In this document: piece after piece, positions 1 through 64,000 of the stretch | Position numbering within the stretch: the stretch's first letter is position 1 | Layout of the letters: every line of letters starts with the position of its first letter | Source: Trypanosoma brucei | Lineage: Eukaryota | Assembly (NCBI GenBank): GCA_000002445.1 | Contig: CM000207.1 | Span: forward strand, 1,248,001-1,312,000 | Length of the DNA stretch: 64,000 nt | Direction: 5' to 3' | Position numbers and translations under genes: made by a program | Notes under the pieces: model-generated | Seen by the model: the letters and a program-made list of their open reading frames with translations, nothing else | The model's database searches: none | What the model was told of the DNA's origin: nothing

Positions 1-1016
1 ACCTCATCTCCTGAATCTTATTAGTAATGTGTAAAGAAAAAAGAAAGTAAAGAATCATTACACTCAATGCTTCTATCATTGCATATTTTGAATGTTTGTA
101 AGTAAGCTAAGCTATTATATTGTGCGTATATTTATATTTTTTCTTCCCCTGGTAAAAGAGTAATGAATAAGAAGAGCTTATTCAAAAGAAAAATACTGAA
201 GTGTAGTAGTGAAAACAACAATGCTTGCAGCAACTGAAAGAGCAGTGAGTGCACAAATGAATATGCTCATGCAATGCCTTCAACTTCACGCACGTTTAGC
301 ATAATATGAGTTACAGAGGCATCACTTAGTAGAAAAAAATAATAAAGCGTGGAAAAATAATAATAATAATAATAATAGTGGTAATCGTAATACCAAAGAA
401 ATAGAGGTTATAGGGGTGGCAATAATAGTAACAAATTTACTATATATGGAAAAGAAAGTGTCGTATTCTCGAAAGTAATAAAGAGAGTAATAAGAAAAGG
501 AAGAAGTGCAACACTGAATATTTTACTGGTTGAAACTGATTCGAAGAGAACATGATATCAATAGAGTTGTAGGTGCTTCTCAATTCAGTAAAATGGTTGC
601 GACCACACAAATATGTTTTCCCTCTCATGCACAAACTCTCCTTCCTTTCCTCTCTTTGTTTCTTACTCATATGCCTTCATTTTCTTATATTTTTGTTCTC
701 ACTTTTCTAAACCTTCAATTCGCTTCGTTATAAAGCCACTCAAATCTCGAACTACCAGTTTTGATAAATGCACCATGTCGAGTAAAACTTCCCCATGAGG
801 ACAGAAAACATGTTGACAAGAGGAGTGACATAATCATTCACTGGTTAGAGTCCACACTCGCAACAATGGAAAGAAATAAATCAGAAGTAAAACAACAAAG
901 AGAAAAACAAATTATATGGAAACACCAGCTTTCCCATTCCTCTCTTATCGCCTCAATATATCTTTCTTTCTTTCCTTTCTCCCTACAAACATTTGCCTCT
1001 TTCCTATACTGATAAT

Positions 1017-1310
1017 TTATTGAGTTGGTTGCTGCTCACTTTGACACTGTGTAAAGATTTCCCATGCCCATTTACATGGTGCCGCATTGCCTTCATTTGC
1101 TTCCAAACATTTTGCATAAGTTTGGACATGAGCTGCACAGGCACCGTTACCAACTTGTTGTGCCACCTGTTGCAACTCAGTGGGTTGTGCAGGCGGGGCA
1201 TTGCGGTCGAAGAGCATATGTGAAATGCCGTGGCCAATGACGGAACCGGCTGCAACTGATGCCACATTTCCAAGGAGACCGCTACCCATTCCACCACGCA
1301 GCACGTACAC
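1017..1310 (-). CDS. CHCH-domain (twin Cx9C, CHCHD2/Mix17-like) protein, 5'-truncated array copy
   Basis: Gly-rich hydrophobic 'GGMGSGLLGNVASVAAGSVIGHGISHM' segment followed by CAAHVQTYAKC and CKWAWEIFTQC (two C-x9-C). The copy starts at MYVLRGG and lacks the N-terminal region of the terminal copy. Confidence 0.55.
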   Translation of the reverse strand: MYVLRGGMGSGLLGNVASVAAGSVIGHGISHMLFDRNAPPAQPTELQQVAQQVGNGACAAHVQTYAKCLEANEGNAAPCKWAWEIFTQCQSEQQPTQ

Positions 1311-2153
1311 ATTTGTTACCTGAGGTTGCGGTTGCTGAGCAGTTGTCTGGTGCGTGTTTTGATGCTGTTGTCGTGTGCCAAAGAAAATTATGAAATATAT
1401 CCAATAAGTGTTTCTGCAACGAATAAGTAAGGTTATGTGAAACTAAAACACATAAAAGGATCACTGCTTTCCATAGTTCCTGCATGAGCAGAGAATTGTT
1501 GGCACATAACATCTACTAACACTAGCCATACTGACAGCAACTTATTCCTCCTGCCCTCCATCCTTGCACACACACCTCACAGTAACCAGTAACACTTCAC
1601 AACTATTTTAAACATCTGGCTTATTGTCTCAACAAAAGTCAGAGGGTTAGTAACTTTCCTCGTGTCGCATGCGAGGTTGCTGCAAAATGCGAAGAGTTCC
1701 ACCTTATCGCACACACATATCAAATACAAAGAGTAATAATTAAGTAATGTCGCGTAACTGTTTTAGTTATAATTCAACGTGAAGTGTTACGGATCCTAAT
1801 TCCTTTCAGATTGGAAACCGCAAACCATACAGTCCTGCTTCTTGTTACAAGTCAAGTGGGACATGCTAATTGGATTCAACTTCAATTAATTCCGTCATTT
1901 GCAGGTAGCAATAACATCTATCCTAAGAATTGTTATTTGCATTTAAAGGGTGAAATTGAGTGCATTCAGATAAAACAAAATAAGACTCATAGCAACAGCA
2001 AAAAGAGACTCTTTAGGGTTTATGGCAAACACAATCAATGAACAAACACACTATACCATTAACACAATTAAATTCCAAATACTATAACACATGTATTCTG
2101 TTCCAAAAAGTTACAATAAGTATTATGGTAATCACATCATAAGATTATTCCGG

Positions 2154-3263
2154 TCAAATTAAAAAGCATAAAAATGAAATTAGAAGTGCAAATAGTTTTT
2201 CCATCATATCTACATTTTGGTTATAAGCATAAGCACCATCAAAGGGTTTCCTCCTCATGTAAGATAACATTGGTAGCAACATTGTATCATCAAGAAGGCA
2301 TTGCTCCCTCTGTGCTGCGGTAAGATTGAGCCATGAGTTTTCAAGATACATTTTGTCAAGTTCCGCCTTTACACTGGGAGTGCTGTAACATGTTTCGGCA
2401 GAGCAAGCGGTGCAACTGCGTTTCTTCATTCCTTCCTCAAAATTTCGTGTCAACGACTTTAACGTTTCCTTTAAGTCCTGGAGGGAAGCAAGTGCTGCAT
2501 TTATCCTTGTCTCTTGAGGACCGGCGATGTATTGCGTAATGTTTTTGTCGCATCGTTTCTTCTCCTTTGTGATGCTGGCTTGTTGTTCGTCAATATCTTC
2601 CTGTAGGCTCTCAATACTTGCACTCATTTCCTTTAATTTTGTAAGTTTATGATGGCATTTTCCGCTTTCCTCTTTCTTTTTGTCTTGTTCTCGTAGCACA
2701 GTGGCCACTTGATCTTCCTTCTTATTAAGTTCGATTTGCAAATCTGTAACTTTTTGTTTGTCCGCCCCCGTTTGGCTAGTTACTGTTATATTGCACAAAC
2801 CTCTTTTTTCTACTTCGTTTTGTAAAGGCTTGTTTTTCTCAACCAATTCATTTAGAGTTTTATCGTTGTCGCAGGTCCAAAGCTTAGGTTCCGTATCATG
2901 TTTCAGAGAATAGCAAAATATCCACGTTTTATCAACTTCAAAAAAATTTTCACTATTTGAAAAAAATCTCCTCCCGTAACCACTGTAATCATCTCCCCTC
3001 CACGTTACGTCACTGCATCGTTCATCACTTGCTCTCACAGTTAAGCAAAATATCAGCAACAATAATCCAAACAGTATTCGCATCTTCCTAATAATCTTAT
3101 AGCAGTTATCACGGAACAAAGCACGCATATATTTTTTCCATAAACACATTTGCATAAGAATAACCAAATTTACCATTAATGGAACAAAACCAACTGTACC
3201 GATTCGCAAAATGATATTATCATGATAATTAACTAACATGTATGATATCCATAAAAATTCCAT
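2154..3263 (-). CDS. Gene A (variant 1): secreted coiled-coil Cys-framework protein with C-terminal hydrophobic GPI-type signal. The likely true start is the Met at 3083 (MRILFGLLLLIFCLTVRA signal peptide).
   Basis: Long minus-strand ORF. Signal-peptide-like N-terminus, many N-x-S/T sequons, a conserved C-terminal module CSAETCYSTPSVKAELDKMYLENSWLNLTAAQREQCLLDD...MEKLFALLISFLCFLI, and a hydrophobic extreme C-terminus. Confidence 0.75.
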   Translation of the reverse strand: MEFLWISYMLVNYHDNIILRIGTVGFVPLMVNLVILMQMCLWKKYMRALFRDNCYKIIRKMRILFGLLLLIFCLTVRASDERCSDVTWRGDDYSGYGRRFFSNSENFFEVDKTWIFCYSLKHDTEPKLWTCDNDKTLNELVEKNKPLQNEVEKRGLCNITVTSQTGADKQKVTDLQIELNKKEDQVATVLREQDKKKEESGKCHHKLTKLKEMSASIESLQEDIDEQQASITKEKKRCDKNITQYIAGPQETRINAALASLQDLKETLKSLTRNFEEGMKKRSCTACSAETCYSTPSVKAELDKMYLENSWLNLTAAQREQCLLDDTMLLPMLSYMRRKPFDGAYAYNQNVDMMEKLFALLISFLCFLI

Positions 3264-3359
3264 TATTAATTCACATAGTGGAAAGAAATCTCTGCTGATA
3301 CTGACAGATTAATAAGTAAGAAAAGATACGAACCCAACATATTTTATTTCCATAACTGT

Positions 3360-4208
3360 TTACATGTTTTCATTATATTTTGAATTACTCTCCTCATTAC
3401 CCTCATGTGACACCCCGCATTTAACACCTGATTTTTTCCATCCATCTTTTCCATATAATTTATCCAAATTTTCCTTTATGTGCACATCATCCCAACAAGT
3501 CCCAGCGTCACATGCGGGACAATTATTATTTCCAAGTTTTTCCAGCTGTTGTTCCTTCAGCTCTATTGCTCTCTTAACGTATTGAATTTCATCTAAGACT
3601 TTCTCCAATCTCTCTTTGTAATTCCCCTCTGTCCATATTTTCCTGTTTTCACACTCTTTTTCTTCCTGTTTAAAAAGTGCATCCACTCGTTTTTTTTCAT
3701 CCTGAAGGCTCCTTACCTTGCCTTCGGAACCAGCCATTCTCCCAATATCCTCTTCGCACTGTTTCTTTTCTCGATCCACCTGTGTGCACGCTGCCCGAAG
3801 GCGCACAACTTCCTTGTCTTTCCCACCAATTCGCCCCCGTAGCTGTTCGGCTTCACGGTCTAGCTCCATCCGTCTCTCATGCACTTTCCTTTTACAAAAG
3901 GATATATCACCTCCACTACTCCAATTGAATCTGTTTGTAATGAGGTCTGTTGGTTGCTCATCGCTTGAAATATCACAAAGCCATAACATTTCATTTGCTC
4001 CACCTATTCTTTCGCTCCTGTTGCATATCATCCACTTATGATTTTTTACCAAGAGGTCATCATTAGCCTTCATCACAGCCACCTTATCATCAACCTCTCC
4101 ATCCTTTTGGATTCTAACACATTTGACAGCCTCCACCCTTTCTGTAAAAGCCAAAAACAATATCAACCCCGCCAAAGAAAAAAACATAAGTGTCCCATAC
4201 TCTTTCAT
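3360..4208 (-). CDS. Gene B (variant 1): secreted paralog of gene A without a C-terminal anchor signal
   Basis: Starts with the signal peptide MKEYGTLMFFSLAGLILFLAF. Coiled-coil middle. C-terminal module CPACDAGTCWDDVHIKENLDKLYGKDGW is homologous to the gene A module. Ends ...KYNENM with no hydrophobic tail. Confidence 0.75.
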   Translation of the reverse strand: MKEYGTLMFFSLAGLILFLAFTERVEAVKCVRIQKDGEVDDKVAVMKANDDLLVKNHKWMICNRSERIGGANEMLWLCDISSDEQPTDLITNRFNWSSGGDISFCKRKVHERRMELDREAEQLRGRIGGKDKEVVRLRAACTQVDREKKQCEEDIGRMAGSEGKVRSLQDEKKRVDALFKQEEKECENRKIWTEGNYKERLEKVLDEIQYVKRAIELKEQQLEKLGNNNCPACDAGTCWDDVHIKENLDKLYGKDGWKKSGVKCGVSHEGNEESNSKYNENM

Positions 4209-6804
4209 ATTGTTAGTTCACACTATATATCCTTCAAACACTTTCTTGTCCTTGTTAACAAATACATATACCCAAACCAAATGAAATAATAGCAACAGTG
4301 AGTGTTAACTATAGTGACAGCAGCTTCTTTTCTTACCTTACCTTACCTTACCGTGGCACTGAATCTGCTTCCTCATTGACACACGGCACAATGGCAAGAC
4401 ACAAATAAACTTAAAACTAAAAATTAACAAAAAATATATATGTGATCCAAATACAAAATAGGTACAACAACATGTGCATTCAAATGCAAACCTAACTCAG
4501 AAAAAATACACGAAATAAATGAACACATGTATTCCGATTAGCACACGCATATATGAATATCCTTTGTCAAAGTCAGTTAACAGTTTTTTCCCTTAGCAAT
4601 CCTTATTCCATCCCCGCATGTCTTAAATTCTATTTCCCACAGCCTACAACACATATCAGATGCGCTACCACTTCTATCCTAGTGCCACAAACTCACATTA
4701 ATCAAATTTCCTTCGTCACACCTCTTTCCTCTGCACGCAGTTAGAGTTCAACAAACGCAGCAGCATCATAACTCTAGAAATGCCGGTAATGCGATTAGTC
4801 TCAAGAACAAACAATTAATACTAACGGGCTGCATCTCTCACTACAATCCACATAACAACACACCCCATGAAATATGAGAACTTTTGGTGACATTATATCG
4901 TTTAGCATTTCCTACCAACATTCAAAAGGATTTGCCACACATCACAATTAGTTACTGTATATTATAAAGCATCGTGAAATGGTGTAGCAGTACGAGAAAA
5001 GGGGAGTCTCTAGTCCCTCTCCCGTAACTTCATCATTTCAATAAATGCTAACAGTATTCACGACCCCATACAAAAAACAAGGAACAACAACATATGGGAT
5101 ATTTTACTGAATCCCACTCTCTACACATCACAGTGTAACCTGAAATGCACTCTTCACTTCGAGCTGCAGTAAACATGATAATTCCCATAATGCTCAATGA
5201 AAAGATAACAGAAATATATAACATATGATAGGTAATACATGATATATATTCCAGCACTTTTGTTGCTATTCCCAGAGATTCAACATTTTAGGAAACAAAA
5301 TATACAGAATCAACATTACTCCAATTGTATCAGCCTAACAAGACACTGAATTGAGGAAATTGTGTGAAACTTAAGTACTGGAAATGCGAGATATCATAAA
5401 CATTCCACGATTGGACTCAATGAAAACAAATGCAATCTTAAAGTTAGTATAACTAATGCATGGAATGACTGGAATTGTTGGAAATGAAGAATTTAATATA
5501 ACTAAAAAAAAATAATAGTATTTTCATCCGATATGGGAGCAAATATGATAGAATACCACAACAGTAATCTCAGTAGTTGAGATGCCAATAACACAGTTAA
5601 GTCACAGTTGCAGCATAAACACTTCTGGAAAGACTCCATAAAGGGAAAGAAAACTAATCATATTTCGAAGACTCAATTAGGCGTGGAAGAGAAACGGCAA
5701 CTGGTACAAAATAAATGTAACTGCAGGAACGCAGTGACTCCAAGTGGACATAAACCTAAGGAACTGATGTGAAACCTCATCTCCTGAATCTTATTAGTAA
5801 TGTGTAAACAAAAAAAGAAAGCAAAGAATCATTACACTCAATGCTTCTGTCACTACATATTTTGAATGTTTGTAAGTAAGCTAAGCTATTATATTGTGCG
5901 TATATTTATATTTTTTCTTTCCTTACCAAAAGAGTAAGGAATAAGGAGAGCGTATTCAAAGGAAAGATACTGAAGTGTAGTAGTGAAAATAACAACTCTT
6001 GCAGCAACTGAAAGAGCAGTGAGGGCACAAATGAATATGCTCATGCAATGCCTTCAACTTCACGCACGTTTAGCATAATATGAGTTACAGAGGCATCACT
6101 TAGTAGAAAAAAATAATAAAGCGTGGAAAAATAAAAATAATAATAATAATAGTAATAGTGGTAATCGTAATACCAAAGAAAGAAAGAGGTTATAGGGGTG
6201 GCAATAATAGTAACAAATTTACTATATATGGAAAAGAAAGTGTCGTATTCTCGAAAGTAATAAAGAGAGTAGTAAGAAAATGAAGAAGTACAACACTGAA
6301 TATTTTACTGGTTGAAACTGATTCGAAGAGAGCATGATATCAATAGAGTTGTAGGTGCTTCTCAATTCAGTAAAATGGTTGCGGCCACACTAATATGTCT
6401 TCCCTCTCATGCACAAACTCTCCTTCCTTTCCTCTTTTTGTTTCTTACTCATATGCCTTCATTTCCATCTGATCTTCTTTATTCTCACATTTCTAAACCT
6501 TCACATCACTTCGTTACAAAATCACTCGAATCTCGAACTACCAGTTCTCATAAATGCACCATGTCGTGTAAAACTTTTCCATGAGACCAGAAAAAATATT
6601 GACAAGAGGAGTGATACAATCATTCACTGGTTAGAGGCCACACTCGCAACAATGGAAAGAAATAAATGAGAAGTAAAAAGAAGGACAAAGCGAAAAACAA
6701 ATTATAGGGAGACAGTAACTCTTCCATTTCTCCTCCATTGCCTCAATATATCTTTTTCTTTCCTTTGTCTCTACAAACATTTGCTCCTTTCCCATACTGA
6801 TAAT

Positions 6805-7182
6805 TTATTGAGTTGGTTGCTGCTCACTTTGACACTGTGTAAAGGTTTCCCATGCCCATTTACATGGTGCCGCATTGCCTTCATTTGCTTCCAAACATTT
6901 TGCATAAGTTTGGACATGAGCTGCACAGGCACCGTTACCAACTTGTTGTGCCACCTGTTGCAACTCAGTGGGTTGTGCTGGCGGGGCATTGCGGTCAAAG
7001 AGCATATGTGAAATGCCGTGGCCAATGACGGAACCGGCTGCAACTGATGCCACATTTCCAAGGAGACCGCTACCCATTCCACCACGCTGCACGTACACAT
7101 TTATTACCTGAGGTTGCGGTTGCTGAGCAGTTGTCTGGTGTGTGTTTTGATGCTGTTGTTGCGGCAACGTTTCATGTGCCAA
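6805..7182 (-). CDS. CHCH-domain protein, array copy with alternative N-terminus (MAHETLPQQQHQ...)
   Basis: Same twin Cx9C and Gly-rich region as the other copies. His/Gln-rich N-terminal extension. No MTS-like segment. Confidence 0.55.
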   Translation of the reverse strand: MAHETLPQQQHQNTHQTTAQQPQPQVINVYVQRGGMGSGLLGNVASVAAGSVIGHGISHMLFDRNAPPAQPTELQQVAQQVGNGACAAHVQTYAKCLEANEGNAAPCKWAWETFTQCQSEQQPTQ

Positions 7183-7954
7183 AGAAAATTAGGAAACACA
7201 TCCAATAAGTGCGTCTGCCACGAATATGTAAGGCTATGTGAAACTAAGACACATAAAAGGATCACTGCTTTCCATAGTTCCTGCATGAGCAGAGAATTGT
7301 TGGCACATAACATCTACTAACACTAGCCATACTGACAGCAACTTATTCCTCCTGCCCTCCATCCTTGCACACACACCTCACAGTAACCAGTAACACTTCA
7401 CAACTATTTTAAACATCTGGCTTATTGTCTCAACAAAAGTCAGAGGGTTAGTAACTTTCCTCGTGTCGCATGCGAGGTTGCTGCAAAATGCGAAGAGTTC
7501 CACCTTATCGCACACACATATCAAATACAAAGAGTAATAATTAAGTAATGTCGCGTAACTGTTTTAGTTATAATTCAACGTGAAGTGTTACGGATTCTAA
7601 TTCCTTTCAGATTGGAAACCGCAAACCATACAGTCCTGCTTCTTGTTACAAGTCAATTAGGACATGCTAATTGGATTCAACTTCAATTAATTCCGTCATT
7701 TGCAGGTAGCAATAACATCTATCCTAAGAATTGTTATTTGCATTTAAAGGGTGAAATTGAGTGCATTCAGATAAAACAAAATAAGACTCATAGCAACAGC
7801 AAAAAGAGACTCTTTAGGGTTTATGGCAAACACAATCAATGAACAAACACACTATACCATTAACACAATTAAATTCCAAATACTATAACACATGTATTCT
7901 GTTCCAAAAAGTTACAATAAGTATTATGGTAATCACATCATAAGATTATTCCGG

Positions 7955-8959
7955 TCAAATTAAAAAGCATAAAAATGAAATTAGAAGTGCAAATAGTTTT
8001 TCCATCATATCTACATTTTGGTTATAAGCATAAGCACCATCAAAGGGTTTCCTCCTCATGTAAGATAACATTGGTAGCAACATTGTATCATCAAGAAGGC
8101 ATTGCTCCCTGTGTGCTGCGGTAAGATTGAGCCATGAGTTTTCAAGATACTTGTTGTCAAGTTCCGCCTTTACACTGGGAGTGCTGTAACATGTTTCGGC
8201 AGAGCAAACACTGCAATTGTTTTTCTTTATTGCTTCCTCAAACATTTGTGTCGTCAAATTCAGCTGTTTCTTTAGGTCGTGGAGAGAAGCTTTTTTCTTT
8301 TTCAAGATTACTTTTTTGTGATTAGTGATATGATGTGTAATATTGTGATTGCATTGTTGCTTTACCTTCTCTATTTCATCTCTCTTTTCTCTGTTTGCTG
8401 TTTCGAGAGTTGCATTTGTTTGACTTTTGTCTCTTAACGTTTTTGGATCCTCGATACATGGTGGGTTTTTTTGCTTTGCTCCAGTGCTTTTTTTGTAATT
8501 TTCATTCTCGACCCCTAACTGCCGGAGTTTATCCTTCAATTTTTCAATTTTTTCTTTATGCACTCTTATTTGAGTTGCCACAGTACTGTCGCATAGATTT
8601 CCGCCCTCCACACTCTCTCGCAAAAGTTCGTGATTCTCGATTAAGTCTTTAAATGTTTTATCATTGCTACAACTCCAAACCTTTCCGCTTGTAAAATCAT
8701 TAGACGCATCGCAAAACATCCACTTTTTATCATTTCCAAAAAGTTTCTCCCCACCCTTCAAAACAAAACTCCTCGCATCATCGACGCCCTCCTCTCTGTA
8801 AACATCTTCCCTCTCTTTTATATAATAGCATGGATTATCATCCGCCCATATTGTTACGCAAGATATCAGCAACAACACTCCAAATAGTATTTGCATTTTT
8901 CTAATGCTCCTAGAGTAGATGATATGAAATAAAGCACGCGTATATATTTTCCATAACAC
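7955..8959 (-). CDS. Gene A (variant 2): GPI-signal-bearing coiled-coil Cys-framework surface-type protein. The likely true start is the Met at 8896 (MQILFGVLLLISCVTIWA).
   Basis: Conserved C-terminal module and hydrophobic tail. Cys framework: KKWMFC, W-C-NDKT, LCDST, QQCN, CSVCSAETCY. Sequons NATL, NHNIT, NLTT, NNCS. Confidence 0.75.
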   Translation of the reverse strand: MLWKIYTRALFHIIYSRSIRKMQILFGVLLLISCVTIWADDNPCYYIKEREDVYREEGVDDARSFVLKGGEKLFGNDKKWMFCDASNDFTSGKVWSCSNDKTFKDLIENHELLRESVEGGNLCDSTVATQIRVHKEKIEKLKDKLRQLGVENENYKKSTGAKQKNPPCIEDPKTLRDKSQTNATLETANREKRDEIEKVKQQCNHNITHHITNHKKVILKKKKASLHDLKKQLNLTTQMFEEAIKKNNCSVCSAETCYSTPSVKAELDNKYLENSWLNLTAAHREQCLLDDTMLLPMLSYMRRKPFDGAYAYNQNVDMMEKLFALLISFLCFLI

Positions 8960-9172
8960 ATTTGCATAAGAGTTACAGAATTCACGATTAACATGGCGAA
9001 ACCAATTTTACCGATTCATGAAATGATATTATAATGATAATTAACCAAAATGTATGATATCCATAAAAAAATCCATTATTATTTCACATAGTGGTAAGAA
9101 ACAACTGCTTAAACTGACAGATTAATAAGTAAGAAAAGATACAAACCCAACATATTTTATTTCCATAACTGT

Positions 9173-10048
9173 TTACATGTTTTCATTATATTTTGAATGA
9201 TTCCCTTCAGTATCTTCATGTGACACCCCACATTTACCTCCTGATTTTGTCCATCCATCTTTTCCATATAGTTTATCCAACTCTTCCTTTATTTTCACAT
9301 CATCCCAGCAAGCTTCAGCGTCACATGAGGGACACTTATTAATTCCAAGTTCTTCTAGTTGCTGTTCCTTTAGTTCTATTGCTTTCATAACATTTTTGAT
9401 TTCTTCATCAATTTTTTCAAGTTCAATATCGTATTCCTTTTCCATATTTCGCTTAATATTTTCACACTCTGTCATTTCCTTTTCAATAAGAGAGTTCATT
9501 CGAGCACCTTCATTTATGATGTTCTGTATCTTGGTATCAGTATCTGTTATTTTTTCTATCTGATCTTGGCATTCCTGCTTTGTCTCCTGTGCTTTTGCAC
9601 CCAATATCTCCAGGTTTTTATTTATCATATCTTGCTCCACAATTTTACTGCTCAGCTGTATCTCCTCATCCTTAATTCTTTGGATCTCTTCCAGCACCTT
9701 CTTTTTACAGGTAGTTACGCTGCTTACATCATTACTCCAATTGAATTTGTTAACGAGAGTTGTGGGTGTCCCATCAATAGAGGCGTCGCACATCCAAAAC
9801 ACTTTATTTGCTTCTCCCACCCTATTAGTGACGTTGCATATCATCCATTTGTGACGTCTACTCACGAAGTGATCACCATTTTCTATCACAGCCTCCATCA
9901 CTCCTTCCACCTCCTCCCTTCTCACCATACAGGTTTTGGCTTTCGACTCGCCAGTGAAAACCAACAATATCACTCCCGCCAATGATAAAAACATAAGTGT
10001 CCCATACTCTTTCATATTGTCACCTCGCATTATATATCCTTCAAACAC
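9173..10048 (-). CDS. Gene B (variant 2): secreted anchorless paralog. The likely true start is the Met at 10015 (MKEYGTLMFLSLAGVILLVF).
   Basis: Signal peptide, HKWMICNVTN...WMCDAS framework, long heptad-like coiled-coil, CPSCDAEACWDDVKIKEELDKLYGKDGW module. Confidence 0.75.
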   Translation of the reverse strand: MFEGYIMRGDNMKEYGTLMFLSLAGVILLVFTGESKAKTCMVRREEVEGVMEAVIENGDHFVSRRHKWMICNVTNRVGEANKVFWMCDASIDGTPTTLVNKFNWSNDVSSVTTCKKKVLEEIQRIKDEEIQLSSKIVEQDMINKNLEILGAKAQETKQECQDQIEKITDTDTKIQNIINEGARMNSLIEKEMTECENIKRNMEKEYDIELEKIDEEIKNVMKAIELKEQQLEELGINKCPSCDAEACWDDVKIKEELDKLYGKDGWTKSGGKCGVSHEDTEGNHSKYNENM

Positions 10049-10190
10049 TTTCTTGTCCTTACCATCAGATACACGTAAACAAAATGGAACAATAGCAACA
10101 GCGAGTGTTAATTATAGTGACAGCAGCTTCTTTTCTTACCTTACCTTACCTTACCGTGGCACTGAATCTGCTTCCTTATTAACATACTGC

Positions 10191-10245
10191 ACCATCTCAA
10201 GACAGAAAATTGATACTAAAAATTAACAAAAAGAACATAGATGTG
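10191..10245 (-). promoter_or_regulatory. T-rich polypyrimidine tract ~150 nt upstream of gene B (repeated in each array unit at 4380-4440, 15936-15990 and 21676-21730)
   Basis: The reverse complement reads catctatgttctttttgttaatttttagtatcaattttctgtcttgag. Confidence 0.45.
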
Positions 10246-23043: not shown

Positions 23044-24510
23044 ACCTCACCTCCTGAATCTTATTAGTAATGTGTAAACAAAAAAAGAAAGCATAGAATC
23101 ATTGCACTCAATGCTTCCATCATTGCATATTTTGAATGTTTGTAAGTAAGCTAAGCTATTATATTGTGCGTATATTTATATATTTTCTTCCCCTGGTAAA
23201 AGAGTAAGGAATGAGAAGAGCTTATTCAAGAAAAATACTGAAGTGTAGTGGTGAAAACAACAACTCTTGCAGCAACTGAAAGAGCAGTGAGCGTACAAAT
23301 GAATATGCTCATGCAATGCCTTCAACTTCACGCACGTTTAGCATAATGTGAGATACAGAGGCATCACTTAGTAGAAAAAAATAATAAAGTGTGGAATAAT
23401 AATAATAATAATAGTGGTAATTGTAATACCAAAGAAATAGAGGTTATAGGGGTGGCAATAATAGTAACAAATTTACTATATATGGAAAAGAAAGTGTCGT
23501 ATTCTCGAAAGTAATAAAGAGAGTAATAAGAAAAGGAAGAAGTGCAACACTGAATATTTTACTGGTTGAAACTGATTCGAAGAGAACATGGTATCAGTAG
23601 AGTTGTAGGTGCTTCTCAATTCAGTAAAATGGTTGTGACCACACAAATATGTTTTCCCTCTCATGCACAAACTCTCCTTCCTTTCCTCTTTTTATTTCTC
23701 ACTCATATGCCTTCATTTCCTTATCTTTTTCTTTGTTCTCACTTTTCTAAACCTTCACATCACTTCGTTACAAAGCCACTCAAATCTCGAACTACCAGTT
23801 TTGATAAATGCACCATGTCGAGTAAAACTTCCCCATGAGGACAGAAAACATGTTGACAAGAGGAGTGACATAATCATTCACTGGTTAGAGTCCACACTCG
23901 CAACAATGGAAAGAAATAAATCAGAAGTAAAACAACAAAGAGAAAAACAAATTATATGGAAACACCAGCTTTCCCATTCCTCTCTTATTGCCTCAATATA
24001 TCTTTCTTTCTTTCCTTTCTCCCTACAAACATTTGCCTCTTTCCTATACTGATAATTTATTGAGTTGGTTGCTGCTCACTTTGACACTGTGTAAAGGTTT
24101 CCCATGCCCATTTACATGGTGCCGCATTGCCTTCATTTGCTTCCAAACATTTTGCATAAGTTTGGACATGAGCTGCACAGGCACCGTTACCAACTTGTTG
24201 TGCCACCTGTTGCAACTCAGTGGGTTGTGCTGGCGGGGCATTGCGGTCGAAGAGCATATGTGAAATGCCGTGGCCAATGACGGAACCGGCTGCAACTGAT
24301 GCCACATTTCCAAGGAGACCGCTACCCATTCCACCACGCTGCACGTACACATTTGTTACCTGAGGTTGCGGTTGCTGAGCAGTTGTCTGGTGTGTGTTTT
24401 GATGATTATGTTGTTGTTGTTGATGTGGTGGTGGTGTTGTGCGTGCGGGTGAAGCCGCAGCGGCGGGGCGCGGAGATGAGGCTGAACGACGAGTGCGAGC
24501 CATTTTTGCG
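23044..24510. repeat. Terminal partial array unit (spacer + intact CHCH gene); array/unique-sequence junction near 24,420-24,510
   Basis: Homology to the first ~1.4 kb of each unit ends inside the CHCH ORF N-terminal coding region. Sequence beyond is unique. Confidence 0.8.
24057..24503 (-). CDS. CHCH-domain (CHCHD2/Mix17-like) protein, full-length terminal copy with Arg/Ala/Pro-rich N-terminus (MTS-like)
   Basis: 148 aa: MARTRRSASSPRPAAAASPAR..., a His/Gln-rich linker, the Gly-rich helix, then two C-x9-C motifs. The N-terminal 30 codons are unique sequence outside the repeat. Confidence 0.7.
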   Translation of the reverse strand: MARTRRSASSPRPAAAASPARTTPPPHQQQQHNHQNTHQTTAQQPQPQVTNVYVQRGGMGSGLLGNVASVAAGSVIGHGISHMLFDRNAPPAQPTELQQVAQQVGNGACAAHVQTYAKCLEANEGNAAPCKWAWETFTQCQSEQQPTQ

Positions 24511-24727
24511 AATATCTTACGGAAAACCTTTTTTTTTTACCGGTTAGGGATAAATATATCACTTGTGAGCACTTAATTTTCTGCGGAAATGTTTACCCCG
24601 TGTTCCCAATTAATGAAGAAAGCATGGACAACTGTGTGTGAAGTAGTTGTGGGTGGGGAGTGTCGACCAGTGTCGTTTCGCCAAAGCAGTTACGTGCATG
24701 TGCGAAAATTAGTAAATAATTATGTTG

Positions 24728-24732
<5 letters not shown>

Positions 24733-24760
<28 letters not shown>
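24733..24760. repeat. (TA)14 microsatellite
   Basis: Direct reading of the sequence. Confidence 0.95.
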
Positions 24761-24763
<3 letters not shown>

Positions 24764-25268
24764 ATGGCCTTGTGGAAGCGGTGTTTAAGGGGCCAGTAGT
24801 AGTTTGGAAGAAATGAAGCAATCGTCCAATAACAATTAAAAAAAACTCACACTTTTTTGTTTTATTTTAAAGGAAGACGAAGGAAACAATAATAATTAAA
24901 AAGGAACTTCCTCAAAATCGGTAATAAGCAACAGAATCCCTCCTCACACTCTAGGCCAACGCATCTAGTCAAGTGAAAAAGGAAGGGAAGGAAAAACTAT
25001 AATGAGCCACGTTAGAGACGTTACCCTGCTTCATTCTCTTCGCTTATTTGCTTCATCAAACCGGTGATCACTCACGTCCCCGTACACCTCTCCTTCTTTT
25101 CCTGTACTTATTTTTTTTTCCTTCTCAAATATCCCATTCTTCCTTTTCCTTTTTTGTTTTTCGTTTAAAATATTGTTGTGTGGCAACCGTGCATTTGATT
25201 AATGGCGAATACCTTACACTTCTCCCCTTTGCTTTTCCCAACTTTCCATACGTGGTGCTGTTGTTGCC

Positions 25269-25721
25269 TCACGCCTTGTTGGCGTATTTCTTTGTCCATT
25301 CCCGTGCAACCTTCATGGCTTCAGCTTCATTACGTTTCCATGCTCCTGCCACTTCATTGTCAAGCGGATCATCGGGGTTTGGACTGGCCATCAATAGTTG
25401 AATGCTGAGGAGTACTTGAGCAATTTGTAGCGCTGGGGACCATTTGTCTTTGATGACGTCGAGGCAAATGCGTCCCAACTTATCCACGTTGGGATGATAA
25501 ATACGTGTAAGAAACCGCACCTTCAATGGTACCATCGGGTACTCTTCCGGGAGGAAAAGTTCAAGTTCAAAAATGCCACCTTCATAACTGCTTTGTGGAG
25601 GGCCACGAATTGTCACATGGAAATGACGCGGGTTCTCAGGGGAGGGCGTTGCGGTAATGCCTTCCGGTGGGTCCTTCCGCATCTTTTCCGTTTCTTTAAT
25701 AATACGAGGTGTCAGCGTCAT
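25269..25721 (-). CDS. UBC13: Ubiquitin-conjugating enzyme E2, UBC13 (UBE2N)-like
   Basis: 150 aa. [26 protein letters not shown] active-site region (HPN plus catalytic Cys). Near-canonical UBC13 signature [22 protein letters not shown]. Confidence 0.9.
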
Positions 25722-25789
25722 GTTGTTTGTTTGTTTGTTGTTAATAATAGTATTTGGTGTGCTTTTCCTTCCTTCCTTCCTTTGTTTGT

Positions 25790-25860
25790 TTCGGTAGAAG
25801 AAGAAAATTGTGACGCGAAGGGATTTTTAAAAAAAAAAATAACATAGAAGTGGTCAACGT
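25790..25860 (-). promoter_or_regulatory. Polypyrimidine/T-rich tract upstream of UBC13: candidate trans-splice signal
   Basis: Plus-strand gaagaagaaaattgtgacgcgaagggatttttaaaaaaaaaaataac is T-rich on the coding strand. Confidence 0.45.
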
Positions 25861-26655
25861 AAAGGAGGTTGGATAGTTCTGCCTGCCGCTGCTCGTCACA
25901 TCAAAGGAAAAAAAGGAAAGAGCAGCCCTGTGTAACGATGTAAAGTTGGGGAAAATCGAGAGTGATTTGGTGGTGGATGACAGCAAAATCCCACGCGTGG
26001 GAAAAATCCGGTCCGTAATATTTGAGGGTTCAAAAGCAAACAAATAAACAGAAAAGGGGAACATATCCTCGGAAGAGGAAAAAATAAAATAAAATAAAGA
26101 TGCAAAGGACAAGTGATCAAAAGCAAACAACAATGTTTATTAGCGTCGGAGTGTATAAATGTTTGGGATAGGGGAAGTTCATTTTTGCCTCCGCTTCTGT
26201 GTTTTCAGCGGACGCATCTGCAAAAGTCTAAACAAAATTTCCCCTTGTTTTGTTTCCCGCTTCGTTTTCGTCGTATCTCACCCCTTTACGCAACTCTGTC
26301 AGTGTGTTTTTGTTAGCCCCCACTTTCCTGCTCTCGGGGGTGTGTGTGGGGGGTTGCCACTATTGGCAAATGAATAAATAACTGAACGGATAATCCAATA
26401 ATTAAAAACAATAAAACAAAATAAGTTTCAACAATGAAAGCACGCAGCGGTGAGATGATGAAAACATACAGAAAGAAGTCTGGGAATTGTGGACCCATCC
26501 GAGGTGTGAGGAAGAGGATAAGAAGAAGGTAAGAAAATGGCAAGAAGAGTGAAGGCGCGTATATAACAAACACAATTGAAAAACTAAAATAGGAGAAAAC
26601 ATATAGATAAATTAGGTGAGGTGAGTTTTTCAAACATCAAACGATATCACTCCGT

Positions 26656-28269
26656 TCACTGTGTTGACGGGGGATGGAACACATCCCTCACCAGCACTGC
26701 AGCCATCGCCAACATTTCACGCTGCGCCGTGGTATCTGCTACACGCAGCGGGGTCCGATTACTCCCTGCTGCCGCTGGACCAATGTGAGCAGCCGCCCAC
26801 CCACACGTGATGGCGTTGCTGGCAACCGCGAGTGCCGCACCGAAAAGAGGATGATGTTGAAGCCATTGACACAAGGTTCCTCGCACCTCATGAGGTTGGC
26901 GTACATCTTCGAGAAATATCGGTTCCCTGCGGCATTCCCTCAGACAAGAATCAGTTTCACCCCAAGGGGTGCCAACTGGGTTCTGCGAGTCGTCTCCTTC
27001 AGTTTCGTCCATCAAAAATAGCAAGACACGTTCACTGGATATCAGCAACTGCTGAAGCTTTGTTTCGTAGCATGAATGAACTCCTCTCGCGAAACCGTTG
27101 TCGCGACGGGAGTGACCCACACGCAGAGCCCACTCCTCCTCATCCGCATGCGCGGCTGCCAAAAGTTCAATGGCAACTCGCCACCACCGCGGTGGAGCCA
27201 CGTATAAGCCTGTTGACTTTAGCACAACTGCCTCCAGTCGCAACACTTCGCTAGAACTAAACACGTGTTGATCGAAGAAATGCTTATCCAGTATGGTAAC
27301 GAGATCCTCAACATCCGCGTTGACGTCTGCGTATTTCCAACTTATTAGGAGGCAGGCACTCATAAAAAGGAGGTGGTCTCGCGCCGTCAGGTCACTAATG
27401 GTTTTGCCACTGCCCTGCTCGTTGAGCGCAAACGCGTGATTCGCCAGCAACTGCAATGCCGTTATTGGCACCTCAAGAGCGTTTTTCCAAGACTGGTCGT
27501 ACCGTTGGAGTCCTAGCAGGAAGCTGAAGCCCATCAGCAATGCTGTCGCTGCAACCTCTCGTTGTTGCTGAAGCAACCAAACCAAAGCGGTGCTAGCCGC
27601 AGTTTGCTCCCGCTTGATTTCACCGCTGGCTAGTGAAAGGACGCTATCTGTGGGGAAGAGACGCAATTTTATAAAGTCATATGCTCGAGAACCTTCTTGC
27701 GGCACTGAGGACCCTTCCTCGCAACTTTGTGACGTCATTGCTGCAGCGACCTCATCAGTATACCACCGAAATGCGGAACAAAGGGACGGAGACATGTCTG
27801 TTGCTGTAGTGAATTCGGCTGGTGCATGAAGTGCCCATCGTGTGGGCGCCACTCTGGAACGAAGCAGGAATTGTTCATCTTCCCAATGCGCTCGTTGACT
27901 GTGCTTTCGCACACTTGTTTTTCCGGTGTCATTTGCATGATGATCAGTTGAAACCGCTGTCGTAACGGCTTTGATGCCTTCTGGTGGCATGCAGAGATCG
28001 CCTATCCGCGAATAGTCTGAACCTGCAGTTGCCGCATTCGAAGAATTGTCTGAATCACTAGGAGATAAGTTACTCCTCCCCACTTTCGCGGTAACAATTG
28101 GTGAAGAAAAACGGGGCACCTTTACTGGTGCGGTGCCGCCGACTTTTCTACTCGTTGTCATCCAATCGTCCCTATCAGGGGTATTTGCCACTGCACGACA
28201 ATGAAGCAACTGCTCGCTGAAACCACAAACTCTCTGCCTCTGGTTGGTCATGCCTTTCCTCTTCATCAC
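26656..28269 (-). CDS. Cyclin-fold protein (cyclin-like), with a ~200 aa Ser-rich N-terminal extension
   Basis: C-terminal half matches the cyclin box pattern: LQLLANHAFAL...LLFMSACLLISWKYADVNADVEDLVTILDKHFF...EVLRLEAVVLKSTGLYVAPP. Confidence 0.6.
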   Translation of the reverse strand: MMKRKGMTNQRQRVCGFSEQLLHCRAVANTPDRDDWMTTSRKVGGTAPVKVPRFSSPIVTAKVGRSNLSPSDSDNSSNAATAGSDYSRIGDLCMPPEGIKAVTTAVSTDHHANDTGKTSVRKHSQRAHWEDEQFLLRSRVAPTRWALHAPAEFTTATDMSPSLCSAFRWYTDEVAAAMTSQSCEEGSSVPQEGSRAYDFIKLRLFPTDSVLSLASGEIKREQTAASTALVWLLQQQREVAATALLMGFSFLLGLQRYDQSWKNALEVPITALQLLANHAFALNEQGSGKTISDLTARDHLLFMSACLLISWKYADVNADVEDLVTILDKHFFDQHVFSSSEVLRLEAVVLKSTGLYVAPPRWWRVAIELLAAAHADEEEWALRVGHSRRDNGFARGVHSCYETKLQQLLISSERVLLFLMDETEGDDSQNPVGTPWGETDSCLRECRREPIFLEDVRQPHEVRGTLCQWLQHHPLFGAALAVASNAITCGWAAAHIGPAAAGSNRTPLRVADTTAQREMLAMAAVLVRDVFHPPSTQ

Positions 28270-28768
28270 TCCGTGTCTCTGCTATTGCGCGTAGCTTTTG
28301 ACTGATACCTTAAGCAAACGCTCTCTCCTATCCCTGCGGGATGCTCTGCCTAACTGTTGACAATCAATAACAGAAAAATAAAATAAAAACGAAGTAGCCT
28401 TTGACCCACCATCGTATAATGGTGGAGTGGGTAAAGGAGTTGAAGCAAAGTATACCACAGCAAACAGGATTGAGGAAGGGTGATGGAATTGTTAGACATG
28501 AAAAACCCATTCGCCTAACCACAGACGATTGAGTGCCACTTCGGCACAGCACCTCTTGCACGAGTCAATACACCACTCGCTTCATAAGGGACAGATTTAG
28601 CACTTTCCCTCTGTGTCCAAGTGCTTCCAAGACGCAACCCTCGTAGTTCTACTACCGTCACATATCCAGTCCAGTAGGTTAACCTTCAATTTGATCCCAT
28701 AAATCAACGTGAGTTCCAGTAGCAGCATGCACGACCCCAATGGCAATACCACCAGCGGCCGACTCTCT

Positions 28769-31471
28769 TCAATGGCATATGAGAAACGACTCCAACTGCT
28801 GTCGAGTATTGTTCATGAAGAGACTTCCTGTCAGTGGATTCCTGTATGGCGACGGTTGGTTCCCGCAGTAGGATATCCCTAGCTCCCTATCTGAAGTTTC
28901 TTCCAAATGCCGCGCAAGGCGCCGTCCAGCACACGTTAATCCTACCGCTCCCCAGCAGTTAGAGACCCCATCGGATGTAGTAAAAAAATACCGCGGGTGA
29001 CATACAACAAGTAGAGGAATCAGAGCGGGGTCACCGATGTGATCCCGGATAAACACCCGAATATCAATTGGTAGTAGCGTTCGGAGCACTGCGAATGAGA
29101 GGCAAGAGCCGTCGCCGCTACCGTCACCTCTATTGCTTTCGTCTGATTCATCCACATCATCTTCAAAATCCATCCCAATTTCCTCCGCCCGGCGCAACAA
29201 CTCCCGATGGAGGCAACACATGACCTCAAGAACCAACTTTGCTGGAAGCTTTTTCCTACTGGCCAGCGGCGGCTCCCCCGGTGTGGCGCGTGCACGAATA
29301 TACAACACTTGCCTGCCCCCTTCCGTTTTGTAGCAACCGTCAACAAACCTGTTGAACACAATCAACTTATATTTAGTCGCATTATCACCGCACGCCCCAC
29401 AGCCACTGTCCACTTTCGCCCCGATATGTGAGCCGGTCCGTTGGGCACTGCACTCTTCATATGGGAAGAAGAGACATGCAATGTTTTCTTTAATTTCGTT
29501 TTTAACAAGCGGAGACACGCGGCCCTGAACTTCCCCAATAAGCATTGGGTGCAGTGCTTCGTGCTGCCTAGTGGTGAAATATCGCATCAGGTGGCGCACA
29601 AAAGCTATGTTGGCACACGCCCCCATGGGGTACATTGCGCACGAAGGGGCGGCGACAATATCTTCACCCAGCGGCTGTACAAATAGCCTCGCCGATGGAA
29701 GTTGCTCCAGTTTCTCATAAACAGCAGCTTGCAACCCACAAAAAAGACGATCCAACATGTCTACGTTTTCCTCAGGGTCGGGCGCAGTCCCTTGCCAATA
29801 AGAAACAAAGCTCCACCACGGACGTTCGTCGACAACCAACCGACTCACTGGGGCATCTGCGACTTCTCCCTCATCACTCAATTCCCTCAGCACGACACTG
29901 TGAGGCAGTCGCCCTGTTGGGGGCATGTCCCCCTTTGCAGTAACTTGTGCTTCCGGCACTGCACAAAGTCGACGGCGAAGGAAAAGTACACCAATATCGG
30001 ATAGCGCTTCGTTTGATGACTCAAGGTGTGGTGATTGCCTCCCCTGGTGCTGAGTCTTGCGCTGCTGGCACTCAGCCAAAGGCCTCCCCCAGCACCACTC
30101 CACACCTAGAGTGCTGAGCGCTGACAGAAAAGCAACTTCTCGACGACGTCGCACGTCCTCACGATTCAACACGAAAAGAGAGGTGAGTGATGGGTGTGCT
30201 GCCAAAACACGGTTCCGCACCGCGGCAAAGTCAACAAAACCGTGGCCGTCGCTGTCAACTGACATGCCAGTAGAACTCACGGGGATTGTTTGAATGAACT
30301 GCAGCAGCGGCAAAAGACTCTGTGAAAGACGATAGCGTTCCATTGATGAGGGGGCGATGATTCGCTCCCCCATATGCATTACGGTGTGAGCTTCACCAAC
30401 AGGAGGAGAAGGAGCAGAGTTGACGGGTACGTGGTGTGACTGGGTCGGTGAAGCCGCTTCGCTTCTCACAGTAGTCGATTCAGCCCCCCTTGCGCTACCC
30501 ATTCCACAACCATCCCTCACACGCACAACAGAACCGTTGCTAGAAAACGCAAACAGCTCACACTCGTATACCAGCAAAAGCCGTTTGATGTCATTGGACA
30601 ACTCGCGGCGTGTGAAGCTCGTTGCAGCGTGGCTTAGCGACGCACGATGAATGACTTTTAGTGGCACTGGACGCCTCTCACCGCAACCATTCGAAGCTTC
30701 CAACGTGCGCACGAGCGCAGCGATTTCAGTAGCCAACTCCCGCACGCCGGGTCTAACACGGATCACAAGTTTCTCGTCTGCGCCTCTGCTTTCAGGACTG
30801 ATTTTCCCATCAAGTGATGTTCGGGACGAAGACGGCGATAAGGTGAACACGCATGTACTCTGAATTCGACTCGTAAGGAGCTGCTTGTTGTGTTCCACCC
30901 CAACCCCAGCTCCCACTAATCGAACAGGAGATCCGGCGCCAGGAACCAATCGCGAGAGCAATGGCTGAAAATGTTCTTCCATGTATTCCAATGGCACTGG
31001 CGGATAAAAAGGCGCGCTTATCGTCACACCGCCCCACGTGTCAGCAGTTGTGGTTGCAATTGCTTCACCCAAATCCACCCCTTTCCCATTCGCCATTTCA
31101 CGCTGTTCGTTGAGATGCCGTCGATACATCACTAGCACCGCCGCAACCTCGGTGGTTATTTCCCCAGCATCGAGCAAAGGTGTTCCCACGGCGGGAAGTG
31201 GCCCTGACAGAACATTTGGTGGTGATGATGTAACGGGTTTTGTGGTCTGTGGTTGTCGCTGTGGTGGCGGGACCATGTGCTTCACAGATGATGCCACACT
31301 TGCTCTTGGCCCCTTGCTAAATAAAATTGCGCTCTCACTGTTCCTCCCACTGAAACTCGACGAAGCCAACCGTGCTTCCACCATTGGAGAATCAAAAATA
31401 AGCCCTACACACCGATGGACGCACGGGCGGCATCCCGCTAGAGGTTGCCGAAGTTTCAATAAAACCTGCAT
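28769..31471 (-). CDS. Hypothetical protein, 900 aa (orphan)
   Basis: Uninterrupted 2.7 kb minus-strand ORF in the same polycistron. No domain recognised by eye. Confidence 0.7.
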   Translation of the reverse strand: MQVLLKLRQPLAGCRPCVHRCVGLIFDSPMVEARLASSSFSGRNSESAILFSKGPRASVASSVKHMVPPPQRQPQTTKPVTSSPPNVLSGPLPAVGTPLLDAGEITTEVAAVLVMYRRHLNEQREMANGKGVDLGEAIATTTADTWGGVTISAPFYPPVPLEYMEEHFQPLLSRLVPGAGSPVRLVGAGVGVEHNKQLLTSRIQSTCVFTLSPSSSRTSLDGKISPESRGADEKLVIRVRPGVRELATEIAALVRTLEASNGCGERRPVPLKVIHRASLSHAATSFTRRELSNDIKRLLLVYECELFAFSSNGSVVRVRDGCGMGSARGAESTTVRSEAASPTQSHHVPVNSAPSPPVGEAHTVMHMGERIIAPSSMERYRLSQSLLPLLQFIQTIPVSSTGMSVDSDGHGFVDFAAVRNRVLAAHPSLTSLFVLNREDVRRRREVAFLSALSTLGVEWCWGRPLAECQQRKTQHQGRQSPHLESSNEALSDIGVLFLRRRLCAVPEAQVTAKGDMPPTGRLPHSVVLRELSDEGEVADAPVSRLVVDERPWWSFVSYWQGTAPDPEENVDMLDRLFCGLQAAVYEKLEQLPSARLFVQPLGEDIVAAPSCAMYPMGACANIAFVRHLMRYFTTRQHEALHPMLIGEVQGRVSPLVKNEIKENIACLFFPYEECSAQRTGSHIGAKVDSGCGACGDNATKYKLIVFNRFVDGCYKTEGGRQVLYIRARATPGEPPLASRKKLPAKLVLEVMCCLHRELLRRAEEIGMDFEDDVDESDESNRGDGSGDGSCLSFAVLRTLLPIDIRVFIRDHIGDPALIPLLVVCHPRYFFTTSDGVSNCWGAVGLTCAGRRLARHLEETSDRELGISYCGNQPSPYRNPLTGSLFMNNTRQQLESFLICH

Positions 31472-32735
31472 TTCCTCCTTTTATTGGTGTCCTCTGAGCC
31501 CACTACCTGGCAACCTGTGAGCGACCAAATGCCAAGGGGTCAGGAAATGTCGGCTTTCCGTAAAGGAGGAACGAGACCAACGGGGAAGAAAGGGAGGAAA
31601 TTGCATCTGTGCTGAAGCCGATGATGAGAAACAAGCGCGCCAGTGCATTCCTCCGTGAGAAGTGTCAGTTAGGTCGCAATTACTTGAAGTAAAGACTTCT
31701 CTTCCCCCCTCATTGGTAAGGGTGATCGAGGGGAGAAGGGGAATCCTCTCAAGGTACAAGCAGACGCACGAAACCAAATAAGTGCGTAATTATGCCAGAC
31801 TTCAGCAAATCTTTGCCAGCGGAATTCAATTCAATTATGCACCTCCTTTTGGTCCACCCTTCTGGTGTACAAAGAATTCACCTCCTCGAGTTAACCAACC
31901 ATCTCGCGGTCCGTGAAGTTGCTTTTTCTTGTGGTGGCACATGTGGAAAAAAAAAATTTGTCCATGCGAGGAGAGAAGGTACCCAAATAAAAAATTAATG
32001 TAAGCTCAAACGGATCCGTCGGCACCTCACATAACATCCTGGAAACATTCCGCATGATGCGACACGCCTTAACTTTGAGGTTGAGCGCAGAGATTGCCCA
32101 GTTGCGTTTCTCCCCCCCCCCCGCCGCCCTGTTGTTAAGTTCACCGGGGCTTTACGATCGATAACGGGTCCATGCAAACGATAGCAAACACAATCGGGTG
32201 TTGCGTTGCCTTCAGTGGTAAATATGCATACATACACACACACATATATATATATATCGAATCAATCATGGCCACTTATATACTCGCTTCGACACCGGGG
32301 ACTGCGATACAATGAGCGACGAAACACTTTTTAACCCTTCGCATGCTAGCCGAATGTTGTACAGGCTCAAATGACGCTGCATCGTGTGTTGAGACAACGG
32401 AGCTTTGACTCATCGGACGTTTCCAACGTGGGGTGTTCTGCAGTTCATTGATAGAAAAAGTTGTAGGAGCAAGGAAAAAAGAATCGAGCTCCGGCCTGCT
32501 TCAACGGAGCATTCAAAGAGCATCACAAACCAAACAGGGCGAAAGGAAATGCAAAGCATAACGGTTTAAACCCCCACAGTGACATGGTTTGGGTGGGTGA
32601 TGATAGAGCAGCAGTTGATTGAGCCAGTCGTTGACGGACGGAAAAATGAAGTCGTGGGGAGCAAGCTTGCAGCAGTGTTTGCTTGGTAACAACTGGGAGG
32701 AAGAATAGCACAAAGTACCATCTGTACACTTGAAA

Positions 32736-34361
32736 TTAACACACCAAAAGTTCGCAAATCACTGGTGGGTACGGTTCCCTCAGCCGGTCCGACTTACCAG
32801 GCGAAACTTGCGGTAGGGGCGGCCACAAGACACAACCCGGTGCTCGTGTATCACAGAGCTCTAAACCCCCATTCAGCGACACCCAACCCGTCCGCCACGG
32901 CACCAGTGTGAGTGTCAGCGTCGTCATTCCGTTCGGCTCAACAACACCCACGGGAACAGCCAGCGGCCCCGCATACACAAACGCTGGCGCCAGCAGCTCT
33001 GGCCGGACCCGCAATGCTAAATCAACGGTTTGTTGCGTGTGGTGGTTGACGATGGCACACTCAAACTTGACAGGGGTTCCCACTTGCGGTGACGTGGGCT
33101 CCATGTTGGTTACATGCAATTCCAACATCGGATGCCTGGGAAGCTCAAGCTGCACGACACCACTACCGTCTCTTCCACTGTCTCCATTTGGCCGCCTCCA
33201 GTCCCAAACCACGTAACCAACGTCGACAATCCGCGGTGCCACGGCACCTACTTGTTCGGCAAGAGGCATCTGTCCCAACATAAGGGAGCGCACCGCCTCT
33301 GGCCTCATGGTAAACTCAAAGAAATATCTACGTTTGTCCTTCGGACTCAGAAAAACGTCGTCTACTACCTCAATTCCACCGCTCAGGTGGCGCACATTGG
33401 CACCACTTATATCACATTCTTCCGCTTCCCCAGCGGAATTTGATTCGCTGTGCGGTCCCGTGGTCACTTGATTCGCCACTGCACTTTTAGAAGACGACAG
33501 TACTTGAAAAGTCTCCCCAACACGTAGCTCCACATTTTCCACAACAATCGGAACCGTTGCGACATTTTGCAGACATACTGTTAATGCATACCTCCTAGAT
33601 GGAAAAAAGGAATCCGATGACCCAACTGAGGCGCTCGGGCCCTTTTCTTGCAACTGCCTATCATTGTCACCACCTCTGCCAAACGACGCGGGGAGAAGAC
33701 GAAGTGACCGACGAACTTCAATTATCGCATGTTCAACCTCAATCGTCGATGCCCATGTCAGTCGTTTTTGCTCCTTGACAACATCAACACATGTGGCCAC
33801 CACGCTGAGGGTATACTGACCAGGGGATGAGAGGAGATGCTCTACAGTAAAGGAGACGTTTCCCCTGGCTTCAATTGCGGGGCACTCATGGTTTACGAGA
33901 GTCACGTGCCGCACGGATGGTGTGACGATATTAATTCGTATTACTGCTGTTGTTAGAGGATACGCTGCAGCGTTGTGGAAACTTAAGATCGCACGAAACG
34001 GTTGACCAACGAAGTGCTTACCGACTACGGACGGCAGCGAAAGAACGGAACTAACGCCTTGCATTGCCAGTCGTGCCGCCTCGCTTCGTCGCTGGGAAAC
34101 CAATGGATCGCCACTCTGTTTGACCGTCACCAGGGGATGGTGGAGCGGATTAGCGAGAACATCAAAAAGAATATCGCCTTCTTCCACTAGTTCTGGTAGG
34201 GACGACTGGGCCAATTCAGGTTTACGAAGTACTGCTGCCCTGACAGTGAGGGGGTTTGCCAAGATGGCGGGCATGTAATCAGTCGCTGAGAATACAGAAA
34301 CTCCCCCATCCTTTTCTCCCTTAGCCCCGTTGAAAGAGGGTGATACACCGTCTTTTGACAT
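32736..34361 (-). CDS. Hypothetical protein, 541 aa (orphan)
   Basis: Long ORF with balanced composition. No recognisable motif. Confidence 0.65.
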   Translation of the reverse strand: MSKDGVSPSFNGAKGEKDGGVSVFSATDYMPAILANPLTVRAAVLRKPELAQSSLPELVEEGDILFDVLANPLHHPLVTVKQSGDPLVSQRRSEAARLAMQGVSSVLSLPSVVGKHFVGQPFRAILSFHNAAAYPLTTAVIRINIVTPSVRHVTLVNHECPAIEARGNVSFTVEHLLSSPGQYTLSVVATCVDVVKEQKRLTWASTIEVEHAIIEVRRSLRLLPASFGRGGDNDRQLQEKGPSASVGSSDSFFPSRRYALTVCLQNVATVPIVVENVELRVGETFQVLSSSKSAVANQVTTGPHSESNSAGEAEECDISGANVRHLSGGIEVVDDVFLSPKDKRRYFFEFTMRPEAVRSLMLGQMPLAEQVGAVAPRIVDVGYVVWDWRRPNGDSGRDGSGVVQLELPRHPMLELHVTNMEPTSPQVGTPVKFECAIVNHHTQQTVDLALRVRPELLAPAFVYAGPLAVPVGVVEPNGMTTLTLTLVPWRTGWVSLNGGLELCDTRAPGCVLWPPLPQVSPGKSDRLREPYPPVICELLVC

Positions 34362-34808
34362 TGAGATAGCTAATTTTTTTTTTTAAAGCACGTTACCACA
34401 GTGAGAAAATGCACGTCGAGTGGCCGCGTTGAGACAGAAGAAATGCAAGTGTAAGTGTAAGCACATAACACACCAATTATGAATCGCACCAAGAAAAAGA
34501 CGGTGACAGGGGGAGGCTAAAAATAGACACAATCCCAATTAGAAGCAGGTGGTATGCTATGACAAATGCGTGCAGGAGACAGCAATGTTATACCAGTAAA
34601 CTCAGCAAATGAAGAAATGCAAATAAAGGATGTGGCAGTGTATGGAAAGAGGGCGCAAGCGAGTAGGAACGTATCCCTGCCTCCTTGCACTTGATGATTC
34701 GGACGGCACACACAGGAAATTCAATCGTCCATTCGAGGGGTTCTGTGTGCCATCAACTAACTCCACAGCGTATTTCTTCGTTTAGAGAAAGATGAGCAGC
34801 CAAACTTT

Positions 34809-36539
34809 TTACCAATCGTCATCATCGTCGGTTTTACGTTTCGGCGGAAGTTTTCCGGGAGCCGGTGGTGGCGGTGGCGGAGGAGGAGGAGGAGGCGCAA
34901 CCTTTGGTGGCGGTCCCTTCGGCGGTGGCGCTTTCGGAGGGGGTGGTGGAGGTGGCGGTGGTGGAACTCCACCCTTTTGTGGGGGTGCCGGTGCGTTTCT
35001 GTTTATCGCCATACCCTTCGATGGTCCAGAGGCGGGAGGGCGCCTGCCATGATCGTCGTCTTCATCCTCACCGTCAGAGTGCATTCCCAATATCCCTTTG
35101 CGACGATTCGCAAGCAGAGAAGAAAGCGCATCAAGGTTGCTCTTCGTTGCTGGTTTAGGGGCCGGTTTAACATCCGATTTGGCGGCCGGCTTCGCGGGTG
35201 CCTTTGCTTGCCCGGGTGGTGGTGGTGGAGGAGGCGGGGGTGGAGCCGGTGGTGCATTACCAATTGGTAGTCCTTTCGTCGCAGCTGCTCCGGGTAATGA
35301 AGGCATGGGTGGTGGCGCTTTTATTGGTGGAGGGGGTGGCGCCTTCATTTTTCCCGCAAACATTGGTGGCGGCGGCGGGGGTGGTGGTGGCGCTTTACCG
35401 GGTGGTCGCAATCCACCTGGCGGTGGGGGTGGTGGTGGAAGCCCACTTGGCACGAGAGCACGTGAGGACGGGCCACCTGCTGCATCAGGACCTGCGGTAA
35501 TCGCCAATGCCTCCTGACCTTTCTTTTTATTTCGAGTCGACCCACTGCCACTTCCAACTGAATCACCCCTTTCCCCAAGCCGTCGCTGCCCGCTTGGCGC
35601 GATGTTGTCCTGGTCCTCCAAACTGTAGGCATTCCACGCAACCTCCGCAATGCCTTCAAGGGGCAAGTTTTCTGGGAGATCGTCCATCAGATTCGCCACC
35701 TCCTCCATCAGCGGGACGAAGGCGTATTCATCAGTCGACGCTTGGGTCACGTAATCGCGGTGCACATCTGATGTACCAAGTCGCTGCTTGGTGGCTACGA
35801 CACGCTCTTGCCGCTGTTGCGTCAGCACATCCATTTCATGGTACTCTTTGTAGAGGTTCTCCCTAGTATTAAATAATAATAGCGAGCTGACGCTCATGAG
35901 ATGTGCCGGTAGTCTCCCAAGGCCGCGATCCACACCACTATGATAGCGCCACGTCGCACCAAGCGGCATTAAGCTCTTAACTGTTGCCTCCTGCAATGGA
36001 TGCTGCGGTTTCATTAACCGCTGCTCTGCTCCAGGGCAATCAAGGCGACGGACGGGCTTCGGATATGCATCCTCCCCTTCCTGGCCTCCAAGCTGCCATG
36101 GGTCGGAGCCGTTGCCGCTATCGCCCCCGCTACTGCCCACCACTGGTGATGCACCCGAATCATCTGCTTGAATGATTGCTGGCATGACATACGCCCTTTC
36201 TGGCACACAGCCTCGATCCTCACACGGTGCGCGCCCTATTGGAAGCGTGTAGTGTTTTTGTTTTGGAAATCGAACCCTACTCTTCACCACCATCGCCTCC
36301 CTACGTCCTTGAAGCTGCTCGACTTGATCAGCACAAACCGCGATGCGTCCCTGAAGTTGCTCCAGTGTTTCGCGTGACCGCTCAACAGCCTGTTCAATGT
36401 TACCAAAGACACGTTCGCTTGTTTGATCAAGCCGCCCAAGAGCCCTGATGACGGACAGCATCGACGCATACCCACCATTTGTCAAGGGAACCGGCAGAGT
36501 ATACCCATGTATGGGTGTCATAGTGGTCTCCTTGTACAT
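34809..36539 (-). CDS. WASH-like nucleation-promoting factor (WASP/SCAR homolog family) with a poly-Pro region and a C-terminal VCA ending in Trp
   Basis: SVSSLLLFNTRENLYKEY matches the conserved WASH WAHD1 motif (human SSVSSLLLFNTTENLYKKY). Long PPPPPPPP tracts. LANRRKGILG (WH2-like) followed by an acidic DGEDEDDDH stretch and a terminal ...DDDDDW. Confidence 0.7.
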   Translation of the reverse strand: MYKETTMTPIHGYTLPVPLTNGGYASMLSVIRALGRLDQTSERVFGNIEQAVERSRETLEQLQGRIAVCADQVEQLQGRREAMVVKSRVRFPKQKHYTLPIGRAPCEDRGCVPERAYVMPAIIQADDSGASPVVGSSGGDSGNGSDPWQLGGQEGEDAYPKPVRRLDCPGAEQRLMKPQHPLQEATVKSLMPLGATWRYHSGVDRGLGRLPAHLMSVSSLLLFNTRENLYKEYHEMDVLTQQRQERVVATKQRLGTSDVHRDYVTQASTDEYAFVPLMEEVANLMDDLPENLPLEGIAEVAWNAYSLEDQDNIAPSGQRRLGERGDSVGSGSGSTRNKKKGQEALAITAGPDAAGGPSSRALVPSGLPPPPPPPGGLRPPGKAPPPPPPPPPMFAGKMKAPPPPPIKAPPPMPSLPGAAATKGLPIGNAPPAPPPPPPPPPPGQAKAPAKPAAKSDVKPAPKPATKSNLDALSSLLANRRKGILGMHSDGEDEDDDHGRRPPASGPSKGMAINRNAPAPPQKGGVPPPPPPPPPPKAPPPKGPPPKVAPPPPPPPPPPPAPGKLPPKRKTDDDDDW

Positions 36540-36900
36540 GGAATGTCAAAATATGACACTACAGTTCGCAAGCAATGAGGATAGTACGACCACCTTCCGC
36601 CTGGAATTTCTTCGCAAGGTTGGCCCCTCTGGTTCCCCTTTCCGCCAGTGGCAAGCACACATAATATCATCAAAAGATGGTCGGTATGTTAAATTGAGGG
36701 GGGGGGGCAAAGAGAGAGAGAGAGAGCGAGAAAAAAGGGGGAAAAATTAAACATAAATGCTAGCAAACACCCTGCGTTCCAACATGTGAGTCCAACAACG
36801 TTGCACCACAAGACGACAGACGCAAAAATCATTAAAAGGAACAGTTAAGCAGCAGAAAAGTAGAAATGAACGCTCAATCGAGCAAAAGAGCCGTGGTCGT

Positions 36901-37542
36901 TTAGGCCATGATGTTGTATGGGGTGATCTTACCCTTTGGTGTGATCAGCTTCACGTGGAGGCCGCGTTGTTGCAACTTCCCTGCGTCACGTAACTCCTCG
37001 TACTCATTTCGGAGGATGTTTGTGAAGCCCCAATATTTCGATATCACAATGATTTGCCTACCAGGGAACTTCATCTTAGCACGGCGAAGAGACTCCAGTG
37101 CCTGTGGGACGTATGTGTCCTTTGTCCTCATAGACAAGAGGATCTGACCAATCCGCACGCGGGCGCAGGTCCCATTCGGTTTGCCGTACGACTGCCGCAT
37201 GCCCGTCTGCAGACGATCGGCGCCAGCACACGAAAGCATTTTGTTGATGCGAAGTACGTGGAACGGATGGGCGCGGATACGCATGTGGAAACATTCCTTG
37301 TTGGCACGCTTCACCATATACTTGTTAGCCTGAATACGGGCAGCTTCCAATGCCTCAGATGAGATTTGCTCTAGTTCACGGGACACAACATGGACACACA
37401 CGGGGAACTCATCCACTGGCGCACGGCGCTTACCAATGTCGAAGGTGCGAATCCTCGGGTCCGGTACACCACGACAGAAGCGTGACTTAGGATACGGTTT
37501 GTTCTTGCAGAAGCGGTAGCAACGTGCGGGACGGCGAGCCAT
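36901..37542 (-). CDS. RPL10: 60S ribosomal protein L10 (uL16, QM)
   Basis: 213 aa: [29 protein letters not shown]...[28 protein letters not shown]. Canonical QM sequence. Confidence 0.95.
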
Positions 37543-37560
37543 GACGAATCTTTTGGCCGA

Positions 37561-37640
37561 TCAAACCACTGCAGAAACAAGAAGTATAAGAAAGTACAGA
37601 CAAAGGAAAAAAAGGAAAGATGTGAGGAAAAAGTTATGTT
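37561..37640 (-). promoter_or_regulatory. Polypyrimidine tract (coding-strand sense) upstream of RPL10: candidate trans-splice acceptor region
   Basis: The plus strand is purine-rich (aagaaagtacagacaaaggaaaaaaaggaaag), so it is pyrimidine-rich on the coding strand 20-100 nt upstream of the RPL10 ATG. Confidence 0.5.
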
Positions 37641-37792
37641 AACATCACAATGGATGGAGGATTCACTGTGCACGACTGAGACGGTGGGTCAACATTACGT
37701 GACTCACGTTTAACTTTCAGGCCATTATTTTTAAAAAGGAAATTAAGAAAAAACTTTTCACCTCGGTAATCGCTCACGAAAAGCACTCTCGA

Positions 37793-38359
37793 TCAGTTGG
37801 GATCCATCGTCAGTTCCATGATAGCATTGACGATATCTCCCTTGTTGTTCCGAAGGGCGCGGATTGCTCCAATGCGGTCCGTTTTGCCTTGTGCCATAAC
37901 CACAGCAATCTCCTTATCGTCGAATTCGCCTTCCACAATCTCGACATCGTCGGGAGTCTGTTTGCTCTCAGATGGGGCAGCTGCTGCAGGAGTTTCACCA
38001 GCAAGCTCAGAGGTTTCCTCTCCTGCAGTTCCCACCTCCTCCACAAGGGCGCCAGACACCGCGCGAGCTGCGGCTTCCTGCGTTTGCATCGTTGTGTCGC
38101 CAAGCTGAGCTTCACCAAAGATTAGGAATGTGTTGGTTCCTGGAAAGCGGTACACCTCGGGTTGGTTCACCACAAAAGAGAGCGCCGCACGTTTGCGAAT
38201 GTGTACCTTAGAGATGTTTGGCTCAGGTTTCAAACCCATCTTGGCCATAGCCTTTGCGTAGCGCTTGGATGGCTTGGAAGCCTGTTGAGTGTCAGCAGCT
38301 TCGAGGGTTGGGACCTCGTCGTCTTCCACTGGAGGGTTTTGAACATCGTTAGCGCTCAT
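37793..38359 (-). CDS. NACA: Nascent-polypeptide-associated complex alpha subunit (NAC-alpha), copy 1
   Basis: NAC domain (NISKVHIRKRAALSFVVNQPEVYRF...LIFGEAQLGD) and C-terminal UBA-like IRALRNNKGDIVNAIMELTM. Confidence 0.9.
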   Translation of the reverse strand: MSANDVQNPPVEDDEVPTLEAADTQQASKPSKRYAKAMAKMGLKPEPNISKVHIRKRAALSFVVNQPEVYRFPGTNTFLIFGEAQLGDTTMQTQEAAARAVSGALVEEVGTAGEETSELAGETPAAAAPSESKQTPDDVEIVEGEFDDKEIAVVMAQGKTDRIGAIRALRNNKGDIVNAIMELTMDPN

Positions 38360-38760
38360 CGTGATGGTCCGGGTTACTGTTCAGATTGGATGTAGCGAAA
38401 GAAATGTAAGAAGGGAAAAGAAAAGTTGAAATGCGCATAAAACAGGGAGGGAGAAATCTAAAAGCAGACACGCAGAGAAAAACGAAGGAATGAGGCGAAT
38501 GTAGTAGCACAAACATTTTTATAATTTTTGTATCACTTACTCTTTTCTGTTATCACTGTATATTGTTCTCGCACATTCTTTCCTTCGTAACTTACAAGCA
38601 GGTGGCCACGGAAACACTCCTAGGCAGAACCCCACAAATCACTTCTGAGAGTCCACTTCAAATCTCATATTTTTTTCTTACAGTTTTCATTTCCCTCCAT
38701 CCCCCTTATGTCCTTATTGGGGGTTTCACTTACACTGTTGCTCACGAAAAGCACTCTCGA

Positions 38761-39327
38761 TCAGTTGGGATCCATCGTCAGTTCCATGATAGCATTGACG
38801 ATATCTCCCTTGTTGTTCCGAAGGGCGCGGATTGCTCCAATGCGGTCCGTTTTGCCTTGTGCCATAACCACAGCAATCTCCTTATCGTCGAATTCGCCTT
38901 CCACAATCTCGACATCGTCGGGAGTCTGTTTGCTCTCAGATGGGGCAGCTGCTGCAGGAGTTTCACCAGCAAGCTCAGAGGTTTCCTCTCCTGCAGTTCC
39001 CACCTCCTCCACAAGGGCGCCAGACACCGCGCGAGCTGCGGCTTCCTGCGTTTGCATCGTTGTGTCGCCAAGCTGAGCTTCACCAAAGATTAGGAATGTG
39101 TTGGTTCCTGGAAAGCGGTACACCTCGGGTTGGTTCACCACAAAAGAGAGCGCCGCACGTTTGCGAATGTGTACCTTAGAGATGTTTGGCTCAGGTTTCA
39201 AACCCATCTTGGCCATAGCCTTTGCGTAGCGCTTGGATGGCTTGGAAGCCTGTTGAGTGTCAGCAGCTTCGAGGGTTGGGACCTCGTCGTCTTCCACTGG
39301 AGGGTTTTGAACATCGTTAGCGCTCAT
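38761..39327 (-). CDS. NACA: NAC-alpha, copy 2 (identical tandem duplicate)
   Basis: Translation identical to 37793..38359. A ~695 bp duplicated block with a 968 bp period. Confidence 0.9.
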   Translation of the reverse strand: MSANDVQNPPVEDDEVPTLEAADTQQASKPSKRYAKAMAKMGLKPEPNISKVHIRKRAALSFVVNQPEVYRFPGTNTFLIFGEAQLGDTTMQTQEAAARAVSGALVEEVGTAGEETSELAGETPAAAAPSESKQTPDDVEIVEGEFDDKEIAVVMAQGKTDRIGAIRALRNNKGDIVNAIMELTMDPN

Positions 39328-40333
39328 CGTGATGGTCCGGGTTACTGTTCAGATTGGATGTAGCGAAAGAAATGTAAGAAGGGAAAAGAAAAGTTGAAAT
39401 GCGCATAAAACAGGGAGGGAGAAATCTAAAAGCAGACACGCAGTGGATAAATAATGTAAAGGAAGATGTGTATGCATGTAGATAAATTCGCTGATTCAAA
39501 TGTAAATATATAAGCAGAGGAAATTCCCCCTCCCTCTCCCCCGATTATAGCTGTCGTTGTCTCGTTTGTGGGATCATGCCGTAGATTGCGTTTGCAGGAC
39601 AAACACCCCTCATGCTTTTCATGAATGCAGCACTAGTCTTGTTATTATTAATATATATATATATATTGCATTCACAGCACAGGCAGGAACCAGGGTAAGA
39701 AATTTACTGATGCCAATGCTACAACATGACTAACTCGCCAAAGGTGAAACAACAGCATTTACCCCCCTTTTTGCTTCGCTCTCCTGCGTCGTCGTACTTC
39801 CCAGCATCTTTCCCGCTGCACGCCAATCGACTACCAATACGGGCGATGGTGTTGGAAAATAACTACAGAGGAATTCCCCTATTTACACGTTACTTAAACT
39901 GCGTTCGTGCCGCTGACCGTCATGATGAAGAAAAAAAATGTGTGCATTGTGTCACCGCTCCCAATGTATGTAGTGAAGTGTAACCGCCAACAACGAAACG
40001 TCAAACGAATGACTTGCTAACAGTGAAGAGAGTAGGATTTCATTCCGCCGCGAAGCCTTTTTTTCTTCTTCGTAGGGAAGATGATCGACACCAAAATATA
40101 TATAAATAAAGGATGCATGTTGAAAAGCGCATGCAACGCGTACTGCACGGCACTTAGGTACTATTGTATGGAAAACATCTGTTCCCCATAGACAACAGTT
40201 CCAGGAGGGGGAAACCGTCTGACGCGATCCAAGTTGTTCTTGACGCGCAGATGTCTATTCGTTCGCTTCACGTAACATTTATGTAGTTTTCACCTCACTG
40301 TGGAGGTACTCAGACAACAATGCAGAGAACACA

Positions 40334-40335
<2 letters not shown>

Positions 40336-40368
<33 letters not shown>
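40336..40368. repeat. (AT)16 microsatellite
   Basis: Direct reading of the sequence. Confidence 0.95.
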
Positions 40369-40371
<3 letters not shown>

Positions 40372-40411
40372 ACTCTTTATTACTGCAACGTAAAATTTAA
40401 AGTGGCCATGA

Positions 40412-41704
40412 TCACACCACTTCATCAGCCCCCCGTTTCCTCTGCTGATGTTCGCCCGGTACTGTTTCACACCTAAAGCTGTTAGATGCACCCGTGTTGC
40501 GTGGAGACAGTGGTGTGGTTGCCCCACGTTCAGCATCGTCTTCCTCATTCGCAACCCCAAACAACATGGCTTCGTATACCCGAGATGCGGTGCAAAACAT
40601 GATGACTGATGCAAGAAATAAGGAGATAAAGATGACTTGTATGGGTATCACCGCAACAGCTGCTGAAGGATTAAAGCCGTCAGTCCATTTGTTAATCTCA
40701 ACATTGGCTTTTGCCGCAATCATGCATGCCACATATATCATACTGCTGTAAACCACGAAAAGAAACGCAGAGGTACTCTTCTGAGATGCTTGCTGGTTTG
40801 GCTGCTCCACTTTGCTACAGATCATGCAGAAACATAAGTGAAGCAGTGCCTTCAAACCAAGACACGCAATGAGTGGGGAGAACACAATCCAGAAGGAAAG
40901 TGGTTCGTCCTTACTTTCCTCACTCTTTTGCATAGCACGAAGCATTAGAAGCGTGAAGAAGGCAATAGCACACCCCTCCTCAAATAACACCATGACAACA
41001 AACAGACAATATTTCTTGCGCGAAAACGTCACCTCTCCACTGCCATCTTCGGAATTCTGCACAAACCTTGACGGGAACAGATGAGGTATGATATGAAGGA
41101 CACGCACTGCGTAAAACGCTATGGCCGGCGAAAGGGCAACAGGCCATGACAGCGCACCGCACAACCCAGCAACGAATGTTGCAATACTACCAACGAATAG
41201 TAGGATTTCAACCCCGACACATACACATAAAAAGTCCAACTGTTTGATTCCAGCAGCCAACAAACCTAAAGCGAGTAATATGGGGGGTGCCAGGGCAATC
41301 CAAAGAGGAATAAACACCACGGGCCATTTCCAACTCAATTCGTAGTCCAATCGAACAACAACAAGCTCTAACTGGAGTAACAGCAGTAGTATCAACATCA
41401 TAACAAGGAAACACAGGAAACGGAAGGCGGACGGGTTCACAGGTACGTTCATTTCATTAAGTTTGTTTAGGGTAGCAACGCCCTCCCTTCCAAAGGTGTT
41501 GTACGTGCGTCGTTGCTGCTCATCGCTAAGGATGCTGTACGCCTCTTGCAAACGAGTGAACTGCTCTGTGGTTGTGCCATCCGTTTTATCGGGGTGAAGA
41601 ATGAGTGCTAGTCGATGGTACGCACGCTTAATTTCCTGTGGCGTGGCATTTTCGTTCACTTCCATAAGTGTGTACAGAGAGCCACTGCATTTTCGACCCA
41701 GCAT
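40412..41704 (-). CDS. DnaJ (J-domain) multipass transmembrane protein
   Basis: N-terminal J domain (YTLMEVNENATPQEIKRAYHRLALILHPDKT, HPD motif) followed by ~8 hydrophobic helices. Confidence 0.8.
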   Translation of the reverse strand: MLGRKCSGSLYTLMEVNENATPQEIKRAYHRLALILHPDKTDGTTTEQFTRLQEAYSILSDEQQRRTYNTFGREGVATLNKLNEMNVPVNPSAFRFLCFLVMMLILLLLLQLELVVVRLDYELSWKWPVVFIPLWIALAPPILLALGLLAAGIKQLDFLCVCVGVEILLFVGSIATFVAGLCGALSWPVALSPAIAFYAVRVLHIIPHLFPSRFVQNSEDGSGEVTFSRKKYCLFVVMVLFEEGCAIAFFTLLMLRAMQKSEESKDEPLSFWIVFSPLIACLGLKALLHLCFCMICSKVEQPNQQASQKSTSAFLFVVYSSMIYVACMIAAKANVEINKWTDGFNPSAAVAVIPIQVIFISLFLASVIMFCTASRVYEAMLFGVANEEDDAERGATTPLSPRNTGASNSFRCETVPGEHQQRKRGADEVV

Positions 41705-41720
41705 CTTTACACTTTTTGGT

Positions 41721-41744
41721 TATATATATATATATATATATATA
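41721..41744. repeat. (TA)12 microsatellite
   Basis: Direct reading of the sequence. Confidence 0.95.
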
Positions 41745-43296
41745 GTGTTACACCCTATCTTCCTCTCCTACGCCGTTGCTCAATCGAACACAACTTAGCG
41801 GAATAATATTCGCTGTCACGAAAGAACAGGAGCTCCCCCCTTTTTTTTTGCTTCAGTTGTCACTGCGCCCGTGCTATCGTGTCCGTGTCCGTGTCCGTCA
41901 GTAAGGCTCAAGACAAGATAAACAAAACGTGCCTAAGTATTTATGTATTTACTTGCCCACTATAAATATAAATATATATATTTATATTCCCTTTTCCCTT
42001 TTCCCTTTCTGCCAGAATGTTCTCTCACGGAATTAGTCAATATTCTGCTTCGTATTCTTTCATTAAATTAAAAGATGCAGGGGACAAAGGAAGAAAAAGA
42101 GACAAAAATTAAATATTGCGGTATTCATAGTAAAGAAATGGATAAGAATTGTGAAGGTAATGACGTCAATAATACACCGACAGCACATAGTTGTGCATTG
42201 GAAGCTGTTGAAAACAAAAACCTGAGTAACATGAACGGAGATACGGAAGATCGAAGGGTGAGAACAAAAAAAGCCAGGGGGGGGGAAGAAAAAGAAAAAA
42301 AACAAAAAAAAAGATAAAGATAAAAAAAACTTTAAATGAAAGGTAAAAAAAAAGAAAAAATGAGAAGGTAAATGAATAACCGGCAAAAGAAAATACCTAA
42401 GCTCAACCGGAGGCGCTCTATTTTGCTTTTTTTTCTTTTTACAGTAAGCTACTGAGATCATACCTCCCTAGTTTTTGTTAAAGGTGAAAAAAGGGGGGAC
42501 AAGGAAAGCGGTTAATGGAAGGAAAGAAAAGATTTAAGAAGAAAATGGTAGTACCAAAATATCTCACATACTCAAAAAAAAAAAAAAGAAAATTCTAAAA
42601 GAACGGAAGCCAATCATAGAAAAGGGAAGGAGCAAAGAAGAAGAATAGAAGTTGTATAGTGAACAACCGGTGGTAGAAGTGCTCACACTGCCATGTTTTA
42701 TTTTCCTTGTGGGCGGCGACCCAACCAACAACCCATGTGTTTGCGAATGAAACAACAAAAGCACAAACAGTTAAAAAGAAAAGGAAAAAAAAAAGCATAA
42801 ACACACAAACATAAATATATACACATACATAAAAGCATGGTCATTTAATTTTCATTCGCACGTCTAAATTATGCTCTCCATCTCCTATCTCCTTCCCCGT
42901 ATTTCATGTGAGTTGGGCCCACAAAAGAAAAAAAGAGAGATCATTGGTTTCGTTCCTTACTCCCCTGTTGAGCAAAAGCCTAGTTGTCATCCGTAATAAT
43001 AGAGCAATTCTTCACTTATACGCCTTTTTCAAATTACACAACCACACTGTTTGGTTGCATTTCTTCCTTCCTTCTTCTTTTCTTTTCTTCTTCCTTCGAT
43101 TTGGTTACCCATTCCCCCATAAGACATAAAGTGTGATAATGATCTTGTATTGATGAAACGACAGTAGCGCCTGTAACCCTTTCCATTTTTCTCTTTTTTT
43201 CTTTTTTATTGCAAACTTAGAGCTTTAAACAACCGAGAGTGAATGCACACAAACGCGCTTATACGGACATACACCACCATGCGAGCATTGACGCAT

Positions 43297-45225
43297 TTAT
43301 TTTACACGCTTTGGTGGCTCCCTGCTGAGATGTTTCAGAGACCCGCCCCCAGCCGCAACAGTTGCAACTCCTTTCGTTTTGTTTGTACGATTTGAATCAG
43401 GCTGAGGTCTCGCCGTGCGTGCAGTCGCCCGCTCGCTGGTAGGGGTTCTGGAGGAAGTAGAACGACCTACAGTTGGTTTATCAGTTCTCAAAAAACGTGC
43501 TTTATTTTGATTCGCCGTGTCACGAGTGGCGATGGTGCGCCTTGCAGAAATACGCGGGGCAACGGAACTTTGACCACCGTCCGCTAGACCGCGTTTTTCT
43601 CTTTTCATTTGAGTTGCTGCCAGAAGCTCCGGGTGCGGAGCCGCGAGGAATGTTTGGGGCTCTCGAAGCATGGCTCCACCTTCCGAACATGCATCCGCAG
43701 CATCGGAATCTTGAAAAAATTCTGCATCGTTCTCAGGTACAGCTGTGGCGAGTGCCGCCGATGCGGTCTTGGATTGGTGTTGTTTGTCCTGTTGATATGA
43801 GTGTAAACATCTATTGTCATTTCCTCTAGTATCTTCAATATGTCCATGCAGTGACCTGGGAAATGGTTCCTCTACATCTTCCTCTAACTCCGCTAATCTC
43901 GTCTCAAGCGGTGTGTTTGGTAGGACGTCGGTCACTACACCCACAGGAACTGCACTTCCTTCATCTTCATACTGTCTCGTTCGTTGATCAAATCCAATGT
44001 GCGATGCCATCGGTATTGAAAACCGTGCATTAGACATTGTTAGTTGCGACGGGGCTCGCAACCGCTCTTCACTCAGCATGCTTCTATGTACATCTGTCGT
44101 ATGTGATAAGCTGCGTCCGAGTCTGCTCGCGAGACCAACGCTGTAGCGCACACCCGACTGATAGCGCCACCGCAGGCCACTGTCACCGACTAAAATATGG
44201 ATGTTGGACGTTGATGACAAGTTCGCGACAGCGCGCTGGGCCGCAACCGTTTCTTCATTTTGTCTAACGTCGATCAGGCGCAGGGATCTGAGGCACCGCA
44301 TCTTTTCCTTGTCTTTGCAACCAACGAGCTCCTCCACACATTTGCGCATGCCTATTTGTGACATGTTGTTTTCCGAGAGCCTTATATAACATAGCGACTT
44401 ACAGAAGGTTTGTTCCGCGGCCTCCGCTGCCTGTGATACGGGGGGGTTGCTATCGTTTTCAGCCATGAGAAACTGAAGCGATGTGTAGTTAGTGCTCAAC
44501 CTCTCACGTGCCGAGGGAGACAAACAAAACGACATAATTGAGGATGACCGCGATCTCTGTTCATCGTGTACCAATGACACCGCTGAATGCTGGTGCCTCG
44601 AGTTACCCACGTGCTCCAGAAAGTCACGCACAATCCACGGCCCACTCGCGTCGTCCAACAAACAATGCTGAAGATCCAACAGAAAGAGTTCGTACCGCCC
44701 TATTGGCAACGTACATTCAGCGTCAAGCGGAGTGCTTTCCCTCTTCACCCTCGCCAATTGATCCTCTCTGCCCTCGTCCGACACGTTGTCCTTCATTGCA
44801 AGAACCAATTTGGACAGAAGTGCCGAAAGACATTGCGTAAATACCCGACGGTGTTCGGCAACGTGAAGACGGCGGCCAATGGACGCAGAAGAATCCACCG
44901 CAAGTCCAACACGACCCGCACACTTTGGGCAACACAAAACTTTCTTGAGACGTAAAAATGCCTTGGGGTCTCTCGTGTCAAGTTCGCTTAGAGCAGTTAA
45001 TGTGCACTCCGGAATGAGTACCTCCGGTTCAACACCAAAATCAGACCTCAGAATGGATTCCGGTGCCTCGGGAGAACTCCTGTCCGCAAGCCGCAGCTCC
45101 GTGTACCATTTTAGTTCTTCGGAATCCCTTCCCCCATCGGCTGCTGGGGTCGACTGGTTTTCTTCTTTGGTACAGTCGGGTGCTGCAACACATGTGCGTA
45201 ACACAATGGAAAGATCACTCCCCAT
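43297..45225 (-). CDS. Hypothetical protein, 642 aa, with leucine-rich-repeat-like segments
   Basis: Long ORF. Segments such as LRLSENNMSQIGMRKCVEELVGCKDKEKMRCLRSLRLIDVRQNEE resemble LRRs. Ser/Thr/Arg-rich basic C-terminus. Confidence 0.65.
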   Translation of the reverse strand: MGSDLSIVLRTCVAAPDCTKEENQSTPAADGGRDSEELKWYTELRLADRSSPEAPESILRSDFGVEPEVLIPECTLTALSELDTRDPKAFLRLKKVLCCPKCAGRVGLAVDSSASIGRRLHVAEHRRVFTQCLSALLSKLVLAMKDNVSDEGREDQLARVKRESTPLDAECTLPIGRYELFLLDLQHCLLDDASGPWIVRDFLEHVGNSRHQHSAVSLVHDEQRSRSSSIMSFCLSPSARERLSTNYTSLQFLMAENDSNPPVSQAAEAAEQTFCKSLCYIRLSENNMSQIGMRKCVEELVGCKDKEKMRCLRSLRLIDVRQNEETVAAQRAVANLSSTSNIHILVGDSGLRWRYQSGVRYSVGLASRLGRSLSHTTDVHRSMLSEERLRAPSQLTMSNARFSIPMASHIGFDQRTRQYEDEGSAVPVGVVTDVLPNTPLETRLAELEEDVEEPFPRSLHGHIEDTRGNDNRCLHSYQQDKQHQSKTASAALATAVPENDAEFFQDSDAADACSEGGAMLREPQTFLAAPHPELLAATQMKREKRGLADGGQSSVAPRISARRTIATRDTANQNKARFLRTDKPTVGRSTSSRTPTSERATARTARPQPDSNRTNKTKGVATVAAGGGSLKHLSREPPKRVK

Positions 45226-45845
45226 CTTCCTCTTGAGTATTTAATCCGCCCTTCCACCCCTCAAAATAAAAAAAAAATGAATAAATAAACAACTGCGAGG
45301 TCAACAAATCTCACAAAAAACTCACTCAATTACGGATGTTTTAGTCTCTTGCAGCTCCTAGTCTTGCTTTTTAACAGACTTCAGCAACTGTTGGATTGAA
45401 TGCCTAGCCTACTATATACAATGACAACCAAGTATACTACGTATCTACTGAATATATGTGAATGCGTATTTACCTAACCACTCTTTTTTTTTTGCAGCAA
45501 ATCACCAAATCAGCAAAAAAAAAAAGAAAATAAACAATAAGCACAAGATACATTATTGTAGCCAGAAGGAAAGACAAAGGATGCGTGGCCCACCTTCACA
45601 TCTCGCATACAGTTCATAAATTCTTCGCGTGACCAAGAGAGCACGGAAATGAAATGGAGGGAGGGAGTGAAGGTTGGGCGTGACGACAAAACCCACAACT
45701 AAATGTGAACTTCAATTACACACGAAAAATCTGTGTCGATTCTAAATATATCCCAACAGCATATTATACATTCCGGTAGTGAATCAAGCCCTAATAACTG
45801 CCCCTCCCCCCCCCCCGCTCCATGCAACCTGCACCCACAAAAAAA

Positions 45846-46610
45846 CTACAGGCAATACTTCCGCTCAGTGAAGTATGTGTGGCGACCGAACCGCGACCGC
45901 CCCTCTACGGGCTCTACGGGCGTTTTACCGTGGACAGTCATCGTACATCCTGTTTCCGGGTTACCAGTATATAAGGTGATTGGCTCGTCTGAGAGATAAT
46001 CATTGCAAAGTGAATCAACCACTGGTAACTCCTCCGGCAGGCAGTGAACCTTCTGGTAGGTTGAAAGATACACATTGTTACCATCCATTCCAACGTTTGT
46101 CAGTTGCTTACGCTCAGCTTCTGTCGCGTTCTTTTCCTCACGTGCGGCGTTCAGGGCCACTTGAAGCAGCACTCGACTGCGTGCCCCCAAATCTGGACGT
46201 CGAAGTGTACGGAGATCAGCATTCTTTTCGCAATAGTCCTCACGATTTGTTGTTTGCAGGAATCGAGAGTGGGGATTTCGTGCATCGGATGTTACATAAG
46301 GCGTAGATGAATAACCGCCAGTAAACCGATCGTTTTTCCCTGGGCGAATGGCATCGAGACTCGCTCGCAGTACTGTAGTCGAGGTAAAGTCCATTTGCCC
46401 TTTGGGGTCTGATGGAACTGGTTGTTGCGCGAGGAGATCATCCTCCAGCACTTTTTCCTCCTGCCAGTTTCCACAGAGGACCTTTCGCGAGCACGTTGCA
46501 CCGTCTTTGTGCCGCTCCTTGTTGTAATGTTTTTCTTCAATCCATGTACCTGCGGGGCTGCATGTATCAATTGGCACGTACGGTTTCCGAGAGCGCAAGA
46601 GATGTGACAT
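45846..46610 (-). CDS. Hypothetical protein, 254 aa
   Basis: Clean ORF with balanced composition between two T-rich intergenic regions. No recognisable domain. Confidence 0.5.
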   Translation of the reverse strand: MSHLLRSRKPYVPIDTCSPAGTWIEEKHYNKERHKDGATCSRKVLCGNWQEEKVLEDDLLAQQPVPSDPKGQMDFTSTTVLRASLDAIRPGKNDRFTGGYSSTPYVTSDARNPHSRFLQTTNREDYCEKNADLRTLRRPDLGARSRVLLQVALNAAREEKNATEAERKQLTNVGMDGNNVYLSTYQKVHCLPEELPVVDSLCNDYLSDEPITLYTGNPETGCTMTVHGKTPVEPVEGRSRFGRHTYFTERKYCL

Positions 46611-47439
46611 GTCAGGTCTCTTTTCCCCCTCTCTTCTCTTCTGAGGAGCTCTACGGTGCTGTATTATTTTTTTTTGTGTGTGTGTGTGTTTGTATGTGCA
46701 CCTTTTTATTCTCCTTTACAACACAATAACAGCTTCCTCCTCTCGGTTGCTGGAGTTGCTGGAGTTTATCCCTTGTAATGAATTGTTGCTGCGAATGAAA
46801 TGATGGTAAGAGAGATCAGGGGATTCAAAGTATCGTAATAACTGTTAAAGCATAATCTCAACATTTCTACAATGTTGTGGGTGTCGTGAGGAAACGTCTC
46901 ACTGTCCCCACTTTCCATATTCTTTTTGTTGTTATTATTGCACTCTCCATCCCCTCGTATGGATTGGATGTATTTTTTTTTTCTTTCGCTTTAACTTTCC
47001 TCTTCCCTTTTTTTTTAAAAAAAGACTGTTAAGCGGCGTTATCGGGAATTCGAACATTACTTTAACTAATCTTAAACCGCATCGAACGCTTGTCCTCACC
47101 GTTTTTTTCCCTCCGATTCAAACAACCGTAAACTCCTCACCCTCCCTCTCTTTTTGCGCAACGGCACATGCGAGAGAAATCAATACAAGAGACGGACAGA
47201 AACATTCAGTTTTATGATTGATTCTCTTTCCTTACCACTCACAGTACAATGTGGCTACGGAATGATGAGTTGTGGGCCAAGCGAAGGATCTGCAAGAAGC
47301 CGAAGTAAAAAAAAACCAAGGGCGAAGCGACACACCACAACCTAGACCTTGAGAAACGAGTCAAACACTACGCTCCGAGTGAATTATCCACCGTGAATTC
47401 CCCATAAATGCAAGCAAGACGGGCTTCCGCTCTGCTTTC

Positions 47440-49416
47440 TCAACGCACCCACTTTGGAAGCTTACTGTATGGATTACTGGGTTTCTTCTCCTTCAGCTTC
47501 TTCCCGGCGGCCTCTGCCTTCGCACGTCTTGCCTCCAACTTATTGTTCACGAGTCCACTTCCGTCCTTCGCCGCGGAAATGCGACCTTCTGACAACTGCT
47601 TTGCCTTCGCTGTCAGCATTTTCTCGCGCCTTTCGTTGCCTTGCACAACACCGTTGACCATCTTGTAATATCTCGCAGCCTTTTTGCGGGCAACCTGCAG
47701 TTGCATCTTGCGTGTCGCCACTTCTTGCCGTTTCACATCTGCGAGTTTTCTACGAAGCCGATGTTCATCCGTCTCTTGCTGTTTGCGTGCCTCCTTTGCC
47801 TTCTGCTGTGCCAAGCGCCGACGTGCCACAGCTTCGTTGGTAGGCGCATTCATCAAGTTCAACTCGCGCTGTTGACGCACCTTCAAAGCAGATAATTTGG
47901 TGCGTTCAACAGACTCAGTCACTTGTTCATCCTCCCACTTGGGTCGTCGTCGCGCCTCTTGGAGTTCGTCACCAGAGAGCTGCACGTCGTCGTCTCTGTC
48001 TAGCTCCTGTGCGGCGACGTTCTCCTCGTCACTTTCTTCTTCAAGAAGGAGCTCCGCAGCCTTTCCATCAGGGTCTGTTGGTGTATACTGCGGGTTGATG
48101 AGCTTTCGGATCTCGTGCACGCGCTTTGGAACATATGAAACTATCTTAGGATGATCCCGTCGGGCCTCCTCCACGGCAGCAATGTCCTCCGTGCTGTTGG
48201 TGATGGCCACTGTGAAGGGCGAAACGTGCGGCGGGAGCTCCTCACCAATGCGGTAACCGTTGGGTGGAAGCAGTAGGCGCGCATTGAGACAATCGAAGAG
48301 ATATTGCGGTTGAACGTATTCAATGCGATCATCTTTCTCAAAACCAGGTGGCAGTGCCGGTCGGTCTACTACAAAATGTGTAATGTTTTCGGCGACGTAT
48401 CCTGTTGCAACACGGCCACCGCATGCCTTGATCACAAGTGCTGCATGTTTGTGCGGGACCTCACGCGATATGTAGAAGGAGAGTCCCTCAAATACGCGAC
48501 GTACCTTCCGCAGCTCCTCGTCCATCAGCTCCACCCGTTTGGCAACTTGTCCCACCGTCCCGCCTAACCCTTGAACGGTTTCCTTGTTAGTGGTGTCGAA
48601 ATTCTCTGCGTTTAGGTTCGGCTCTTCCTCCTCCGCTTTCTGCTTCTCCGCTAGGTCACGCTCCAACTTAAAAAGCACGAAGCGCATCAATTCAAGGTAG
48701 AACTCAAGGAAACTGATCATTATATACTGCTGTACACCTGCTGGAAATTTGTGAGCGTACTCATGCGGGCATAACCAACGCACACGCTCGCCACGAACAA
48801 TGGCCTCAAAGTAATACCCTTTTATGGATATAAATCCCTTTGACAAGGCTTGGGCGCGCTCTACATAGCTATTCCACCGTTCGCATGTCTCGCGGGCCCG
48901 TCGATGAAGTCCAGAGGTCAGCGTGTGATGCGTCTCAATGGTACTCTCACTCGCCACTTCGGGACTCAGAAAAGCGTACAATGCAATCATAGACATGGCG
49001 TCATCAATATCCCGCACAGCGTCAGCGAAGTAAGGATAGCGCTCCTTAATTGTGGCAACAAGGCTATACTTGGGTTTAACCTTGTTACTGTGAAGGACTT
49101 TAAGGTCTTCAGTGAGCCTCATAGCCTCCGCCCGGCGAACCTTCTTTTCCCACGCGCGGAACGCCATCATGCGATCCGCCAGGTGATCCCGTACCAACCA
49201 CTTAATTTCACGGGCAAGGTAATATTGCTTGTCATTGCCGCTTTGTTTCTGCTTGCTTCGGTTCAGAGCACGGGGATAAATACCCTTGAGTATGCAGAGG
49301 CGACGAAAGTGAATCGAGTCGACCTGCAGCAAACGCGTTGCCTGCATGCGCGTGAGGTACTTCTTCTTTTGGCGCTCCTTCTTCACGCGCTTTGACCATG
49401 CCTGCTTTCGGTGCAT
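47440..49416 (-). CDS. Pescadillo (PES1/Nop7) ribosome biogenesis factor
   Basis: N-terminal pescadillo domain (KKKYLTRMQATRLLQVDSIHFRRLCILKGIYP), central BRCT-like region, Lys/Glu-rich C-terminus. Confidence 0.85.
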   Translation of the reverse strand: MHRKQAWSKRVKKERQKKKYLTRMQATRLLQVDSIHFRRLCILKGIYPRALNRSKQKQSGNDKQYYLAREIKWLVRDHLADRMMAFRAWEKKVRRAEAMRLTEDLKVLHSNKVKPKYSLVATIKERYPYFADAVRDIDDAMSMIALYAFLSPEVASESTIETHHTLTSGLHRRARETCERWNSYVERAQALSKGFISIKGYYFEAIVRGERVRWLCPHEYAHKFPAGVQQYIMISFLEFYLELMRFVLFKLERDLAEKQKAEEEEPNLNAENFDTTNKETVQGLGGTVGQVAKRVELMDEELRKVRRVFEGLSFYISREVPHKHAALVIKACGGRVATGYVAENITHFVVDRPALPPGFEKDDRIEYVQPQYLFDCLNARLLLPPNGYRIGEELPPHVSPFTVAITNSTEDIAAVEEARRDHPKIVSYVPKRVHEIRKLINPQYTPTDPDGKAAELLLEEESDEENVAAQELDRDDDVQLSGDELQEARRRPKWEDEQVTESVERTKLSALKVRQQRELNLMNAPTNEAVARRRLAQQKAKEARKQQETDEHRLRRKLADVKRQEVATRKMQLQVARKKAARYYKMVNGVVQGNERREKMLTAKAKQLSEGRISAAKDGSGLVNNKLEARRAKAEAAGKKLKEKKPSNPYSKLPKWVR

Positions 49417-49681
49417 ATTTTTTCGGTGCTTACCCTATCCTGTATCACCCACACATAGGATAAAAAGAATAATATTAAGAAGTTAACGAAGACAGCAACA
49501 CTGACAAATAGGGATAACCGAAGTGAATTGTAACGAAACTGAGGTAAACGGTAAGGGAAGCGAATAAGTTCATATCCCATATAACAACACAAACACCTTC
49601 GAGTTCAAGAAGGAAACAAATAAATAGTACTGCACCTACCCGTTGAATGGTGTCACACTCCCGATGTTTTGTGTCCTTTGG

Positions 49682-50782
49682 CTACTGAGGGGCGTTATCC
49701 TTCACTGCAACACCACCAGCGGCGGTCTCCTCACAGTGTTCTTGATCTTCTTCATCCACCTCTCCCTCAACTCCATCGTACTCCTCGCTATTCTCCTCAC
49801 GTGTCTTTTCCATACGCCACTGTGCCCGCTGTAGTTCTTCAAACGCAGCACTTTCAATGCGCATGCGCCTGTCATGCTCGCAACCGGGATATATTCCATC
49901 CTCGAACTTCCGGTCGAGGAGTTGAGCATCTTCAACGCTATCCGTGATGAATGTGTAGGGTGGCGTGAAGGTGGTATAGAGGAACGTGCTTCGGGCCTCC
50001 AACGAGGGGTAATCATCAGGCCATTCGCTCATTGTACTAAACCCCTCCAACGGGACGACGTGACTCGTGTCAGGAATCCGACGGGTAAAAAGAATACCGT
50101 TAAGATGGTCCAATTCATGCAACGCCATCCGCGCCCTCATCTTATCGAGGGTAACTTCAAATGGGTTGCCATCTTCTGCAATCGCCCGCACACGCACCGT
50201 TGACGGACGCTCAATGAAATGTAGCAGAAAACAGCAACTGGCACACGGCTCCCATGCAAAACAAGTTTTCCCCTCACGGCGTTTCTTTTCCATCCACAGA
50301 GCTTCAGCCTCAACAAAGGTGATGCTCTTTTGCTTAGCTATTTCCTCCACCTCTAGTGCGTCAAGGTTAATGGGGTTAATGAAGACAGTGCCATCAAAGA
50401 GGGTAAACATCTGCACGTTCCAACCAATCTTTGGAGCACACAAAGAAGGATATTGGTAGTAATGCCGCGCTGCTCGGACTCGGCCAATCATATCATTGAA
50501 CTCACCGCGACGAACAAGAGAAATATCAAGAGGATATTGCTTGCACCATAATGAGCGTGCGGGTAGTTGCACTATGGGGTGCTCAACATGGAGGTTGCTG
50601 CCAGGCATATAAGCTGAGTCTGCATTACTATGAGTTGTGTTACTGTGAGTTCGTTTCGAAAATAACATATGGATGGTCCCCATGCCGTCGGTACCGTTAA
50701 CAAAAGTGGGAGTTGATCTCGCTGAGTCGATACCGCGCATTATGCGACAAGATTGCCTAAAGAATGCATGATGTATACGCAT
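49682..50782 (-). CDS. PDF: Peptide deformylase-like (organellar PDF)
   Basis: Motif III HELDHLNG. EPCAS at the EGCLS position. LCAPKIGWN at the GLAAPQIG position. Confidence 0.75.
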   Translation of the reverse strand: MRIHHAFFRQSCRIMRGIDSARSTPTFVNGTDGMGTIHMLFSKRTHSNTTHSNADSAYMPGSNLHVEHPIVQLPARSLWCKQYPLDISLVRRGEFNDMIGRVRAARHYYQYPSLCAPKIGWNVQMFTLFDGTVFINPINLDALEVEEIAKQKSITFVEAEALWMEKKRREGKTCFAWEPCASCCFLLHFIERPSTVRVRAIAEDGNPFEVTLDKMRARMALHELDHLNGILFTRRIPDTSHVVPLEGFSTMSEWPDDYPSLEARSTFLYTTFTPPYTFITDSVEDAQLLDRKFEDGIYPGCEHDRRMRIESAAFEELQRAQWRMEKTREENSEEYDGVEGEVDEEDQEHCEETAAGGVAVKDNAPQ

Positions 50783-51538
50783 CTCAATCTTAATCCCTCA
50801 ACACTTCCTTTCCTACATGCATGCAGAGAGGCAGCAATCAAGCAGAAATAAATTGCAGGAACGTGTGATGCATGAGTATCATTGAAGGAGGGACATGGAA
50901 ATAGTATCGTTCTTTTTGCAAAAAAAAATCCCATTAAAACGACATGTGGTCTTCTTCCGTTCCTTTGCAAAAAAAAAAAGAAAAAGCGGCGCCCCCCACC
51001 GCAACATTTTTTTTTAATTGCAGTTAAGGGTTAATTCAGAAGCGCCATAGAACCATCTGGGGCAGCACAGCAGATATATATATATGAAAGGAAAGTAATA
51101 GATGCAGAGACGTCTTTTCATTTCTGTTCAAAAATTAAAATATGGTGGCAAAGAAGGGGTTTAAACAGTTATCTATCACAAATAAAGAACGAAACACTGT
51201 TGCTGTGAAATTGAATCTATGTAGGAAAATATGAAAAATCATTCTCTCGCGTTCTTTTTTTTTTTTTAATGTTTCTAGGTAAAAAAGAAAAATGAAAAAA
51301 GATGAGCGACTGTACGTGTATCTAAAACGCACTCACATAACACCAAATGAAAAAAAATGTATGCGAAACTTAAGCAAATATGTTTCCGTGATATTTTACC
51401 CACCCGTGAACAGGAATCAGCGGGTGTCAGTGATGAAAAATTTGTGGAAGAACGAAATGATAAAACACACACATACACACAAAAAAAATCCACAGGCACG
51501 GTGAACAGAGAGTTTCTTGTCTATTCTTCAATGTCACT

Positions 51539-53200
51539 CTACGTCCACACTAATAAATCACGCACTTGCGTTGAATTCAAATGGCTTGTATGGTATGAAA
51601 CCCTCCGTGGTGAGGGTGTTTGGGGTTGGTATGTTTCGCCAAAGACTATATTTGATTTTGTCACATGCTGCCCAGCGACGCGACCCACGCCACTTCTAAT
51701 ACGAGGCGATACCAACACTCCAGCTGGGTCGTAGAAATTATCTCCTCCTCCTGGTGCCGATGTGGCGCTTATGTCTCCTTTGGTTGGTGTGTTGGCGGTG
51801 CAAACACATTGACGGCCGTCCCTATTGTCTTCACCTTCTGAGAAATGTATGGGCTCTCGGCTGCTGGACAAACCACGGGGACCAACTTCCGCTGGAGACT
51901 CATCGCCAAAAGGTGTTGTGCAGTGCCTCCGGTCTGGGGTACTTGTGACACCTGCGGCGGCTGGATAGTTATTTCTCGGAGAATACAATGGTGTGGCAGA
52001 TTGGCTCACAGCCGTCCTCCTCACGTCCAGATCAGTTCGCCCAACCAAGAAAGGTGAAAGAGAACGACAACGCTGCGTCGCTTCTTTACGGCGGCTCCGG
52101 ATACCAAAAATATCATGATCCAAATACCCTGGATGCCCCTGCATCGATTCTGTGACACGGGGAGGCCGCTTACGGGGAGGTAAGGTATGTACGGGTTGTG
52201 TGGCCTCAAATGCATCCACGCCCTTCCTCGTGCGGATGCATGGACGTGGTGTGGTGGCGGCACTCGACCGTTCCTTTACCACAAGATTTCCGCCAAGGTT
52301 ATCCCATCGGTACGTCGACAACTGGTAACGGACTCGGCGCCCGGGTGTGATCGGATTGTACTCCTGTTCGTCGGGTCTGAAAGGATGAAATGTGGCTCTC
52401 CTTTGTGCAACCGTGTTGGGACGCCGCCCCAGTGGTGTTGTTTTTCGGCGCCCCTCTTGGGAATAAATGAACCGCGCCAGACTTCCCAGTCCGTCATCGT
52501 GTTTTACTGCAGGTTGCTTTCGCACAGAAGGGGTTGGAGAGGTAAAATCAAAGATTCGGCTTTTATTCATTTGATTTATTTTTGCGGTATTAGCGCGCGC
52601 CCTGAAGGGGTTCAACTCGGGATCCACGCGATGTTGCATCTCATAGAGGTACCGCACATCCTCCTTTTGGGTCATATCTAATCGATAGGCGTCCGGTCGC
52701 ATGTCCTCTAACCGCGTGTTACATAACAACCTGGATAACAACTGACTGGTCGACATGTTCTCCAGAGAACCATTTGGTTCAGGGGTTGGGTTTCTGCGAT
52801 TACTTTTCCGGTCACCTGAGTTGCTGCGGTTACTTTTCCGGTCACCTGAGTTGCTGCGGTTACTCTTCCGTTCGTTACCAATATGGGATCCTTTACTTGG
52901 AGTAGATCGCTTGCCATCGGTCTTTATGGAGGAACGTCGGTGCTCTGTAGTTTGGTTCACGCCGGTATGAGCCGCTCGACGTGCCGACGATGCACCACTG
53001 GCAACCAAGTTTTTCCTTGTCGGCGTCCCGGACATATGTGCTTCAACTACTGAGGTAACAAGTTCTTTTAGTAAGTAGAAGATCGAAGGAATAGATGAAA
53101 TCACAGAGGATGGGAAATGGGGGTCAGGTTGTTGGTGATTGCACATGTATACGCCTGTATCTGTGTGTGACTTCGTTATGCTCGACACAAAGACCAACAA
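51539..53200 (-). CDS. Hypothetical Ser/Arg/Pro-rich protein with 3x SNRSNSGDRK decapeptide repeats
   Basis: 553 aa ORF. A 30-bp tandem repeat at 52800..52880 encodes the repeats. Basic and low complexity. The true start is possibly the internal Met (MSGTPTRKN). Confidence 0.6.
   Translation of the reverse strand: MLVFVSSITKSHTDTGVYMCNHQQPDPHFPSSVISSIPSIFYLLKELVTSVVEAHMSGTPTRKNLVASGASSARRAAHTGVNQTTEHRRSSIKTDGKRSTPSKGSHIGNERKSNRSNSGDRKSNRSNSGDRKSNRRNPTPEPNGSLENMSTSQLLSRLLCNTRLEDMRPDAYRLDMTQKEDVRYLYEMQHRVDPELNPFRARANTAKINQMNKSRIFDFTSPTPSVRKQPAVKHDDGLGSLARFIYSQEGRRKTTPLGRRPNTVAQRRATFHPFRPDEQEYNPITPGRRVRYQLSTYRWDNLGGNLVVKERSSAATTPRPCIRTRKGVDAFEATQPVHTLPPRKRPPRVTESMQGHPGYLDHDIFGIRSRRKEATQRCRSLSPFLVGRTDLDVRRTAVSQSATPLYSPRNNYPAAAGVTSTPDRRHCTTPFGDESPAEVGPRGLSSSREPIHFSEGEDNRDGRQCVCTANTPTKGDISATSAPGGGDNFYDPAGVLVSPRIRSGVGRVAGQHVTKSNIVFGETYQPQTPSPRRVSYHTSHLNSTQVRDLLVWT
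52800..52880. repeat. 30-bp tandem coding repeat (2.7 copies)
   Basis: ttacttttccggtcacctgagttgctgcgg occurs twice exactly, then a degenerate third copy. It encodes SNRSNSGDRK on the minus strand. Confidence 0.9.
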
Positions 53201-53343
53201 TAGCCGAAGAATATCCGAACGCTGAGTGGTACGTTGCGAGAACGTTCAAAAAAGTCAACTACCCAAATACGTCAGTGACAAACTGTAAAGTGGTGCTAAC
53301 CCACGTGTTGTTCTTGCTTTGGAGCAAAAAAAATTACATTCTG

Positions 53344-54789
53344 TCAAACGGAATTCCTGCGCCTTGACTTCTTCGCATTCCCACCACCCTCACCCGCGGG
53401 CACAATGCCTTCCCCTCTTTCTGCGACTAAGAATTGAAGCGCACAGCACGCACGGGTACATTGCTTCGGAAGCAATGCAGGAGGGTTCTCTTCACCGAAA
53501 TTACGCGACAAAGAGTGAAACACACCATGAGGTATACATTGCCGCACATGTTGGGAACCATTTGCTTCCTCAGCCGCCTCCATGTAACTCACCTGTTGAG
53601 TGTCGCCGCATCCCAGTAAACCACTGTCACCCACTACATTTCCGCAACTGGAACCTGTATCTGCCACAACACCAGTCGATCCACTGTTCTGAAGGGGACC
53701 GGAGCGTGGGTACTTCTCATTTGTGCCTTGGTGCGGCATCAGGGCAGTATCTACAGACGCACGGAGTGAAAGGGAACGCACATCCGCAGCGAGGCGCCTC
53801 TCGATTTGAATTGCATACGCGGCACCATAAGATCCGAAGCCAGCAGTGAAGACAGGGCGTGCCGGCTCAACATTTTCCACATTCACATACGTGGCCCTGC
53901 CCTCGGCGGAGGGTGACGTGTGCAGTGGGAGTGCCACATTCAACTCTGTTGTCTTTGTTGGGTTTGTAGATTCCTCCACCGAAGGTAGACCATCGCGAGC
54001 AACAGAGGGGAACTTGAGGCGAATACCAGTGTGCAGTCGTTTCGGCCTTCCCGATACATCGCACCACGAACCGTTCCACAACCACGAGGGAATTACCTTT
54101 GGAACAACAACAGGCCCACTGTAGTCCGCAATAAATGCAACCTCGTCTTGTACGTTCCACGCAAATCTTTGATACTCCATGTGACTGCAATTCACACTCC
54201 AGTGCTGCAGCTTTCTAAGTCCCATCACCACCAACCCCGTTGTGTGTCTACCATCAAGACAATGAATGTACAAGGGATGCTGTTCCGCATCCGCAAGCAT
54301 CTGTAAAACCTCGCTCATATCTGTGGGCATCAGTTGTGCCTCACCCTTATTCTGTTCTACTTGTATATGACGAATGGTGATGCCTTCAGCGGCGGCAAAC
54401 CTGGAGAGATCATAAGTAGGCTCCTCCGGAGTTAACGACACAATAGTGCGGAGCCCAAGACTGCGGAGAAACGGAAAATTCCGCAATGTGGGGTATGCAC
54501 CCCTGTAAACTCCTTCCTCCACGATGGCAAAGCGCAGTGGCGGTACAACATTCAGCAAAGCCGGGTCGAGTGTGCGAGAGACCATAATCTCACGCGATGA
54601 TTGTGACTCCTGTAATGGGGGCGAGTGAAGACTTTTCATTATAATTCCCGCAGACCCGCGAGCAAAACAGTACCGCGAGCACAAGCCCGAAGGGACAACA
54701 CGCAGCGTCCCTTTCGTCAATTTCAAAAAGCAAAAAAAAAGGAGGAGGGAAATAGAGAAAGAGAAGAAAAGGGAGGCAAACTGATACAT
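53344..54789 (-). CDS. Plant/fungal-type atypical dual-specificity phosphatase (PFA-DSP / Siw14-Oca family) homolog with a degenerate P-loop (HCLDGRHTTG)
   Basis: RFAIVEEGVYRGAYPTLRNFPFLRSLGLRTIVSLTPEEP and IHCLDGRHTTGLVVMGLRKLQHWSV...EYQRFA align to Tyr_phosphatase_2-family signatures, for example plant [29 protein letters not shown]. Cys is retained but the C-x5-R arginine is Thr. Confidence 0.7.
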   Translation of the reverse strand: MYQFASLFFSFSISLLLFFCFLKLTKGTLRVVPSGLCSRYCFARGSAGIIMKSLHSPPLQESQSSREIMVSRTLDPALLNVVPPLRFAIVEEGVYRGAYPTLRNFPFLRSLGLRTIVSLTPEEPTYDLSRFAAAEGITIRHIQVEQNKGEAQLMPTDMSEVLQMLADAEQHPLYIHCLDGRHTTGLVVMGLRKLQHWSVNCSHMEYQRFAWNVQDEVAFIADYSGPVVVPKVIPSWLWNGSWCDVSGRPKRLHTGIRLKFPSVARDGLPSVEESTNPTKTTELNVALPLHTSPSAEGRATYVNVENVEPARPVFTAGFGSYGAAYAIQIERRLAADVRSLSLRASVDTALMPHQGTNEKYPRSGPLQNSGSTGVVADTGSSCGNVVGDSGLLGCGDTQQVSYMEAAEEANGSQHVRQCIPHGVFHSLSRNFGEENPPALLPKQCTRACCALQFLVAERGEGIVPAGEGGGNAKKSRRRNSV

Positions 54790-55344
54790 GAAGGATTAAA
54801 AGGGGGAAAGCAGCAGTAAGGAATTCGGAACATATGTCCGTATCATCCGGTCGAGGAACTCGCCATCACCACCAACTCCCTCCATTTCACACCCTTCGCA
54901 GGTCCGTTAAGCCTTTAAATAATGTGCCAGAACCTACGCTGTCACATCTTTCCCTACGCGTGCATCACAGTTTGTGCCCGATTAACACGCCGCCCTCCAC
55001 TTTCCGCCCCCCCCCTCCTCTCCGACATGTTCGTCTCAGCCCCCTTTACTGGGTCCTCACACCACCTTCACCGACTCCATCCGTCAACATTTATTCTGTG
55101 AAAAAATAATAATAATAATAATACGGGCGACACCCGCCAAGGACACGAAGCATACAAGTGAAAACAAGAACTAAACAAGATGAAGAGTCGCAATGGGTGT
55201 TAAGGTTACAGCAGATTGAATACGTTACTCGTGCTGTTATAAGTGTATATATCTTTCTGCAGAGTTTGGGCTCATTCCCACCTGACGAGAACACCCGACG
55301 AAAAGTTGTTAATTACGAAAACCTTAGCAACCCCCTCCAAGTGG

Positions 55345-56661
55345 TTACAATGCTGCTGTAAGTTTGTCAAGGCCGAGCATTCGGGTTGGAAGGGCCCAAA
55401 AGACGTACGCGACTAAAGCACCACCAGTTGCCGCTCCATGTTCCTCTGGCTTCGTGGTGAAAATGCGCCACACGTCAATAACCATCACAAAAGCAGTGAG
55501 AACTAGGAAAGGAACGGGCGGCTGTTGAATAAAGTTAAGGTGTCTGAAAATGATGCCCTCAACACCCACAAGACCGAGAATAAACGGATTGGGGCCATAA
55601 CATCGACCACGTACCTCCAGAGGATCCATTCCATAATACAACTCAAAGTTTTGGCGTGCAACATGAATAAGACCACCACCAAGTGTACAAAGGGACGCAA
55701 AGAAAGTCATTCGAGCATTGCCGAGAAACCCTAGCATCGTTTTTCCAAACTCCCAGAGAAGCCAGCAGTCAATCAAAAGCTGCAGAAGATTCTCTTGGTA
55801 GAGGGCATTGGTGAAAAAAGGATATATTCTCCCCGCATTTTCATGTGACAGCGTGAAATGTTCGACTATAAAGTCTCGCAGATCATCACTCCCAGAAAAG
55901 TTCATCAGGAAGTACGTGATGACGTTGGCGAGGAAAAGCAGCATCACAACATTGATCGTGTGGAATGGAGGAGGGAATGGTAAGTAACCGGCGCCGGCGT
56001 TACCACCAAACGGATCCTCTTGCTTCTGCTCTTCATCGCCACCTTTATCCCCTTCGTTCCGCTGCTGAACCTGATGGGTCCCAACGAGTTGACCGGAAGG
56101 TTTTTTCGGATCTCGCAGTACAGCACTGCTACAAAAAGTTCGACACGAATCCTTGTAAGCACCCGCGCCCATACGTACGTTTTGATTCCCTTGCATGCGG
56201 TACATCATCAAAAATGTGGACCTCGCCGGTCCCACGAGTGAAACGCCGTTGTCGCGGAGGAATCGGGCTGGAGCACCTGTCACTCGAGGGCCCCTCAATG
56301 TTTTAATTAAATGCATCGGCGAGTACCGTAACATCACACCGCCTTCGTCCTCTGAGTGTGCCGGATCGAAGGAGACTCCACAAAGAGAGGGCCGTGTGTG
56401 GTTTGTTGTTTTTTTTTCTTGTTTTGTTTTCCTGAGGAGGGGCTCACGAAACGAAAAAGAAAAAAAACAGGGAAGGGAAGGGAAGGGAAGAAGGATGGGA
56501 AAAAAAAAATAGGGGATGTTAGTGTACCAATACAACAATAAAAGGGCGCAACGAAACAAAAAAAATGCCCCTGAGCACGTGCTAAGGAACTCGCTGCGAC
56601 GTGCTGAGAGATCAACAAACAAAGCACCACTCAGGGTGTCTGTGGCGCCAAACAAACGCAA
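55345..56661 (-). CDS. Rhomboid-like polytopic membrane protein lacking the catalytic Ser (pseudoprotease; possibly a TimRhom-type protein). The first ~110 codons of the ORF are probably upstream T-rich read-through.
   Basis: HGAATGGALVAYVFW resembles the rhomboid TM6 AHLGGALFG motif. The TM4 GxSG position reads LGGGLIH (Gly in place of Ser). The likely start is MLRYSPMHLIKTLRGPR. Confidence 0.5.
   Translation of the reverse strand: MRLFGATDTLSGALFVDLSARRSEFLSTCSGAFFLFRCALLLLYWYTNIPYFFFPILLPFPSLPCFFSFSFREPLLRKTKQEKKTTNHTRPSLCGVSFDPAHSEDEGGVMLRYSPMHLIKTLRGPRVTGAPARFLRDNGVSLVGPARSTFLMMYRMQGNQNVRMGAGAYKDSCRTFCSSAVLRDPKKPSGQLVGTHQVQQRNEGDKGGDEEQKQEDPFGGNAGAGYLPFPPPFHTINVVMLLFLANVITYFLMNFSGSDDLRDFIVEHFTLSHENAGRIYPFFTNALYQENLLQLLIDCWLLWEFGKTMLGFLGNARMTFFASLCTLGGGLIHVARQNFELYYGMDPLEVRGRCYGPNPFILGLVGVEGIIFRHLNFIQQPPVPFLVLTAFVMVIDVWRIFTTKPEEHGAATGGALVAYVFWALPTRMLGLDKLTAAL
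56471..56492. repeat. (GGAAG)4 pentanucleotide repeat
   Basis: Direct reading of the sequence. Confidence 0.9.
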
Positions 56662-56900
56662 ATGCCAAACACATTAGTAGTCAAGTCGTGAAATGATTCG
56701 CCACTTTTCAATTTATTCTCTGGCCTTCGCATGTCGCGGCACTACCCGTACCAGAATATTCTCAACTTCACGTTGGTCATCTTCCTCCCCAAAACCGTAC
56801 ACGCAAACACACATACATTCAATCACAGTTAAGTGGTGCAACAGGATCAGACACCTCATTACACGTATCCAAAACAACCATGAAGGTCCACAAGGTTCAC

Positions 56901-57557
56901 TCAACACTTCTCTCCCTCCTTATTATCTGTTCTCTCGTCCTTTTGCGCATGTTTCTGCTGCTCTGCATTCTTCATTGCGCTACGTTTCAACTCCAAAAGT
57001 CGCAACTCTAATGCATCTCTGTGAAGGACATCACGCAACCGCATTCGCCGCAGTTTCATGAAATTCATTTTGCTTCGGATCACTGGACTCGGCACCGCCT
57101 TAACGCGCCCGAACGATGGGGGAAGTTGCGAGGCCAAATCTGTAAAACTGATATGTTCTGGTACCCCTATGAGTGCCTTCGCCTCGTCAAGGTCGAGTAC
57201 ATCAACCTTCACTATATGCCGCACTCGCCATATTCGCTTTCGCACTTGCGGAATGTCCGGCACGATGGTTGTTTGTCCCTTGAACTCAAGTCGCAGCTCC
57301 CGCAGCATTCGATTAACTTCCCATGAATGTTTGAATGGATGATCATCGCAATGCACAATGAAAATGTTCCCTACACGGCGATACGGCCCCGGTGCAATTG
57401 CTGCAGCATCATGTAAGTTCATTTCCTCATTAGATGCTGCTGATGTAACACCACTTCCGGAAGGAGTCGAAGCATATGTCAACATTTTCAGCCCCATGGC
57501 GTGGTGTAAATGTTGTTGTTGAGCACTAAAAGTGGGCACCCACATGCGCCGCATCAT
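56901..57557 (-). CDS. Hypothetical basic protein, 218 aa (possibly a mitochondrial ribosomal protein; L30-like fold guess)
   Basis: Clean ORF with an Arg-rich N-terminus (MTS-like) and a conserved-looking core IFIVHCDDHPF...TTIVPDIPQVRKRIWRVRHIVKV. Confidence 0.45.
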   Translation of the reverse strand: MMRRMWVPTFSAQQQHLHHAMGLKMLTYASTPSGSGVTSAASNEEMNLHDAAAIAPGPYRRVGNIFIVHCDDHPFKHSWEVNRMLRELRLEFKGQTTIVPDIPQVRKRIWRVRHIVKVDVLDLDEAKALIGVPEHISFTDLASQLPPSFGRVKAVPSPVIRSKMNFMKLRRMRLRDVLHRDALELRLLELKRSAMKNAEQQKHAQKDERTDNKEGEKC

Positions 57558-57681
57558 TTAACGCTACTGACTTGCACCACAATCTTCATGGAGGGCGCAC
57601 GGGCAAGGAATATATATACATAAAGGAGGATAAAAAGGGAATCAGAAAAGAGAATGAATGAAAGATTTCTGCTTTACAAAG

Positions 57682-57716
57682 ATATATATATATATATATA
57701 TACATATATACATATA
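57682..57716. repeat. (TA)n microsatellite, imperfect
   Basis: Direct reading of the sequence. Confidence 0.9.
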
Positions 57717-58517
57717 CAAACATTTGTTCGAATGGATAAACGAAAGAGAGGGGGAAACGAAAGTAACCGAAAAACAAAAAAGAGGGAAGAATAGCAACGA
57801 TAACTATCTTCCCGAGAGCGCGTACAAAAAAAAAAGGTAACTCTTGGCCCACAGCAATAAAGGAGTGAAATGGAAAGTATCCCAAACTTGAAAAGGGGGA
57901 GAAGTGGAGGTTAAGCAGCTCAAAAAGAAAAAAAAACATGAAGTACACACATGTGCCCACTTTTCATGTTTTCCCCATCTCAGCCAACCGCCAGATAGAG
58001 GTTCCAACTCTCACTTTTGTTCTCCCTTTTTCTTTTTTAAAAAACTTTTGTCTCTTGAACTGTTTTTTGTCCTTATTTTTTTTTCTTTTGTCTTGTCGTT
58101 ACATCTCACTAACGCATCTGACCTTTCGCCCTCCTGACGCCTTCACAACTCCATACTTTATTTCCAATATGTTTGATTTAACGCCATGGCAAACATCTGC
58201 TGTCAAAAGAAATACAGATGTGCGGTGGTATAAAGAGATAAGGAAATACGTCGATCAGACGACAGAAAAACGAAAAATAGAAAAAGCTTCCTGCGGCTTT
58301 GTGGTACCCCACAATCAAATATAAACATATAACTGTATCTCGGTTAGTAAGATTCCCGCATGGAGTTCACCGAATTATCAAAAGGGTAAAAAAAAAAACA
58401 TGCTGCTCCACCATGCATAGTAGTACGCCTGATTCTGCCTTTTCCTTGTTGTTGTTGTTGCCGCTTTTGTTTCATTACTTTTGATTTGGCATCGCTGCCT
58501 TCCCACCGATGTATAAC

Positions 58518-58539
58518 ATATATATATATATATATATAT
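58518..58539. repeat. (TA)11 microsatellite
   Basis: Direct reading of the sequence. Confidence 0.95.
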
Positions 58540-59685
58540 TCGTTGTTTTGTTCAATATTTGACGGCGTTATCAACCTAGAAAAAAAAATTCCTTCCACTT
58601 CCCTCCTTGTATTATAATGACACCATGTGAGGCGGCATGAAAATAAGAGGTATTGTTTCATCAAAATTAACACATCAAAAAAGGAAGGGGTATCATTCAG
58701 AGGAAATATAGAGAACAGAACTGCAACTAAACTAAAATTAATTGCGAAGGCAAAAATATATAACCAAACAAATACATATATCATCTGACTCATTTGTTTT
58801 CTCCCCTTTCCCCCCTCTTCCATCTCCTTTTCCACTGCGTTCACGAAGAGAACGCGATATGGAATTTTTTTTTTAAAAATGGTTGAAACCAAAACATAAA
58901 GCCAGGTAAAGTGACTTACGTCCCTCACAAATGGTTTTTCTCCCCCTTTTTTTTTCATTTCAAGTAAAACAACAAATTCAGTTCCGTTGTGGAACAGAAA
59001 GGTATAATAAACAAACAGGGGATGTAAAGCACACATCATAATAATCATAATAATTTTTTTAAAAAAAAGTGGTAGGACATATATGCTGACAATGAAGAAT
59101 GGTAACGAGAACGTTACCATTGCTAAATCTGCGAATGTTATGGGCAACAACCGGAAGGATAAACAAAAAAAAAAAGCAGTAATAGAAACCGGACAAAAAC
59201 TAAAGCAAATGAAAAAAAAGGTATATGGGATGCCAAACATGGATAAATTACACACGTTTCAGGTGCTTGAGAGCGAACAAAAAGAAAAACAGAGAAACCA
59301 AAAACTACAATAACAAACAATGTAGAATCACACGGATGCAGCCGACAACAACAATAATAATAATAAACTAAATTCAGAAACCACAGTCGGTGGCCGTATC
59401 TTTTGTTCTTCTCAGAACAGAAATTAATCCCGTGAGGTTTCCGTCGCAGCCGCCGCGGGAAAAGTGCGCCAAATCCTCTTCCTTCGCACGGTGACACGAA
59501 CGAATCCACCTCTAGTGCTGAATGGGGTTCCACTTGAGTAATACATTCCTTACATTCACTTCCAAAAAGGTGTGGAGTCACGCCTCTGCGCTCCCTGTTG
59601 CCATTTCTTTTTTCGTTCTTTTTTTTCCCCCCCTCCTCCCCAACACGCAAACCCAACTGGCCCACTTTACACCAACGACAAAAAA

Positions 59686-61362
59686 TCATCTCTTCCGAGC
59701 CCCGTTCGCTGAATTTGTCCTTGAAAGATCGTTCGATTCGTGGTCCCCTTCTCCATTGAGCAACATAAACAATTGCCTTACCGCGCTATTGGAGCGACTA
59801 CCACACAACGAAAGAAAATCTCCGGATACGCTTGTGGACATGCGCAGTACATCCAATCCATGCGTTTTGATGTCGTTTTCCTCAATATTTTTCTTGCGCC
59901 CACTTGATGTAGTGGAATTGCCGCAGTGTTGTAACATTTGACTAGTTTCATCGAACGCACTTGAGTGCAACGCCGTGCACGGGGGCATTCGAGGGTTAGC
60001 TGATGACACATCTTTCCTTTTCTCTTTCGCACTCGGTAATCTTTTTACATTTAAGGAGGGCGTTTGAGCCACGGGCGCTAGAAATGCTGCGTCCTCCTCC
60101 AACTGAGAGGAACCACTTTTTGTTTTTTTGCTACGCTGAAGGGAAGTGCGGCGTTTGTTAACGCTCGTCTGCACCTCCTCGACACTTCGGTCGTCAACGG
60201 ATGGTTGATCAGCGGGCGCATACTTCACCTTCTTTGAGGTTCGCGTACTGTTGGCGGTGGTGGTTCGCAATGCATTGGGCAGCTCCACTGCAGGAGTGGT
60301 GTTGGATGGTGCCACGGTGGTTTGAGGTCCGGGAGCCTCTTTTGATGCTTGACTTCCTACGCCCGTGAGATTAGGAAGGCATTGCCGAACCACTTCAGGG
60401 GATCCGCATCCACTTTCACTCCCAAAGCGGTAGCTATCAAAACCCCACCAAATACGTGTGGAATCTTTCTTCGGTGGTGTTTTGTCTGTTTTTTTGTCCT
60501 TCGTTGGGCTCTTTTTCACTACCGAATCACTCCTTGAGTATCCACTCACCGACAGGTCGTTCCGCTCTGTCACCACCGGGGCGTTCTTTCCCACAAACGC
60601 GGTGGGTTGATCGGGATTGCGGTGGATATTCGGCAACTCTGCCGCTACGTGTGCACAAGTGCCCAAATACCCCACACGCATGATATCAAGATTTCCACGG
60701 CTCTCCTCGTCTTCACTGCAATGACGCGTCGGATCCCGCATGCGAGAAATGTGCAGAGGTGACCCCGGTGTCTCATCGCGGGCATTATTTTCCCATAGGG
60801 TTGATGTCAATGTTGCGCCTGAATAGGGGGCATATGCTGCCGCTAATGAACTCGAGTCAACAGCTGCGTGACCCGTACGGACGCGCATATCTGTGCGACG
60901 AGATCCAACATCCCTACCGCCAGGAGTCGACTCCACTGAGAAGGGCGGCGTAACCCTTGTTTCCATGACATTCGGTCGTGGTGTGCGTGACAAATTCTGC
61001 TGCAAATGGTGTTGTATGACATTGGCTAGGGGTCTTGAAGCCAACAACGCTGGGGATGGTTGACTGTTCGTTCCCTTGTTGCTCGATGTGCGGGCTGTTC
61101 CACACTTCTGACTGCGTGGTCGCTGTTGCTCAAAAGGAGACATGTCGTATATGTGTCTCTGTTGCCTGATGTGCTGCGGTATTCTTCCACTACAACGCGC
61201 ACGGATTATGCAGCGGCTGATGCAACGTCTCAAAAACAAACAAAAAACAAATGTAACTCGAAAGAATGAATGTTCACGTTGACTTCTGCGTTTGAAGTGT
61301 TGAATGGGAAGCTTGGTGCGCTTCAGAACTCCCCGCCGCCCTCTGGAAACCCACGGCTTCAA
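59686..61362 (-). CDS. Hypothetical Ser/Thr/Arg-rich protein, 558 aa
   Basis: Long ORF, basic, low-complexity but not homopolymeric. Confidence 0.55.
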   Translation of the reverse strand: MKPWVSRGRRGVLKRTKLPIQHFKRRSQREHSFFRVTFVFCLFLRRCISRCIIRARCSGRIPQHIRQQRHIYDMSPFEQQRPRSQKCGTARTSSNKGTNSQPSPALLASRPLANVIQHHLQQNLSRTPRPNVMETRVTPPFSVESTPGGRDVGSRRTDMRVRTGHAAVDSSSLAAAYAPYSGATLTSTLWENNARDETPGSPLHISRMRDPTRHCSEDEESRGNLDIMRVGYLGTCAHVAAELPNIHRNPDQPTAFVGKNAPVVTERNDLSVSGYSRSDSVVKKSPTKDKKTDKTPPKKDSTRIWWGFDSYRFGSESGCGSPEVVRQCLPNLTGVGSQASKEAPGPQTTVAPSNTTPAVELPNALRTTTANSTRTSKKVKYAPADQPSVDDRSVEEVQTSVNKRRTSLQRSKKTKSGSSQLEEDAAFLAPVAQTPSLNVKRLPSAKEKRKDVSSANPRMPPCTALHSSAFDETSQMLQHCGNSTTSSGRKKNIEENDIKTHGLDVLRMSTSVSGDFLSLCGSRSNSAVRQLFMLLNGEGDHESNDLSRTNSANGARKR

Positions 61363-63401
61363 TGATTAGTGCCTTCTGGTTGCCGAGATTTACACCTTTG
61401 GATAGGCAAAAGCGAAAATGGAAAAGAAGATTGCTGTTACCAAACCAGTCAATAGTTATGACAGATAACACATAAAGCGTTGAGACGACTGTTCAGCATC
61501 ACCCAACAGCAAATATTGAATAGATTTAGGAGAGCGCAGAGACAGACACAACAACTATAACCAAAAAAGAAAAAGTGACAGAGGAGGGGGAAAGGAAGGG
61601 AAGAGGTGAGGGGAAGGGAGGGGAGAAGAGGCAAAGTCATCTGCTTTACTTATAGTCGACTCTCACATTTCCATCTTCGCTTCCTTTTTTTTCTCCAACT
61701 CCCCTTCCCTCCCTCCCCCGCCCACAAATATATCTATATATATACCAACGAAACAACAACAACAACAACAAACAAATAATGTCGAAATTCCAAGCACACT
61801 TGTGCTTTTCAGCACAATCAAACTGCAGCGGCCTCTGATTTCCTTCCTCATTCTCTTACCTTCCTTCATACCGCAAGTATAAACATACATAAATAACGGA
61901 ATAAACACGGTGACGGTAGAGATAATATTTCACTTTCAGGGGCTCTGGTAACAAACAAACAAAAAGAAAGAGAGAGAGAATGGGGATTCAGAACACGAGG
62001 GTATGAATAAAATAGCGACAATGACGGCGACGACATAACAGGCTCGTGCAGACAAAAGTAAACTGATCATAGTTTAAAAACAAAAAGAAAAATGCGCCAC
62101 ACTAACGAGCTCGAAGTGGGCCAAGGGGAAAATGTGAAGTAGTTTCATCTAAATCATGAAGAAAAAAAAAACATTCGCGTATTTACACGTGAGTGTAAAC
62201 ATATTCATACAGTCCTGCACGTGCATGCACTATATATGAGTATAAAAGGTGTACATTGGTTGCGGTATGTGAGCTGCATATAATTCATCAACTTTTCCCT
62301 TCTCTTCACAGTTACACTCGATGCGAATTTCATCCCTTCTTTCCACCTCACTTCCGTTGTTCGTTCCCCCACTTTCTTTATTTTCTCCTCCTCCTTTTCA
62401 TCTTTCCTTTTTTTTCCTTTTTGTTCTGCTTTGAGTCCGTTTTCCTCCCTCTTCCTTTCCATACTTCTTTTTGATTCTTCCCTTCAGTGGACCATGTGGA
62501 TACGGCAGAAAATGGAACAGGTAATGGAAAAAAAAAGGCAAAGACAAAGGCAGAAGCAAGGGAATACAAATAACAACGCTGCCACCAACAGGGCAGCGTG
62601 AACGAGTTCAGTAATGCAGTAAACAGACAAAAGGAGTAACAACGATGGAAACAAAAATGTTCGAGATTGCCCACTACCACACAATGACAATAATAATCTA
62701 ACAATGGAATGCGTGAGTTTGGATACACACCTTCCATTGGGTTACACGAGAGTTACATTTTAAGGGCTAAACATTTGGCATTTCCTCTCTTCCCACCGGG
62801 TCTGCACCACTTATGCCTCTGTGTGACGGTAAAATATTACCCACTCCTCCCCTACATCTCCGCTGTCGTGGTCACCACTCCTGACGGTGCAGAGTTCTGC
62901 AACATCTTTATCTTCGTTTTATCTGCTCCTTTCTCGATACTTTTCCTTTTCCTGATCTTTTTTCGTTTTAATTCACTCTCTCCTTTTCCTTCTCTTGTAG
63001 CTTTGAGGGGGTGTTTCATTTGTAATTTCTTTTCTTTTTCTACAAGCACGCGTAAAAAGTCCCCTAAGCGCATCACATTTAAAACTTCTTCACCCTAACA
63101 CCCTCCTTTTCTCTTGACTACTCTTAAGGAAAACACTTCCCTGATCACCTGAAGAAGCAAAAAAAAAAACCTAACTCTAAAACGGATGTGAAGACCGTAC
63201 ATGAACAGCTGCGCAGCTGCACTTACTGGATGTTTCACACATCACAAATATGATATTTTTTCTTACTCACAGCAAACATGAATATATATATATATATATT
63301 AAAACGCCAGAACATCCTTCTGTTCATTCCGTCCTTTGTTTTCCCCCATCCAATGACTCCACATCATCTCACCGCGTCCACACTTGACTCATTAACGCAC
63401 A

Positions 63402-63992
63402 CTACTCGGGTTTCCCCGCTTTCCAGGCGCGGAGGCGTCGTTTGCTATCTCCAGGAGACGACAAATAACTGGAAATGGATTGCACCAATGACTCTGCACC
63501 AACAACTTCCTCACCACCTCCCCGACCACCAACTGTTGTGATTTGCATAGCATTGCCCCTACCCACCTGTTTTGCCGTGTCTCCGGAGGATTGCCGCTGC
63601 GCGGCACTGCCATCCTCGTATGACTCCTCCAAACACTCCTCTCCATTAGAATCCTTATCACTGTCAACCACCTGCTCCGTCACGACACGATGTGTGGTAA
63701 CCGTACGCACCGTCACCACGTCACCCTGATCTGTTTTCTGCATAGTGGTGTCGGTATGTGTATTCCGCGAGTTGCCAACGACGCGCGAGTCATGGATCAC
63801 TACTGTACTGGGGACCGATGTGTGGCTGAACCGACGCCGCAGTACTTCAGGGGACGCATCAGCGTTCGGACTACTTCGTGAAACGGGGATGCTCGGGCCC
63901 CTATCCGGTGTCGTTTCCCCTGTGCTGCCGTCGCCACCAGCCAGCACGGCCCCATCTGGCAGGTCATTCACAAAATCATTTAGGAACGCCAT
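63402..63992 (-). CDS. Hypothetical protein (may be the C-terminal part of a larger ORF continuing past the window edge)
   Basis: 196 aa ORF reaching to within 8 nt of the window end. Thr/Ser/Val-rich. Confidence 0.35.
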   Translation of the reverse strand: MAFLNDFVNDLPDGAVLAGGDGSTGETTPDRGPSIPVSRSSPNADASPEVLRRRFSHTSVPSTVVIHDSRVVGNSRNTHTDTTMQKTDQGDVVTVRTVTTHRVVTEQVVDSDKDSNGEECLEESYEDGSAAQRQSSGDTAKQVGRGNAMQITTVGGRGGGEEVVGAESLVQSISSYLSSPGDSKRRLRAWKAGKPE

Positions 63993-64000
63993 ATCTTCGT

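What the first reader, a model, noticed from the sequence alone, without database searches (positions are those of the whole stretch)
7955..10048. Gene A and gene B are paralogs forming an anchored/unanchored pair, a heterodimer-receptor-like architecture analogous to the ESAG6/ESAG7 transferrin receptor (GPI-anchored ESAG6 plus anchorless ESAG7)
Both proteins have an N-terminal signal peptide, a shared N-proximal Cys framework (KWMFC...W-C vs HKWMIC...WMC), a long heptad-like coiled-coil rich in N-x-S/T sequons, and a homologous C-terminal module (C-x-A-E-T-C-Y...KAELDxxYLENSW vs C-x-x-C-D-A-x-x-C-W...KEELDKLYGKDGW). Only gene A continues into a hydrophobic C-terminal segment (...MEKLFALLISFLCFLI) typical of a GPI-addition signal. 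Gene B ends in a short polar tail. Adjacent, co-amplified paralogs in which only one carries the membrane anchor is the design of the trypanosome transferrin receptor, although the primary sequence here does not resemble ESAG6/7. This suggests an uncharacterised heterodimeric surface receptor or coat component.
Basis: partly seen in the sequence, partly recalled or inferred. Interest (0 to 1): 0.85.

Follow-up and report, generated by a model that had tools for sequence, protein, structure and literature searches.

The report
Anchored/anchorless trypanosome surface-protein gene pair
Two neighbouring, distantly related Trypanosoma brucei genes encode secreted glycoproteins, only one with a lipid (GPI) membrane anchor; the pair is real and already catalogued as an uncharacterised parasite-specific family, but whether the two proteins join into one receptor, like the parasite's transferrin receptor, is plausible and untested.

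Summary
The window is T. brucei TREU927 chromosome 9. Gene A (CDS 7955..8896, minus strand) and gene B (9173..10030) are true paralogs (BLASTP E 6e-12; hhalign 99%, E 8e-18). They share 10 aligned cysteines, a signal peptide, a ~125-residue heptad region and a conserved Cys module. Only A ends in a GPI-type signal. The pair sits in a 5.75-kb unit repeated four times in the window.

It is not new as a gene family. By gene order and count these are Tb927.9.7900/7910, which fits cell-surface phylome Fam7. The A-type genes were predicted GPI-anchored by BigPI and FragAnchor in 2012. I found no functional study.

There is no sequence link to ESAG6/7, VSG, Pfam or PDB, and no homolog outside T. brucei subspecies.

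New here:
- A decayed GPI-signal coding relic lies just past B's stop codon, so B probably descends from an anchored ancestor.
- The ectodomain-coding parts are far more diverged (44-66% DNA identity) than the flanks (mostly 80-100%).

The heterodimer idea stays plausible (about 0.4) but unproven. Structure models were poor, charge-pairing tests gave no signal, and no multimer model could be run.

The parts
1..24430 (-). Tandem array: a 5.75-kb unit repeated four times plus a partial fifth. Each unit carries gene B, then gene A, then a CHCH gene, in transcription order. GC is 36-39%, against 45-54% in the downstream housekeeping part.
7955..8896 (-). Gene A of the finding. 313 aa, GenBank EAN76805; inferred to be Tb927.9.7900, old ID Tb09.v1.0500.
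   Evidence: the ID mapping is inferred
8843..8896 (-). Signal peptide of A: MQILFGVLLLISCVTIWA.
   Evidence: hydropathy; SignalP-positive in Savage 2012
8591..8842 (-). N-terminal head of A (residues 19-102). Contains four conserved Cys and the KWMFC...W-C motif.
   Evidence: Beta strands are predicted here in both AlphaFold models at low confidence.
8216..8590 (-). Heptad-repeat helical region of A (residues 103-227). It falls into three heptad segments, with register shifts near C147 and C182. This is the most variable block of the protein.
8099..8215 (-). Conserved Cys module of A (C228-C266): CSVCSAETCY...KAELDNKYLENSW. It is shared with B.
7958..8098 (-). A-specific C-terminus: a 20-residue linker (LLDDTMLLPMLSYMRRKPFD), then a GPI-type signal (GAYAYNQNVDMMEK plus the 13-residue hydrophobic LFALLISFLCFLI).
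   Evidence: published BigPI and FragAnchor predictions
9173..10030 (-). Gene B of the finding. 285 aa, GenBank EAN76806; inferred to be Tb927.9.7910. It has a signal peptide (9938..10030), head (9707..9937), heptad region (9335..9706), Cys module (9230..9334) and a polar tail (9176..9229). No anchor.
9122..9172 (-). Relic of a GPI-signal coding sequence directly after B's stop codon. It reads TVMEIKYVGFVSFLTY*, in frame with B, and is colinear with the A sequence coding DMMEKLFALLISFLCFLI*.
   Evidence: alignment score 40 against shuffles of 22 +/- 4; 1 of 1000 shuffles reached it
8897..9172 (-). Short AT-rich spacer between B and A (276 nt). It must hold B's 3' UTR and A's trans-splice signals.
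6805..7182 (-). CHCH / Mix17-like small gene of the same repeat unit. It is unrelated to A and B; one copy is inferred to be Tb927.9.7980.
2154..4208 (-). Pair 1: A 2154..3083 (EAN76802) and B 3360..4208 (EAN76803).
13700..15775 (-). Pair 3: A 13700..14641 and B 14918..15775. It is 100% identical to pair 2.
19443..21508 (-). Pair 4: A 19443..20378 and B 20636..21508. Inferred to be Tb927.9.7950/7960. Its B has the alternative tail ...KCYPKVFREIIKNVTEACKQLWK.

Best explanation
The locus encodes a T. brucei-specific pair of paralogous secretory glycoproteins that fits cell-surface phylome Fam7 (inferred IDs Tb927.9.7850-7960).

Both proteins have the same build: a signal peptide, a Cys-containing N-terminal head, a heptad-repeat helical stalk of about 125 residues, and a conserved four-Cys module.

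A continues through a 20-residue linker into a GPI-addition signal. B stops just before the remnant of such a signal, so it leaves the ER with no anchor of its own.

Most likely mechanism (inferred, not shown): B is held at the parasite surface by binding to A. The contact would run through the shared helical stalk and/or the conserved membrane-proximal module. The result would be a complex with one GPI anchor per heterodimer, which is the design of the ESAG6/ESAG7 transferrin receptor built on an unrelated sequence family. The variable head and stalk would face the host.

Shown: paralogy, the signal peptides, the GPI-type signal in A only, the conserved pairing, and the origin of B by loss of the signal.

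Inferred: the A-B complex, the surface location, and a receptor role.
For: 1. A and B are homologous over the whole ectodomain, with 10 aligned Cys.

2. Only A has a C-terminal hydrophobic tail with suitable omega sites. By the ID mapping, all five A-type genes were called GPI-anchored by both BigPI and FragAnchor and were SignalP-positive. The Fam7 example, which maps to a B-type gene, is listed as signal peptide yes, GPI no.

3. DNA after B's stop aligns colinearly with A's GPI-signal coding region. A 2-nt indel creates the stop, so anchorlessness is derived. A second B tail type, read in another frame, also stops before the hydrophobic relic.

4. The B-then-A pairing is kept in all four units of the window. 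It is also kept in T. b. gambiense, which has one pair. T. evansi is reported to have one pair too.

5. Both genes look functional. dN/dS is 0.34-0.39 between the TREU927 pair 4 and the gambiense pair. B's Cys module is under purifying selection although dS there is 0.26-1.06.

6. The region best conserved between A and B is the membrane-proximal module, with invariant K, L, D, Y and W. That is a candidate common interface.

7. AlphaFold models B's residues 109-228 as one 120-residue helix with pLDDT about 90. Such a helix cannot stand alone.

8. The A stalk is more basic than its cognate B stalk in 4 of 5 pairs, for example +12 against -10 in this pair.

9. Background from my own knowledge (Triggs & Bangs 2003; Schwartz et al. 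2005; Tiengwe et al. 2017): in bloodstream T. brucei, GPI-less secretory proteins traffic poorly. The single-anchor transferrin-receptor logic is described in the papers read.
Against: There is no direct test of an A-B interface.
- Both structure-prediction jobs gave low-confidence monomers (pTM 0.25-0.26), and no multimer run was possible.
- A parallel in-register e/g charge count showed no A-B preference over A-A or B-B.
- Charge complementarity fails in pair 1.
- The heptad region splits into three segments of roughly equal length, with conserved Cys at each boundary and Pro/Gly at the breaks in A types. That fits a self-contained, disulfide-stapled three-helix bundle, a fold that known trypanosome receptors use as monomers (the monomer point is from my own knowledge).
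- Expression evidence is thin. RT-PCR signals for A-type genes were low. No Fam7 entry appears in the held text of a bloodstream-form surface proteome. None of these gene IDs turned up in the spatial-proteomics supplement files held as text, apart from the orthogroup table, which was cut when stored.
Confidence: 0.4

Rival explanations
1. The two proteins work independently. A is a GPI-anchored surface protein, either a monomeric three-helix bundle or a homodimer. B is a soluble paralog released into the host or vector milieu, or into the flagellar-pocket lumen, for example as a decoy, a scavenger or an effector. The pairing then only reflects the history of a tandem duplication.
For: - The three heptad segments bounded by conserved Cys fit a closed three-helix bundle that needs no partner.
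- The e/g test shows no A-B preference.
- B has an even number of Cys, all aligned with those of A, so it has no obvious free Cys for an intermolecular bond.
- From my own knowledge, some ESAG9 family members are released from the cell.
Against: - B is kept next to A in every unit and in single-pair strains, and is under purifying selection.
- The best-conserved surface is shared by A and B.
- From my own knowledge, GPI-less secretory cargo is exported inefficiently in bloodstream forms.
Confidence: 0.35
2. The family is a fast-evolving, weakly expressed array with little or no role at the cell surface. It could be an ER or endosomal luminal family, or genes on their way to decay. In that case the GPI+/GPI- contrast has no functional meaning.
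For: - RT-PCR levels were low, and some A-type members were apparently not detected.
- The family is absent from the held surface-proteome text.
- Copy number varies from 1 to 5 between strains with no known phenotype.
Against: - All eight ORFs in the window are intact.
- dN/dS is well below 1.
- Ten cysteine positions align between A and B despite 24% identity (nine invariant in all 12 sequences, the tenth missing in one).
- The microarray signal for the Fam7 example is about three times higher in bloodstream than in procyclic forms.
Confidence: 0.1
3. A and B are extremely diverged members of the VSG / ESAG6/7 / PAG superfamily, which would make them a true relative of the transferrin receptor.
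For: One T. equiperdum A-type protein carries the UniRef name 'Trypanosomal VSG domain containing protein'. The proteins also have long helices and a GPI signal that ends in a VSG-like short hydrophobic tail.
Against: - No member of the family matches any Pfam VSG model, even at E = 5.
- A family profile finds no VSG, transferrin-receptor or any other trypanosome chain in the PDB.
- The same profile finds nothing outside the family among 1.84 billion representative proteins.
- The ectodomain is about 100 residues shorter than ESAG6/7.
- Foldseek on the B model gave no hit at E <= 0.001.
Confidence: 0.05

Closest known systems
T. brucei transferrin receptor ESAG6/ESAG7 (cell-surface phylome Fam15)
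   Same: Both are adjacent, co-transcribed paralogs in which one has a GPI signal and the other is truncated before it. The anchored subunit has an extra C-terminal stretch ahead of the GPI signal: 24 residues in ESAG6 and about 20 in A. Multiple variant copies exist in both cases.
   Different: - No detectable sequence or profile similarity.
- A and B share 24% identity, against about 80% for ESAG6/7.
- The locus is chromosome-internal, in a Pol II array between housekeeping genes, not in a VSG expression site.
- Heterodimer formation and ligand are unknown here.
T. congolense Fam15 GPI+/GPI- tandem pairs (Jackson et al. 2013)
   Same: Tandem pairs that each combine a member of a GPI+ clade with one of a GPI- clade. 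The distance between the partners is large (p about 0.6).
   Different: Those genes are homologous to ESAG6/7 and to a-type VSG and lie in subtelomeres. The present family has no homolog in T. congolense, T. vivax or T. cruzi.
Cell-surface phylome Fam7, tandem array 85 (Tb09.v1.0450-0540, Tb09.211.0010/0020; now inferred as Tb927.9.7850-7960)
   Same: This appears to be the same gene family. It is T. brucei-specific, on chromosome 9, with 10 members and a signal peptide. The A types are predicted GPI-anchored. There are five repeats in TREU927 and a single pair in T. b. gambiense and T. evansi.
   Different: The literature treats it as a list entry. I found no statement that the family consists of two paralog types in GPI+/GPI- pairs, and no functional or structural work.
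Three-helical-bundle trypanosome surface receptors (HpHbR, factor H receptor, ISG65, GARP/BARP/MISP)
   Same: Similar ectodomain size (about 250 residues), GPI anchoring of A, and a long helical stalk. The three heptad segments of about 40, 30 and 45 residues are compatible with a three-helix bundle. This class is described as a common motif in the paper read.
   Different: There is no sequence hit to any of them. The predicted beta-rich N-terminal head and the C-terminal four-Cys module are not features I know from that class. The fold is unresolved.
Tb927.10.5680/Tb927.10.5690 (Cook et al. 2026 preprint)
   Same: [quoted passage not shown]
   Different: It is a different locus and family. 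No relation to A or B was tested here.
Plasmodium 6-Cys pairs (P12/P41, P52/P36, Pfs48/45-Pfs230); from my own knowledge, not checked here
   Same: A GPI-anchored paralog tethers an anchorless paralog. The P52 and P36 genes are adjacent.
   Different: They have an unrelated fold (beta-sandwich s48/45 domains) and belong to an unrelated organism.

Membership tests
ESAG6/ESAG7 transferrin receptor family (Fam15; VSG-like fold) | Sequence or profile homology to ESAG6/7, PAG or a-type VSG | tested here: not met
   The family profile finds only its own members among 1.84 billion representatives. There is no Pfam VSG match in any of the 12 members. No transferrin-receptor or VSG chain appears in the PDB profile search, even at E = 10.
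ESAG6/ESAG7 transferrin receptor family (Fam15; VSG-like fold) | Adjacent GPI+ / GPI- paralog pair | tested here: met
   published GPI predictions
ESAG6/ESAG7 transferrin receptor family (Fam15; VSG-like fold) | Location in a VSG expression site or subtelomere | tested here: not met
   The array lies in a chromosome-9 core region. It is co-directional with the UBC E2, TRAPPC13, RPL10, NAC and pescadillo genes.
ESAG6/ESAG7 transferrin receptor family (Fam15; VSG-like fold) | Heterodimer with one GPI anchor; binds transferrin | not testable with these tools
   No multimer prediction and no coordinates were available. The e/g charge test was inconclusive.
GPI-anchored protein (gene A) | N-terminal signal peptide; C-terminal hydrophobic tail with no cytoplasmic residues; small omega and omega+2 residues 8-12 residues upstream of the tail | tested here: met
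   The only hydrophobic segments are residues 5-14 and the last 13 residues. Omega candidates are D286 (D-G-A) or A288 (A-Y-A). BigPI, FragAnchor and SignalP are positive in Savage 2012 for the genes I map to the A type.
Cell-surface phylome Fam7 / Tb927.9.7850-7960 | Chromosome-9 T. brucei-specific family of 10 genes; five repeats of a two-gene tandem just before Tb927.9.7980 (CHCH) and Tb927.9.8000 (E2) | tested here: met
   The GenBank accession order EAN76800-76811 (A, B, A, B, x, A, B, x, A, B, A, B) matches Tb09.v1.0450-0540 plus Tb09.211.0010/0020. The window has a UBC gene at 25269..25721 and a CHCH copy at 24060..24413, matching. The orthogroup {7860, 7880, 7910, 7940, 7960} has no T. 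congolense, T. vivax or T. cruzi member. The mapping rests on order and count, not on a sequence look-up by gene ID.
Three-helical-bundle trypanosome receptors | Three long antiparallel helices forming the ectodomain core | tested here: inconclusive
   Heptad phase analysis gives three segments with breaks at conserved Cys. AlphaFold gave a hairpin for A (pLDDT 50) and a single helix for B (pLDDT 65). Foldseek against the PDB gave no hit.
VSG domain protein (UniRef name of one homolog) | Match to a Pfam VSG N- or C-terminal domain model | tested here: not met

The most novel reading that the evidence does not exclude
A and B assemble into a second single-GPI heterodimeric receptor of bloodstream T. 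brucei, one that arose independently of ESAG6/7. It would be held in the flagellar pocket by its GPI valence. The five divergent pairs, which vary in copy number between strains, would provide alternative binding specificities for a host ligand, much as variant transferrin receptors do.
Probability: 0.2. Interest if true: 0.75.

Novelty: new variant of a known kind. Interest (0 to 1): 0.45.

Why it matters
T. brucei takes up host macromolecules through only a few known receptors. Just one of them, the transferrin receptor, is a heterodimer tethered by a single GPI anchor, and that design is central to current ideas about how GPI valence controls retention in the flagellar pocket.

A second, unrelated family built the same way would give an independent test of those ideas. 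It would also be a new candidate host-ligand receptor in a locus that differs strongly between strains and subspecies: five pairs in TREU927, and one in gambiense and evansi.

If the two proteins do not associate, the locus is still a clean example of a secreted protein made from a GPI-anchored ancestor by loss of the signal.

Tried and rejected
- Pfam on A, B and all 12 family members gave only coiled-coil noise.
- A profile search of the PDB gave only coiled-coil noise.
- A HMMER profile search of 1.84 billion representatives found nothing outside the family.
- AlphaFold2 of A (pLDDT 50) and of B (pLDDT 65, pTM 0.25) did not resolve the fold.
- Foldseek of the B model against the PDB gave no hit at E <= 0.001. 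The afdb50 library was unavailable.
- A pseudo-multimer run, using the in-frame read-through of B, spacer and A, was considered and dropped.
- The coiled-coil e/g electrostatic test for A-B against A-A and B-B gave no consistent preference.
- Net-charge complementarity is suggestive in 4 of 5 pairs but not universal.
- The test for positive selection gave no support. Paralog dS is saturated, and dN/dS between the TREU927 pair 4 and the gambiense pair is 0.34-0.39.
- Literature searches by accession, by old and new gene-ID prefixes and by family name found catalogue entries only.
- Rfam and tRNA scans of the window found nothing.
- The T. equiperdum contig ends 170 bp upstream of its A-type gene, so no partner gene could be read.
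Full report
**What the window is**

Exact protein matches identify the window as Trypanosoma brucei brucei TREU927, on a 3.06-Mb contig that the literature match places on chromosome 9.

Bases 1 to about 24430 are a 5.75-kb tandem unit. It is repeated four times, with a partial fifth copy. All genes are on the minus strand.

In transcription order each unit holds three genes:
- gene B, about 285 aa;
- gene A, about 310 aa;
- a small CHCH/Mix17-like gene.

The rest of the window is ordinary housekeeping sequence. It includes a UBC E2, TRAPPC13, WASH, RPL10, two NAC-alpha genes, a DnaJ-TMEM185 protein, pescadillo, peptide deformylase, a phosphatase and a rhomboid. Its GC content is 45-54%, against 36-39% in the array.

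**Checking the observation**

The finding's coordinates are the ends of bacterial-style ORFs. The annotated CDSs are A = 7955..8896 (313 aa, EAN76805) and B = 9173..10030 (285 aa, EAN76806).

A and B are homologous:
- BLASTP gives 24% identity and E 6e-12.
- hhalign of the A-type profile against the B-type profile gives probability 99%, E 8e-18 over 244 columns.
- In a 12-sequence alignment, nine of the ten mature-protein cysteines are invariant and the tenth (C147) is missing in one sequence.
- W59, W74 and the K..LD..Y....W motif are also invariant.

A has exactly two hydrophobic segments: the signal peptide and the last 13 residues. D-G-A or A-Y-A is available as an omega site 25-27 residues from the end. 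B has only the signal peptide.

The one exception is that B is not particularly rich in sequons.

**What is already known**

Gene order and count let me map the array to gene IDs.
- The GenBank series EAN76800-76811 reads A, B, A, B, x, A, B, x, A, B, A, B.
- This matches Tb09.v1.0450-0540 plus Tb09.211.0010/0020.
- In current IDs that is Tb927.9.7850-7960.
- It lies directly before Tb927.9.7980, a CHCH protein, and Tb927.9.8000, the E2 conjugase.
- An orthogroup table lists {7860, 7880, 7910, 7940, 7960} as a five-member T. brucei group with no member in T. congolense, T. vivax or T. cruzi.

Under this mapping the finding's genes are Tb927.9.7900 (A) and Tb927.9.7910 (B). The mapping is an inference from order and count, not a sequence look-up.

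The literature on these IDs is as follows:
- Savage et al. 2012 list Tb09.v1.0450, 0470, 0500, 0530 and Tb09.211.0010 as GPI-anchored by both BigPI and FragAnchor, with a SignalP signal peptide. These map exactly to the five A-type genes. Their RT-PCR signals were low.
- Jackson et al. 2013 list Fam7 with the example Tb09.v1.0540, which maps to a B type. The entry reads signal peptide yes, GPI no, 10 members, T. brucei-specific. The microarray signal is about three times higher in bloodstream than in procyclic forms.
- Jackson 2007 lists the array with dS 0.56 and dN 0.27.
- Carnes et al. 2015 describe a fivefold repeat of the Tb927.9.7950/7960 tandem in TREU927, and a single copy in T. evansi and T. 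b. gambiense.

I confirmed the single gambiense pair directly. Its gene order is UBC, CHCH, B, A.

Prefix searches for all of these IDs found no functional study.

**Relation to known families**

Nothing links the family to ESAG6/7, VSG or any other described family:
- Pfam gives no hit for any member.
- The PDB profile search gives only coiled-coil noise.
- The HMMER profile search of 1.84 billion representatives returns only the two family clusters.
- The UniRef label 'VSG domain' on one T. equiperdum homolog is not reproduced by Pfam.

**Anatomy and fold**

Both proteins have the same parts in the same order. A-type residue numbers are used here:
- a head of about 80 residues with four Cys;
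- a heptad region of about 125 residues (residues 103-227);
- a four-Cys module (C228, C231, C236, C266) followed by the invariant K-x2-L-D-x2-Y-x4-W.

A then adds a 20-residue linker and the GPI signal.

AlphaFold2 with the shallow 12-sequence alignment gave two different pictures:
- For A it gave a helical hairpin with pLDDT 50.
- For B it gave a four-strand beta head at pLDDT about 55-62, plus one continuous 120-residue helix at pLDDT about 90. The overall pTM was 0.25.

My heptad-phase analysis shows three segments of about 40, 30 and 45 residues. The register shifts next to conserved C147 and C182, and A types have Pro or Gly at those places.

Two topologies therefore remain open:
- A disulfide-stapled three-helix bundle. 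I infer C102-C182 and C147-C228 as the staples.
- A hairpin or an intermolecular coiled coil.

Foldseek on the B model found nothing.

**Evolution**

Between repeat units, non-coding DNA and the 3' third of gene A are mostly 80-100% identical (down to about 70% in a few windows). The ectodomain-coding parts of both genes drop to 44-66%.

Synonymous sites there are saturated, with dS of 0.6 to above 2. dN is 0.35-0.9.

So the ectodomains are old, maintained variants sitting inside a repeat that is otherwise homogenised. This is not a simple signature of positive selection.

The least conserved block of both proteins is the aligned region around residues 125-175, where paralogs share only 8-24% identity. 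Conservation rises towards the C-terminus.

TREU927 pair 4 and the single gambiense pair share only 82-83% amino-acid identity. Their dS is 0.22-0.29, dN/dS is 0.34-0.39, and the flanks are 79-84% identical. From my own knowledge this is far above the usual divergence between these subspecies. It points to an unusually polymorphic, mosaic locus whose genes are nevertheless under purifying selection.

**A new detail: the GPI-signal relic**

The DNA straight after B's stop codon (9122..9172) reads TVMEIKYVGFVSFLTY*, in frame with B. It aligns colinearly with the end of gene A, which encodes ...NVDMMEKLFALLISFLCFLI*.

A 2-nt indel relative to A creates B's TAA.

The alignment beats base-shuffled controls to different degrees:

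| Pair | Shuffles reaching the observed score |
|---|---|
| Pair 2 | 1 of 1000 |
| Pair 1 | 5 of 1000 |
| Pair 4 | 131 of 1000 |

The pair-4 and gambiense type of B reads its tail in another frame (...KCYPKVFREIIKNVTEACKQLWK*) and also ends before the hydrophobic relic.

B therefore most likely descends from a GPI-anchored ancestor that lost its signal. ESAG7 stands in the same relation to ESAG6.

**Does the pair form a heterodimer?**

In favour:
- The strict one-to-one pairing is kept in every unit and in single-pair strains.
- Both genes are under purifying selection.
- The best-conserved surface is shared between A and B.
- B has a long helix that cannot stand alone.
- The A stalk is basic and the B stalk acidic in 4 of 5 pairs.
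- From my own knowledge, GPI-less cargo fares badly in bloodstream forms.

Against:
- There is no direct evidence.
- The three-segment heptad pattern fits a self-contained bundle.
- The e/g charge count shows no A-B preference.
- Expression evidence is weak.

I put the heterodimer at about 0.4. An independent anchored A plus a secreted B gets about 0.35, and other readings share the rest.

**Verdict**

The family is catalogued yet functionally blank. It is not a member of the ESAG6/7 family and would at most be an independent re-invention of its design.

Interest is moderate. The locus is a good candidate for a targeted experiment rather than a discovery in itself.

Noticed in passing
window 9122..9172 (-), and the equivalent positions after the other B genes (about 3309..3359 and 20585..20635): A decayed GPI-signal coding relic lies right after B's stop codon. 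It is in frame in pairs 1-3 and out of frame in pair 4. It is also the most pyrimidine-rich stretch of the 276-nt spacer between B and A, so it may now serve as the polypyrimidine tract for trans-splicing of gene A. That last point is speculation.
   Followed up: partly
window 1020-1373, 6808-7182, 12566-12919, 18307-18651, 24060-24413 (-): tblastn finds a CHCH/Mix17-like (CHCHD2-type) coding sequence in all five units at 96-99% identity. Gaps in the GenBank accession series suggest only some copies are annotated. The copy at 6805..7182 has no ATG at its ORF start, and the T. b. gambiense gene is annotated as 148 aa.
   Followed up: partly
window 7955..10015 (-): In pairs 1, 2 and 3, genes B and A lie in the same reading frame. 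The spacer between them holds several stop codons (five in the 92-codon spacer of pair 2).
   Followed up: no
window 37793..38359 and 38761..39327 (-): Two NAC-alpha (NAC plus UBA) genes lie 968 bp apart, and at least 300 nt of them are identical.
   Followed up: no
window 19443..21508 compared with L001 10001..12045: TREU927 pair 4 and the single T. b. gambiense pair share only 82-83% amino-acid identity (dS 0.22-0.29), with flanks 79-84% identical. This is far above the usual divergence between the subspecies. Most of the divergence is in the N-terminal heads, which suggests mosaic or ancient alleles.
   Followed up: partly
alignment A1, protein P0002 (T. equiperdum): This A-type protein lacks the otherwise conserved C147 but has an extra Cys at position 25 (C-Y-C). 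That may hint at which cysteine pairs with C147.
   Followed up: no
window 4209..6804 and the equivalent part of the other units: An AT-rich stretch of about 2.6 kb with no long ORF lies between the CHCH gene and the next downstream gene B in each unit. It has no Rfam or tRNA hit, and its content was not examined further.
   Followed up: no
Savage et al. 2012, Table 1: Tb09.v1.0500 and 0530, which map to the identical A genes of pairs 2 and 3, are listed without predicted N-glycosylation. Yet the protein has five N-x-S/T sequons. This small discrepancy is unexplained.
   Followed up: no

What the first reader, a model, noticed from the sequence alone, without database searches (positions are those of the whole stretch)
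24057..24560. The array boundary falls inside a CHCH-domain gene: the terminal copy keeps an MTS-like N-terminus, while internal copies are 5'-truncated with heterogeneous N-termini
The terminal copy (148 aa) starts MARTRRSASSPRPAAAASPARTTPPP (Arg-rich, presequence-like) and its first ~30 codons are unique DNA. All four internal copies lose this and start at different points (MAHETLPQQQHQ..., MYVLRGG..., MQRGGMG...). The duplication that created the array therefore had a breakpoint inside this ORF. The internal copies keep the complete twin Cx9C module and Gly-rich helix, so they are either pseudogene fragments carried along with the array or expressed presequence-less isoforms of a CHCHD2/Mix17-like intermembrane-space protein. 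In either case they date and orient the amplification.
Basis: seen in the sequence. Interest (0 to 1): 0.6.

Follow-up and report, generated by a model that had tools for sequence, protein, structure and literature searches.

The report
Truncated gene copies in known array
A published five-unit tandem duplication of surface-protein genes on Trypanosoma brucei chromosome 9 started inside a small mitochondrial (Mix17/CHCHD2-like) gene, so each extra unit carries a headless copy of it; this is most likely a harmless by-product.

Summary
The window is T. brucei TREU927 chromosome 9. The 148-aa twin-Cx9C gene (24057-24503, minus strand) is Tb927.9.7980. Four further copies lack the first ~33 codons.

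The "heterogeneous N-termini" are not real. All four internal copies share one junction. The different starts come from TTG/GTG codons, a 13-nt insertion in c2 and a stop in c4. The first in-frame ATG is the same in every copy (M59, 90 aa) and lies 23 nt after an out-of-frame ATG.

The same junction, including a 62-nt filler, occurs in T. b. equiperdum and in one read-archive contig. T. vivax has the gene with no array.

The N-terminus (MAR.RR...) is conserved across Trypanosoma and in fungal and protist homologues, so the upstream ATG is genuine. In yeast Mix17 this segment is not a classical presequence.

The array itself is published (Jackson 2010, Fig. 2; Carnes 2015). GenBank already annotates two internal copies as 90-aa CDSs. 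The truncation and the CHCH identity were not noted there.

Substitutions specific to internal copies look unconstrained (9 nonsynonymous : 5 synonymous). Strain-specific variants shared between the full and internal copies point to gene conversion.

Best reading: incidental pseudogene fragments. Interest is low.

The parts
24057..24503 (-). Full-length CHCH gene (148 aa) = Tb927.9.7980 / Tb09.211.0040 / Q38EF7. It is the parental copy and sits at the transcriptionally upstream end of the array.
   Evidence: ORF. Exact sequence found as EAN76813.1/Q38EF7. Q38EF7 = Tb927.9.7980 in the Peikert 2017 supplements.
24405..24503 (-). Unique 5' part of the CDS (codons 1-33). It encodes the conserved basic N-terminus MARTRRSASSPRP... 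and a poly-Gln/His tract, and is absent from all internal copies. The breakpoint lies in or next to the (CAA)n tract, roughly 24405-24425.
   Evidence: DNA alignments; anchor positions; N-terminus conservation.
18304..18651 (-). Internal truncated copy c4 (homology block, codon 34 to stop). In-frame ATG at 18576 (90-aa ORF 18304-18576); out-of-frame ATG at 18599; in-frame stop codon at 18655-18657, just upstream of the block.
12563..12910 (-). Internal truncated copy c3. The 90-aa ORF 12563-12835 is the GenBank CDS EAN76807.1. It carries S81T and G105C; G105 is nearly invariant among the Trypanosoma homologues aligned.
6805..7152 (-). Internal truncated copy c2. The 90-aa ORF 6805-7077 has the sequence of GenBank CDS EAN76804.1. 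A 13-nt insertion just upstream of the junction creates the spurious TTG-start ORF 'MAHETLPQQQ'.
1017..1364 (-). Internal truncated copy c1 (90-aa ORF 1017-1289; carries T136I). The A and B genes of this fifth unit lie beyond the left edge of the window.
   Evidence: Five repeats are reported in PMC2854126.
18660..18720 (-). The ~62-nt junction-specific stretch between the end of the post-B sequence and the start of CHCH homology. The other copies are at 12918-12979, 7175-7233 and 1372-1433. It contains a short pyrimidine tract (TTTTCTTT) whose first downstream AG is exactly at the junction.
   Evidence: Present at the internal junction of T. b. equiperdum and in Logan contig L005 (58/62). Absent from the distal flanks of T. 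b. gambiense and T. b. equiperdum.
20636..21508 (-). Gene A of unit 5 (290 aa, 'T. brucei spp.-specific protein', signal peptide plus coiled coil). Paralogues in the window: 14918-15793, 9173-10048 and 3360-4208. Together with B this is the likely selected cargo of the duplication.
   Evidence: Units are 63-100% identical in this CDS. PMC2854126.
19443..20378 (-). Gene B of unit 5 (311 aa, predicted GPI-anchored; the Tb09.211.0010 family). Paralogues: 13700-14704, 7955-8959 and 2154-3263.
   Evidence: PMC3378594; PMC2854126.
25269..25721 (-). Ubiquitin-conjugating enzyme E2 gene. It is the conserved upstream neighbour of CHCH in T. brucei, T. vivax, T. melophagium and T. cruzi, and serves as the synteny anchor.
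   Evidence: Pfam UQ_con 158 bits; synteny.

Best explanation
A segment running [3' two-thirds of the CHCH gene - its downstream intergenic region - gene A - gene B - ~720 nt after B] was duplicated in tandem. This happened between the CHCH gene and the conserved 200-aa gene downstream of it.

The 5' breakpoint fell in or next to the CAA-repeat tract at codons ~29-33 of the Mix17/CHCHD2-like gene Tb927.9.7980. The 3' breakpoint fell downstream of gene B. The two ends were joined through ~62 nt of DNA whose origin is unknown.

Later unequal recombination changed the number of units: 5 in TREU927 and 2 in T. b. equiperdum.

The selected cargo is the rapidly diverging A/B pair of predicted surface proteins. 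The headless CHCH copies are passengers. They lack the start codon and the conserved basic N-terminus, so they are most likely non-functional fragments.

They remain 96-99% like the parent for two reasons. They inherited a slowly evolving coding sequence, and they keep exchanging sequence with the functional copy by gene conversion.

Shown: the anatomy, the single shared junction, the conserved N-terminus and the synteny. Inferred: passenger status, gene conversion and lack of function.
For: - One identical junction is present in all four internal copies. The same junction and filler occur in T. b. equiperdum and in a Logan contig.
- T. vivax has UBC-CHCH-200-aa gene with no A/B.
- T. b. equiperdum has exactly two units followed by the same distal flank as T. 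b. gambiense.
- A and B are T. brucei-specific: the search with gene A returned five hits, all T. brucei. They diverge to 63-70% between units, while the CHCH block stays at 96-99%.
- Synonymous divergence in the CHCH block (0.04-0.12) is comparable to substitution divergence in the flanks (0.04-0.2). The high identity therefore reflects few nonsynonymous changes, not a younger age.
- Changes private to internal copies number 9 nonsynonymous: 5 synonymous. This is compatible with neutrality (p=0.33). They include L64P and G105C at positions nearly invariant among the Trypanosoma homologues aligned.
- Changes that involve a full-length copy number 2:7 (p=0.0007 against neutrality).
- Strain-specific variants are shared by the full and internal copies of the same genome (nt 6, 12, 18 and 144 of the block). 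This indicates concerted evolution.
- In every internal copy the first ATG after the junction is out of frame, 23 nt before M59.
- A genome-wide Cx9C motif search of TriTrypDB 8.1 lists only Tb927.9.7980 from this region.
- Yeast Mix17 lacking residues 1-24 imports at 20% efficiency and fails to insert into the outer membrane (PMC12045630).
- The array is published as a three-gene, 5729-bp, 5-copy segmental duplication (PMC2854126; PMC4288722).
Against: - Every internal copy keeps an intact 90-aa ORF with both Cx9C motifs and no frameshift or internal stop.
- Pairwise pN/pS between internal copies is 0.1-0.4. This could reflect selection on the copies themselves rather than gene conversion.
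- Twin-Cx9C proteins can generally reach the intermembrane space without an N-terminal signal.
- The junction filler supplies a pyrimidine tract and an AG that could serve as a trans-splice site.
- GenBank annotates two of the copies as CDSs.
- No transcript or peptide data specific to the internal copies could be examined.
Confidence: 0.7

Rival explanations
1. The internal copies are expressed. They would be trans-spliced at the junction AG and translated from M59 into 90-aa Mix17-like proteins without the N-terminus. These would enter the intermembrane space through the Erv1-dependent pathway. The result would be strain-specific extra dosage or a topologically different isoform (soluble in the IMS rather than exposing an N-terminus at the outer membrane).
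For: - Intact 90-aa ORFs with a complete hydrophobic helix and twin Cx9C are present in all four TREU927 copies and in the T. b. equiperdum copy.
- Pairwise pN/pS between internal copies is 0.1-0.4.
- The junction has a pyrimidine tract followed by an AG.
- The full-length protein is Erv1-dependent: ratio 0.27 on ERV1 RNAi.
- The two peptides implied by the 29.7% coverage would fit the shared C-terminal region (my arithmetic). On that reading the published mass spectrometry cannot exclude a contribution from internal copies.
- Yeast Mix17 lacking residues 1-24 is still imported at 20%.
Against: - An out-of-frame ATG lies 23 nt upstream of M59 in every copy.
- Substitutions private to internal copies are 9N:5S and hit nearly invariant residues (L64P, G105C).
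- The low pairwise pN/pS is explained by gene conversion from the constrained full copy, as shown by the strain-specific variants they share.
- The copies are absent from the TriTrypDB 8.1 Cx9C list.
- Copy number varies from 1 to 5 among strains.
Confidence: 0.17
2. The conserved CHCH block is retained because it functions as DNA or RNA, not as protein. It could be the best-matched homology tract that mediates expansion, contraction and gene conversion of the A/B array. Alternatively it could be part of the RNA-processing region that sets polyadenylation of B and trans-splicing of A.
For: - It is the most uniformly conserved block of the unit: 96-99% in every pair, against 63-96% in the 3'UTR/intergenic region, the A and B coding sequences and the A-B spacer, and as low as 75% in the post-B segment.
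- Unit number differs between strains (5, 2, 1).
- The T. b. gambiense unit is a mosaic of the two T. b. equiperdum unit types.
- A crossover within the shared 3' part would leave the full-length gene intact (inference).
Against: - Synonymous sites in the block diverge about as fast as the flanks, so there is no sign of constraint at the nucleotide level.
- Other blocks are equally conserved in some pairs (the C-terminus of B and the post-B region).
- The role would be a consequence of the duplication, not a selected function.
Confidence: 0.1
3. The internal copies are the older form and the terminal copy gained its N-terminus secondarily. Equivalently, the upstream ATG is spurious.
Against: - The MAR.RR...RP..AAPPPA N-terminus is conserved in T. 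congolense, T. vivax, T. cruzi, T. theileri, T. melophagium and T. conorhini.
- Fungal and protist homologues carry M[PG]R(S/R)...RPAP.
- Species without any array have the full-length gene.
Confidence: 0.01

Closest known systems
The published chromosome 9 three-gene segmental duplication of T. b. brucei TREU927 (Tbg972.9.4160/4140/4130; the 'Tb927.9.7950/7960 repeat'). Sources: Jackson et al. 2010 PLoS NTD, Table 1 and Fig. 2 (PMC2854126); Carnes et al. 2015 (PMC4288722).
   Same: It is the same locus. The paper reports a 5729-bp unit with 3 genes and 5 copies. The first CDS is nearly invariant (distance 0.015), while the second and third CDSs are highly divergent (0.488 and 0.409). One unit is reported in T. 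b. gambiense DAL972 and in T. evansi STIB805. My unit lengths are 5741-5788 bp, with five CHCH copies.
   Different: The paper calls the first CDS 'a putative secretory protein' and says 'all copies are identical'. Here it is shown to be the twin-Cx9C, Mix17-like mitochondrial protein Tb927.9.7980. Four of the five copies lack codons 1-33 and differ from the parent at 1-4% of sites. The junction, its 62-nt filler and the two-unit array in T. b. equiperdum are not described there.
Yeast Mix17 (formerly Mic17) and human CHCHD2/CHCHD10
   Same: The architecture matches: a basic, Ser/Pro/Ala-rich N-terminus starting M-x-R, a conserved Gly/Ala-rich hydrophobic helix, and a single C-terminal twin Cx9C. 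Dewar 2022 (PMC9034290) reports an HHpred similarity of Tb927.9.7980 to yeast Mic17. The abundance of the protein depends on Erv1.
   Different: Trypanosomes lack Mia40. No localisation or topology data exist for the trypanosome protein. The Pfam CHCH score is below the gathering cut-off (21.6 against 27.2 bits). I did not align it directly with a named Mix17 or CHCHD2 sequence.
Partial (truncated) gene duplicates produced at the edges of tandem segmental duplications. This is general knowledge of duplication mechanisms, not tested against a named catalogue.
   Same: The parent gene is intact at one end. Every further unit starts with the same 5'-truncated fragment. There is one shared junction, containing filler DNA.
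   Different: Here the fragments keep an intact downstream ORF with an internal ATG. They are also kept close to the parent by gene conversion.

Membership tests
CHCHD2/CHCHD10/Mix17 family | A single C-terminal twin Cx9C (CHCH) hairpin | tested here: met
   C109-x9-C119 and C130-x9-C140 are read from the ORF. The same positions appear in Peikert Supp. Data 9b. The Pfam CHCH match covers residues 109-142 but scores 21.6 bits, below the 27.2 cut-off. A profile of the Trypanosoma homologues hits the CHCHD5 structure 2lql only weakly (E=0.005).
CHCHD2/CHCHD10/Mix17 family | A conserved central Gly/Ala-rich hydrophobic helix upstream of the CHCH domain | tested here: met
   NVASVAAGSVIGHGISHMLF aligns with SVAVGSTIGHGISHMLF of the fungal homologue P0020. 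Identity is 38% over 87 aa, E=4e-14. The helix is invariant across the Trypanosoma homologues.
CHCHD2/CHCHD10/Mix17 family | A basic N-terminal segment beginning M-[APG]-R and rich in R/S/P/A | tested here: met
   MARTRRSASSPRP in T. brucei. M1, R3 and R5 are nearly invariant in Trypanosoma. Fungal and protist homologues begin MPRSSRSSRPAPRP or MGRRGGARPAPSR.
CHCHD2/CHCHD10/Mix17 family | Significant sequence or profile similarity to a named member (yeast Mix17, human CHCHD2/10) | not tested
   No named reference sequence was returned by the tools. The only support is from the literature: HHpred similarity to yeast Mic17 (PMC9034290).
CHCHD2/CHCHD10/Mix17 family | Intermembrane-space or outer-membrane location with disulfide-relay-dependent import | not testable with these tools
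   Literature only. Tb927.9.7980 is marked as part of the ATOM40-dependent importome and falls to 0.27 on ERV1 RNAi (p=0.04, 2 peptides). The L. tarentolae homologue LtaP04.0660 was found in Erv redox interactomes. Dewar 2022 instead states that it was not detected in the importome.
Classical cleavable matrix-targeting presequence (MTS) | Net positive charge and no acidic residues | tested here: met
   The first 26 residues contain 5 Arg and no Asp or Glu.
Classical cleavable matrix-targeting presequence (MTS) | An amphipathic helix | tested here: not met
   There are 6 prolines in the first 26 residues. The helical hydrophobic moment over 18 residues is 0.16. This is a crude calculation, not a trained predictor.
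Classical cleavable matrix-targeting presequence (MTS) | Membrane-potential-dependent import and cleavage | not testable with these tools
   In yeast Mix17, import is independent of the membrane potential and the N-terminus stays exposed to the cytosol (PMC12045630). This is an analogy only.
Non-functional partial gene duplicate (pseudogene fragment) | Loss of the start codon and 5' coding region through one shared rearrangement junction | tested here: met
   The junction is identical in c1-c4, in T. b. equiperdum and in L005.
Non-functional partial gene duplicate (pseudogene fragment) | Relaxed selective constraint compared with the parent | tested here: inconclusive
   Private changes in internal copies are 9N:5S (omega ~0.53; p=0.33 against neutrality). 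Changes involving full-length copies are 2N:7S (omega ~0.08; p=0.0007). Fisher's test between the two classes gives p=0.09. Pairwise pN/pS is 0.1-0.4 but is confounded by gene conversion.
Non-functional partial gene duplicate (pseudogene fragment) | No mRNA or protein product | not testable with these tools
   No RNA-seq, spliced-leader-trapping or copy-specific peptide data were available. Indirect evidence only: an out-of-frame ATG precedes M59, and the copies are absent from the TriTrypDB 8.1 Cx9C list.

The most novel reading that the evidence does not exclude
The four internal copies are translated from M59 into Mix17-like proteins lacking the N-terminus that, in yeast, is needed for outer-membrane insertion. 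TREU927-type strains would then carry a soluble intermembrane-space isoform, or a dominant modifier, of a conserved Erv1-dependent protein. One- or two-unit strains (T. b. gambiense, T. evansi, T. b. equiperdum) would have little or none of it. The outcome would be strain-specific variation in mitochondrial intermembrane-space biology riding on a surface-protein gene amplification.
Probability: 0.12. Interest if true: 0.45.

Novelty: already known. Interest (0 to 1): 0.2.

Why it matters
There are three practical points.

1. Annotation. The TREU927 record treats the internal copies inconsistently: two are annotated as 90-aa 'conserved hypothetical' CDSs and the others are not annotated. The 2010 description of this locus ('putative secretory protein, all copies identical') is inaccurate.

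2. Reagents and assays. Anyone using RNAi, tagging, CRISPR or proteomics on Tb927.9.7980 in TREU927-derived lines should know about the four near-identical 3' fragments. They can absorb RNAi triggers, act as donors for repair or gene conversion, and share the likely detectable tryptic peptides. Tb927.9.7980 is a Mix17/CHCHD2-like protein whose Leishmania homologue is under discussion as an Erv partner.

3. Array history. The shared junction is a convenient single-origin marker for tracing this copy-number-variable surface-protein array across Trypanozoon strains.

None of this changes current understanding of trypanosome biology.

Tried and rejected
- **Source genome look-up.** Exact look-ups of the window's CHCH protein and of gene A in the contig index found nothing. 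TREU927 is not indexed there, so the distal end of the TREU927 array could not be read. I used T. b. equiperdum instead.
- **Origin of the 62-nt filler.** I looked for it in the window, in 4.6 kb of T. b. gambiense distal flank and in the T. b. equiperdum distal flank. It occurs only at internal junctions. Its origin is unresolved. A poly-T run at the point where T. b. gambiense diverges suggested a reverse-oriented retroposon, but I had no reference ingi/RIME sequence to test this.
- **Nucleotide-level constraint.** I first thought the 96-99% identity of the CHCH block against 81-96% in the flanks meant constraint on the DNA or very recent homogenisation. Synonymous-site divergence turned out to be similar to flank divergence, so I dropped that reading.
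- **T. b. gambiense as the pre-amplification state.** I rejected this as unsafe. Its single unit is a fine mosaic of the two T. b. equiperdum unit types. That fits either a collapse by recombination or a collapsed assembly.
- **RNA families.** Rfam scans of the window, the T. b. gambiense distal flank and the T. melophagium array found nothing.
- **TbMic17.** I could not establish whether Tb927.9.7980 is the MICOS subunit 'TbMic17'. Kaurov 2018 is not held in the library, and the reviews give no gene ID. I make no such claim.
- **Solved structures.** The PDB sequence search gave only a weak CHCHD5 hit.
- **Structure prediction.** Not run; it would not bear on the question.
Full report
**What the window is.** All genes of interest lie on the minus strand, so transcription runs from high to low coordinates. 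Gene A of the array is 100% identical to a T. b. brucei TREU927 protein. The 148-aa ORF at 24057-24503 is exactly EAN76813.1 / XP_827143.1 / UniProt Q38EF7 of TREU927. Q38EF7 is Tb927.9.7980 (old ID Tb09.211.0040, 15.754 kDa) in the Peikert et al. 2017 supplements. The window is therefore T. brucei TREU927 chromosome 9.

**Checking the observation.**
- The ORF is as described. An in-frame stop lies 11 codons upstream of the ATG.
- Five copies of its 3' part occur 5.74-5.79 kb apart.
- Alignment of the five loci shows near-identity from the motif CATCAAAAC (window 24404 = CDS nt 100 = codon 34) to the stop and beyond. Upstream of that point there is no similarity. 'First ~30 codons unique' is therefore correct.
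- The breakpoint sits at the 3' edge of the CAA/CAG (poly-Gln) tract. A few bases of ambiguous microhomology are visible when the T. b. gambiense allele is used as reference.
- The twin Cx9C (C109/C119, C130/C140) and the Gly/Ala-rich helix are complete in all copies.

**The 'heterogeneous N-termini' are an artefact.** Reading the frame back from each stop gives the following:
- c1 and c3 are open for 141 codons without any ATG before M59.
- c2 has a 13-nt insertion that shifts the upstream frame.
- c4 has a stop just upstream.

In all four copies the first in-frame ATG is the same, M59 (MGSGLLGNV..., 90 aa). GenBank annotates exactly this ORF for c2 and c3 (EAN76804.1 and EAN76807.1). An out-of-frame ATG lies 23 nt upstream of M59 in every copy. 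No other ATG lies between it and the junction, except one further out-of-frame ATG in c2 created by its 13-nt insertion.

**Anatomy of the junction.** Upstream of each truncated copy lies the sequence that follows gene B of the preceding unit. Comparison with T. b. gambiense DAL972 (locus L001) is informative. That assembly has one A-B unit followed by unique DNA and a conserved 200-aa gene. Its homology to the array's post-B sequence ends at ...TTTCACATA (window 18721). This is ~62 nt before CHCH homology begins.

Those 62 nt (ACCTTACTTATTCGTTGCAG...TTTTCTTTGGCACACG) are found only at internal junctions:
- in all four TREU927 junctions;
- in the internal junction of T. b. equiperdum;
- in a 1.1-kb Logan contig, L005 (58/62 matches).

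They are absent from the distal flanks of T. b. gambiense and T. b. equiperdum, which diverge from the array at the same point. So there is one junction of single origin, built as [post-B] + [62-nt filler of unknown origin] + [CHCH codon ~33 onward].

**Related loci.**
- T. vivax has UBC - CHCH - 200-aa gene - mitochondrial carrier, with no A/B. This is the state before the array existed.
- T. b. equiperdum, read from two overlapping loci, has exactly two units: CHCH(full)-A-B-junction-CHCH'-A-B-distal flank-200-aa gene.
- T. b. gambiense DAL972 shows one unit. That unit is a fine mosaic of the two T. b. equiperdum unit types, with 99-100% blocks switching at least five times. It is therefore either a recombinational collapse of a longer array or a collapsed assembly, and is not a safe ancestral state.
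- T. melophagium has an unrelated ~855-bp tandem array of at least 10 copies. It starts 1.26 kb downstream of its CHCH orthologue.

**Is the upstream ATG real?** Yes. The N-terminus MAR(T/S/A)RR...(R/H)..AAPPPA is conserved in T. congolense, T. melophagium, T. conorhini, T. vivax, T. cruzi and T. theileri, all with proteins of 140-148 aa. More distant homologues from fungi and other protists begin MPRSSRSSRPAPRP... or MGRRGGARPAPSR.... The condition that would have refuted the finding is not met.

**What the gene is.**
- The architecture is that of the Mix17/CHCHD2/CHCHD10 family: basic N-terminus, conserved hydrophobic helix, single twin Cx9C.
- A fungal homologue aligns at 38% identity over 87 aa, E=4e-14.
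- Dewar et al. 2022 report an HHpred similarity of Tb927.9.7980 to yeast Mic17.
- Pfam support is sub-threshold: CHCH 21.6 of 27.2 bits and DUF2076 28 of 38 bits.
- Peikert et al. 2017 list the protein as a predicted MIA substrate and mark it in the ATOM40-dependent importome. It drops to 0.27 on ERV1 RNAi (p=0.04, two peptides, 29.7% coverage).
- Dewar et al. say it was not detected in the importome, so the sources conflict.
- Its L. tarentolae homologue was recovered in Erv redox interactomes.

**Is the N-terminus a presequence?** By composition it looks like one: five Arg and no acidic residue in the first 26 residues. It also has six prolines and a low helical moment. For yeast Mix17, import does not depend on the membrane potential. 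The N-terminus remains exposed on the cytosolic face of the outer membrane. Deleting residues 1-24 lowers import to 20% and abolishes outer-membrane insertion (PMC12045630). By analogy only, a 1-58 deletion in the trypanosome protein would be imported poorly and would have a different topology.

**Evolution of the copies.**
- Across seven units (four from TREU927, one from T. b. gambiense, two from T. b. equiperdum) the CHCH block is 96.0-99.4% identical in every pair.
- By comparison, the adjacent 3'UTR/intergenic region is 81-96% identical, the A CDS 63-100% and the B CDS 64-100%.
- This is not constraint at the nucleotide level. Synonymous divergence in the block (0.013-0.116) is mostly indistinguishable from substitution-only divergence in the flanks. 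Nonsynonymous divergence is low (0.004-0.030).
- Sorting variable sites by who carries them gives two classes. Changes private to internal copies number 9 nonsynonymous and 5 synonymous (omega ~0.5, p=0.33 against neutrality). They include L64P in the conserved helix and G105C, both at positions nearly invariant among the aligned Trypanosoma homologues. Changes involving a full-length copy number 2 and 7 (omega ~0.08, p=0.0007). The contrast between the classes is suggestive only (Fisher p=0.09).
- Four sites (block nt 6, 12, 18 and 144) separate strains but are shared by the full and internal copies within a strain. With a single-origin junction, this is the signature of gene conversion between the functional gene and its fragments.
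- Gene conversion also explains the low pairwise pN/pS without selection on the fragments.

**Could the fragments be expressed?** The filler contains a short pyrimidine tract whose first downstream AG is at the junction itself, so trans-splicing there is conceivable. The first AUG of such an mRNA would be out of frame (102-109-aa ORF in c1-c3, 49 aa in c4), and M59 follows 23 nt later. The Peikert genome-wide Cx9C search of TriTrypDB 8.1 returns only Tb927.9.7980 from the Tb927.9.78xx-79xx range. The fragments were therefore not in that protein set. The 29.7% coverage equals 44 residues. That fits the two tryptic peptides NAPP...YAK (31 aa) and CLEANEGNAAPCK (13 aa), both in the shared region. 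This is my arithmetic, not a reported result. If it is right, existing mass spectrometry does not discriminate between the full gene and the fragments.

**Prior knowledge.**
- The array is Table 1 and Fig. 2 of Jackson et al. 2010: Tbg972.9.4160/4140/4130, a 5729-bp unit with 3 genes and 5 repeats. The first CDS is described as a 'putative secretory protein, all copies identical'. The second and third CDSs are described as transmembrane and GPI-anchored and as highly divergent.
- Carnes et al. 2015 call it the Tb927.9.7950/7960 repeat and find one unit in T. evansi STIB805.
- Savage et al. 2012 list the B genes as predicted GPI-anchored proteins with low expression.
- None of the text I read mentions the 5' truncation, the CHCH/Mix17 identity or the junction.

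**Verdict.** The structural observation is correct and its main inference, a breakpoint inside the ORF, is well supported. The heterogeneity claim is wrong. The locus is already published and partly annotated. The truncated copies are best read as incidental passengers of a surface-protein gene amplification, kept similar to their parent by gene conversion (confidence ~0.7). Expression as N-terminally truncated isoforms is not excluded (~0.17). Interest is low. The value is mainly as a correction to the annotation and the literature, and as a caution for experiments on Tb927.9.7980.

Noticed in passing
L001 (T. b. gambiense) 10100-15860, compared with L004+L006 (T. b. equiperdum): The single A-B unit in the DAL972 assembly is a fine mosaic of the two T. 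b. equiperdum unit types. Blocks of 99-100% identity switch at alignment columns ~600, ~2400, ~4000, ~4400 and ~5600. This means either a recombinational collapse of a longer array or a chimeric, collapsed assembly. 'Single copy in T. b. gambiense' should not be taken as the ancestral state.
   Followed up: partly
L002 (T. melophagium) 11698-20441: A different tandem array begins 1.26 kb downstream of the CHCH orthologue. Units are ~855 bp, at least 10 copies, ~99% identical. Each has a 65-aa ORF that looks like a signal peptide (MYAVSVHRAVLAMFFCALLCLQLAAAQQ...). There is no Rfam match. The same intergenic site has hosted independent lineage-specific arrays.
   Followed up: partly
window 24044-24352 (-); also 1004-1312, 6771-7100 and 12550-12858; L003 10128-10442: A +1-frame ORF of 102-109 aa (MCTCSVVEWVAVS...) overlaps almost the whole shared part of the CHCH CDS. 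It starts 23 nt before M59. T. vivax has an equivalent 104-aa ORF starting MCTCS. This is probably a compositional accident, but it is the first AUG any junction-spliced mRNA would meet.
   Followed up: partly
window 12911-18651 compared with 7153-12910: Units U4 and U3 have identical A and B coding sequences (100%) but differ in the CHCH block (98.0%) and in the first kilobase downstream of it. This indicates a very recent duplication or conversion within the array whose boundaries do not coincide with the unit boundaries.
   Followed up: partly
L001 15850-15870 and 17300-18250; L006 7957-8370: The distal flank of the array in T. b. gambiense and T. b. equiperdum starts with a T15 run exactly where homology to the array stops. 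It contains a GC-rich stretch with a called 137-aa ORF. Jackson 2010 mentions an ingi-mediated insertion next to the duplication. I could not test retroposon identity because I had no reference sequence, and there is no Rfam hit.
   Followed up: partly
L007 (T. cruzi) 8445-16444: No gene is called, and no homologue of the conserved 200-aa gene is found, in the 8 kb downstream of the T. cruzi CHCH orthologue. Synteny downstream of CHCH is therefore not conserved outside the African trypanosomes examined.
   Followed up: no
L001 19840-20442; L003 11796-12398: The 200-aa gene downstream of the array is extremely conserved: 91% identity between T. brucei and T. vivax, 89% to Leptomonas, and homologues in many metagenomes. 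It has no Pfam domain. By size (22.986 kDa) and position it is probably Tb927.9.7830, which the Peikert tables list among mitochondrial membrane proteins.
   Followed up: partly
window 24735-24760: A (TA)13 microsatellite lies about 230 nt upstream of the CHCH start codon, in the UBC-CHCH intergenic region.
   Followed up: no
Literature: PMC5436138 against PMC9034290: Peikert 2017 Supp. Data 9 marks Tb927.9.7980 as part of the ATOM40-dependent importome. Dewar 2022 describes it as 'not detected in the importome'. The discrepancy is unresolved.
   Followed up: no

What the first reader, a model, noticed from the sequence alone, without database searches (positions are those of the whole stretch)
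34809..36539. WASH-type Arp2/3 activator with canonical VCA tail in a kinetoplastid polycistron
The 576 aa product carries the conserved WASH WAHD1 signature (SVSSLLLFNTRENLYKEY), extended poly-proline tracts, a WH2-like LANRRKGILG, an acidic stretch and a C-terminal ...DDDDDW. The penultimate or terminal Trp in an acidic tail is the hallmark Arp2/3-binding element of WASP-family proteins. Kinetoplastids are often described as having Arp2/3 but few or no recognisable nucleation-promoting factors. A clear WASH homolog is therefore worth noting in connection with endosomal and flagellar-pocket trafficking. I am not sure whether this gene is already annotated as WASH in public databases.
Basis: partly seen in the sequence, partly recalled or inferred. 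Interest (0 to 1): 0.6.

Follow-up and report, generated by a model that had tools for sequence, protein, structure and literature searches.

The report
Known trypanosome WASH lacking WH2 motif

Summary
The 576-aa ORF is real. It lies at 34809-36539 on the minus strand, in a Trypanosoma brucei TREU927 polycistron. It is a WASH homolog: Pfam WASH_WAHD E=1.5e-30, 107 bits against a cutoff of 24.2. The acidic tail ending in Trp is conserved in 16 of 17 full-length euglenozoan orthologs.

The "canonical VCA" reading is wrong in one respect. LANRRKGILG is the C (central) helix, not a WH2. No WH2 (V) motif exists in any Trypanosoma ortholog, so the tail is CA, not VCA.

None of this is new. UniProt names the protein "WASH1 WAHD domain-containing protein" (Q38EF1). 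Kollmar et al. 2012 stated that Euglenozoa have only WASH and that Trypanosoma WASH lacks the WH2 domain.

- V is kept in early-branching kinetoplastids (Neobodo, Papus), and the V-less sequences form one clade, which fits a single loss.
- The C helix is the longest invariant block among five Trypanosoma species.
- Kinetoplastid WASH proteins carry poly-proline tracts between C and the terminal Trp, which 11 other WASH proteins lack.

I found no experimental study of the protein. Verdict: correct family call, VCA claim overstated, already known, low interest.

The parts
34809..36539 (-). Complete CDS of T. brucei WASH (WASHC1 homolog), 576 aa plus TAA stop
   Evidence: ORF listing. Exact match to XP_827149.1 / Q38EF1. 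Pfam PF11945 E=1.5e-30.
36255..36539 (-). N-terminal block, aa 1-95: beta-hairpin (6-17) plus a long helix (24-76). First conserved block of the WAHD region; presumed assembly interface for the WASH regulatory complex.
   Evidence: AF2 pLDDT 80-92 over aa 21-80. L34, R65 and P92 invariant in 36 WASH proteins. Many distant WASH hits match in two stretches, about 24-96 and 204-318. The complex-assembly role is inferred by analogy, not tested.
35940..36254 (-). Variable, poorly conserved insert, aa 96-200, between the two conserved WAHD blocks
   Evidence: Conservation drops to 0.34-0.36 among Trypanosoma species. pLDDT below 50. Gapped in the BLASTP alignment to mammalian WASH1.
35586..35939 (-). 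WAHD core, aa 201-318, including GLGRLP and SVSSLLLFNTRENLYKEY
   Evidence: Best Pfam stretch 201-318 against profile positions 144-265 of 292. Invariant runs RGLGRLP, SVSSLLLFNT and MEEVANLM.
35214..35444 (-). Proline-rich region 1, aa 366-442, with poly-P tracts at 368-374, 384-392, 401-405 and 433-442; candidate profilin-binding sites
   Evidence: Tract positions. Profilin binding is inferred from general knowledge and not tested.
35142..35213 (-). aa 443-466 (GQAKAPAKPAAKSDVKPAPKPATK): the position where a WH2 (V) motif sits in other WASH proteins; no WH2 here
   Evidence: V-motif HMM negative. WH2 regex gives no match. No predicted helix and low pLDDT. Agrees with Kollmar 2012.
35073..35141 (-). 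C (central/connector) motif, aa 467-489, SNLDALSSLLANRRKGILGMHSD: an amphipathic helix expected to bind Arp2/3
   Evidence: C-motif HMM hit at 472-484 (6.2 bits, iE 0.012, same position in all Trypanosoma). AF2 helix 469-483. L472, L476, R479 and R480 at least 90% conserved in 36 WASH proteins. Residues 472-489 are the longest invariant run among five Trypanosoma species.
35052..35072 (-). Acidic patch 1, aa 490-496 (GEDEDDD), directly after C
   Evidence: An acidic patch in this position is present in all kinetoplastid orthologs.
34830..35051 (-). Proline-rich linker between C and A, aa 497-570, with poly-P tracts at 526-535 and 549-559; a kinetoplastid-clade feature
   Evidence: Poly-P tracts of at least 5 residues after C in 12 of 14 kinetoplastid-clade sequences and 0 of 11 other WASH proteins.
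34812..34829 (-). A tail, aa 571-576, DDDDDW, with Trp as the last residue
   Evidence: Acidic run plus Trp at the C-terminus in 16 of 17 full-length euglenozoan orthologs. W576 at least 90% conserved.
36696..36745 (-). Upstream polypyrimidine tract (96% C/T); the first AG follows at 36638. Probable trans-splice acceptor region of this gene.
   Evidence: Sequence read, composition. The function is inferred from the general rules of kinetoplastid mRNA processing and not tested.

Best explanation
The gene encodes the T. brucei ortholog of WASH (WASHC1). According to the literature this is the only WASP-family nucleation-promoting factor in Euglenozoa.

Layout:
- a two-block WAHD region (N-terminal hairpin and helix, then the GLGRLP/SVSSLLLFNT core)
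- a long proline-rich region
- no WH2
- a conserved C helix followed by an acidic patch
- a second proline-rich linker
- a terminal DDDDDW

Most likely mechanism, inferred by homology and not shown: the N-terminal helix builds the protein into a WASH regulatory complex on endosomal membranes, and the C helix plus the acidic-Trp tail bind and activate the seven-subunit Arp2/3 complex to make branched actin for endosomal sorting and recycling. Because V is missing, actin monomers are probably supplied through profilin-actin bound to the many poly-proline tracts on both sides of C, rather than through a WH2.

Shown here: family membership, domain layout, absence of V, and strong constraint on C and A. 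Inferred: complex formation, Arp2/3 activation, location, and the route of monomer delivery.

On the confidence figure: identity as a WASH ortholog with CA but no V is about 0.97. The full mechanism, including activation and profilin-based monomer delivery, is much less certain. The single figure given is a blend of the two.
For: Family: Pfam WASH_WAHD E=1.5e-30. BLASTP against mammalian WASH1 gives E=2e-13. An exhaustive phmmer search with aa 1-330 gave 258 representatives at E<=1e-3; the named members of this family in the homology searches are called WASH, and two representatives named carry WASH1 / WAS family protein names. Database names are WASH1 / WAHD.

CA without V: motif HMMs, regex, AF2 helix 469-483 and nothing helical in 443-468, Pfam WH2 absent. 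Kollmar 2012 reached the same conclusion independently.

Constraint: 472-489 is the longest invariant run among five Trypanosoma species that are 48-71% identical overall. L472, L476, R479, R480 and W576 are at least 90% conserved across 36 WASH proteins. The terminal acidic-Trp is present in 16 of 17 orthologs.

Target and partners, from the literature: all seven Arp2/3 subunits are listed for T. brucei (PMC7581878). Strumpellin (PF10266) is annotated in L. major and is said to occur in Trypanosoma (PMC11684767).

Endosomal role and profilin link: loss of Leishmania profilin impairs endosomal sorting, and that function depends on poly-proline binding; the authors suggest trypanosomatid profilin works mainly with Arp2/3 (PMC10907219).

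Gene integrity: the start and the whole ORF are conserved in orthologs, with a polypyrimidine tract and AG upstream.
Against: I found no experimental data on this protein in the searchable literature.

The WASH complex partners (strumpellin, SWIP, FAM21, CCDC53) were not tested in the T. brucei genome here. The evidence is second-hand for Trypanosoma and direct only for Leishmania strumpellin.

In other WASP-family proteins, CA fragments without V bind Arp2/3 but activate it poorly (established knowledge, recalled from memory, not checked here). Activation by this protein therefore cannot be assumed.

The C-motif HMM score is modest (6.2 bits). The assignment rests on position, conservation and the predicted helix together.

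The AF2 model is of low overall confidence (mean pLDDT 55.9, pTM 0.29). No solved WASH1 structure exists in the PDB copy for comparison.

CapZ, a partner of the WASH complex elsewhere, is reported absent from T. brucei.
Confidence: 0.72

Rival explanations
1. One reading: a canonical V-C-A activator in which LANRRKGILG is the WH2 that binds G-actin.
For: The segment is an amphipathic helix followed by basic residues, which superficially resembles WH2. The V-motif HMM's best (still negative) placement in T. brucei falls on it (SSLLANRRKG, -3.9 bits).
Against: In every WASH protein that has both motifs, the RRKGI-type element is the second one, downstream of a distinct R.dLL.aIR...LKKV WH2. The T. 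brucei segment scores positive with the C HMM and negative with the V HMM. Deeper-branching relatives (Neobodo, Papus, P0011, P0016, P0017) have a separate V upstream of the same C element. Kollmar 2012 states that Trypanosoma WASH lacks WH2.
Confidence: 0.04
2. The protein binds Arp2/3 through CA but no longer activates it. It acts as a scaffold or recruiter within the WASH complex, or as a brake, and nucleation is driven by something else.
For: V is absent. CA without V is a poor activator in other systems (general knowledge, from memory). Conservation of C and A shows only that Arp2/3 engagement, or some other interaction, is kept, not that activation is.
Against: The V-less architecture, with conserved CA and dense poly-proline tracts on both sides of C, is kept across a whole clade from Trypanoplasma to Trypanosoma, as expected if monomer delivery moved to profilin-actin. 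According to Kollmar 2012 no other WASP-family activator exists in Euglenozoa, yet all seven Arp2/3 subunits are retained in T. brucei.
Confidence: 0.15
3. The C helix has taken over both jobs: it binds an actin monomer as well as Arp2/3, so C acts as a merged V/C element.
For: C regions of WASP-family proteins are reported to contact actin as well as Arp2/3 (general knowledge, from memory). The C block is extended and unusually invariant, 18 residues across five species. V-like and C-like features overlap weakly in the HMM test.
Against: There is no direct evidence. The core of the T. brucei C motif (LxxRRKGI) is the same as in WASH proteins that also have V, so no obvious new actin-binding feature has appeared.
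Confidence: 0.06
4. A chance ORF or decaying pseudogene whose proline-rich, GC-rich composition merely keeps a frame open.
For: The CDS is GC-rich (57% against 44% for the window), and several long overlapping ORFs occur on the opposite strand in the poly-proline part.
Against: Full-length orthologs with conserved start, domain order and terminal Trp occur in at least five Trypanosoma species and many other kinetoplastids. Pfam E=1.5e-30. Conservation is patterned: functional blocks are invariant and linkers vary.
Confidence: 0.01

Closest known systems
Trypanosoma WASH as described by Kollmar, Lbik and Enge 2012 (BMC Res Notes 5:88, PMC3298513)
   Same: This is the same protein class. It is the same gene or its direct orthologs: a WAHD region, a proline-rich region, a CA tail and no WH2, as the only WASP-family protein in Euglenozoa.
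   Different: Nothing substantive.
Metazoan and amoebozoan WASH (WASHC1), the Arp2/3 activator of the endosomal WASH regulatory complex
   Same: The two conserved WAHD blocks, including GLGRLP...SVSSLLLFNT.ENLYK.Y; a proline-rich region; the C motif L..RRKGI; an acidic tail with Trp.
   Different: No WH2. An insert of about 100 aa between the WAHD blocks. Far more proline (38% over aa 360-576, six tracts of 5-11 P). Poly-proline tracts between C and A. Trp is the very last residue. Complex membership and activity are untested.
Leishmania WASH-1-like protein (mentioned in PMC10907219 and PMC12472444; Kollmar 2012)
   Same: The presumed ortholog in the sister trypanosomatid lineage. It is described as the only candidate Arp2/3 activator there.
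   Different: It is reported to be only weakly similar to WASH1, to have VCA rather than CA, and to lack an aromatic residue in the A region. I could not retrieve it in three searches, so none of this was checked here.
WAVE/SCAR and WASP/N-WASP (other class I nucleation-promoting factors)
   Same: [quoted passage not shown]
   Different: Different N-terminal domains (WHD/SHD, WH1). These families keep one or more WH2 motifs. According to Kollmar 2012 both are absent from Euglenozoa.

Membership tests
WASH (WASHC1) family, Pfam PF11945 | WAHD (WASH homology) region at the N-terminus | tested here: met
   PF11945 E=1.5e-30, 107.1 bits against a cutoff of 24.2, in two stretches. BLASTP against mammalian WASH1 E=2e-13. 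14 columns are invariant across 36 WASH proteins.
WASH (WASHC1) family, Pfam PF11945 | Proline-rich region between WAHD and the C-terminal module | tested here: met
   Four poly-P tracts between aa 368 and 442.
WASH (WASHC1) family, Pfam PF11945 | Orthologs across the lineage with the same architecture | tested here: met
   T. congolense 71%, T. melophagium 56%, T. vivax 49%, T. cruzi marinkellei 48% identity. Also Trypanoplasma, Neobodo, Papus and many unnamed kinetoplastid-like sequences.
WASH (WASHC1) family, Pfam PF11945 | Acts within the five-subunit WASH regulatory complex (strumpellin, SWIP, FAM21, CCDC53 in the same genome) | not tested
   No tool here could search the T. brucei proteome by family. 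The literature gives strumpellin PF10266 in L. major (LmjF.27.1660) and 'Leishmania and Trypanosoma species' second-hand. Indirect support: the N-terminal helix 24-76 is confidently predicted and conserved. Two papers that tabulate the complex's distribution were not available.
Class I nucleation-promoting factor with a complete VCA module | V: at least one WH2 motif that binds G-actin | tested here: not met
   The V HMM gives no positive score in any Trypanosoma ortholog. A relaxed WH2 regex gives 0 hits. No Pfam WH2 at E<=10. No helix at aa 443-468. Same conclusion in Kollmar 2012. It is therefore not filed as a canonical VCA protein.
Class I nucleation-promoting factor with a complete VCA module | C: central amphipathic helix with the conserved basic core | tested here: met
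   C HMM hit at 472-484, 6.2 bits, iE 0.012, weak but at the same position in all orthologs. L472, L476, R479 and R480 at least 90% conserved. AF2 helix 469-483. 18-residue invariant run.
Class I nucleation-promoting factor with a complete VCA module | A: acidic tail with a conserved Trp | tested here: met
   DDDDDW at 571-576. Present in 16 of 17 full-length euglenozoan orthologs. W576 at least 90% conserved.
Class I nucleation-promoting factor with a complete VCA module | Arp2/3 complex present in the same organism | not tested
   Literature only: all seven subunits are listed with T. brucei gene IDs in PMC7581878.
Class I nucleation-promoting factor with a complete VCA module | Stimulates Arp2/3-dependent actin nucleation | not testable with these tools
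   Needs biochemistry. No published assay was found.

The most novel reading that the evidence does not exclude
The V-less kinetoplastid WASH has moved actin-monomer delivery entirely to profilin-actin. The poly-proline tracts on both sides of the C helix, including the clade-specific tracts between C and the terminal Trp, would dock profilin-actin next to bound Arp2/3. The WH2-like helix that trypanosomatid profilin carries (PMC10907219) would then do in trans what V does in cis. That would be a split VCA, with V supplied by a different protein. The evidence here does not exclude this. What speaks for it is the coexistence of a V-less WASH, dense poly-proline around C, and a profilin with a WH2-like insert whose loss impairs endosomal sorting. 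What speaks against a strict link is that Leishmania WASH is reported to keep V although its profilin has the insert.
Probability: 0.15. Interest if true: 0.55.

Novelty: already known. Interest (0 to 1): 0.22.

Why it matters
WASH appears to be the only WASP-family Arp2/3 activator in trypanosomes, whose endocytosis and recycling all pass through the flagellar pocket and an actin-dependent endosomal system. This gene is therefore the obvious handle on how branched actin is made there. That point has been available since 2012, but trypanosomatid actin reviews often omit it: the 2020 inventory in PMC7581878 never mentions WASH. I found no experimental work on the protein. The practical value of this check is corrective. 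The protein should be described as a WAHD-PRR-CA protein without WH2, not as a canonical VCA activator, and any functional study should test whether and how a V-less WASH activates Arp2/3.

Tried and rejected
1. PDB sequence searches with the T. brucei protein and with a mammalian WASH1 gave no WASH1 chain in the PDB copy, so no comparison with a solved structure was possible.

2. I did not run a fold search on the AF2 model. With pTM 0.29 and mean pLDDT 55.9, matches would be meaningless, and Pfam already settles the family.

3. A Leishmaniinae WASH was sought with the full protein, with aa 1-330, and with a 12-sequence euglenozoan WAHD profile. It was never returned. The word index is patchy (T. 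vivax was found but not), so the absence says little. The exhaustive search lists only the best 150 of 258 hits, without names.

4. WASH complex partners in T. brucei:
- No tool searches a eukaryotic proteome by family.
- A search with human strumpellin was rejected because metazoan hits would fill the candidate list and the output before any trypanosome protein appeared.
- Derivery & Gautreau 2010 and Veltman & Insall 2010 were not held.
- Three other papers had nothing on trypanosome WASH partners.

5. The names of the unnamed orthologs P0009-P0017 and P0139 could not be recovered.

6. The sigma-70 promoter and terminator scan is irrelevant to a kinetoplastid gene.

7. Gene neighbourhood: the neighbours are unrelated housekeeping genes. 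TRAPPC13 lies next door, but adjacency in a kinetoplastid polycistron carries no functional meaning.

8. Searches for experimental work under the names WASH1, TbWASH, WAHD and Q38EF1 returned only buffer names and author names.
Full report
WHAT IS THERE

The window holds a 576-aa ORF starting at an ATG, at exactly 34809-36539, on the minus strand. The protein is identical to Trypanosoma brucei brucei TREU927 XP_827149.1 / EAN76819.1 / UniProt Q38EF1, so the window is T. brucei DNA; the contigs that carry this protein are megabase-scale.

Of the 29 ORFs of at least 180 aa in the window, 28 are on the minus strand, as expected for a kinetoplastid polycistron. The exception overlaps a longer minus-strand ORF.

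The immediate neighbours are unrelated housekeeping genes: TRAPPC13, ribosomal protein L10, two copies of NAC-alpha, a DnaJ/TMEM185 protein and pescadillo. Gene order therefore says nothing about function.

About 160-210 nt upstream of the ATG, on the coding strand, lies a 50-nt tract that is 96% pyrimidine, followed by AG dinucleotides. This is the usual arrangement of a trans-splice acceptor region. That reading is an inference from general kinetoplastid biology.

IS IT WASH?

Yes.
- Pfam WASH_WAHD (PF11945) matches with E=1.5e-30 and 107 bits against a gathering cutoff of 24.2. It is the only Pfam family found, even at E<=10.
- BLASTP against a mammalian WASH1 aligns aa 33-299 with E=2e-13. 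The alignment includes the near-identical block GLG.LP...SVSSLLLFNT.ENLYK.Y.
- An exhaustive HMMER search with aa 1-330 found 258 cluster representatives at E<=1e-3. That search returns no names. The named members of the family are called WASH proteins, and two of the new representatives carry WASH1 / WAS family protein names.
- In a 36-sequence alignment from kinetoplastids to animals, 14 columns are invariant.

THE C-TERMINAL MODULE

Non-kinetoplastid WASH proteins retrieved here show a uniform order:
- a WH2 (R.dLL.aIR.g..LKKV)
- about 20-40 residues later, the C motif (GDLmsdL...L..RRKGIsG)
- a linker
- an acidic stretch with Trp

I built small HMMs for V and for C from 11-12 of these sequences.
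- The C model places T. brucei LSSLLANRRKGIL at 472-484 (6.2 bits, iE 0.012). The four other Trypanosoma orthologs match at the equivalent position.
- The V model has no positive score in any of them. Its best, still negative, placement in four of the five, T. brucei included, falls on the C motif itself.
- A relaxed generic WH2 pattern finds nothing in Trypanosoma or its V-less relatives, but it does find the V motif of the outgroups.
- AlphaFold2 with a 36-sequence alignment gives a low-confidence model overall (mean pLDDT 55.9), as expected for a largely disordered protein. It has two confident elements: a hairpin plus a long helix at 6-76 (pLDDT 80-92), and a helix at 469-483 on the C motif. 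Nothing helical is predicted at 443-468, where V would sit.

The acidic-Trp tail is real and conserved. Sixteen of 17 full-length euglenozoan orthologs end in an acidic run with Trp, and W576 is at least 90% conserved across all 36 aligned WASH proteins.

CONSTRAINT

Among five Trypanosoma species that are only 48-71% identical overall, the longest invariant run in the whole protein is LSSLLANRRKGILGMHSD (472-489). It is longer than any invariant run in the WAHD region. The CA module is therefore under strong purifying selection despite the loss of V.

WHAT IS ALREADY KNOWN

- UniProt names the protein 'WASH1 WAHD domain-containing protein'. The T. equiperdum record says 'WAHD domain of WASH complex', and the T. 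melophagium ortholog is named WASH1. The original TREU927 GenBank record still says 'hypothetical protein, conserved'.
- The Leishmania literature mentions a weak WASH-1 homolog as the only candidate activator.
- A 2020 review lists all seven Arp2/3 subunits for T. brucei but never mentions WASH.
- I found no experimental study of the trypanosome protein.

(a) Distribution of V.
- Neobodo designis (P0141), the prokinetoplastid Papus ankaliazontas (P0143), and the unnamed sequences P0011, P0016, P0017 and P0145 keep a recognisable V upstream of C.
- The five Trypanosoma species, Trypanoplasma borreli and six unnamed sequences lack it.
- In a rough neighbour-joining tree of the WAHD region, the V-less sequences form one clade, which fits a single loss.

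Caveats: the tree is crude, most of the sequences are unnamed metagenomic ones, the Neobodo V score is weak (0.9 bits), and Kollmar's report of VCA in Leishmania would not fit a single loss. I could not retrieve any Leishmaniinae WASH to check this.

(b) The linker between C and A. In 12 of 14 kinetoplastid-clade sequences this linker contains poly-proline tracts of at least five residues. T. brucei has two, of 10 and 11 prolines. None of 11 other WASH proteins has one there.

HOW IT MOST LIKELY WORKS

This section rests on homology with WASH in animals and Dictyostelium (established knowledge, from memory). The N-terminal helix would assemble the protein into the WASH regulatory complex on endosomes. 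The C helix and the acidic-Trp tail would engage Arp2/3 to nucleate branched actin for sorting and recycling.

The target is present according to the literature. At least strumpellin is annotated in trypanosomatids. I could not test the partners in T. brucei itself.

Because V normally hands an actin monomer to Arp2/3, and CA alone is a poor activator elsewhere (from memory), some substitute is needed. The most economical candidate is profilin-actin docked on the numerous poly-proline tracts on both sides of C. This fits the finding that Leishmania profilin needs its poly-proline-binding site for endosomal sorting and carries a WH2-like helix. It remains speculation.

The main rival is that the protein binds Arp2/3 but does not activate it.

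VERDICT

The family assignment is right. The 'canonical VCA' claim is wrong, because V is absent and the supposed WH2 is C. Both the gene and this deviation are already in the literature and the databases. Interest is low. The open question worth an experiment is how a V-less WASH drives Arp2/3.

Noticed in passing
window 1-24300: A tandem array with a period of about 5.75 kb and 4-5 copies (segments 85-100% identical). Each unit carries two minus-strand ORFs of about 290-370 aa, e.g. 7955-8959 and 9173-10048. The 7955-8959 ORF has a signal-peptide-like N-terminus and a hydrophobic C-terminus (possibly a GPI-anchor signal); the 9173-10048 ORF also has a hydrophobic N-terminal segment. Both have Cys-containing, coiled-coil-rich bodies. 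There was no Pfam match and no meaningful PDB match. They look like a trypanosome-specific surface-protein gene family.
   Followed up: partly
window 37793-38359 and 38761-39327: Two copies of a 188-aa NAC-alpha / HYPK-UBA gene in tandem, 968 bp apart; the compared 300-nt segment is 100% identical and the two proteins give identical Pfam scores. The other assembly seen shows only one copy over the corresponding stretch, so copy number may vary or be collapsed in that assembly.
   Followed up: partly
window 32736-34361: The gene immediately downstream of WASH encodes a TRAPPC13 homolog (PF06159, PF23643), another membrane-trafficking factor. In a kinetoplastid polycistron this adjacency is most likely coincidental.
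   Followed up: no
window 26656-28269, 28769-31471, 43297-45225, 45846-46610, 51539-53200: Five sizeable minus-strand ORFs (254-900 aa) in the same polycistron have no Pfam match at E<=1e-3. They are presumably kinetoplastid-specific proteins.
   Followed up: no
P0017, P0143 and P0145 (related proteins, not in the window): The deeper-branching euglenozoan WASH proteins vary at the tail. P0017 ends in DDDDFD, with Phe in place of Trp. Papus ends in DDEWK. P0145 carries about 14 tandem GGMPPPPP repeats.
   Followed up: no
window 35098-35866, plus strand: Several ORFs of 100-139 aa on the opposite strand overlap the proline-rich part of the WASH CDS. They translate to Gly-rich or Trp/Arg-rich low-complexity sequence. 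They are the expected mirror image of CCN codon runs, not genes.
   Followed up: no

What the first reader, a model, noticed from the sequence alone, without database searches (positions are those of the whole stretch)
53344..54789. PFA-DSP/Siw14-family phosphatase homolog with a degenerate P-loop (CLDGRHT instead of CKRGKHR)
The protein aligns well to plant/fungal atypical DSPs (the inositol-pyrophosphate phosphatases): the RNFxFLxxLGL region and IHC...TG...LRKLQxW...EYQRFA. The catalytic Cys is present, but the invariant Arg of the C-x5-R loop is Thr and the two flanking basic residues are Leu/Asp. This predicts loss or strong alteration of phosphatase activity, making it a likely pseudophosphatase or a changed substrate specificity. 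It also has a ~250 aa C-terminal extension absent from canonical family members.
Basis: partly seen in the sequence, partly recalled or inferred. Interest (0 to 1): 0.5.

Follow-up and report, generated by a model that had tools for sequence, protein, structure and literature searches.

The report
Known trypanosome OCA6-type dead phosphatase
This is an already annotated Trypanosoma brucei gene whose missing catalytic arginine was published in 2007; it belongs to an ancient family of probably inactive relatives of the Siw14 inositol-pyrophosphate phosphatases, so the finding is correct but ordinary.

Summary
ORF 53344..54789 (-) is 100% identical to T. brucei TREU927 XP_827160/Q38EE0, old ID Tb09.211.0210. 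It has a PF03162 domain (E=1e-47). HMMER aligns its IHCLDGRHTTG loop with [11 protein letters not shown] of AtPFA-DSP1 and Siw14, so Cys is kept and the CX5R Arg is Thr.

It is not new. Brenchley et al. 2007 (TriTryp phosphatome, Table S4) list Tb09.211.0210 with P-loop IHCLDGRHTT in a group that lacks the catalytic Arg. The same table lists a canonical paralog, Tb09.v1.0350 (IHCNKGKHRT, later TbPTP3).

The loop is also not a local degeneration. Among 115 homologs from kinetoplastids, oomycetes, Amoebozoa, early-diverging fungi and streptophytes, H, C, D and G of H-C-L-D-G are each kept in at least 114 and L in 111, and none has Arg at the CX5R position. Sources name several of these proteins OCA6. 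This matches the OCA clade, the predicted-pseudophosphatase sister clade of the PFA-DSPs.

Additions from this work:
- The true start is probably M51, giving 431 aa.
- The roughly 220-aa C-terminal tail is predicted disordered.
- The tail ends in a kinetoplastid-conserved RRRNSV-COOH motif, which bound Tb14-3-3 when grafted onto PP2C (Inoue 2010).

No activity data exist for this protein. Interest is low.

The parts
53344..54789 (-). Full ORF as annotated in T. brucei TREU927 (481 aa plus stop); XP_827160 / Q38EE0 / old ID Tb09.211.0210
   Evidence: ORF listing. 100% identity over 100% of the query to P0001. Accessions. The old ID is linked to Q38EE0 in Brenchley 2007 supplementary file 1.
53344..54639 (-). 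Probable real coding sequence (431 aa plus stop), starting at M51 = ATG 54639
   Evidence: Five of the six other Trypanosoma orthologs and the 431-aa T. b. equiperdum annotation begin at this Met; T. melophagium has its own longer N-terminus. The upstream 50 codons overlap a polypyrimidine tract. This is an inference and has not been checked against spliced-leader mapping.
54732..54776 (-). Polypyrimidine tract of 45 nt with one purine, followed by the first AG at 54712/54711; a candidate trans-splice acceptor 72 nt upstream of ATG 54639
   Evidence: Sequence scan and sequence read. The function is inferred from the general architecture of trypanosome trans-splice sites (established knowledge).
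54073..54549 (-). PF03162 (Y_phosphatase2 / Siw14-like) CC1-fold domain, aa 81-239
   Evidence: Pfam E=1e-47. AF2 pLDDT is 87-98 over aa 81-260 in 481-aa numbering. Foldseek against AtPFA-DSP1 gives rmsd 1.3-1.5 A over about 148 columns with TM (target) 0.83-0.90, and against Siw14 rmsd 1.4 A.
54235..54264 (-). P-loop HCLDGRHTTG (H176-G185): Cys177 retained, Thr183 in place of the CX5R Arg, Leu178/Asp179 in place of the basic cleft residues
   Evidence: Translation, HMMER alignment to 7mok/1xri/6byf and clade statistics.
53347..54003 (-). C-terminal tail (aa 263-481), predicted disordered, with short blocks conserved within Trypanosoma (AYVDVENV, AADVRxLSLRAS)
   Evidence: AF2 block-mean pLDDT is about 34-60, mostly below 50, over 431-aa residues 231-431. 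Ortholog alignment A1. The tail is 43% S/T/P/G/A.
53347..53364 (-). C-terminal RRRNSV-COOH: a basophilic Ser site and a 14-3-3 mode-III-type motif
   Evidence: Translation. A basic cluster plus Ser within the last 2-6 residues is seen in about 20 of the first 25 hits, which are kinetoplastid or kinetoplastid-like. Inoue 2010 (PMC3006207) reports that a PP2C chimera ending in -RRRNSV from Tb09.211.0210 bound GST-Tb14-3-3 more tightly than wild type in a far-western assay.

Best explanation
The gene is the T. brucei ortholog of an ancient, eukaryote-wide OCA6-like subfamily of the Siw14/PFA-DSP (PF03162) phosphatase fold. It is the already annotated Tb09.211.0210, an 'atypical DSP'.

Shown here: it keeps the fold, the His-Cys pair and the loop Gly. 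It lacks the CX5R arginine and carries Leu-Asp where the active enzymes carry two basic cleft residues.

Inferred: the protein most likely cannot hydrolyse inositol pyrophosphates or phospho-esters by the canonical mechanism. It probably acts as a non-catalytic regulatory or scaffolding partner, possibly of the active paralog TbPTP3 (Tb09.v1.0350), as proposed for the yeast OCA proteins. Its long disordered tail may provide regulation through phosphorylation of the terminal RRRNSV motif and 14-3-3 binding.
For: - **Identity.** The ORF is 100% identical to XP_827160/Q38EE0. [quoted passage not shown]
- **Fold.** Pfam E=1e-47. The AF2 domain has pLDDT above 90 and superposes on AtPFA-DSP1 at 1.3-1.5 A.
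- **Loop alignment.** The alignment to the solved enzymes has no gaps in the loop region.
- **Clade signature.** In 115 homologs the counts are H 115, C 114, L 111, D 114 and G 115. The CX5R position is V 94, I 13, T 4, N 3, A 1 and never Arg. The taxa span kinetoplastids, oomycetes, Amoebozoa, chytrids, Mucoromycota, Mesostigma and Selaginella. An NJ tree recovers these major groups, which fits vertical inheritance.
- **OCA6 link.** Several hits are named OCA6 by their sources. Database OCA6 orthologs from yeasts score 115-153 bits against a Mucor HCLDG protein and 58-77 bits against the Siw14 and AtPFA-DSP1 fragments. Their loops form a series: HCLDG, HCLNG (Wickerhamomyces), HC(T/S)NG (Saccharomycetaceae).
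- **Mechanistic basis.** Siw14 loses activity when C214, G217 or R220 is mutated, and R216 and K218 contribute to efficiency. The OCA clade is described as predicted pseudophosphatases whose members interact with each other. Recombinant ScOca1 is inactive on pNPP, OMFP and a phosphoinositide (review PMC13573052).
- **Charge.** Over the span aligned to AtPFA-DSP1, the T. brucei protein has 12 K+R and 14 D+E, against 17 and 11 in AtPFA-DSP1.
- **Tail.** It is predicted disordered. The terminal motif is conserved, and a chimera carrying it bound 14-3-3.
Against: - No enzymatic, interaction or knock-down data for this protein were found.
- Near-invariance of H-C-L-D-G over more than a billion years is more than a pure scaffold would need, and it hints at a function that uses the loop and the Cys.
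- Kinetoplastid members keep Arg181 and His182, equivalent to Siw14 K218 and H219, so some anion binding or residual activity cannot be excluded.
- Orthology to ScOca6 specifically was not resolved.
- 14-3-3 binding was shown only for a heterologous chimera in a far-western assay.
Confidence: 0.7

Rival explanations
1. The protein is an active Cys-dependent enzyme with different chemistry or a different substrate. The conserved His-Cys-Leu-Asp-Gly loop would be a working active site, or a redox-sensing thiol, rather than a dead one.
For: H, C, D and G of the loop are kept in 114-115 of 115 homologs across eukaryotic supergroups, and L in 111, making it one of the most conserved segments of the protein. 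Archetypal dead phosphatases such as STYX replace the Cys (Brenchley 2007), whereas here it is retained. Kinetoplastid loops keep Arg181 and His182, and the equivalent His acts as general base in AtPFA-DSP1. The catalytic Cys of PFA-DSPs is redox sensitive, and yeast OCA genes were found through oxidant-response phenotypes.
Against: The Arg that binds the phosphate and stabilises the thiophosphate intermediate is absent in every member, and its loss abolishes activity in Siw14. Asp179 puts a negative charge in the cleft. No activity has been reported for any OCA-clade protein, and ScOca1 was inactive on three substrates.
Confidence: 0.22
2. It is a conventional, active PFA-DSP/Siw14-type inositol-pyrophosphate phosphatase, and the apparent loss of Arg is an alignment or sequence artefact.
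For: There is strong overall similarity to AtPFA-DSP1 and Siw14.
Against: The alignment has no gaps in the loop region, and no Arg lies at or next to the CX5R position. The same loop occurs in T. b. gambiense and equiperdum, T. congolense, T. vivax, T. cruzi, Leishmania and Bodo. T. brucei has a separate canonical gene with IHCNKGKHRT.
Confidence: 0.03
3. It is a decaying pseudogene or a mis-annotated ORF with no protein product.
For: The first 50 codons look like translated 5' UTR or intergenic polypyrimidine sequence.
Against: From M51 the ORF is intact. The domain is highly conserved across Trypanosoma, with 113 invariant columns in alignment A1. Conserved blocks and a conserved C-terminal motif persist in the tail. 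Orthologs are present across kinetoplastids and beyond.
Confidence: 0.02

Closest known systems
OCA clade of the PFA-DSP family, specifically Oca6-type proteins (S. cerevisiae Oca6/YDR067C and its homologs)
   Same: It shares the PF03162 CC1 fold. Cys is retained and the CX5R Arg is absent (ScOca6 HCTNGELI against Tb HCLDGRHT). It shares the (I/V)PxW(L/I)W motif after the domain (alignment). Database OCA6 orthologs hit HCLDG-clade proteins best, and sources name several close homologs OCA6. The clade is described as predicted pseudophosphatases with protist members.
   Different: The kinetoplastid loop is closer to the active enzymes at positions x4 and x5 (Arg-His) than yeast Oca6 (Glu-Leu). 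It has a disordered tail of about 220 aa ending in a basic-Ser motif, whereas yeast Oca6 has 224 aa in all. Strict orthology against Oca1, Oca2 and Oca4 was not resolved here.
Active PFA-DSPs: S. cerevisiae Siw14 (6BYF) and A. thaliana PFA-DSP1 (1XRI, 7MOD-7MOM)
   Same: The fold is the same (rmsd 1.3-1.5 A). Identity in structural alignments is 31-37%. Shared motifs are RNFxFL, HC..G.H.TG, LRKLQxW and EYQRF.
   Different: The catalytic Arg is missing (Thr183) and the cleft residues K/N-R are replaced by L-D. Net charge over the aligned span is about -2 against +6. It also has a long disordered C-terminal tail. It is predicted not to hydrolyse PP-InsPs.
TbPTP3 (Tb09.v1.0350), the canonical Siw14-like paralog in T. 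brucei
   Same: It is from the same genome and chromosome, belongs to the same InterPro SIW14-like family (IPR004861) and appears in the same Brenchley 2007 table. It was named TbPTP3 in Szoor 2010.
   Different: TbPTP3 has the complete IHCNKGKHRT loop. It is not in this window. Its sequence could not be retrieved for direct comparison.
STYX-type pseudophosphatases
   Same: Both are DSP-fold proteins predicted to be catalytically dead and to act through binding rather than catalysis.
   Different: STYX proteins lose the nucleophilic Cys and keep the Arg. Here the Cys is kept and the Arg is lost.

Membership tests
PF03162 / SIW14-like CC1-fold phosphatase superfamily | Significant match to the family profile | tested here: met
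   Pfam PF03162 E=1e-47, 162 bits against a cut-off of 27, aa 81-239 covering profile positions 1-162 of 165.
PF03162 / SIW14-like CC1-fold phosphatase superfamily | DSP-like CC1 fold | tested here: met
   The AF2 domain has pLDDT 87-98. Foldseek top hits are AtPFA-DSP1 and Siw14, with TM (target) 0.80-0.90 and rmsd 1.3-1.8 A.
Catalytically competent PFA-DSP (Siw14 / AtPFA-DSP1 type) | His-Cys pair and loop Gly of HCxxGxHR | tested here: met
   H176, C177, G180 and H182 align with the canonical residues.
Catalytically competent PFA-DSP (Siw14 / AtPFA-DSP1 type) | Arg of the CX5R motif (Siw14 R220) | tested here: not met
   Thr183 occupies the position in an alignment with no gaps in the loop region. 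No Arg is found at this position in any of 115 clade members.
Catalytically competent PFA-DSP (Siw14 / AtPFA-DSP1 type) | Basic cleft residues at loop positions x1/x2 (K/N-R) | tested here: not met
   Leu178-Asp179 occupy these positions, and they are conserved as L-D in at least 111 of 115 members.
Catalytically competent PFA-DSP (Siw14 / AtPFA-DSP1 type) | Hydrolysis of the beta-phosphate of 5-InsP7 | not testable with these tools
   This requires recombinant protein and an enzyme assay.
OCA clade (predicted pseudophosphatases), Oca6-like | PFA-DSP-like fold with substitutions in the HCxxGxHR active site | tested here: met
   The clade definition is taken from review PMC13573052.
OCA clade (predicted pseudophosphatases), Oca6-like | Closer to Oca6 proteins than to active PFA-DSPs | tested here: inconclusive
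   Yeast OCA6 orthologs hit HCLDG-clade proteins at 90-153 bits against 58-77 bits for the Siw14 and AtPFA-DSP1 fragments. The T. brucei domain itself scores 79-98 bits with them, about the same as its 95 bits with AtPFA-DSP1. Sources name homologs OCA6. The NJ tree does not resolve the position of the yeast group. Oca1, Oca2 and Oca4 were not included.
OCA clade (predicted pseudophosphatases), Oca6-like | Physical or genetic interaction with Siw14 and other OCA proteins | not testable with these tools
   This is reported for yeast only. No T. brucei data were found.
STYX-type pseudophosphatase | Replacement of the catalytic Cys (typically by Gly or Ser) with the Arg retained | tested here: not met
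   Cys177 is present and the Arg is absent. The T. brucei STYX is a different gene, Tb10.70.6300.
14-3-3 mode III client | C-terminal p(S/T)-x(1-2)-COOH preceded by a basic cluster | tested here: met
   The protein ends in ...KKSRRRNSV-COOH, and the motif is conserved in kinetoplastid orthologs. Binding was shown only for a PP2C chimera by far-western (PMC3006207). Phosphorylation and binding in vivo were not tested.

The most novel reading that the evidence does not exclude
The HCLDGxxx(T/S)G loop may be a functional site of unknown chemistry or a regulatory thiol, rather than a dead relic. It has been conserved since early eukaryotic evolution in the OCA6-like clade, and in kinetoplastids it is coupled to a phospho- and 14-3-3-regulated disordered tail. 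The T. brucei protein would then be a tractable entry point to the unknown function of the whole OCA clade and its link to inositol-pyrophosphate signalling.
Probability: 0.15. Interest if true: 0.55.

Novelty: already known. Interest (0 to 1): 0.15.

Why it matters
The practical value is limited. The gene is annotated, its Arg-less P-loop was tabulated in 2007, and the class (OCA-clade predicted pseudophosphatases) is described in reviews. What remains open is biological: nobody knows what OCA6-type proteins do. The near-invariance of His-Cys-Leu-Asp-Gly across eukaryotic supergroups says the loop is still under selection. T. brucei makes inositol pyrophosphates linked to polyphosphate synthesis (Cordeiro 2017, seen only as a reference title). 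It also has a small set of four SIW14-like genes, two with a CX5R Arg (one of them the canonical Siw14-like loop) and two without. That makes it a reasonable system for testing whether such proteins regulate the active phosphatase.

Tried and rejected
- **Canonical paralog in the window.** A six-frame scan for C-x5-R-(S/T) found nothing resembling HCNKGKHRT, so the paralog is not in the window.
- **Retrieving TbPTP3.** The paralog therefore rests on the literature only.
- **Literature search for 'HCLDG'.** It returned only unrelated matches.
- **Search for a current Tb927.9 gene ID** together with 'atypical dual specificity phosphatase' gave no papers.
- **Phosphoproteome check.** The supplements of Nett 2009 are not held, so phosphorylation of the tail could not be checked.
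- **Roma-Mateo 2011**, the primary OCA phylogeny, is not held.
- **Trees.** The first bootstrap attempt timed out. The faster NJ tree recovers the major taxa but leaves the yeast OCA6 group unresolved.
- **ScOca6 probe.** The probe sequence was written from memory and used only to fish out database proteins. All conclusions use the returned sequences.
- **Genomic context.** It was rejected as functional evidence. The neighbours are unrelated housekeeping genes in one trypanosome polycistron.
- **Rejected readings.** Pseudogene and alignment-artefact explanations were rejected; see the rival explanations.

Full report
**What is there.** The window is Trypanosoma brucei brucei TREU927 DNA. The 481-aa ORF at 53344..54789 on the minus strand is 100% identical over its full length to XP_827160 / EAN76830 / UniProt Q38EE0, which sits on a 3,057,547-bp contig. 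NCBI calls it 'hypothetical protein, conserved' and UniRef calls it 'Tyrosine phosphatase'. The T. b. equiperdum ortholog is named 'atypical dual specificity phosphatase' and the T. b. gambiense ortholog 'tyrosine phosphatase, putative'. In Brenchley et al. 2007, Q38EE0 is the old gene ID Tb09.211.0210, classed 'aDSP', 481 aa, with InterPro IPR004861 (SIW14-like).

**Check of the observation.** Pfam PF03162 (Y_phosphatase2) matches aa 81-239 at E=1e-47. The closest solved proteins are A. thaliana PFA-DSP1 (E=2.5e-26) and S. cerevisiae Siw14 (E=6.7e-19). HMMER aligns IHCLDGRHTTG with [11 protein letters not shown] with no gap in the loop region.
- Cys177, Gly180 and His182 are retained.
- Leu178-Asp179 replace the two basic cleft residues.
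- Arg181 replaces Lys.
- Thr183 replaces the CX5R arginine.

An AlphaFold2 model built from a 64-sequence alignment gives pLDDT of mostly 90-98 (one 10-residue block at 87) for the domain.

**It is already published.** Table S4 of 'The TriTryp Phosphatome' (Brenchley et al. 2007, PMC2175518) lists Tb09.211.0210 with P-loop IHCLDGRHTT and its L. major ortholog LmjF04.0840 with IHCLDGRHVT as group 5. Tb09.v1.0350 has IHCNKGKHRT (group 1) and was later named TbPTP3 (Szoor 2010, PMC2994645). Tb11.03.0500 has LTCSMGRYRT, and Tb11.01.5870 has FTCPTGELQT, also without the Arg. T. brucei therefore carries four SIW14-like genes, two with and two without a CX5R arginine. The canonical paralog is not in this window.

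**The loop is a clade signature, not local decay.** Among the 120 best homologs, 115 could be scored automatically. The loop reads H (115), C (114), L (111), D (114), G (115), x, x, then V/I/T/N/A (94/13/4/3/1), T/V, G. No member has Arg at the CX5R position. These proteins come from kinetoplastids including Bodo, oomycetes, Plasmodiophora, Amoebozoa, Willaertia, Anaeramoeba, chytrids, Mucoromycota, Mesostigma and Selaginella.

A neighbour-joining tree on 171 domain columns recovers several of these taxonomic groups, with bootstrap values of:
- kinetoplastids 100%
- oomycetes 100%
- streptophytes 94%
- three of the Amoebozoa 86%
- Mucoromycota 88%

This fits a single old orthologous group inherited vertically.

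Several members are named OCA6 by JGI or NCBI. A 2026 review (PMC13573052) describes the OCA clade as the sister clade of the PFA-DSPs. [quoted passage not shown] Using a remembered ScOca6 sequence only as a probe, I retrieved database OCA6 orthologs from Saccharomycetaceae and relatives. These score 115-153 bits with a Mucor HCLDG protein and 58-77 bits with the Siw14 and AtPFA-DSP1 fragments. Their loops form a graded series: HCLDG (an unnamed relative), HCLNG (Wickerhamomyces), then HC(T/S/H)NG (Saccharomycetaceae). They also share the (I/V)PxW(L/I)W motif that follows the domain in the HCLDG clade (alignment printed).

I conclude that the T. brucei protein is an OCA6-like member, with a caveat. 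The yeast group sits on a long branch that the NJ tree does not place (33-44% support), and Oca1, Oca2 and Oca4 were not available for a full test.

**How it most likely works.** The review summarises the Siw14 mutational data. C214, G217 and R220 are each required for activity, R216 and K218 contribute to efficiency, and the His equivalent to H219 serves as general base in AtPFA-DSP1. The T. brucei protein lacks R220 and has Asp at the R216 position. Over the span aligned to AtPFA-DSP1 its K+R/D+E count is 12/14 against 17/11, so the strongly basic cleft needed for inositol pyrophosphates is gone.

The inference is that it does not hydrolyse PP-InsPs or phospho-esters by the canonical route. 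It would act by binding, for example as a regulatory partner of the active paralog. This is what has been proposed for the yeast OCA proteins, which co-purify with each other and share phenotypes with siw14 mutants. None of this has been tested in trypanosomes.

One point argues against a purely passive scaffold. The loop, including the nucleophilic Cys, is among the most conserved parts of the protein across eukaryotes. I keep an 'active but different chemistry, or redox-sensing thiol' reading at about 0.2.

- *Start codon.* The first 50 codons translate a 45-nt polypyrimidine tract (54732-54776), which is followed by an AG at 54712/11. Most Trypanosoma orthologs and the 431-aa T. b. equiperdum annotation begin at M51 (ATG 54639). 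The real protein is therefore probably 431 aa.
- *C-terminal tail.* The C-terminal extension (aa 263-481) is predicted disordered, with pLDDT mostly below 50. It contains short blocks conserved within Trypanosoma. Tail length varies widely across the clade: Leishmania-type orthologs are about 700-800 aa, and many others are 265-500 aa. An extension is therefore not unusual in this clade.
- *Terminal motif.* The extreme C-terminus KKSRRRNSV-COOH is conserved as a basic cluster plus Ser in about 20 of the first 25 hits, which are kinetoplastid or kinetoplastid-like. Inoue et al. 2010 (PMC3006207) selected this sequence as a putative 14-3-3 mode III and AGC-kinase motif. [quoted passage not shown]

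**Context.** All ORFs of 250 aa or more in the window lie on the minus strand, as expected for one polycistronic unit. The neighbours are functionally unrelated: TRAPPC13, a WASH-complex WAHD protein, DnaJ/TMEM185, pescadillo, peptide deformylase and a rhomboid. Gene order in trypanosome polycistrons carries no functional inference.

**Verdict.** However, the gene, its Arg-less loop and the existence of a canonical paralog have been in the literature since 2007, and the protein class is a described one. Novelty is 'already known' and interest is low (0.15). The residual open question is what the invariant HCLDG loop of OCA6-type proteins is for. It is real, but it belongs to the whole clade and not to this locus.

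Noticed in passing
window 1-24300: There is a tandem array of at least four units of about 5.75 kb (start-to-start spacings 5788, 5758, 5741 and 5753). It is A+T-rich (GC 0.35-0.39, against 0.44-0.54 in most of the window downstream of the array). Each unit carries two minus-strand ORFs of about 280-370 aa with no Pfam match. Two of the ORFs match XP_827133 and XP_827140 exactly; XP_827133, and the T. b. gambiense member of XP_827140's cluster, are named 'T. brucei spp.-specific protein'.
   Followed up: partly
window 54640-54789 (-): The first 50 codons of the annotated 481-aa ORF encode a hydrophobic, Phe/Leu/Ser-rich peptide. This is simply a translated polypyrimidine tract upstream of a candidate splice-acceptor AG. 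The TREU927 gene model is probably 50 codons too long at its 5' end.
   Followed up: yes
homologs P0035-P0119 (not in the window): Non-kinetoplastid HCLDG/OCA6-like proteins from oomycetes, Mucoromycota and chytrids very often end in a shared C-terminal motif, such as LEALALEGL, LKALALEGADF or ALDLAG(V/I). Kinetoplastid orthologs instead end in a basic cluster plus Ser. Either could be a docking motif for an unknown partner.
   Followed up: no
window 55345-56661 (-) and 51539-53200 (-): The immediate neighbours are a rhomboid-domain protein (PF01694, E=1.7e-5) upstream and a 553-aa low-complexity ORF downstream. The latter has no Pfam match and contains a repeated 'SGDRKSNRSN' stretch.
   Followed up: no
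window 34809-36539 (-) and 32736-34361 (-): A WASH-complex WAHD-domain protein (E=1.5e-30) and a TRAPPC13 homolog lie next to each other. Both are ordinary conserved trafficking genes.
   Followed up: no
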